Shown in pieces: positions 1 through 64,000 of a DNA stretch of 64,000 nucleotides. Location: assembly GCA_002269645.1 (NCBI GenBank), contig NIVC01001826.1:1-64000 (forward strand), in the 5' to 3' direction. Within the stretch, counting starts at the first letter, position 1. Every line of letters begins with the position of its first letter. The notes beneath the pieces were generated by a model. That model had not been told where the DNA came from, ran no database searches, and saw only the letters and a program-made list of their open reading frames with translations. A program made the translations under genes and the position numbers. Source of the DNA: Macrostomum lignano. Lineage: Eukaryota.

Positions 1-560
1 TTGGGAAGCTACAAATCTCAAATAATGTTGGAAGCTACCAGATCCCTAAAGCTACAGATCCCTAACTTGAGGATTTGGAAGCTACAGATTCCCCAATTGA
101 GGATTTGGAAGCTACAGATCCCAACTTGAGGATTTGAAGCTACAGATCCCCAACTTGAGATTGGGAAGCTACAGATCTTAAATGATGTTGAAGCTACAGA
201 TCCCAACTTGAGGATTTGGGAAGCTACAGATCCCCAACTTGAGGATTTGGGAAGCTACAGATCCCAACTTGAGGATTTGGGAAGCTACAGATCCAAACTT
301 GAGGATTTGGGAAGCTACAGATCCCCAACTTGAGATTTGGGAAGCTACGATCTTAAATGATTGGGAAGCTACAGATCCACAACTTGAGGATTTGGGAAGC
401 TACAGATCCCAACTTGAAGATTTGGGAAGCTACAGATCCCCAACTTGAGGATTTGGGAAGCTACAGATCCCCAACTTGAGGATTTGGGAAGCTACAGATC
501 CCAACTTGAGGATTTGGGAAGCTACAGATCCCAACTTGAAGATTGGGAAGGCTACAGATC
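1..560. repeat. Minisatellite, 30-31-bp unit GAGGATTTGGGAAGCTACAGATCCC(C)AACTT
   Basis: Directly visible tandem copies, truncated by the window start. Confidence 0.95.
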
Positions 561-684
561 CCCAAATTAAGAATTGACTAAAGATCTGATTTAATTTTGA
601 GAGTCAATCAAAGCCCAACTGGGGCAAAAGCATTAGAAAAACAGACATAACTTTATCAGTATACAAAAAACTTTAATAACTTAC

Positions 685-1390
685 ATCTATAAACGGAAAA
701 TACTTGCTAGATAATCGCTGTCCACTTTCCGGCAAAGATTTATAAAACTGCATCAGCTGAAAATGATTTATTATTGCAAATGTTTAACATTACTCTTGTT
801 GATAATAAGCATTACCAATGCTAGAATTAAAGTGCATATCGATACCATTTCCAGCACGTGCTTGTATTCGCGGCCGGCCAGATCCATCAGCACTGTCTGC
901 AGCAGTTCGGCAAGGGTAGACAAGGCTGCGATGATGACGAGTCAGCGAATGCCACTTTGTACAGTCGGAGCATGGAGATCCGCTCAGTGAAATAGTACTG
1001 CCTGATCTGCGGCAGCAGACTGCAAATGCTGCTCGAGGCCGACAGTTCGAGCTGTTGCCGCAAAATCATATTTTGAGTGATCCGAGTTTATACATAGTAA
1101 ACTATGTAAATTATTATACAATTAGAAAGCTTAACTAACTCTGGAAAATGAGTTTATTCACCTTGAGATTGTCACTATCCAGATCTGGATTAGAAGCCAG
1201 AAACTCCAAGAACACGGAGTGAGCGACCTGCGCGTCGAGGTTCTAAAAATTTAAATAGAAATTGGAAGACACTGGCTAGACTTGTGACGCTGGAGTCAGA
1301 AATCTGGACTAGCAACAGGCAGGCAAGCAGGCAGGCAGGGAGGCAGGCAGGCAGACAGGCAGACAGACAGACAGACAGACAGACACACAC

Positions 1391-1477
<87 letters not shown>

Positions 1478-1498
1478 CACACAGACATACACTCAGTC

Positions 1499-1530
<32 letters not shown>

Positions 1531-1531
1531 T

Positions 1532-1601
<70 letters not shown>

Positions 1602-4600
1602 GACACACAGACAGACAGACAGACAGACAGAGACACACAGACAGACAGGACAAGGACATACAATCACTTTACGCAACCCAGTTATCTAAAACCTAAGTAA
1701 ATAATCCAAAGTCTCACAAAATTGTATAAATATTATTGAGTCATTAAATAATAATAGAAATAGACACATGCCAGACCCAGTGTCACAGTCTTGACACTGT
1801 GAGGGTTTCAACTTCCATCATAGTGGGGTGAACTAATGCTCAGTTTAAGCCCTAATTGAGCATATTTGTTAACCAAAACCAAAAAAGAAATAGCTCCATT
1901 ATTTTATTTTCTAAACTTTCTACTAAACTGCCCAGTTAGTTTAAAAGAAAACAGCAAAAACACTATAAAAAAATGAGGCAACCTACCAGGTAAGCAGAGA
2001 GTTTGCACATGAATGATTGAACTTCTGACTGTAAATTTAGCATTTTAACATCTGCCTCAATCTCTTGGTCTTGTAGTCTGAAATGAAAGCATAGTTAGGG
2101 GAATATATGAATATTAAAATGTAATGCAAAGAGTGGACAGAACCAATGACAGAGTAATGTATAATAAAACTTACTTCGCAGGTTTGTAGTACACTGGGCC
2201 TTCCTTAAGTATGTCTTTGACATCAACAACTTCATGACAGAATGTTTCCTAGATTTAATTATATAATATTTAAACAACTCAGCAATGAAGTTAATAAGTA
2301 TATAGACCTAGAAAAGCATAAAATTAGTTAAAAGAAAACACTGTTCTTACCTCGTCAAGGTGATTTCCATTCTGTTGAATAAATGTAAGCAAATGATACA
2401 TGATTTGGCTAGATGCTGGAATTATGAAAATGTAGGTTTGAAATTTGAATGATTAGTTGTATTATTATTTTTTCCCAAGGTTGACTCTAGTCTCAGTTCA
2501 TAGGACAAATTTTAAGAGTGGAAATTTTATTTTTGCTACTTATTATGTTTTTGCATAATGCCTACTAAACTCTAGATTTGAAATTTTAAAAAATATCCTT
2601 AATTTTGACCTGATACCAAAATAAAAATAATGCTAACAATAAAAATAATGCTATAATTCTAATGATCAAAAAATTCAATATAGGCCTATTACTAACTTGA
2701 CTAATATTATTACATATGTATCTATATATTATGTCAACAAGTAACATTTTTCAATACTTTTATGTATAGTAGTGCTTATTCTCATTTAGACAAGTCCTAT
2801 ACTAATAATAAAATATTTATTTACAATGCCATACTAATAATGTCACTTTATATGGTAGTCTAGGACCTATTGGTAATTATTAATAAACACTGAAAGTTGA
2901 CAGGAGAATTGCCTTATTATTCTATTAATGTACCTTTTTGCAGCCTACTTCATCAAGTGAATACTAAATTTATTAGGGAATTAATATAGGCCTAGCCATA
3001 TGTTAGCAGGTTACTCTGCTTGCTATTTATATAAAATAGACTAAAAGCAATTTAATCCTGCAAGTTGAAATTAATCATTTTATAACATGTTTTAGCATCT
3101 TCCATATACTAAAAATTTAGATCTCTTAATGTTAGTGTATATATATCAAGTATAATATATATTAATAATATTTATATTATTATAATTAATATTAATATAT
3201 GTGGTAGGGCTGCTTCTTGTAACCATTCCACTGCTGCAACTAAAAGCTGTCTCAGGGCTCTCTATTTCCTTTATTGTTTAATCTTACTTGCTGCCACCAA
3301 AGTTGTTACAGAGTTAATTTGCTATGCTCTCCTACTGATCTATACTTTTTTCTGTGTGCACTTTTGGCCTGTACTTATATCTGCTAGTAGCACATGTACT
3401 TATACTGGTAGTGTATATACTTCTATTGGTAGCATTTGTACTTCTAATATACTTTCTGGCCTGAGTGGTCTAATGGCACTATATTTCTAATTCTATGCTC
3501 CCTAGTTTACTCCTCTAGGAGAGTTTCTCTCAGTCCAAGCATTACTAGGATCAGAGGGTCACAGCTTACTTGCTGAGTATTTCGCCCTGAGGTGGGTTTC
3601 TCAAATGCTTGAGTCTGGATTTCTCTACCCTGTGATAGAATTTCTGCCTTTTAAAGGCAAATTCTCAGATTCTAAACCTGGATATCTCATTCTCTAAGAA
3701 TAGGTTGAATTCTCCCAGTCTTGGGGTTTTTTAATGCTTCTAAATAACTATTGATTTCTAAATAATTATTGATCAAGCTTTAATTTGAGATACTAGACTA
3801 GATTATAAGCCCAAAGCAAGTGGCAAGTTGTTTCTTCTCCTGCTAATAGCTTGTGTATTTATACTTCTTTTCAGTGAGTTTTAAAACAAATAAAATTCCA
3901 TAATATTTATAATATTTACAATATTACTAATATTATACTCATTAAACAAAATAGCCTAATTTCAAATGTGATACTTTCTAGGAAAATAACAAAGCCTATT
4001 TCATATATTATCATAGGCCTAATATATATATATATGTATATTTAATATATATCAAGTTAATAACAAGCTCAATATTATATAATAATTGCTTTGTTTTTCA
4101 ATTATCATCATTGAAACCTATGTACATTTAACAAATAATAATATTAGGTTTGATAAATAGAAATAGTATAAATAGGCCTACTAGATGCTAATTAGGCCTA
4201 ATTTTAAACTTTAATTATCTTGAAAATATTGCAATCACAGTGCTAGCCTTATATCTTCAAAGCTATTAGCCTTCTAGCAGACCTTCAGCCTTGAAAATCT
4301 TAACAATATGTTGCCCTAGGGCTAGGCCTACCCCATAGTCAGGAAGGTGGCCTTTTTCGTTGAAAATTCCGGTGTGCATAGGCATAGCCAAAGATATTTG
4401 GCGTACATTCGGCGTACATTTGGTCTGCCTTGCAACAGTTGGCGTACATTCAGCATATGCCATGTATGCCGCAAATATGTGGCATGATATGGGATATAAG
4501 GTTGGCATATGAGGCAGTGCTAATTCTCTATTATGTCTACCGTATATTCTTATTCAAATCTCTGCCAAAACTTTACGGTAATTTAAAATGGTCATTTTAA

Positions 4601-5988
4601 TTTTAACATCTTCAGTTAAGCAAATTAAAAAAGAATAAACTTGTTGGTATAGTACAACAACCAAACTTGTCGAATATTCGTTGCAAAGGAAGGTTTTTAC
4701 TTCATTCAGCGTCCTAATAAGCTGATAAACAATTAACTAATTGGCGTGCATGAGTGCATTACGGTAGGGCCTATATTCGGCATGCATTACGGTATATTCG
4801 GCGTACATATGGTTACATTTGGCGTACATAGGTAGCCCTGCCCGAATTTCATTCCGGCGTACACATGCCACCTTCCTGACTATGGGGCCTACCCTTTGCC
4901 TAACTATAAAAAGACCCTAGGGGGGGCCTATCCTATATTATAAAAACATAGTAAGGCCTAGGTCCAATAGCCTTTTGGCTATTGATAAATTTTTTGCATG
5001 TTGATTTCAGAAAAAAACTATGCAGAATTTTTTTACAAGTTTCTTACTCTAAAATGCACAACTTTGACAGTAATAAAAGTGCCTAAGAATGGGGATTATA
5101 AAACAAAAGAATGCTAGGCCCTATATTATCTTAATCATAGGCCTATCTTGAATAAAATTTCAATATCTAGGCCTAGCACCCAATATTACATTACATTACA
5201 ACAATGCTAGAGTTGGGGGCACTAGCACACACACAATTGCAAAAAAGAGAGGCAGGCCACAGCCCACAGGCTGCAGACCCAACAAAAGTTATGTTTATCA
5301 GTTTATGCTATATTACCTACAGAACATAAATTGCACTGCAGGAATACCACTGCCAGATTCATAGGGCCTAGTTATTAGAAAATTGGTTCCAATGGTGGAA
5401 CTCTAGGCCCGCCGCCCTAGCCATTGCAATAAATATAACGTAACAACTAGGGGCCTAATGGAATGCAATAAAAAAATTTATTAAAAGCCTAAAGACCCTA
5501 AAAGCCTAAGTAATAATAATATAGCTTTGAAAGAGTTCTAGGCAGTTAGGCATTCCTTAGGCAGCTACAGACCCAACTCCAGTGAGACAAAAAAATTAGG
5601 GGCTTTGCCCTTGGCCTTCTGGCTGGCAAACTGGGTACTGGGCCTACCAGTTCTTACATCTGAACAAACTCATCAGTAGTTAATTAAATCAAAACATTCG
5701 GTATCAGAAATATCACAAAGCACACTACGAGCATGTGTACGACATAACACTATGTGGGCCGCAGGCCTGTCATATCATATCAAGATAACTGACCATATGA
5801 TCCAGCACGTGTGCAAGGTGCAAGTCAAACCAACGTCTACGCATATTGTTCTTGGAAATCGTATTTGTTCTCGAAAGGGGGCTTTAATGTTTATTGTTTT
5901 GAATCAACTTACGTTCAGGAGGCAAAAACGTATTAAGTTGTGCAACGACAGTACAAAATGCATCACAATTTGTTTTAGTACCGGCCAT
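685..5988 (-). CDS. NUP188: Nucleoporin Nup188, 5' part (gene continues beyond the left window edge)
   Basis: Phase-compatible exons read on - strand: 5988-5913 ([25 protein letters not shown], donor gtaagt; putative first exon), 2415-2351, 2248-2175, 2077-1987, 1242-1162, 1051-956, 896-846, 756-685. Peptide ...SSQIMYHLL...[14 protein letters not shown]...[21 protein letters not shown]...[19 protein letters not shown]...LSSKY aligns by eye with the recalled Nup188 N-terminus (SSRELWTILL...RRLLEGLSYYKPP...RISKFLGLDEEQSVQLL...LKIADYYYEERTCILR...LVSKY). First exon and 59-nt intron (897-955) are less certain. Confidence 0.8.
1316..1648. repeat. (CAGG)n/(CAGA)n microsatellite in a NUP188 intron
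   Basis: Directly visible. Confidence 0.95.
4331..4887. mobile_element. Non-autonomous DNA element (MITE) with 21-bp perfect TIRs
   Basis: CCCCATAGTCAGGAAGGTGGC at 4331-4351 and its exact reverse complement at 4867-4887; CCTA on both flanks; internal GGCGTACATT subterminal repeats; a diverged copy of the left end at about 6226-6261. Confidence 0.8.
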
Positions 5989-8944
5989 AAACTGCAATAT
6001 TAGAAGTAGCGTAATTTTAAAAATAAAAGCACAATCAATTTTTTACTTGTTGTTGTTGCACAAGACAACTTAGACAGGTCAGTAGGCACCGACGTAACAA
6101 CCCTGGTCTATATTTAACTTTTAAGGAACTTAAGGAAGCTTAAGTCAATAAGCTATTAAACTAATTTTTAATTTTGCAACACACAAACACGAAGTCAAGA
6201 TTACATTTTTAGAAGAAGTCCATAGCATAGTCAGGAAGATGGCCTTTTTCGTGGAAAATTCTTGCCTAGAAAGTCGTCTAGCACTCGTGAACGTGAATCA
6301 TTAGGCCTATGCTGCCTTGCGCAGATAGTGCAGTGTGGCATATAAGGAAGAAAAGCCTATCTTACGCTATGCAGTGCCAAGTGGATAAAGAAATTATGCA
6401 ATTGTAAATCTTTGTAAAAATAATTTTTACTAATTCACGTATTTGAAAATTTAATTATTATCATATGACATAGGCCCCTATGTTTTCTCTTTAACTACTT
6501 TTCGCAAAACTAGAGGAAAGGCCTAACTCACAAATGTTAATTTCTAGGCCTAATTTAATTGTAAAACTTAATTGTAAATTGTAATGTTACTACTATATTA
6601 GGCCTAGTCTTTTTATTATAATATATATGGCATAGCTTAAAATATTTGTTATTACAACTTTGTGTGACTTTCCATTGAAGCCATAGTGTGACAGTGTCAT
6701 TTTAACATATTGCTAACTCTAACCAAAATTGATATTGTCATTGACATTATTATTAGTAATTAGTATTATTATTATTATTATTACATTTTGAATTTTGAAT
6801 TTTGCAAGTCTTATTCACCTTAATCTTAGGGTCATTTGGTCATTCTAAGTTAAGCCAGCAGCTAAGCAAATATTTAAAATTAACCCTTTAATGACAAAAG
6901 TTTTAATAAAGTACTCAATACTATTCAGTTTTCAGTAGTTTATTTGGGAGATTTGTAAAACAGTGAAAACAAAGACTGTTTTTGAACAAATTCATTCTAA
7001 GGTTCTCTATTCCAATAAGCTGCCATGGGGATAAGCTTAAAACTATCAACATGGATCTGTGTAAATAAAATTTAAATTATTAATATGGCCTATAGACTTG
7101 AATGGTGGCAGCTATTTCAATAAGCTACTATGGGGATAAGTTGGAAATTATTGACATGGATCCATGTGTGTAAAATTGTAACTATTGACATGGCCTGTAA
7201 ACTTAAATGGTGGCAGCTATTTTAATAAGCTGCCATGGAGATAAGCAAATTGATTCAATTCAACCTAGGTTGATTGAATTTGCCCTGACGACGTCTTGTG
7301 TTTGACGAAATGCGTTGGCTAGAATTAAACAAAGTTTATTTTTTATGTTTTTATTGACGTTTATTTTCCTACAACTTCTAAATTGTAATAAATGTGCAAA
7401 CCAAATAAAGAGAGCTAAAACTTTTATATTTGTTAATGCTGTTTATGGCAATATAAATATTTACTTTTAATCAAGTAGAGCACTAAGCAATCAATAAATC
7501 ATATACATGATTAGGGTGTAGGTGATAGGGCGAGTGTACAATCTAAAACAAGTATTTTACTATTGACTCATTTAGAGAATATAGACAAAAGCATATGTTT
7601 TGAAATTAGTTGCTTAGCAACATTGAATTATAACAAAATTTCATAATTTTTATAATAGGCCTATTATGACAAAGTAGTATTTCAAAAAGAATGACAATGA
7701 ACAATAATAAAAAATTAATTAATTATTTAATAATAACTTTAAAAAAACAAATAAAAACTTTAAACAAATCCCCAGCACTCTATACACTTTGTCACCAAAG
7801 TAACCTATTACCAAAATAGATGATACCAAAATGACTATCTATGAAGTAAAAGTTCCCTCCTAGAATCCTAAGATTTTGATTAGGCCTATATCCTAGGATT
7901 ATAACTACTGGGAGCACAATTGTCTAGGATTCATTTATCGTCAATATGCCTAGTAATATCTGCAGCTGAGATAGGCCTACTTATCAAGTAAAAATTATAA
8001 CCTAATCTCTATACTCTAGATCATGTAGTATATGCCTAAAAAATTGGGTATGCATTGGCTTTGAAGCCTGTACAGACTGTACAGTTAGTATGGATGACTC
8101 CTAAGAAAATGGTGTGCATATTTATTATTATGCACTTCATAGAATCATATAAAAGAGTTTAGTATTAAGTGGCAAAAAATTGAAAGAGTTCATTTTTAAG
8201 CATAAATTTAATGCTTTCTAATTTTCAAGTGCATAATAAGGCATTTAAACAAATGTTTATGAGTATTGGTTTTCTGCTATATTTAGTAAGAAAGATAAAT
8301 AATCAACAAAATTATTAACCAAAAAGGTCATTTATTATTGTAATATTGGCTTAGATTGGCTTTATAGCTTTATAGCTTTGTAAAGTTTATAATGTTAAAT
8401 CTCTGTATACATACTTTAAACTTTAACTTCCACCTATACTTAAAATTAATAATATATAAATTTATATTTATGCATATTAGTAAATTGACTTAGAAAAATA
8501 ACACTTTGACCTTTTCAGTTTTGTGCCAATAGGGCACCTGTCTTTTTAATTAAAAAACTCAGATATGTAATTGAATGATATACTATCTGGGTACAGAATC
8601 AGTCAGTCAAAATAAATAACACCCAATATATTACTGATCAATTACAGATTATTAGCTAAGTAGGCTACATATTTTCAAATATGTATACTTGACATTGATA
8701 ATGGTAATTGATTACATTGCTTACACAGGGACGGTGAAAATGTTGAGTATAGATAGAAGAAGATAGAAGATAGAAAAAATCAATTCGTCAGGTTTTTTGT
8801 GAAAAAAATGCATTTCAGTTTTCATCCTGTTTTGTTGCAAGTCGCCACTTCAGTGAGGGAGAGGAAGGGGTGAAAGAAGAAAGAGGCAGTGGCCACCGCC
8901 CTTATTTGGGGTAGCAACTGGGTGGAGTCGCACCATGCTTTAAT

Positions 8945-9900
8945 CCATCAACAATCCCCTGCATTCACGATCATCTGAATTCACAATTCTCTACATTCAC
9001 GATCCCCTGCATTCACGATCTTCTGAATTCACAATTCCCTACATTCACAATTGTCTACATTTAGAATTGTTTACATTCACGATCCCCTACATTCACGATT
9101 GTCTACATTCACGATCCCCTACATTCACGATTCCCTACATTTACGATACCCTGCATTCGCAATCCCTTGCATTCACGATCCTCTGCATTTACAATTGTCT
9201 ACATTCAGAATTGTTCACATTCACGATCCCCTACATTCACGATTGTCTACATTCACGATTGTCTACATTCACGATTGTCTACATTCACGATCCCCTACAT
9301 TCACGATTCCCTACATTTACGATACCCCGCATTCGCAATCCCCTGCATTCACGATCCCCTGCATTCACAATTGTCTACATTCACGATCCCCTACATTGAG
9401 GATACCACGCATTCGCAATCCCCTGCATTCACGATCCCCTGCATTCACAATTGTCTACATTCACAATCCCCTACATTGAGGATACCACGCATTCGCAATC
9501 CCCTGCATTCACGATCCCCTGCATTCACAATTGTCTACATTCACGATCCCCTACATTCACAATTGTCTACATTCACAATTGTCTACATTCACAATTGTCT
9601 ACATTCACAATTGTCTACATTCACGATCCCCTACATTCAGATCAGAATCCCTTACATTCAAAATCCCCAACATTCACGATCCCCTACATTCACGATACCC
9701 CACATTCACGATCCCCTGCATTCACAATTTTCTACATTCACGATCCCCTACAGTCACAGTTGTCAGCATTCACGATCCCCTACATTCAGAATTTTCTACA
9801 TTCACGATCCCCCACATTCAAAATCCCCTAGATTCACGATCCCCTGCATTCACGATTGTCTTCATTCACGATTGTCTGAATTCACAATCTTTTTGAATGC
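8945..9900. repeat. Degenerate 16-bp minisatellite ACATTCACGATCCCCT / ACATTCACAATTGTCT
   Basis: Directly visible; the source of the spurious ORFs at 9051-10102. Confidence 0.9.
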
Positions 9901-10727
9901 ACAATCCCTTAAATTCATGATCGCTAGAATTCACGATCCTCTATGTTTGCGATCCCCTACATTCGTGATCCCCTGCACTTACGGTCCCATTTATTCACAA
10001 TTCTCAACATTCGCAATCAACAACTTCAGAATCTCAAACCTTCACAGGTCCAAAGAGTTCGCTATCCCAAAATCTTCAATCTCATTGGTAATAGTTAGCT
10101 AAGCCCTTGTTAACGCACTCCGGAATAGGATGAAGTTAGTGTTAGATTGGGCCGACAAACGGCTGTCCTCCACGCTGAAAGCGCAAATGAAAATTGAAAT
10201 TTCTGGGATTTAATGAAACGATAATTTGACCGGCAATTGCCCAGGTTTTGGGCGGGGTAGCCCCCCCCCCCCTGCCCTGCATGGGTGGGGCTGCCACTGC
10301 GCATCTGCTCCAGCAGCAACCGGAGCCATTCTTTCATGCCATGCCATGCGTCTTATTTTTGCATGTTCCTTTCTTGCCCCCCCCCCCTCAACTGCTACTG
10401 CCGCCGCCGCCGCCGTTGCTGCCTCTTTCTTGCTTGAAATGCTTCTCTCCATCCTCCATCCAGCCTCTCTGCCGCACACTGCGCCCCGCCCTGTAATGCC
10501 TTGCTGTAGTTGGCGAGGCCCGAAGGCCTGAGGTCTGAACTGATGGCTAGGATGGATGGAGGGGGTTTGTGGCGTCTCCGACACGCCCCACGTCTGTCTT
10601 CCGGTGCTCCCTGTCCTGTGCGTCTTATCTCTCTCTCTCTCTCTCTTCATCTCCGTCTTCTTTTCCTGTTCTCTCTCTCTTAGATCTTGAACTCGGCTGG
10701 CTGGGTTTTCGACCCGAGCGAGCATTT

Positions 10728-10744
10728 GAGAGGGAGGGAGAGAG

Positions 10745-10798
<54 letters not shown>
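10728..10798. repeat. (GA)n tract upstream of GNB1
   Basis: Directly visible, within a GC/CT-rich low-complexity region (10250-11010) that is probably the promoter or 5' UTR. Confidence 0.85.
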
Positions 10799-11317
10799 CG
10801 AGCGGCGGTCGTCTGCGTGCGTTCAGTTGTGCCCCCGCCCCATCCCTCCTCTCCTCTCCATCTGTATCCCATCCCCCAAGGATCTGTTGTATCTTCTTTT
10901 TTCTCTCCCCCTCTCTCTTCCCCGTGTGTACACCGGCAATTCAACTGCTTCCTTATTCTGCTTTCCCCTCTTTCTCTACAGTTCTCTCTGTCCCTCTCTG
11001 TGTGTGTCTGTTCTTTAAATAAGAGCCTCTCGCGAAAGGAACTGAGACTAAGCTAGCTATCTATTTAGAAACTCTATATAGGCTAATTTATAGTTTGAGA
11101 GAGAGAGAAAAAAACGTTCAAAAATTGTTGAACAACTAACTGGTTTTTCAATACCATGCAGAGTTGATTGCAAGTATTTTTATATAAACAATTTTTTCCG
11201 TGTTTTTTCCAGCATTATTCGAAGCAAATCCTGTCTTCGATTAATTAATTTCTCTGTAATTGTTTCTTTGATCCACTACCAGTGCTAGACCAGTTGGTAT
11301 AACGCGAACTCGCAGCG

Positions 11318-17947
<6,630 letters not shown>

Positions 17948-19611
17948 ATGCTAGAGTGCAATAAAAAATTATTATTATTAATGTAACTGGCAGTTCTATC
18001 TCTACCTGTTGTTGGCATGACTGAATGAATCTGGAACAGAGATCTGACCCACCCCTCATCTCCAATCGGCCTCCCTCTCGACCCTCTCCTACTCAAATCT
18101 CTGTTGTTGCTAATTGTTGTCAAGCACCTGAGATTAGAAATGCTAGTGTTCTATTTTATTCTTATTGTAAGCTATTGTTATTGTTATGCTTTATACACTT
18201 ATCTATCATATAGTACACTTATAGAGCAATAATAATTGCAATAATAGCCTCATCAGCTGCGCTACCTGTCTGTCTTAGTAAACGGCAAGTACAGCTTCTT
18301 ACCTGTGCAATAATTATTATTATATATGGAATATTGAGTCACGTGTTTTATATATTTCTATTTATAAGCTAGTCATTGCTTTGTTTCCATTTGTTGCTTG
18401 TGTCTCTTATTAATAATGAAAGAAGTGTGTTGTGTTTTATCAATTCAAGATTTTTAACATAAAATAATGTGCATCAAACCGAAAAAAATTGTTTTAATAT
18501 TATTATTAATATTATTATAACAAACGACATTATTTAAGAGTTTTTTATTTAAAAAGCAGAAGTTTTTTCTGGCGCACTTGCACAGTTATTTGTTGTTTAT
18601 ATGATGGAGCCTCTTGGCAGAGTTGATATCTAGATATATTATATTATAATTCACAATATCTTTGATCTTTATATGTGAGCACTTTTGTTCGAGTTATTAA
18701 TAATATGATTAATATTTATTGTTATATGGAATCGAATAAAGTAGTGATAATTTAACTGCAATAACCAATCATCTCAGACTCAAATAATAATACTATGATT
18801 TATATATAACTTCAAAGTGGCTTTAGAGAGGTTAAAACTTTTCTATAGGAGTTTTTCGCACAAAGACTCTTCATTGATTTGAATTTGTTTAATTTCGCTA
18901 AATCTAAGTGTTGATTGGCCTGTCTGCATTAGTTTATACAACTGTGCGCTCTCGAATTTAATTTATTTGTTATACTATTTGACTTGGAAGCGATTTTTTA
19001 ATTTTATAATAATAGTCATAATAATGATAATTTGCACTGCACACTTATAATGGTGAAGTTTAATAACTATTATTAAAGCATGCATTGTGTTATAATGTCG
19101 GAATTACTAATGGTAACAACATTATCTTTAATAACCAGAATATTGGCCTCCTTAACCGGAGTCAAATTGACAGTTTTTGTTATGATTAATGCCACTCTTT
19201 GTTTGTGAATTTGAATTTCAATTTTATGAATGGCTGGACGCCAACAGTGGATCACTGAGACTAACAATTATCGCTTACTGAGCATGAATTATAGTTACAC
19301 AATATTGTTATTATCGCTTATCTTAAACAGGCTTTTTCACAACTGTATACCTGACATTAATTAATTCTATTCTCAAAATGGGATGAATTTTTCAATGACC
19401 AGTCGAGCCGATTTTGGTTATAAATAAAAAGAAAAAATAAAGGAATAAAATTGAGAACACTGGAAAGTTTATACCCGTGTACTTACTATAAGTCTATTGT
19501 AAATGCGATTATAAAGTTATTCACCTTGTTTGCTGGTCTTGCTCATTTTTAGATAAATTCTGCCAAAATATGAAACAGAATTATGGACAAAATTCCCTAT
19601 GTAAAGGGATG

Positions 19612-21063
19612 TAGAATTCCCCCACCGATTAAGACGGAGAATTCCCCCACCGATTGAGACGGAGAATTCCCCCACCGATTGAGACGGAGAATTCCCCCAC
19701 CGATTAAGACGGAGAATTCCCCCACCGATTGAGACGGAGAATTCCCCCACCGATTAAGACGGAGAATTCCCCCACCGATTAAGACGGAGAATTCCCCCAC
19801 CGATTGAGACGGAGAATTCCCCACCGATTAAGACGGAGAATTCCCCCACCGATTGAGACGGAGAATTCCCCCACCGATTAAGACGGAGAATTCCCCCACC
19901 GATTGAGACGGAGAATTCCCCCACCGATTAAGACGGAGAATTCCCCCACCGATTAAGACGGAGAATTCCCCCACCGATTAAGACGGAGAATTCCCCCACC
20001 GATTAAGACGGAGAATTCCCCCACCGATTGAGACGGAGAATTCCCTCACCGATTGAGACGGAGAATTCCCCCACCGATTGAGACGGAGAATTCCCCCACC
20101 GATTGAGACGGAGAATTCCCCACCGATTGAGACGGAGAATTCCCTCACCGATTGAGACGGAGAATTCCCCCACCGATTGAGACGGAGAATTCCCCCACCG
20201 ATTGAGACGGAGAATTCCCCCACCGATTAAGACGGAGAATTCCCCCACCGATTGAGACGGAGAATTCCCCCACCGATTAAGACGGAGAATTCCCCCACCG
20301 ATTAAGACGGAGAATTCCCCCACCGATTGAGACGGAGAATTCCCTCACCGATTGAGACGGAGAATTCCCCCACCGATTGAGACGGAGAATTCCCTCACCG
20401 ATTGAGACGGAGAATTCCCCCACCGATTGAGACGGAGAATTCCCCCACCGATTAAGACGGAGAATTCCCCCACCGATTGAGACGGAGAATTCCCCCACCG
20501 ATTAAGACGGAGAATTCCCCCACCGATTAAGACGGAGAATTCCCCCACCGATTGAGACGGAGAATTCCCTCACCGATTGAGACGGAGAATTCCCCCACCG
20601 ATTGAGACGGAGAATTCCCCCACCGATTGAGACGGAGAATTCCCCCACCGATTGAGACGGAGAATTCCCTCACCGTTTGAGACGGAGAATTCCCCCACCG
20701 ATTGAGACGGAGAATTCCCCCACCGATTGAGACGGAGAATTCCCCCACCGATTGAGACGGAGAATTCCCCCACCGATTAAGACGGAGAATTCCCCCACCG
20801 ATTGAGACGGAGAATTCCCCCACCGATTAAGACGGAGAATTCCCCCACCGATTAAGACGGAGAATTCCCCCACCGATTGAGACGGAGAATTCCCTCACCG
20901 ATTGAGACGGAGAATTCCCCCACCGATTGAGACGGAGAATTCCCCCACCGATTAAGACGGAGAATTCCCCCACCGATTGAGACGGAGAATTCCCCCACCG
21001 ATTGAGACGGAGAATTCCCCCACCGATTGAGACGGAGAATTCCCCCACCGATTGAGACGGAGA
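19612..21063. repeat. 25-bp minisatellite GACGGAGAATTCCCCCACCGATT(G/A)A
   Basis: Directly visible, more than 50 copies. Confidence 0.96.
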
Positions 21064-21644
21064 GCAAGAGAAATCCCCACAAACTCAACAAGAATCCCCA
21101 TAGAAAAGGGGAAGAAATTCCCCACAGACCGAGAGGAAGAATGCCCAGCAAGAGTGAAGCGATTTAAAAGCCAATTAAGACTCGAGTCAAAGATATCCAC
21201 TTCTCTGATGGCAAGGCAGGGATGCAGCCGATAAAGAGTCCCATGCCATGTAATTATGGCTGCACATGCTAACTCGAAAGCTGAAAAATTGAAGGCTGGA
21301 GTCCACCTGCACGATACATGTACCTCTGTGATTATTGAGACCGGCTGTGGCCTCAGTTAAAAAAAGCCGAACACCCATCGTTTGTTGCGGACTGTCATTA
21401 CATGGAGAAGATCGACCTGACGACTTGATGCATGCCTCGGGGCCTGCTGTTCCCCGCGCTTCTTTTGCTTTTCTTAGAAACTGAAAATTTGCAAATTGAT
21501 GGAAAAATGGACGAAAAAACTGCCCAAGCGAACTGGACAGACAGACTGGCGACAAAGTGAGGTGCTGCATGAGGGGGCCATTGCCGACCGATTAATGTGG
21601 TATAACTCGATCAGGCTGCAGTCCCATTTGCATAGGATGACCAG

Positions 21645-22232
21645 AGGATGACCCATCTGCATGACCCGAGGCTGACCCATTTGCATGACCCGAGGCTGAC
21701 CCATTTGCATGACCCGAGGCTGACCCATTTGCATGACCCGAGGCTGACCCATCTGCATGACCCGAGGCTGACCCATCTGCATGACCCGAGTCTGACCCAT
21801 CTGCATGACCCGAGGCTGACCCATTTGCATGACCCGAGGCTGACCCATTTGCATGACCCGAGGCTGACCCATTTGCATGACCCGAGGCTGACCCATTTGC
21901 ATGACCCGAGGCTGACCCATTTGCATGACCCGAGGCTGACCCATTTGCATGACCCGAGGCTGACCCATCTGCATGACCCGAGGCTGACCCATTTGCATGA
22001 CCCGAGGCTGACCCATTTGCATGACCCGAGGCTGACCCATTTGCATGACCCGAGGCTGACCCATTTGCATGACCCGAGGCTGACCCATTTGCATGACCCG
22101 AGGCTGACCCATCTGCATGACCAGAGGCTGACTCATCTACATGACCCGAGGCTGACCCATCTGCATGACCCAGAGTCTGACCCATCTGCATGACCCGAGG
22201 CTGACCCATCTGCATGACCCGAGGCTGACCCA
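21645..22232. repeat. 24-bp minisatellite GCTGACCCAT(T/C)TGCATGACCCGAG
   Basis: Directly visible. Confidence 0.95.
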
Positions 22233-22761
22233 TCTACAGGACTCTATACCGAACACTGATTTTCTAAGGCTAACTCACCTGCTTTACTGAAGTTTAACAC
22301 ACCTTCAAGGTTAACCAATTCTGCAATCAGATGGAATTCTTTGTCCAAATTTAGATCGCCTCTTATTTTGCACTTTTATAAACCAGCACGCAAGCCCAAG
22401 CAGTTTGCGCTGTCAAGTGAGCAGTTGAAGTCTCGCTCACGCCACTCGAGAAGCAACTCAATGGGGCTCTCGAAAGTAAAGAAGAAATTTCGACAATCTT
22501 TGACTTTCAACCCAAACTGTCAGTTTCATCGACATAGTGACAGACTTGTGGGACAATTTCAAATTGCGTTGCCTTGGCTCCTAGGAACTTGGATTGCTAG
22601 CCTACAGTCCCTACATGTGCATATGGGCGAAGAATCTGAGTGTAAAGTGCATTGCTATTTAAACCAAATATTAAATAGTAATAAGCAAATTGAAAGACTT
22701 AAGCAAATATATATGTTCATTTTGTACTTTTGCTTTTGACATAAGCGCAAGACACATTAAG

Positions 22762-23920
22762 CATCAAAGGGGAATTTTAGTTGCACAAAAGCATCAGAGG
22801 GGAATTTAAGTTACACAAAAGCATCAGGGGGGAATTTAAGTTACACAAAAGCATCAGAGGGAAATTTTAGTCGCACAAAAGCGTCAGGGGGGGATTTTAG
22901 TAGCACAAAAGCATCAGAGGGGAATTTTAGTTGCACAAAAGCGTCAGAAGGGAATTTTAGTGATACAAAAGCGTCGGAGGGGAATTTTAGTAACACAAAA
23001 GCATCAGGGGGGAATTTTAGTTGCACAAAAGCATTAGAGGGGAATTTTAGTAACACAAAAGCATCAGAGGGGAATTTTAGTTGCACAAAAGCATCAGAGG
23101 GGAATTTAAGTTACACAAAAGCATCAGGGGGGAATTTAAGTTACACAAAAGCATCAGAGGGGAATTTTAGTAACACAAAAGCATCAGAGGGAAATTTTAG
23201 TCGCACAAAAGCGTCAGGGGGGGATTTTAGTAGCACAAAAGCATCAGAGGGGAATTTTAGTTGCACAAAAGCGTCAGAAGGGAATTTTAGTGATACAAAA
23301 GCGTCGGAGGGGAATTTTAGTAACACAAAAGCATCAGGGGGGAATTTTAGTTGCACAAAAGCATTAGAGGGGAATTTTAGTAACACAAAAGCATCAGAGG
23401 GGACTTTTAGTTGCACAAAAGCATCAGAGGGGAATTTAAGTTACACAAAAGCATCAGGGGGGAATTTAAGTTACACAAAAGCATCAGAGGGAAATTTTAG
23501 TCGCACAAAAGCGTCAGGGGGGGATTTTAGTAGCACAAAAGCATCAGAGGGGAATTTTAGTTGCACAAAAGCGTCAGAAGGGAATTTTAGTGATACAAAA
23601 GCGTCGGAGGGGAATTTTAGAAACACAAAAGCATCAGGGGGGAATTTTAGTTGCACAAAAGCATTAGAGGGGAATTTTAGTAACACAAAAGCATCAGAGG
23701 GGAATTTTAGTTGCACAAAAGCATTAGAGGGGAATTTTAGTAACACAAAAGCATCAGAGGGGAATTTTAGTTGCACAAAAGCATTAGAGGGGAGTTTTAG
23801 TTGCACAAAAGCATTAGAGGGGAATTTTAGTAACGCAAAAGCATCAGAGGGGAATTTTAGTTGCACAAAAGTGTCAGAGGGGAATTTTAGTAACACAAAA
23901 GCATCAGAGGGGAGTTTTAT
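22762..23920. repeat. 30-bp minisatellite GGGAATTTTAGTTGCACAAAAGCATCAGAG with higher-order blocks
   Basis: Directly visible; the same series of variant units recurs. Confidence 0.93.
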
Positions 23921-24027
23921 GTACACAATAGCGCTCTCTAAGTAGCACTTGTAGAATACATGTAGAGATTACAGCTTACACATCTATGCTTTACAGTAGT
24001 ATCGTGCGAATGTCCCAACAAGAATCT

Positions 24028-25710
24028 TCAGGCCGCATTTTCGCACCTTCTCCGACGTCGCCGACGAGAAGTTGCGAATAGAATCAGCAGCACCGACGCC
24101 GTCAGCGACATTAGCGCCAGCACCGCGCCACCGATGATGGCCAATAGTCGGGGACTGCGTTCTGGACTGCCTTCCAGCTCCGAGTCTGTTGTCGACGCTT
24201 CCATTGTGGAAGCTTCCGTTGACAGGGTGCTTCCAGTGGTGCTTCCGGTGGAGCTTCCGGTGGTTCCTCTGGAGGTGCTGCCAGAGGTGCTTCCGGTGGT
24301 TCTTCCGGAGGTGCTGCCGGAGGTGCTTCCGGTGGTTCTTCTGGAGGTGCTGCCGGAGGTGCTTCCAGCGGTGCTTCCGGGTGTGATTTCGATGGTGCTT
24401 TCGGTGGTTCCAGCAACGGTAGAACCGGTTAAAGACTGAATGGTTGTGGAAGCCTCCGACGAAGTCTGGAAGGTGGACCTCGTGTGCGGTTGAAGCGTGG
24501 GTCCTGTTGTTGTCGCAGTCATCCTGATGGTGGGAGTAGCCGTTAATAAGCCTATTGTTGTTGTGAAAGTGGCCGTTTGTTGAGCTGTGGTCCCGAATGT
24601 AGTTTTTGTTGTCGTAGCCGTACTTCCGGTGGCAATTTCCGTTGTTTCAGATGTACTTCCGGTGGCAGTTTCTGTTGGTTCCAATGTACTTCCGGTGGCA
24701 GTTTCCATTGTTTCAGATGTACTTCCGGTGGCAATTTCCGTTGTTTCAGATTTACTTCCGGTGGCAGTTTCTGTTGGTTCCAATGTACTTCCGGTGGCAG
24801 TTTCCCTTGTTTCAGATGTACTTCCGGTGGCAGTTTCCATTGTTTCAGATGTACTTCCGGTGGCAGTTTCCATTGTTTCAGATGTACTTCCGGTGGCAGT
24901 TTCCCTTGTTTCAGATGTACTTCCGGTGGCAGTTTCCCTTGTTTCAGATGTACTTCCGGTGGCAGTTTCCCTTGTTTCAGATGTACTTCCGGTGGCAGTT
25001 TCCATTGTTTCAGATGTACTTCCGGTGGCAGTTTCCGTTGCTTCAGACGTACGAGTACTTCCGGTGAAATTTTCCATTGGCTCCATGGTAGTTCTCTAAA
25101 GAATGGATATGTTTGTCTCAAGTTGGTGAATAGATGGAATTTCTCAAGTTGGTGAATAGATGCGATTTCTCAAGTTGGTGAATAGATGTGATTTCTCAAG
25201 TTGGTGAATAGATGCGATTTCTCAAGTTGGTGAATAGTTGCGATTTCTCAAGTTGGTAAATAGATGCGATTTCTCAAGTTGGTGAATAGATTGAATTTCT
25301 CAAGTTGGTAAATAGATGCGATTTCTCAAGTTAGTGAATAGATGTGATTTCTCAAGTTGGTGAATAGATGCGATTTCTCGAGTTGGTGAATAGATGTGAT
25401 TTCTCAAGTTGGTGAATAGATGTGATTTCTCGAGTTGGTGAATAGATGTGATTTCTCGAGTTGGTGAATAGATGCGATTTCTGTAAAGTTAGTAAAAGGG
25501 TTGTGATTTCTTTAAATTTGGTGAATGGATGTGATTCAAGAGAACACAAAAACAGCTCCATCTCACCGTGACTCCTCCAGTCAGTGGCTGCGCATTGCTC
25601 AGCCAGTTCTGGTTGGCAGCAGCAGAGTCCAGACGCAAGCTCTGGCACCATGGCTGCAGAATCAATAAAACTATGAATACTCTTATTAGTGCTCTTCTTC
25701 CAGGAGACAT
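24028..25710 (-). CDS. Type I membrane mucin-like protein (signal peptide, Thr/Ser/Glu repeat stalk, TM helix, poly-Arg stop-transfer), about 403 aa
   Basis: Exon 1 25710-25567 (MSPGRRALIRVFIVLLILQPWCQS..., donor ACG|gtgaga) splices in phase 0 to acceptor tttag|AGAACTACC at 25095. Exon 2 25095-24028 holds 11-aa ETATGSTSETx repeats, 8-aa TSGSTSG-type repeats, the hydrophobic LLAIIGGAVLALMSLTASVLLILFA and RRRRRRR. A possible donor AG|gtgcga at 24047 could change the last few residues. Confidence 0.75.
25118..25481. repeat. 26-bp minisatellite TTCTCAAGTTGGTGAATAGATGCGAT in the mucin gene intron
   Basis: Directly visible. Confidence 0.92.
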
Positions 25711-26169
25711 AGGGCTACAGAGATCTTGTCATATAGCCAGTAACTCAAGAGACTGCACGTGATTCCCATCAATATTAAGGATGACAAATTTTAATAGCAC
25801 ACTAAAAACTTGCATGTTTTTTATACTTTTTTGTACATGTGCAGATTTTTAAAATCTTTCTTATCTTTCTAAACTTACAAAATGCCTTTCATTGCCTACC
25901 CTAGCCCGCGAGTACATTGGAGCATGGAACTGCTCACATGCGCGAGTTGCATATAGCACTTGCAACATTTTGCCTTCCCCTTACCGTGCAGCTCGTAGTT
26001 GAAATATTTGATGTTTCATAGAAATTCACTAACTGTTGATAAGGTTTCAGAATTGAGCAGTGAGTGAGACTGTTTACATGTAGTTCGTTAAAGCTTGGCT
26101 ATTGGCTTTTTCATGGAATGCGAAGTGCCTTCGGGAAAGTTAATATTTTAAAACACGTTAAGCGCGGGT

Positions 26170-27335
26170 GGCCGGGGCGCCCACCTCAGACAGGGGCGCC
26201 CACCTCAGAGACAGAGGCGCCCAACTTAGAGACAGAGTCGTTCACCTCAGAGACAGGGGCGCCCACCTCGACAGGGGCGCTCACCTCAGAGACAGGGCGC
26301 CCAACTCAGAGACAGGGGCTAAACCTCAGAGAGAAGGGCGCCAACCAATAGACAGGGGCGCCAGCCAAGAGACAGGGACACTCACCTTAGAGACAGGGGC
26401 GCCAACTAAGAGACAGGGGCACTCACCTCAGAGACAGGGGCGCCAACTAAGAGACAGGGGCACTCACCTCAGATACAGAGTCGCTCACCTCAGAGACAGG
26501 GGCGCCAACTAAGAGACAGGGGCACTCACCTCAGAGACAGGGGCGCCAACTAAGAGACAGGGGCACTCACCTCAGATACAGAGTCGCTCACCTCAGAGAC
26601 AGGGGCGCCAACTAAGAGACAGGGGCACTCACCTCAGAGACAGGGGCGCCAACTAAGAGACAGGGGCACTCACCTCAGAGACAGGGGCGCCAACTAAGAG
26701 ACAGGGGCACTCACCTCAGATACAGAGTCGCTCACCTCAGAGACAGGGGCGCCAACTAAGAGACAGGGGCACTCACCTCAGAGACAGGGGCGCCAACTAA
26801 GAGACAGGGGCACTCACCTCAGATACAGAGTCGCTCACCTCAGAGACAGGGGCGCCAACTAAGAGACAGGGGCACTCACCTCAGAGACAGGGGCGCCAAC
26901 TAAGAGACAGGGGCACTCACCTCAGATACAGAGTCGCTCACCTCAGAGACAGGGGCGCCAACTAAGAGACAGGGGCGCCCAACTCAGAGAAAGGGTCACT
27001 CACCTCAGAGACAGGGGCGCCCAACTCAGAGACAGGGGCGCCAACTAAGAGACAGGGGCACTCACCTCAGAGACAGGGGCGCCAACTAAGAGACAGGGGC
27101 ACTCACCTCAGATACAGAGTCGCTCACCTCAGAGACAGGGGCGCCAACTAAGAGACAGGGGCGCCCAACTCAGAGAAAGGGTCACTCACCTCAGAGACAG
27201 GGGCGCCCAACTCAGAGACAGGGCGCCCAACTCAGAGACAGGGCGCCCAACTCAGAGACAGGGCGCCCAATTCAGAGACAGGGCGCCCAACTCAGAGACA
27301 GGGGCACTTACCTCAGAGACAGGGGCGCCCACCTC
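26170..27335. repeat. 20-22-bp satellite (AGAGACAGGGGC...) with higher-order units
   Basis: Directly visible. Confidence 0.92.
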
Positions 27336-27994
27336 AAACAAACAAACGCGACAAGGTTACTCTAAGTAGTCAGATAATGAAATATTTGTTAAAACGGCGA
27401 ATGAAGACACCTGTTCACCGATTAATTTACAGTCTATTTTTAATTAAAACTCATTAAACGTTAGGTAAAAAAACAGAAATTTATTTTACTTTCTCAACAA
27501 ATAAGATTTGTCTTTTGTTTAAAAGCAAATAGTAAATACATCCAGTTTCCAGCATTACATAGTGTGACGGTGAGAGTTATATAACTTGTTTAGATGTGAA
27601 ACACCAAAAATAATGAGAATAAGTAGATATAATGGCAAGCTGCTTAAATAATGTTGAGAAGCAAATTAACTAATTTTGTATCAATTGGTTCTCTCTGGCT
27701 TTACTGCCACCTGCATGCGTGTGTACAGCTCTTAATAGGGTTCAAAAGTAAGGCGTAAATGTACTATACAGAACTAAGCTGTATGCCAATAGAAAGTCGC
27801 AGCTGTGAAAAAGGTCAAAAAAGGTCACGAGAAGTTCAAAAAAGCAATATTTGATATTAATAAAACAATAGCGGGTGTTTAGCTGTATCAGAGCATAAAT
27901 GACTCTGTTGGAATATCTAGATAGACTCTCATAAACCTATAGGCCTAAATAAATGGCATTCAATTGTAGTTAATACAAAATAAAATCTAAAGTT

Positions 27995-28509
27995 GTCACG
28001 TGACTTTACTAACGATATCAATGAGTCACGTGACTTTACTAACGCCCCCAATGAGTCACGTGACTTTACTAACGACACCAATGAGTCACGTGACTTTACT
28101 AACGACACCAGAGTCACGTGACTTTACTAACGCCCCCAATGAGTCACGTGACTTTACTAACGACACCAATGAGTCACGTGACTTTACTAACGACACCAGA
28201 GTCACGTGACTTTACTAACGCCCCCAATGAGTCACGTGACTTTACTAACAACACCAATGAGTCACGTGACTTTACTAACGCCCCAATGAGTCACGTGACT
28301 TTACTAACGATATCAATGAGTCACGTGACTTTACTAACGCCCCCAATGAGTCACGTGACTTTACTAACAACACCAATGAGTCACGTGACTTTACTAACGC
28401 CCCCAATGAGTCACGTGACTTTACTAACGATATCAATGAGTCACGTGACTTTACTAACGATATCAATGAGTCACGTGACTTTACTAACGATATCAATGAG
28501 TCACGTGAC
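27995..28509. repeat. 30-bp minisatellite ATGAGTCACGTGACTTTACTAACnnnnnCA, 18 copies
   Basis: Counted directly. Confidence 0.95.
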
Positions 28510-29015
28510 ATAGTAATGATATCAACGAGCCACTTGGTTTCAACGACATAACCCACTTGATCTGAACAAACGAAGCACTTCATAGAACTGCTTTGTTGGG
28601 AAAAACTTTATTAGCAAGAGCTGTTCGAAGCGGGTTGAAGAAGTTTTTCTAAACACAACAAAAGCAGAAAAAAATAGGAAACATATAATAGTAAAACATT
28701 GATTAAAGCATTTAATAAGCGAGAAATGGAAAATTATATGGACAATAAAAACGACAATAAAAACACAAATTAAATTAGCAGATTACTGCATAAATGATTC
28801 AAGCAGGCATATACAAAACAGACCCTACTCAATTCGAAGACCCACTTCTGGATAATATAGGTCAATCTAAAATATAGCAAATATAATAATAATAATATTT
28901 CTTGCAACATATCGATTTTATATTATTCTTTTGAAAATTAACCGTTAGCATTGCTTGACTTCATCACTAACAATGGGACGGTTCCTCCTTTGAAATTCGG
29001 TCAATTAAATTACTC

Positions 29016-43239
<14,224 letters not shown>

Positions 43240-43641
43240 TTTGTTTTTGTAATTTCAGTATTTCAGCAGTATTATCTGTTGGTATTGTTAGCTAGCTGCA
43301 ACAATTAGACAACTCACAGAAGTATGCAGCTCAGCTTCCAAGAAATCCGAACTTCCAAGAAAGCAAAGTTTAAATAATTATTCAAACAATTTTGATATAA
43401 TTTTTTTTCGGTGGAGACAATATCAAACAATGTCGCGTTGACTATTCTATATGGCTCTTTTTATGATTTCAAGGACACAGCAGATACTCTTAAGAGTTTC
43501 ATCCACTCGATAAATGAGAAGGCAGATTTTTAAGTTGAAAAGTTACGTGCAGCTTGATACTATCGCGTATTCGCGTTTATTTGTCGGCAGAGCAGTCCAT
43601 AATTCTGCTTCTGCCAAGGAATTAGGGAAAGTTCGACTTAC

Positions 43642-43700
43642 CTTCCCATTCATCAGTAGCATTGCCAATGTGTAGTCTGTTATTTGTTTACCACTTCCAT
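43642..43700 (-). other. Putative upstream (5' UTR) exon of APPL
   Basis: Perfect donor AAG|gtaagt at 43642/43641 about 400 nt upstream of the APPL ATG; candidate acceptor ttgttgcag near 43290. The exon 5' end is not defined. Confidence 0.35.
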
Positions 43701-44073
43701 TAAAGTGTATTTTTATTATTTCTATAAACTTTTACTATAATGAAGGATGCAATTGTAAATACATAAACCAGAGCAAAATTTACAGTGCTACATCACCTAA
43801 TACATGTGTGGATAACCAGTGGCGTAACAATTAAAGAGATAGGTCCTTTTAAAAGACGACCCTAAAGAATTTGGGGGACAATTGAAGGACCAAAAAACAG
43901 GCCAGTCGTCAGCTGTTAATTGACCCCTACCCTATATATAGATACACCCCAACACCCGAAGTTTAATGTTTGTGCCCCTGTAGATTGAATATTTTAGGCT
44001 ACTTGTCAAACAGAATTTCTTTATAATGGTAAAAAGGAAACCTAGCTTGATTGAATAGATAAAATATGATGCA

Positions 44074-44263
44074 CAGGGGCGTAGCCAATTAAGGGGGATC
44101 ATGGGGGTCAATATGACCCCCCCCAGCCGGCTGATCCAGGCCAAATTTTCAGCACCCCCCTTCCCCGTCGCAGAGGCCTAGCACCCCCTGCCCCCGGTTG
44201 CCGCTGTGAGCCTGTGACCATGTGACCCCCCCCCCCCAGAAGGAAATCCCGGCTACGCCACTG
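44074..44263. mobile_element. hAT-like MITE, 190 bp
   Basis: TIRs CAGGGGCGTAGCC / GGCTACGCCACTG (1 mismatch in 13) and 8-bp flanking duplication ATGATGCA / ATCATGCA. An 8-bp TSD with CAG ends is typical of hAT elements. Confidence 0.75.
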
Positions 44264-44789
44264 ATCATGCAAGTAGTCTTACTGAGCTAAATTTTAAAAT
44301 TAAAGTCAATAAATCGCTAACAGCCTGCATAAAAACTGCAAAAACCTACATTAAAACTCAAGTTGTCAACTTCATATAGGTTAACGTGGACAACTAGCTT
44401 TCAGACTATCTATAACAAGAGCAATACAGCTAGCAATTGATATAAGCTCTAAATTTCCTGCAAGATAGTCACATGTAAAACCGCACAGTTAACATTAACT
44501 CCAACTTAAATTAGTTGTTTTCTTCAGCAAACTTTACGCAAATATTCAGTCTATTTCTTCAGCTTTACTAAAATTCACATTGCTCAACATACTCGTAAAT
44601 CATTTGCTTGAAAACCAGCAGCGACAATGGAAACTTCGCACACGGAACAATATATGGTCCAATAAAAATTAATTGACTAGTACAAGTAATAACTATATTT
44701 GCTCGAGTCAAGAAAATTTAATTTGGCACATGTTTTTCGAGTAATATTATTGTTAGTTCAGTTTAGCTACACATAATGTTGCACGCGCA

Positions 44790-47479
<2,690 letters not shown>

Positions 47480-48081
47480 AGTGAATTGGCAGGAATGTCT
47501 AGTTTTCAAAGCAATTCACAGAGCAATGCGAGTTATTAGACTCACTATAGGCTTGCTCTATCTAATATACCTGCGCTCAAGCCTCCAGTTGCGACCCCTC
47601 CCCAATCTCCGTCGCGCTCATATTCAAATTTATTCAATTCAATTCAATTTTGTCCACGTGTAACAATGACGACACGTGACCTAGGTGCGCACGGGGCGTC
47701 TACCTAACCTTGCCCAAACCCTGTACCCCTCTGTTCCATTACCTTGCCTTCGCTTTTCTCTTTAATTCATTCTTCTTTCGCTTGCCAGCTGGCACTGCAG
47801 CGGTGTATCTGTGTGTGTATGGAACAACTTTTTCTTTTGCTTGCCTCTGCACCTTGGCTCTTGTCATTTTTTCCTGAGAGCTGAGCTCTGCAGTAGCGCT
47901 ACTTGTAGACTCAACTCTAGGCTAGCGAGTGCTCTATAACAACCTAAAGAAGCTAAAAACGTGTGTTTCGAAAAAAATTCTTGATATTTAATTTGCATCT
48001 TCTTTACTGTAAGTAGAGCATAACGACTTTTAAACGTGAAAATCAAGAAATTTAAAAGCGATATGTACACACCAAGACAAG

Positions 48082-49155
48082 CCGAACCCCTCATTCTACC
48101 CCATCCCGAACCCCAAAATCTACCCCATCCTGAACCCCTCATTCTACCCCATCCCGAACCCCACAATCTACCCCATCCCGAACCCCTCATTCTACCCCAT
48201 CCCGAACCCCTCATTCTACCCCATCCCGAACCCCACAATCTACCCCATCCCGAACCCCTCATTCTACCCCATATGAACCCCTCATTCTACCCTATATTAA
48301 CCCCACATTCTACTCCATACGAACCCCGCATTTTACCCCATCCGAACCCCCACATTCTACCCTATATTAACCCCACATTCTACTCCATACGAACCCCGCA
48401 TTTTACCCCATCCGAACCCCCACATTCTATCCCATCCGAACCCCACATTCTACCCCATATGAACCGCACATTCTACCCCATATGAACCGCACATTCTACC
48501 CCATCCGAACCGCACATTCTACCCCATCCGAACCGCACATTCTACACAATCCGAACCTCACATTCTACCTCACCCCAACCCCACGTTCTACCCTATTCCA
48601 ACCCCGGACCCCAAATTCTAGCCATCCCTGAGACAATAATTTTCCCGACCTCGATCCCATTTCCGATCCCATCTCCGCTCCCATCTCCGCTCCCATCTCC
48701 GCTCCCATCCCCGATCCCATCCCCGATCGCATCCCCGATCGCATCCCCAATCGCATCCCCGATCGCATCCCCGATCGCATCCCCGATCCCATCCCGATCC
48801 CATCCCTGATCCCATCCCCGATCGCATCCCGATCCCATCCCCGATCGCATCCCCGATCCCATCCCCGATCCCATCCCCGATCCCATCCCCGATCGCATCC
48901 CGATCCCATCCCCGATCGCATCCCCGATCCCATCCCCGATCCCATCCTCGATCGCATCCCGATCCCATCCCCGATTCCATCCCCGATCCCATCCCCGATC
49001 CCATCCCCGATCCCATCCCCGATCCCATCCCCGATCCCATCCCCGATCCCATCCCCGATCCCATCCCCGATCCCATCCCCGATCGCATCTCCGATCGCAT
49101 CCCCGATCGCATCCCCGATCCCATCCCCGATCCCATCCCCGATCCCATCCCTGCT
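48082..49155. repeat. Adjacent C-rich satellites: about 21-bp CCCCTCATTCTACCCCATCCCGAA-type and 12-bp CCCCGATCCCAT
   Basis: Directly visible. Confidence 0.9.
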
Positions 49156-49844
49156 CCCATTCTCTATCTACCAGCTGCAGCGCTTTGATAACTCTGAATA
49201 ATCTGGTTGAAGGCGGGCATGCAAAAGGCGCTCCACATTCCAACAGAATCTATTCAATGCACCTTGCTGAAGAAACTTCCCAAAACTAGATTTGAGCAGG
49301 CGTCCACCGGCAGACTCTGTAGCTACCCAGCAGGCTGATCCCACCCACTAATATTTTGTTGCTGGATACGGCGAGCAGATTTCAAGCGGATTAACAGCAG
49401 AGACTCTGAGACTCCCAATCCCTTGAGAACCCCGGGAGAATTTGATATCCAAGCCAGCGAGTAGTCTGCATGAAGAAAGCTTTCTAAGACGGAGAATTAT
49501 AAGGCTCTGCTAGACTCGAAAACTTTGTGATTATCAAAGATTAGAGAGAGATATTTTCTGCTAAAACGAGTAAAAGAGGCAATAATTTAAAGGCAGAAAA
49601 ACTGACTTTAAGAGAAGAGAATTGAATTGGAAATTGCTAGTAAACATGCTTGAGAGACATTGTCTACTTACCAATTAAGCTTTTCATAAGTGGTACGAAG
49701 GTATTTTGACTCAGAGCCAGAAATGAGACAAGTGAGCATTTGTGCAAAGTTGACTTTTTAGTTAGAAAATACTGCTTTCAGCTATCGAAAACAGTCTGAC
49801 CTACAGGCGGACAGGCAGACACTGACACTAAGACAGACATAGAG

Positions 49845-50020
<176 letters not shown>

Positions 50021-50555
50021 ACAGGCGTCAGTAAAGGGACAACAGTACTCAAGCGCAGGTAAGAATTGAGGAACAGAGCAATGCAAAGCACAAAAAGCAG
50101 TCCAGAGCGAGACTCATGCTAAAGAATCGATCCACAGAAAAGAATATCCTGCCTCCTGTTGCATGCACCCAAACGCTAAGTTCTATAAAAAAACTTGTTC
50201 GTCTTCCCTGAAATTGAGAGAAACTTTCATGGATTTTCTTGCCCGGGAAAGGCAGCAGACTGAGCTGCAACCTGCCAGTTAAAACCAACTCATTGCTACT
50301 AAGCTGACACGATGTTTTTTTGCTTGACTTTCTTCGCATCCGAAGCAAATGCAACGTCAAAGTCAGTCCAGATAATGGCAAGGAGCTAAAAGGAGGCGAT
50401 AGACCGATGGGTGGGGGGAAAATTTGGCACTCTGCTGAGTAAACACGGGAGTGCAAGGCGGCTGCACTTCCTGCTTTTATGAAGCAAAGAAATTTAGAAA
50501 TGTTCCTCTGCTCACCGATCTCACAGGAAAGAATCTACAAATTTGATGTAGCTGA

Positions 50556-51252
<697 letters not shown>

Positions 51253-51256
51253 CCGG

Positions 51257-51300
51257 CCAATCAGACTGCAGCCAATCAGGCCGGCTCCCATCTGGATAAA
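51257..51300 (+). promoter_or_regulatory. Probable core promoter of the neuropeptide gene: two CCAAT boxes and a TATA-like GATAAA
   Basis: CCAAT at 51257-51261 and 51272-51276, GATAAA at 51295-51300, about 110 nt before the ATG. Confidence 0.45.
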
Positions 51301-51407
51301 GGCCACTACCCCATCCTCGAGCAGTCAGCTTCCCCGCTGCATCTATTGGAGTCTCACTCTCTATACTGAGCAGAACAGCCTGAGCAGTCGTTAGAACTGA
51401 AGCCGCA

Positions 51408-51767
51408 ATGTCCGCAGTCTCCGTTCTGGTCGTATCGGCCGCGCTACTAATTGGCGCCACTCTAGCGGCCCCAGCCTCCCGGGTGCCTCATCACGGCTAC
51501 GAAAGTCGCCAGCCGCATCGCCTGGCTGACGAAGGCCTCGAGGAGGTCACGGAGCCTGGCCGCCAGTTCCCCGGCTTCGAGCTGACGCCGGCCCAGATGC
51601 AACTCCTGGCCGACGCTCTAGTCGAAATGTCGCAGAGCTCGGAGGCTGAGCTGCCCAATCGCTACGGCATTCTGCCGGCGCGCGGCCGCGGCGCCAACAA
51701 GAAGCGCCAATTTTATCCTCTGCGCGGAAAGAAGCGCGGCGGCATCTTCCACCCGCTGAGGGGCTGA
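51408..51767 (+). CDS. Neuropeptide precursor (119 aa) with predicted amidated peptides pQFYPLRa, GGIFHPLRa and possibly YGILPARa
   Basis: ATG with hydrophobic signal peptide (MSAVSVLVVSAALLIGATLA), acidic spacer, then KKR-QFYPLRG-KKR-GGIFHPLRG-stop: basic cleavage sites plus Gly amidation donors. GC-rich codon style like other exons; AATAAA at 51800-51805. Confidence 0.88.
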   Translation: MSAVSVLVVSAALLIGATLAAPASRVPHHGYESRQPHRLADEGLEEVTEPGRQFPGFELTPAQMQLLADALVEMSQSSEAELPNRYGILPARGRGANKKRQFYPLRGKKRGGIFHPLRG

Positions 51768-52189
51768 AGCCGCCCCCGCCCACCCGACCTCATCCAAGAA
51801 ATAAACTTCTGAGCAAACTTCTGAGTTGTAACAGAAAGCTCACTACCCCAGCAACAACAATTCCCATCAAATGTTTTGTGCGCCATCTCTGTCAATTTTC
51901 CAGTTGTCTCAAGTTGCGAAAAAACAAGAAAAATACAAAATTGACTCCCCGTCGCCGATAAAGTGCGCGCTTGGAATTCGAATATTAAGGCGCATAGCAA
52001 CTGAACCCGCAGAGTGCTTGTTTATCTTCTTTTACGATGCAAAACCTGCCAAAAACATGCTTTTAATTTTTTCAGCAATTATAGTTTCTGCTTTTTTACT
52101 GTGCGGCTTCTGCCGATGATTAAAGGTGGAATGAGAGAGAAATATGGCGCACACAGCTTTCAGGTAGTGGCGGCAAGCTTAGGAAAGTG

Positions 52190-53412
52190 GCACTCGATAT
52201 TAGGGAAAGTGGCACCCGATATTAGGAAAGTGACACTCAACATTAGAAAAGTGGCACTCGATATTATGAAAGTGACACTCAACGTTAGGAAAGCGGCACC
52301 CGACATTAGGAAAGTGACACTCAACGTTAGGAAAGCGGCACCCGACATTAGGAAAGTGATACTCAATATTAGAAAAGTGGCACTCGATATTAGGAAAGTG
52401 ACACTCAACATTAAGAAAGTGGCACTCGATATTATGAAAGTGACACTCAACATTAGGAAAGCGGCACCCGATATTAGGAAAGTGACACTCAACGTTAGGA
52501 AAGCGGCACCCGACATTAGGAAAGTGATACTCAATATTAGAAAAGTGGCACTCGATATTAGGAAAGTGACACTCAACATTAAGAAAGTGGCACTCGATAT
52601 TATGAAAGTGACACTCAACATTAGGAAAGCGGCACCCGATATTAGGAAAGTGACACTCAACGTTAGGAAAGCGGCACTCGATATTAGGAAAGTGGCACCC
52701 GACATTAAAAAAGTGGCACCCGATATTATGAAAGTGACACTCAACATTAGGAAAGCGGCACCCGATATTAGGAAAGTGACACTCAACATTAGGAAAGTGG
52801 CACCCGATATTAGGAAAGTGACACTCAACGTTAGGAAAGCGGCACCCGACATTAGGAAAGTGACACTCAATATTAGGAAAGCGGCACCCGATATTAGGAA
52901 AGTGACACTCAACGTTAGGAAAGCGGCACCCGACATTAGGAAAGTGACACTCAACATTAGGAAAGTGGCACCCGATATTAGGAAAGTGACACTCAACGTT
53001 AGGAAAGCGGCACCCGACATTAGGAAAGTGACACTCAACATTAGGAAAGCGGCACCCGACATTAGGAAAGTGACACTCAATATTAGGAAAGCGGCACCCG
53101 ATATTAGGAAAGTGACACTTAACGTTAGGAAAGCGGCACCCGACATTAGGAAAGTGACACTCAACATTAGGAAAGCGGCACCCGACATTAGGAAAGTGAC
53201 ACTCAACGTTAGGAAAGCGGCACCCGACATTAGGAAAGTGATACTCAATATTAGAAAAGTGGCACTCGATATTATGAAAGTGACACTCAACATTAAGAAA
53301 GCGGCACCCGATATTAGGAAAGTGACACTCAACATTAGGAAAGCGGCACCCGATATTAGGAAAGTGACACTCAACATTAGGAAAGCGGCACCCGACATTA
53401 GGAAAGTGGCCC
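52190..53412. repeat. 21-bp minisatellite of two alternating variants (AGGAAAGTGACACTCAACATT / AGGAAAGCGGCACCCGACATT)
   Basis: Directly visible. Confidence 0.94.
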
Positions 53413-53704
53413 TCGATCTGCTACTTGAATTCAATAATATTTTGATTAGGTCAGCAAGAGTACAATCCAATAGCTACTTTTCCCGTGTTTGAGGCGCGTC
53501 ACAAAGAACAGAAAAGAAATGTAGCAAGCAGAAAAAGAGAATAGCGGACGGCAGTACTAAAAGAATGAAACCAGATTACCATTGCTAAATTGCATACTGT
53601 TTATTTTTCTTCCTGTAAAATGGGGCCGGGTGATCTTGTATCATCTTCAAACCCTGTGTAGCCCATTCTCTCAGACTAGAACTGGGATCTAAATGGCAGT
53701 GAAA

Positions 53705-54075
53705 GGAGAGATTATAGACTAGATATGACTAGAGATGAGATCTATGTGAGAGTGAGAAGAGATTAGACTAGATATTACATCTATGTGAGAGTGTGAAGAG
53801 ATTAGACTAGATATTACATTTACATGAGATTAGATAAGGATATAGACTAGACTAGACTAGAGACTAAGATCTATGTGAGATAAGAAAAAGAGATTAGGCA
53901 ATGAGATTAGATCTACATGAGATTAGATAAAGAGATTAGACTCGAGATTAGATCTACATAAAATTAGACAAGAGGATTAGGCTATAAGCTTAGATCTACG
54001 AGATTAGACAAAGAGATTAGGCTAAAAGAATAGATCTACATGAGATAAGACGATGAGATTAGGCAATGAGATCTA
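53705..54075. repeat. Degenerate GAGATTAGA/TAGATCTAC repeat
   Basis: Visible, diverged. Confidence 0.65.
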
Positions 54076-54569
54076 TCTGCTCGAGCACCCAAGCCTTGCC
54101 TGACAAAGTTTAGTGTAAGGATTAGCTATCTCAACTACAAGTAGATACTTTCTTTCCTACTCGCTGAAAGATCGCCAAACTTGGGATTATGGTAGAGTTG
54201 GAGTTGAAGCTGTAGCTCATGAGCCGAGAAAAAGGCTTTTTTGCGCCAAGAAGTGTTAATGAGATCTGACAGCCTTTGTGCCTCTTTTTGCGTTTTTTTC
54301 AAAGGCATGAGAATTTTTTTAGGGCAGAACGCGTCAAAAAAATCTGTGACAGGAGTGGCTGCTGCTCTCTTTTCAGGCGGCTTTTGCCTGCTTCGGTTTT
54401 AAGGGAATTTACACCTGAGCGGATCTTGATGTAGTACTGAAAATTTTGGGCAAAAAATACAGATATTCAACTACAGATTTAGTTACAGTCTATAAGGCTC
54501 GCGAATCAGTGGCATGAGTCCATGTCTGTTCATACAATATCTATGGACTCGTGTGACTTTAAATCGACT

Positions 54570-55428
54570 CGAAATCTATAGACTTGCAAGTCAAATCTAC
54601 TCTAGATCTATAGATTCGTGTGACTCTATATCTACTCAGATAGATCTATAGACTTGCAAGTCAAATCTACTCTAGAGCTGTACACTCGCAAGTCAAGGCC
54701 TACTTGAGATCTATAGACTCGCAAGTCTAGATCTACTCTGGATCTATAGACTCGCAAGTCAAGATCTACTCTGGATCTATAGGCTCGCAAGTCTAGATCT
54801 ACTCTGGATCTATAGACTCGCAAGTCAAGATTTACTCTGGATCTATAGGCTCGCAAGTCAAGATCTACTCTGGATCTATAGACTCGCAAGTCAAGATCTA
54901 CTCTGGATCTATAGACTCGCAAGTCAAGATCTACTCTGGATCTATAGACTAGCAAGTCAAGATCTACTCTGGATCTATAGACTCGCAAGTCAAGATCTAC
55001 TCTGGATCTATAGACTCGCAAGTCAAAATCTACTCTGGATCTATAGACTTGCAAGTCAAGATCTACTCTGGATCTATAGACTCGCAAGTCAAGATCTACT
55101 CTGGATCTATAGACTCGCAAGTCAAGATCTACTCTGGATCTATAGGCTCGCAAGTCAAGATCTACTCTAAATTTATTGACTTGCAAGTCAAGATCTACTC
55201 TGGATCTATAGACTCGCAAGTCAAGATCTACTCTGGATCTATAGACTCGCAAGTCAAGATCTACTCTGGATCTATAGACTCGCAAGTCAAGATCTACTCT
55301 GGATCTATAGGCTCGCAAGTCAAGATCTACTCTAAATTTATTGACTTGCAAGTCAAGATCTACTCTGGATCTATAGACTCGCAAGTCAAGATCTACTCTA
55401 AATTTATTGACTTGCAAGTCAAGATCTT
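54570..55428. repeat. 33-bp minisatellite GATCTACTCTGGATCTATAGACTCGCAAGTCAA
   Basis: Directly visible. Confidence 0.94.
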
Positions 55429-55814
55429 CCTGAAGGCACAAAGAACGCACTCTAGTGCTGTTCCAAGCAGCCTCACTAGTTCTGTCATCATTAGACTAAT
55501 TGACTCCATAGCTGCTATCGATTTGCAATCACAGTTGCAATTCTAGCAATTATTCTAGCAAATCTATTCAGCTAACAAAAGATTGTTACTGCAATTTGAC
55601 TATCTGTAGTTGGTCATTTAATGAAACGAAAAAAGCGAAACAAAACATTTGTGTTCGTTACAGTTCCGCTCATTGATCTGTCTGCTTATTTAGATAGATA
55701 TAAATGATACACGGCGCTGTAGCAGGTGATGTCCGTGTCTGACAAGTGATTTTCATGTCTGACAAGTGATGTTCGTGTCTGACTAGTTGTGTCAGTGTCT
55801 GACAAGTGATATCC

Positions 55815-58033
55815 CTATCAATAAGGTGACATCCTTATCAATCAGGTGACATCCTAATCAATCAGGTGACATCCTTATCAATTAGGTGACATCCTAATCA
55901 ATCAGGTGACATCCTTATCAATTAGGTGACATCCTTATCAATCAGGTGACATCCTTATCAATCAGGTGACATCCTAATCAATCAGGTGACATCCTAATCA
56001 ATCAGGTGACATCCTAATCAATCAGGTGACATTCTAATCAATCAGGTGACATCCTTATCAATCAGTTGACATCCTAATCCATCAAATGACGTCCTTATCA
56101 ATTAGGTGACATCCTTATCAATCAGGTGACATCCTAATCAATCAGGTGACATCCTTATCAATCAGGTGACATCCTTATCAATCAGGTGACATCCTAATCA
56201 ATCAGGTGACATCCTAATCAATCAGGTGACATCCTAATCAATCAGGTGACATCCTAATCAATCAGGTGACATCCTAATCAATCAGGTGACATCCTAATCA
56301 ATCAAATGACATCCTTATCAATCAGGTGACATCCTAATCAATCAGGTGACATCCTAATCAATCAGGTGACATCCTTATCAATCAAATGACATCCTTATCA
56401 ATCAGGTGACATCCTAATCAATCAGGTGACATCCTAATCAATCAGGTGACATCCTAATCAATCAAATGACATCCTTATCAATCAGGTGACATCCTAATCA
56501 ATCAGGTGACATCCTAATCAATCAGGTGACATCCTAATCAATCAGGTGACATCCTAATCAATCAAATGACATCCTTATCAATCAGGTGACATCCTAATCA
56601 ATCAGGTGACATCCTAATCAATCAGCTGACATCCTAATCAATCAGGTGACATCCTAATCAATCAGGTGACATCCTAATCAATCAAATGACATCCTTATCA
56701 ATCAGGTGACATCCTAATCAATCAGGTGACATCCTAATCAATCAGGTGACATCCTAATCAATCAAATGACATCCTTATCAATCAGGTGACATCCTAATCA
56801 ATCAGGTGACATCCTAATCAATCAGGTGACATCCTAATCAATCAAATGACATCCTTATCAATCAGGTGACATCCTAATCAATCAGGTGACATCCTAATCA
56901 ATCAGGTGACATCCTAATCAATCAGGTGACATCCTAATCAATCAAATGACATCCTTATCAATCAGGTGACATCCTAATCAATCAGGTGACATCCTAATCA
57001 ATCAGGTGACATCCTTATCAATCAGGTGACATCCTAATCAATCAGGTGACATCCTTATCAATCAGGTGACGTCCTAATCAATCAGGTGACATCCTAATCA
57101 ATCAGGTGACATCCTTATCAATCAAATGACATCCTTATCAATCAGGTGACATCCTTGTCAATCAGGTGACATCCTTGTCAATCAGGTGACATCCTTGTCA
57201 ATCAGGTGACATCCTAATCAATCAGCTGACATCCTAATCAATCAGGTGACATCCTAATCAATCAGGTGACATCCTAATCAATCAGGTGACATCCTAATCA
57301 ATCAGGTGACATCCTAATCAATCAGGTGACATCCTAATCAATCAGGTGACATCCTTATCAATCAGGTGACATCCTAATCAATCAGGTGACATCCTAATCA
57401 ATCAGGTGACATCCTAATCAATCAGGTGACATCCTTATCAATCAGGTGACATCCTAATCAATCAGGTGACATCCTAATCAATCAGGTGACATCCTTATCA
57501 ATCAGGTGACATCCTAATCAATCAGGTGACATCCCTATCAATCAGGTGACATCCTTATCAATCAGGTGACATCCTAATCCATCAAATGACATCCTTATCA
57601 ATCAGTTGACATCCTAATCCATCGAATGACATCCTTATCAATCAGGTGACATCCTAATCAATCAGGTGACATCCTAATCAATCAGGTGACATCCTAATCA
57701 ATCAGGTGACATCCTAATCAATCAGGTGACATCCTAATCAATCAGGTGACATCCTAATCAATCAGGTGACATCCTTATCAATCAGGTGACATCCTAATCA
57801 ATCAGGTGACATCCTTATCAATCAGGTGACATCCTAATCAATCAGGTGACATCCTAATCAATCAGGTGACATCCTTATCAATCAGGTGGCATCCTTGTCA
57901 ATCAGGTGACATCCTAATCAATCAGGTGACATCCTTATCAATCAGGTGACATCCTTATCAGTCAGGTGACATCCTAATCAATCAGGTGACATCCTTATCA
58001 GTCAGGTGACATCCTAATCAATCAGGTGACATC
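55815..58033. repeat. 20-bp minisatellite ATCAGGTGACATCCT(A/T)ATCA, about 2.2 kb
   Basis: Directly visible. Confidence 0.97.
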
Positions 58034-58803
58034 CGATCTTTGAGTAAAAGGTGATACATTTATCTAACAGGTAATGCCACTAGTAAAATGTAATTTTGAG
58101 TGCAATAGTTAGTATTCCTAATGAAAACATCAGTGTTCATGCACCTGAATCTGTCTGTAACCCTATTTCGCTTTATTCGCGCGCAGCCAAGAAGCACAAA
58201 AGAAGAACTGGATTTCACCGACTCGCTTTCAGGCAGAAGAAACGTGACCAGAAGCAAAAGCAAACATACAAGATTTTCAAAATCAACGGACAACACAAGC
58301 TACTCTCCTCGAGAGCTCGGCTTGACCAATTCCCTCATCTGAAGATGAAGCAGGAATTCTGCTTGAAAAAATTCAAAAAGCAGCCGAGAAGCAAACAGGA
58401 AAGCAACAGAATGCATGGTCATTAGCGTAATAAAACAGTTTCTTTGATAGGAATAATCTTTTTTCGGGGATATTTTTCCCACGGCCATATAGGTTGTACA
58501 AGCCATGCAGGGCCCGTTGCACTTTAACTAAGATTAATGCAGCTCAAATAAAGATTATTGTGTTATAGTTATAAATATAGACACCTGGTTCCCCTCTGAG
58601 CAGTTGAACAAACTTCCAGATGAGCAAATGTAGATTCTGCATTGCAAGGATTTGCTCAAATCTTTTTTCTTCTTGAGTAGCTAATGCATTGGGTAAACAG
58701 GAAATATAGAAAAATACATCATGATACAATGAGATGGATATAGAAGCAAGAAGTTCTATTTCATTTTTGAAATATGCATGGATGTGCGTGGATGTGTGGT
58801 ACC

Positions 58804-59500
58804 ACTGCTCTTGGTACAGGGTACACACTGCTCTTGGTACAGGGTATACACTGCTCTTGGTACAGGGTACATACTGCTCTTGGTACAGGGTACACACTGC
58901 TCTTGGTACAGGGTACACACTGCTCTTGGTACAGGGTATACACTGCTCTTGGTACAGGGTACATACTGCTCTTGGTACAGGGTACACACTGCTCTTGGTA
59001 CAGGGTACACACTGCTCTTGGTACAGGGTATACACTGCTCTTGGTACAGGGTACATACTGCTCTTGGTACAGGGTACACACTGCTCTTGGTACAGGGTAC
59101 ACACTGCTCTTGGTACAGGGTACACACTGCTCTTGGTACAGGGTATACACTGCTCTTGGTACAGGGTACACACTGCTCTTGGTACAGGGTATACACTGCT
59201 CTTGGTACAGGGTATACACTGCTCTTGGTACAGGGTATACACTGCTCTTGGTACAGGGTACACACTGCTCTTGGTACAGGGTATACACTGCTCTTGGTAC
59301 AGGGTATACACTGCTCTTGGTACAGGGTATACACTGCTCTTGGTACAGGGTATACACTGCTCTTGGTACAGGGTATACACTGCTCTTGGTACAGGGTACA
59401 CACTGCTCTTGGTACAGGGTACACACTGCTCTTGGTACAGGGCACACACTGCTCGTGGTACAGGGCACACACTGCTCGTGGTACAGGGCACACACTGCTC
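58804..59500. repeat. 23-bp minisatellite ACTGCTCTTGGTACAGGGTA(C/T)AC
   Basis: Directly visible. Confidence 0.95.
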
Positions 59501-60039
59501 TAATTAAAACAATACAAAGTAGTGTTCTGAATACAGTAATGTGCATCACTAAGGTGTCCGTTAGAAAAACGGGCAGAGATTCAATTCATAAATAAAACAT
59601 GAAGCACTTTGGCAAATGGGTAGTATGTGCTGTTTATCTACTGAATCAGACAGAATATTCAATCAGCTCTGGCTGAATTTGAGTTCATACAAAGCCATAA
59701 GAGCGAAATAAATATGTATTGACTTCTTCAGTCAAATTTTAAAAGGCCGAACTGAACCAGATCAGAGAAAGTCAAAATATCTCCGCAAACTGGTACAAAA
59801 ACGGTAAAGTATAACTGTCTATCTACAGTATGTTTATTTAAAACCGATCAACTGCCATTCAGACCTGCCATTCAATTTTGACAAGTTTTTTCCACCTAAC
59901 CCATGCGTGTAACCCATTGCTCTGGTGACTTTCCTAGAAATCATGCCCTCCTGCCAGCTGTGTAGCCTCTGCCTCTGCACACAAGCCCGCCAACATCACT
60001 TCCTGACTGAGTATACTCATCCTTTACTATCATTCAGGG

Positions 60040-61485
60040 GCTTCTCTACCCACCCTTCACGTCCCGTCCTTCAGTACCGTCTCTACCCACCCTTCACGTC
60101 CCGTCCTTCAGGACCGTCTCTACCCTCCCTTCACTGTCCTTCAGTACTGTCTCTACCCTCCCTTCACCGTCCTTCAGGACCGTCTCTACCCTCCCTTCAC
60201 CGTCCTTCAGGACCGTCTCTACCCTCCCTTCACCGTCCTTCAGGACCGTCTCTACCCTCCCTTCACCGTCCTTCAGGACCGTCTCTACCCTCCCTTCACC
60301 GTCCTTCAGGGAAATCTCTACCCTATCCCTTCACCGTCCTTCAGGGAAATCTCTACCCTCCCTTCACCGTCCTTCAGGGAAATCTCTACCCTCCCTTCAC
60401 CGTCCTTCAGGGAAATCTCTACCCTCCCTTCACTGTCCTTCAGGGAAATCTCTACCCTCCCTTCACCGTCCTTCAGGGAAATCTCTACCCGATCCCTTCA
60501 CCGTCCTTCAGGGACATCTCTACCCTCCCTTCACCGTCCTTCAGGGAAATCTCTACCCGATCCCTTCACCGTCCTTCAGGGACATCTCTACCCTCCCTTC
60601 ACCGTCCTTCAGGGAAATCTCTACCCTATCCCTTAACCGTCCTTCAGAGAAATCTCTACCCGATCCCTTCACCGTCCTTCAGGGACATCTCTACCCTCCC
60701 TTCACCGTCCTTCAGGGAAATCTCTACCCTATCCCTTCACCGTCCTTCAGGGACATCTCTACCCTCCCTTCACCGTCCTTCAGGGAAATCTCTACCCTAT
60801 CCCTTCACCGTCCTTCAGAGAAATCTCTACCCGATCCCTTCACCGTCCTTCAGGGAAATCTCTACCCTCCCTTCACCGTCCTTCAGAGAAATCTCTACCC
60901 GATCCCTTCACCGTCCTTCAGAGAAATCTCTACCCTCCCTTCACCGTCCTTCAGGGAAATCTCTACCCTATCCCTTCACCGTCCTTCAGAGAAATCTCTA
61001 CCCGATCCCTTCACCGTCCTTCAGAGAAATCTCTACCCGATCCCTTCACCGTCCTTCAGAGAAATCTCTACCCGATCCCTTCACCGTCCTTCAGGGAAAT
61101 CTCTACCCGATCCCTTCACCGTCCTTCAGAGAAATCTCTACCCCATCCCTTCACCGTCCTTCAGAGAAATCTCTACCCGATCCCTTCACCGTCCTTCAGA
61201 GAAATCTCTACCCGATCCCTTCACCGTCCTTCAGAGAAATCTCTACCCGATCCCTTCACCGTCCTTCAGGGAAATCTCTACCCTCCCTTCACCGTCCTTC
61301 AGAGAAATCTCTACCCGATCCCTTCACCGTCCTTCAGAGAAATCTCTACCCGATCCCTTCACCGTCCTTCAGGGAAATCTCTACCCTCCCTTCACCGTCC
61401 TTCAGAGAAATCTCTACCCGATCCCTTCACCGTCCTTCAGAGAAATCTCTACCCGATCCCTTCACCGTCCTTCAGGGACATCTCT
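60040..61485. repeat. 31-32-bp minisatellite CCCTTCACCGTCCTTCAG(G/A)GAAATCTCTACC
   Basis: Directly visible. Confidence 0.95.
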
Positions 61486-62511
61486 AACCTCCCTTCCAAC
61501 TTTATCAGGGGCATCTCTACCCTTCCTTCACCTGCTTTCAGAGATCACAGGCATTAGCAATAAGATAAGAAAACAGTTGTTTATCCTTCGAAAACTACTA
61601 CAGCAACCCTGTGCATGTATGAGTTCTGTCTCTAAAATTTACTATACTTCTCTTTCTCTCGTGTGCATTTTGCGGTTTTCAGCCCTGTCGCTGCTTTTCG
61701 GCCGTGTGATGTCGGATGGCCCCTATGCTAATACCGCAATCTATCAGCTACTAGCGCCTGGCTAAAATTAATTATTTATTAATCTCGTCTCGTTGGAGCA
61801 CCCAGCTTTATATAATAGCCGAAGAGAAATAAGAAGAAAGTAATAAAAGGAACAGAATATCTTCTACAACTACATGTTACACGAAGTAATATATCATGAC
61901 ACTGCTACCTTGACTTTTACTTTTGTAATTGGTAGACTGGCACTTTCTATCTACTAAAAGCACGCATGTAGCAAGAGTAGTTAGGGAAAGAAAAGAAGTT
62001 GATGTTTTAATCGTTATTAGCGATTGAGTGGATTTGTCATCAACATTTTGCTTTTACTATTCATAAAAACGCGTACTTTTTACTATTGTTTATTATTGTT
62101 ATGCCAAAAGTTCTTTCTCTCAAAAACTCAAAACAACCATGCAACAGAGCCGGCAAGGCAAAGCTCAATATAATTAAAAAATCTGTTTCGACAAAAGAGT
62201 GAAGAGTCATGTCTTTCAGAACTACAGTCGGATCGGATCGCAATCGGATGCTTTAGCAAATAACAAAGCATACTTTTTGTCTTTTTGTAACATTAAACAA
62301 TTTTTGTTGGACCAGTTGAATATTTCAAGTGAAAAACTGACAGTTTAAAAATGCTGGCTGACAGGGAATATAATTAAAGCGTCTTTTCTTAGAAAGAAAA
62401 GGGATACTTATATAAATTGGGGTTTTCGATTGAACAGCAAAAATGTACATATTATTTAACTGTCACTATAGTCTAGAAGCCAACCAATGAATGTACACCA
62501 CCAATGTACAG

Positions 62512-63054
62512 TTAACCGTGCAACAGAGCTAGAAATAGTTCTGTTCCCTGAGCCTCTCTCTTGCCTGCTGCAAGAGCTGCTAGATAGCTGCTATCTAGAT
62601 AGCTGCAGTCTAGATAGCTGCTAGACTGACCGTATTGAGCATAATAAGCCTGCTGCTGCTGGTGATATTGCTCCTGGTACTGATGCTGCAGCGGACAGGA
62701 GCGATGATACTGACTAAGATTGTACGCCTGCGGCTGCTGATAGCCGGCAACTGGATGCTGATGCTGCTGATTGTTTGGCCACGAATTGGCCGCAGCTGCC
62801 GCCGCCGCTGCAGCAGCCGCCGCCGCGGCAGCCCATCCGTGAGCAGACCGGCCAGTGTAGGAAGCTGCCGCAGCTGCCTGACGCCGGTACACCAGCTGTT
62901 GGTGACTCTCGAAGCCCTGCGCGAAAGCTTCCAGTTGGCGTTGGAAGCTACAGTCTGTGCCGCGGCCACTGCCGCCACCGGCGCCAATTTTGAAGGCCGA
63001 ATCGTAGTAGCGCTCTCGTTTGCGCCATTTGGCTCGCCGGTTTTTAAACCAGAT
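62512..63054 (-). CDS. PITX: Pitx-type paired-like (K50) homeobox gene, terminal coding exon (upstream exons right of the window)
   Basis: Acceptor tttccgctccctcccatgcatacgcgcag| followed by IWFKNRRAKWRKRERY. WFKNRRAKWRKRER is diagnostic of Pitx, and the intron lies at the conserved homeodomain 46/47 position. Open frame of 181 codons to the stop at 62512. Confidence 0.88.
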   Translation of the reverse strand: MWFKNRRAKWRKRERYYDSAFKIGAGGGSGRGTDCSFQRQLEAFAQGFESHQQLVYRRQAAAAASYTGRSAHGWAAAAAAAAAAAAAAANSWPNNQQHQHPVAGYQQPQAYNLSQYHRSCPLQHQYQEQYHQQQQAYYAQYGQSSSYLDCSYLDSSYLAALAAGKREAQGTELFLALLHG

Positions 63055-64000
63055 CTGCGCGTATGCATGGGAGGGAGCGGAAATTTGTTTTAAGGTAATC
63101 GTTTTTATCTATTTATACTACTAGAAGTCAATCAGTAGTACCACAAGCATTTTATCTAGATATTGTATAGGCGTCGTACCAAAAGTTTCAGCCCGCTCGA
63201 TTTATTAATTAATTTGCATCTAATTTTCTCGTCAGAATGGCGGAAATTTCAGATCAAAAGCGTTATTCTTGTGCTGAATATGCTAGTAAGGACACCAACA
63301 GATTAGCAGTAAAATAAAGGAGCAATAATAGGCTGCAAAAAGAAATCAAGAGAACCAATCAAAGAGAGCAATGAAATTCTTTTTTCTGATTGTTAATATT
63401 ACAATCCTACTTCTCATTTTTCTTTTGGTCTTTAGGGTAGCTAAATATACATTCCCAGTGAAAAGATACCTAATACCCTATCCTCTGCCTGTTGTCAAAG
63501 TTTCTGCACCGTATCTCCGCCTTCGTTTATGTTTATTCTCGAAGCAAAAAGAACCGATATCAAGCAAGATAAAAAAGTTTTGTCCGCGCGACAAGAGGGC
63601 TTAGTGTAGGTGCTAGAGATTTGCTCGTTTTGTTATGTTTAGGTCTCACGCCTCTCGGCCGTTGCTTGTCATTACTTAATTTTCTGTGTGTAAGAAAATA
63701 ATTTCCAGAGTATGCCATAGTATAGTACGCCTTACCCCTCACCCTCTTGATGGGGGCACCGAGTATCCAATCGGACCAATCCACAGTGAGCTAAAATATG
63801 CGGCTGCGGCGCGGCCGAGCCCTGGCCGCCGCAACTCAAGCGCGCCCAATTCAAGTTAATTAGAATTGCGGGGCGGGGTGCCAAAACCCGCGCGGGCAAG
63901 ATGGAGGAGGGAGGGCTAGCGGGCGGCCGCCGCCTCTGCCCGCCAGCCTTTTTTCAAAGTTGGCGCTGTTTTATTCATTCAACTGATTTTCTTCTCTGTT

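Follow-up and report, generated by a model that had tools for sequence, protein, structure and literature searches.

Organisation of the locus and its paralogues

The window examined here, a stretch of 64,000 nucleotides of Macrostomum lignano DNA, contains on its plus strand an open reading frame that encodes a protein of 119 amino acids, MSAVSVLVVSAALLIGATLAAPASRVPHHGYESRQPHRLADEGLEEVTEPGRQFPGFELTPAQMQLLADALVEMSQSSEAELPNRYGILPARGRGANKKRQFYPLRGKKRGGIFHPLRG, followed by a stop codon. An in-frame TGA lies 9 codons 5' of the ATG. The gene is compact and intronless; its coding sequence has a GC content of 66% with a GC3 of 0.75, and the 3' flank shows a GC content of 0.43. Upstream of the ATG we noted two CCAAT boxes and a TATA-like element, and a polyadenylation signal is present shortly past the stop codon (Table 1). 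We infer that Pol II transcribes the locus as a unit of about 0.5 kb.

Table 1. Features of the precursor gene and its predicted product, with positions counted from the first nucleotide of the window.
Feature	Position	Strand	Basis
CDS of the 119-aa prepropeptide, single exon, stop codon included	51408..51767	+	ORF translation; GenBank gene call at the same position
Two CCAAT boxes (GCCAATCAG, 51257-51261 and 51272-51276), putative NF-Y core-promoter sites	51257..51276	+	Sequence; promoter role putative
TATA-like element GATAAAG, ~110 nt 5' of the ATG	51295..51301	+	Sequence; role putative
AATAAA polyadenylation signal, 33 nt past the stop codon	51800..51805	+	Sequence; use presumed
Signal-peptide-like segment, residues 1-21 (MSAVSVLVVSAALLIGATLAA), likely cut around TLA/AP	51408..51470	+	Hydrophobicity and small residues; cut putative
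Acidic spacer propeptide, residues 22-85 (~62-64 residues)	51471..51662	+	11 D/E versus 4 K/R
YGILPARG, first paracopy, weak and perhaps decayed (product would be YGILPAR-NH2)	51663..51686	+	Alignment with the first mollusc tachykinin copy
KKR, putative prohormone-convertase site, identical in the paralogues	51699..51707	+	Sequence
QFYPLRG, would give (pyroGlu)FYPLR-NH2, predicted [M+H]+ 805.436	51708..51728	+	Dibasic sites on both sides, Gly as amide donor
KKR, putative prohormone-convertase site	51729..51737	+	Sequence
GGIFHPLRG, would give GGIFHPLR-NH2, predicted [M+H]+ 895.526	51738..51764	+	Gly directly precedes the stop codon

The exact 119-aa protein is encoded on contig NIVC01001826.1 of the M. 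lignano assembly GCA_002269645.1 (Mlig_3_7), where the gene has been called. An earlier note on this DNA had described the precursor as unannotated, which holds for its function; the gene itself was already modelled in Mlig_3_7, and its paralogues, which are 98% identical, are entered there as 'hypothetical protein BOX15_Mlig015485g1/g2'. The Mlig_3_7 annotation was built solely from RNA-seq transcript assemblies and TransDecoder ORFs (PMC5730564), so that the gene model is indirect evidence for a transcript of the Mlig015485 cluster. No Logan (SRA) contig showed the precursor protein, and a literature search for 'Mlig015485' returned no paper.

The transcript cluster Mlig015485 comprises three near-identical loci, namely the window locus and two further copies, here called L001 and L002, which are syntenic with it; the upstream neighbours are common to all three. 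Across the three loci 355 of the 360 nt of the coding sequence are identical, and the 5 changes divide into 3 synonymous and 2 non-synonymous ones. The latter replace Leu by Gln in the spacer (L39Q) and Arg by His just past YGILPARG (R94H), while both dibasic-flanked peptides (QFYPLRG and GGIFHPLRG) are unchanged. Regarding the putative regulatory elements, the GATAAAG element is invariant in 3/3 loci, the second CCAAT box is identical in L001 and L002, where the first one reads CCAAC, and AATAAA is kept in both of them despite an adjoining 12-nt indel. The whole transcription unit is ~99% identical in the three copies, whereas the surrounding DNA reaches ~88-97% and carries many indels, a contrast that is compatible with a functional unit. 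With 5 differences only and a unit that is ~99% identical, dN/dS between the paralogues is powerless.

Precursor architecture and predicted peptides

The N-terminus of the predicted protein has the properties of a signal peptide. Residues 3-21 show a mean Kyte-Doolittle value of 2.35, compared with -0.87 for the remainder of the precursor, and small residues occupy positions -1 and -3 of the putative cleavage site between TLA and AP. An acidic spacer separates this segment from the C-terminal 37 residues, which form the cassette NR-YGILPARG-RGAN-KKR-QFYPLRG-KKR-GGIFHPLRG-stop. The earlier note had predicted pQFYPLR-NH2 and GGIFHPLR-NH2, and the order KKR-QFYPLRG-KKR-GGIFHPLRG-stop indeed gives both of them. 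Its third candidate, YGILPAR between monobasic sites, was also described correctly, as YGILPARG is flanked by single Arg residues (computed mass of YGILPAR-NH2, 788.478). Processing at this position is doubtful because the flanks are monobasic, with no basic residue at P4, P6 or P8, and because both paralogues have His in place of R94, the Arg on the downstream side; YGILPARG is probably a decayed or inefficiently processed paracopy.

A search of all six reading frames of the 64-kb window for F.P.RG with a dibasic site or stop codon directly after it gave 3 matches, all of them at this locus; mononucleotide shuffles give an expectation of 0.04 per window. Two of the matches lie 12 codons apart within the 119-aa ORF; the third is coincidental and reads the same GC-rich DNA in antisense. 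The duplication of the motif is not due to chance. A chance ORF, considered as an explanation of the reading frame as a whole, is rejected on the same statistics (3 found versus 0.04 expected).

The predicted protein is small, carries a repeated motif and has a putative signal peptide, putative convertase sites and Gly residues as potential amide donors, which are the generic attributes of amidated-peptide precursors. We consider it very probable, judging from its sequence, that the Mlig015485 product is a precursor of amidated bioactive peptides. The proposal that it is a neuropeptide or peptide-hormone precursor finds support in every one of these attributes. We also considered that the product might not be a neuropeptide at all, being either a secreted peptide of non-neural origin, from an adhesive or reproductive gland for instance, or the product of an ORF that is translated but left unprocessed at its dibasic/Gly pattern. 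Expression in reproductive organs is known for some planarian prohormones (spp-10 and ilp-1 in the testes), and a count of 3 synonymous versus 2 non-synonymous changes at ~99% identity of the unit cannot demonstrate purifying selection. A signal peptide followed by an acidic spacer and by repeated KKR-x(6-8)-RG units, with Gly as the terminal residue, is however the canonical layout of such precursors and very unlikely to arise by chance, so that this explanation appears improbable to us.

Established prohormone biochemistry predicts the following processing steps. The prepropeptide would enter the secretory pathway by means of its signal peptide, a prohormone convertase would cut at the two KKR sites and a carboxypeptidase would trim the basic residues. 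Subsequent amidation of the exposed Gly residues by PAM would yield (pyroGlu)FYPLR-NH2 and GGIFHPLR-NH2, the N-terminal Gln of QFYPLR-NH2 being probably cyclised to pyroGlu.

Homologue searches and flatworm neuropeptides

A Pfam scan of the precursor returned no family even at an E-value of 10. The sole match obtained with phmmer against 1.84 billion representatives was the M. lignano paralogue, and a word-indexed homology search gave the same single match. With a profile built from three mollusc tachykinin (TK) precursors plus both M. lignano proteins, all sequences recovered were from oyster, Lottia or M. lignano, and no further flatworm was among them. Because there is neither a Pfam match nor a homologue beyond the M. 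lignano paralogues in these searches, the classification into a family rests on the peptides themselves.

The pattern P[LAMIV]RG is absent from the prohormones and MS peptides of Schmidtea mediterranea, and no listed planarian prohormone family ends in x-P-x-R-amide (Collins et al. 2010). The 30 Taenia npp orthologues given in a supplement likewise contain neither x-P-x-R-amide nor P[LAMIV]RG. The precursor thus matches nothing in the Collins 2010 set or among these Taenia orthologues, a match to a described flatworm npp/spp family being one of the outcomes that the earlier note had named as refuting; it may nevertheless already carry an npp number. Full-text literature searches for the strings FYPLR, FHPLR and PLRamide found no relevant paper, and those for Macrostomum together with tachykinin gave incidental co-mentions only.

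According to a review from 2019, no tachykinin has been discovered in Platyhelminthes (PMC6880623), and a flatworm neuropeptide review of September 2026 lists many families, TK not being among them. This absence would fit a phylum that has lost the system. A TK-type receptor has been reported in the transcriptome of one flatworm, a monogenean (PMC9645230); in a paper on Fasciola (PMC6114109) the word 'tachykinin' has 0 occurrences and no TK-type receptor is mentioned.

These searches bear on the possibility that the peptides form a lineage-specific amidated family, restricted to Macrostomum or to flatworms, which would resemble tachykinins and natalisins by convergence and would act on a receptor that does not belong to the tachykinin clade. 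Koziol et al. (2016) reportedly found little similarity between most families of flatworm neuropeptide precursors and those of other bilaterians, which would fit a family of this kind. The lack of a homologue outside M. lignano in the protein searches points in the same direction, as does the fact that TK is unreported in flatworms in both reviews mentioned above, and motifs of five residues converge easily. The comparison with mollusc precursors, described in the following section, bears on it from both sides.

Comparison with tachykinins, natalisins and other peptide families

The motif FxGxRamide is mainly the ecdysozoan tachykinin consensus. In its strict form F-x-G-x-R-amide it is not found in the M. 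lignano precursor, whose copies read FYPLR-Gly, FHPLR-Gly and ILPAR-Gly and carry Pro at the position of the Gly. The relaxed spiralian signature, with an aromatic residue at -5 and an amidated Arg (F-x-x-x-R-NH2, often with Gly before it), is present in QFYPLRG and GGIFHPLRG; in YGILPARG Phe is replaced by Ile, and the Y-G prefix is the same as in scallop YGFHALRa. The spiralian TK template, [FY]G[FI]xxxRG or FHxLRG, is matched by each of the three copies. The arrangement is also that of TKRP paracopies, with two copies bounded by KKR or a terminal Gly and a third one that is monobasic, all within a precursor that bears a signal peptide.

Tachykinins reported from bivalves include YGFHALRa and NYGFHALRa of the scallop Patinopecten, pEYGFHAVRa of Anodonta and FGFAPMRa, ARFFGLRa and FRFTALRa of the oyster Crassostrea gigas; those of annelids include QPPQGFHAVRa and MDSNQFFHMRa (Platynereis), LSRGFYAARa (Capitella) and GPPMGFHFVRa (Hirudo) (PMC6880623 supplement). 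Oyster FGFAPMRa has been detected by mass spectrometry, and FRFTALRa is given with a mass (PMC4200219). The octopus TKRP precursor (BAD26598.1) contains ..AFVPTRG and ..TFIPSRG. Many accepted spiralian tachykinins thus have another residue in place of the Gly of FxGxRamide, Pro in some of them (FxPxRamides). The main difference between GGIFHPLRa and the core GFHA[LV]Ra of scallop, Anodonta and Lottia is the exchange of Ala for Pro.

The earlier note had read the FxPxRamide ending as a sign of natalisins and as a pointer away from tachykinins. The first part is correct as far as the C-terminus goes, since FYPLR-Gly and FHPLR-Gly show the natalisin ending FxPxRamide/FxxxRamide and agree with the Drosophila consensus FxPxRamide (PMC6880623). 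The second part did not stand up, as oyster and octopus TK precursors hold FxPxR themselves; an ending that ordinary spiralian TK precursors also contain does not discriminate between the two families. If a natalisin orthologue existed beyond Panarthropoda, the split between tachykinin and natalisin would have to predate the protostome radiation. Natalisins and their receptor, however, have been described solely in arthropods and tardigrades, which is read as a duplication in Panarthropoda, and annelids and molluscs have DTKR-type receptors only (PMC6880623). The precursor layout differs as well: in Drosophila the paracopies are 15-24 residues long, and most insects have 5-15 of them (PMC6880623), whereas the 119-aa M. 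lignano precursor holds 2-3 copies of 6-8 residues and hence no long paracopies. On taxonomy and precursor layout we reject a natalisin orthologue, for which we see hardly any probability. The number of copies is by itself no argument against membership in the natalisins, since Tribolium has 2 and tardigrades have 1 (PMC6880623). As spiralian tachykinins are loosely defined and natalisins are specific to Panarthropoda, a spiralian-type tachykinin is the more parsimonious reading.

For a comparison of whole precursors we used 4 mollusc TK precursors and 11 precursors of other families from the oyster supplement, the non-TK controls being sCAP, RxIamide, Wx3Yamide, WWamide, PXP, NPY and PKYMDT. 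A MAFFT alignment placed YGILPARG under the first mollusc TK copy (FGFAPMRG, FGFMGSRG, FGFVGTRG) and GGIFHPLRG under the terminal copies (FRFTALRG, FGFHAVRG). In Smith-Waterman alignments the 37-aa cassette scored 54 against the oyster TK precursor over 35 ordered residues (z 7.2; none of 300 shuffles reached this score). The similarity to oyster gave p = 0.0005 when every cleavage and amidation residue was kept in position, and p = 0.015 with shuffles confined to each peptide core. Hhalign paired copy 1 with Cragi-TK1 and copy 2 with Cragi-TK2 (P = 0.014, at an hhalign probability of 3%). Against the TK precursors of octopus (z 1.45), Lottia-1 and Lottia-2 the cassette reached z values of 1.1-1.5, i.e. 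no similarity above chance, and against the 11 non-TK mollusc precursors z was at most 2.1. The oyster and Lottia-2 TK precursors terminate in ...FRFTALRG-stop and ...FGFHAVRG-stop, in the same way as M. lignano GGIFHPLRG-stop. As judged from these alignments the similarity to the oyster tachykinin precursor exceeds chance, but it concerns one species and short motifs.

For a lineage-specific family with a convergent ending these results cut both ways. Three of the four mollusc TK precursors align with the cassette no better than chance, as such a family would lead one to expect; that the ordered similarity to oyster TK survives shuffles preserving the processing sites, that all three copies match the spiralian TK template and that the C-terminal layout is common to two mollusc TK precursors argues against it. 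We regard it as the main rival explanation, to be taken seriously although its probability is well below even.

The same comparison bears on a derived pyrokinin/sCAP precursor (FxPRLamide/FPRMamide), in which the last two residues would be transposed to give PLR instead of PRL. The F-x-P core is shared, and pyrokinin-like prohormones have been reported in planarians (ppl-1). The PRXamide pattern (F-x-P-R-[LMV]-amide) is nevertheless not found, Arg being terminal rather than penultimate; the three mollusc sCAP precursors gave z values of -0.7 to 1.1, and their peptides directly follow the signal peptide and precede a Cys-rich domain, which is the opposite of the M. lignano layout. The terminal residue and the precursor layout led us to reject this origin, which we hold to be very improbable.

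Membership in the spiralian-type tachykinins, as an orthologue, is in our view the most likely family assignment of the Mlig015485 precursor, although we hold it tentatively and at best with even confidence. The M. lignano FxPLRamides would then be flatworm members of the spiralian tachykinin family (TKRP, F-x-x-x-R-amide). Presumably expressed in neurons, they may act as neuromodulators or myoactive peptides via a putative tachykinin-type GPCR of the rhodopsin-beta group. For the explanation in full, from the processing steps through to tachykinin membership, we see a chance just short of even.

Among the peptide systems of bilaterians, tachykinin signalling is an ancient one, and Macrostomum is an early-branching flatworm that is genetically tractable by transgenesis and RNAi. 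If the peptides are of the tachykinin type, they would be the first candidate in Platyhelminthes and would indicate that the ligand persisted in the phylum, at least at its base. They would in that case offer a concrete ligand for the deorphanisation of flatworm GPCRs and help to date the losses in planarians and parasites. The M. lignano peptides also illustrate that 'FxGxRamide' is too narrow a rule for Spiralia. Should they not be tachykinins, the FxPLRamides would define a new flatworm family and with it a new peptidergic signalling system. Either outcome is incremental rather than transformative. The present evidence is at the level of motifs.

Regarding known systems, the prohormones of planarians and parasitic flatworms (npp, spp, mpl, ppl) belong to the same general class of small secreted precursors of amidated peptides; the families compared differ from the M. 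lignano precursor in having no x-P-x-R-amide ending. Natalisins share the pattern of the five C-terminal residues with an amidated Arg, but they belong to Panarthropoda and have a dedicated receptor, whereas M. lignano is a spiralian with short copies. The bivalve tachykinins come closer. The oyster TK precursor (157 aa) is short like that of M. lignano (119 aa) and likewise consists of a signal peptide, an acidic spacer and three short paracopies of the form [FY/I]-x-x-x-R-Gly, the Gly of the last copy preceding the stop codon. Cragi-TK1 has Pro as the third-from-last residue of the mature peptide, as have 3/3 M. lignano copies, and the peptides of scallop, Anodonta and Lottia share with GGIFHPLRa a core of the type 'FHxLR' or 'FHxVR'. 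Differences from the bivalves are the Pro in every M. lignano copy and a first copy devoid of dibasic flanks; in addition, the N-terminal halves of the oyster and M. lignano precursors are not alignable. A receptor for the oyster tachykinins has been deorphanised (Dubos et al. 2018, as cited in PMC6880623). The octopus precursor is longer than that of M. lignano, has more copies and retains the Gly in most of them (FxGxR), but its two FxPxR-Gly copies have the same form as those of M. lignano. Like the annelid tachykinins of Urechis, Platynereis and Capitella, it shares with the M. lignano precursor the F-x-x-x-R-amide ending and the dibasic flanks, and among the annelid peptides Capitella LSRGFYAARa resembles M. 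lignano QFYPLRa.

Copies of the locus and upstream genes

We found the whole locus in three near-identical copies in assembly Mlig_3_7, namely the window copy (51230-51860) and two paralogous loci, L001 and L002, which is consistent with the large-scale duplication known for the M. lignano genome. The proteins encoded at L001 and L002 are identical to each other, and the window copy differs from both by L39Q and R94H. Upstream of the gene both paralogous loci have two neighbours on the opposite strand. One is an EF-hand protein (EF-hand_7, with a faint match to the FSTL1-type EF-hand), the other an APPL-like adaptor of BAR-PH-PID layout, and the window aligns with them at 90-95% identity.

Features flanking the precursor gene in the window
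Feature	Position	Strand	Remarks
EF-hand and BAR-PH-PID (APPL-like) neighbours	approx. 42700-49200	minus	placed by synteny with L001 and L002
(AGAC)n repeat	49831-50024		shorter than (AGAT)n
(AGAT)n microsatellite	50557-51252		~174 units
42-bp minisatellite	52179-53408		29 copies, 90% matches
33-bp tandem array	54574-55427		26 copies
20-bp tandem array	55806-58034		111 copies
23-bp tandem array	58798-59501		31 copies

Flanking repeats

The (AGAT)n microsatellite, which lies 5' of the gene in the two paralogous loci as well, stops just a few bases short of the putative promoter's first CCAAT box. The 8 kb downstream of the precursor gene are mostly satellite-like, and the paralogous loci differ in the copy number of these arrays. 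Two ORFs of 492 aa (KVTLNIRKAAPDIR...) and 436 aa, which lie on both strands, were rejected as genes, being spurious products of the 42-bp minisatellite.

Possible decayed peptide copies

The acidic spacer of the precursor holds an R-QFPGF run (residues 52-57, 51561-51578), in full R-QFPGFE, whose start resembles the second peptide, KKR-QFYPLR, and which has no Gly-basic ending. It may be a relic of another peptide copy, or else the match may be coincidental. A spacer peptide of the oyster tachykinin precursor, FNNDVEFPLVRNN, was seen by mass spectrometry (PMC4200219 supplement), and its EFPLVRNNKR aligns with QFYPLRGKKR of M. lignano (51708-51737). The oyster peptide may be a decayed tachykinin paracopy, one of several related peptides in a single precursor, in which the Gly amide donor would have been lost.
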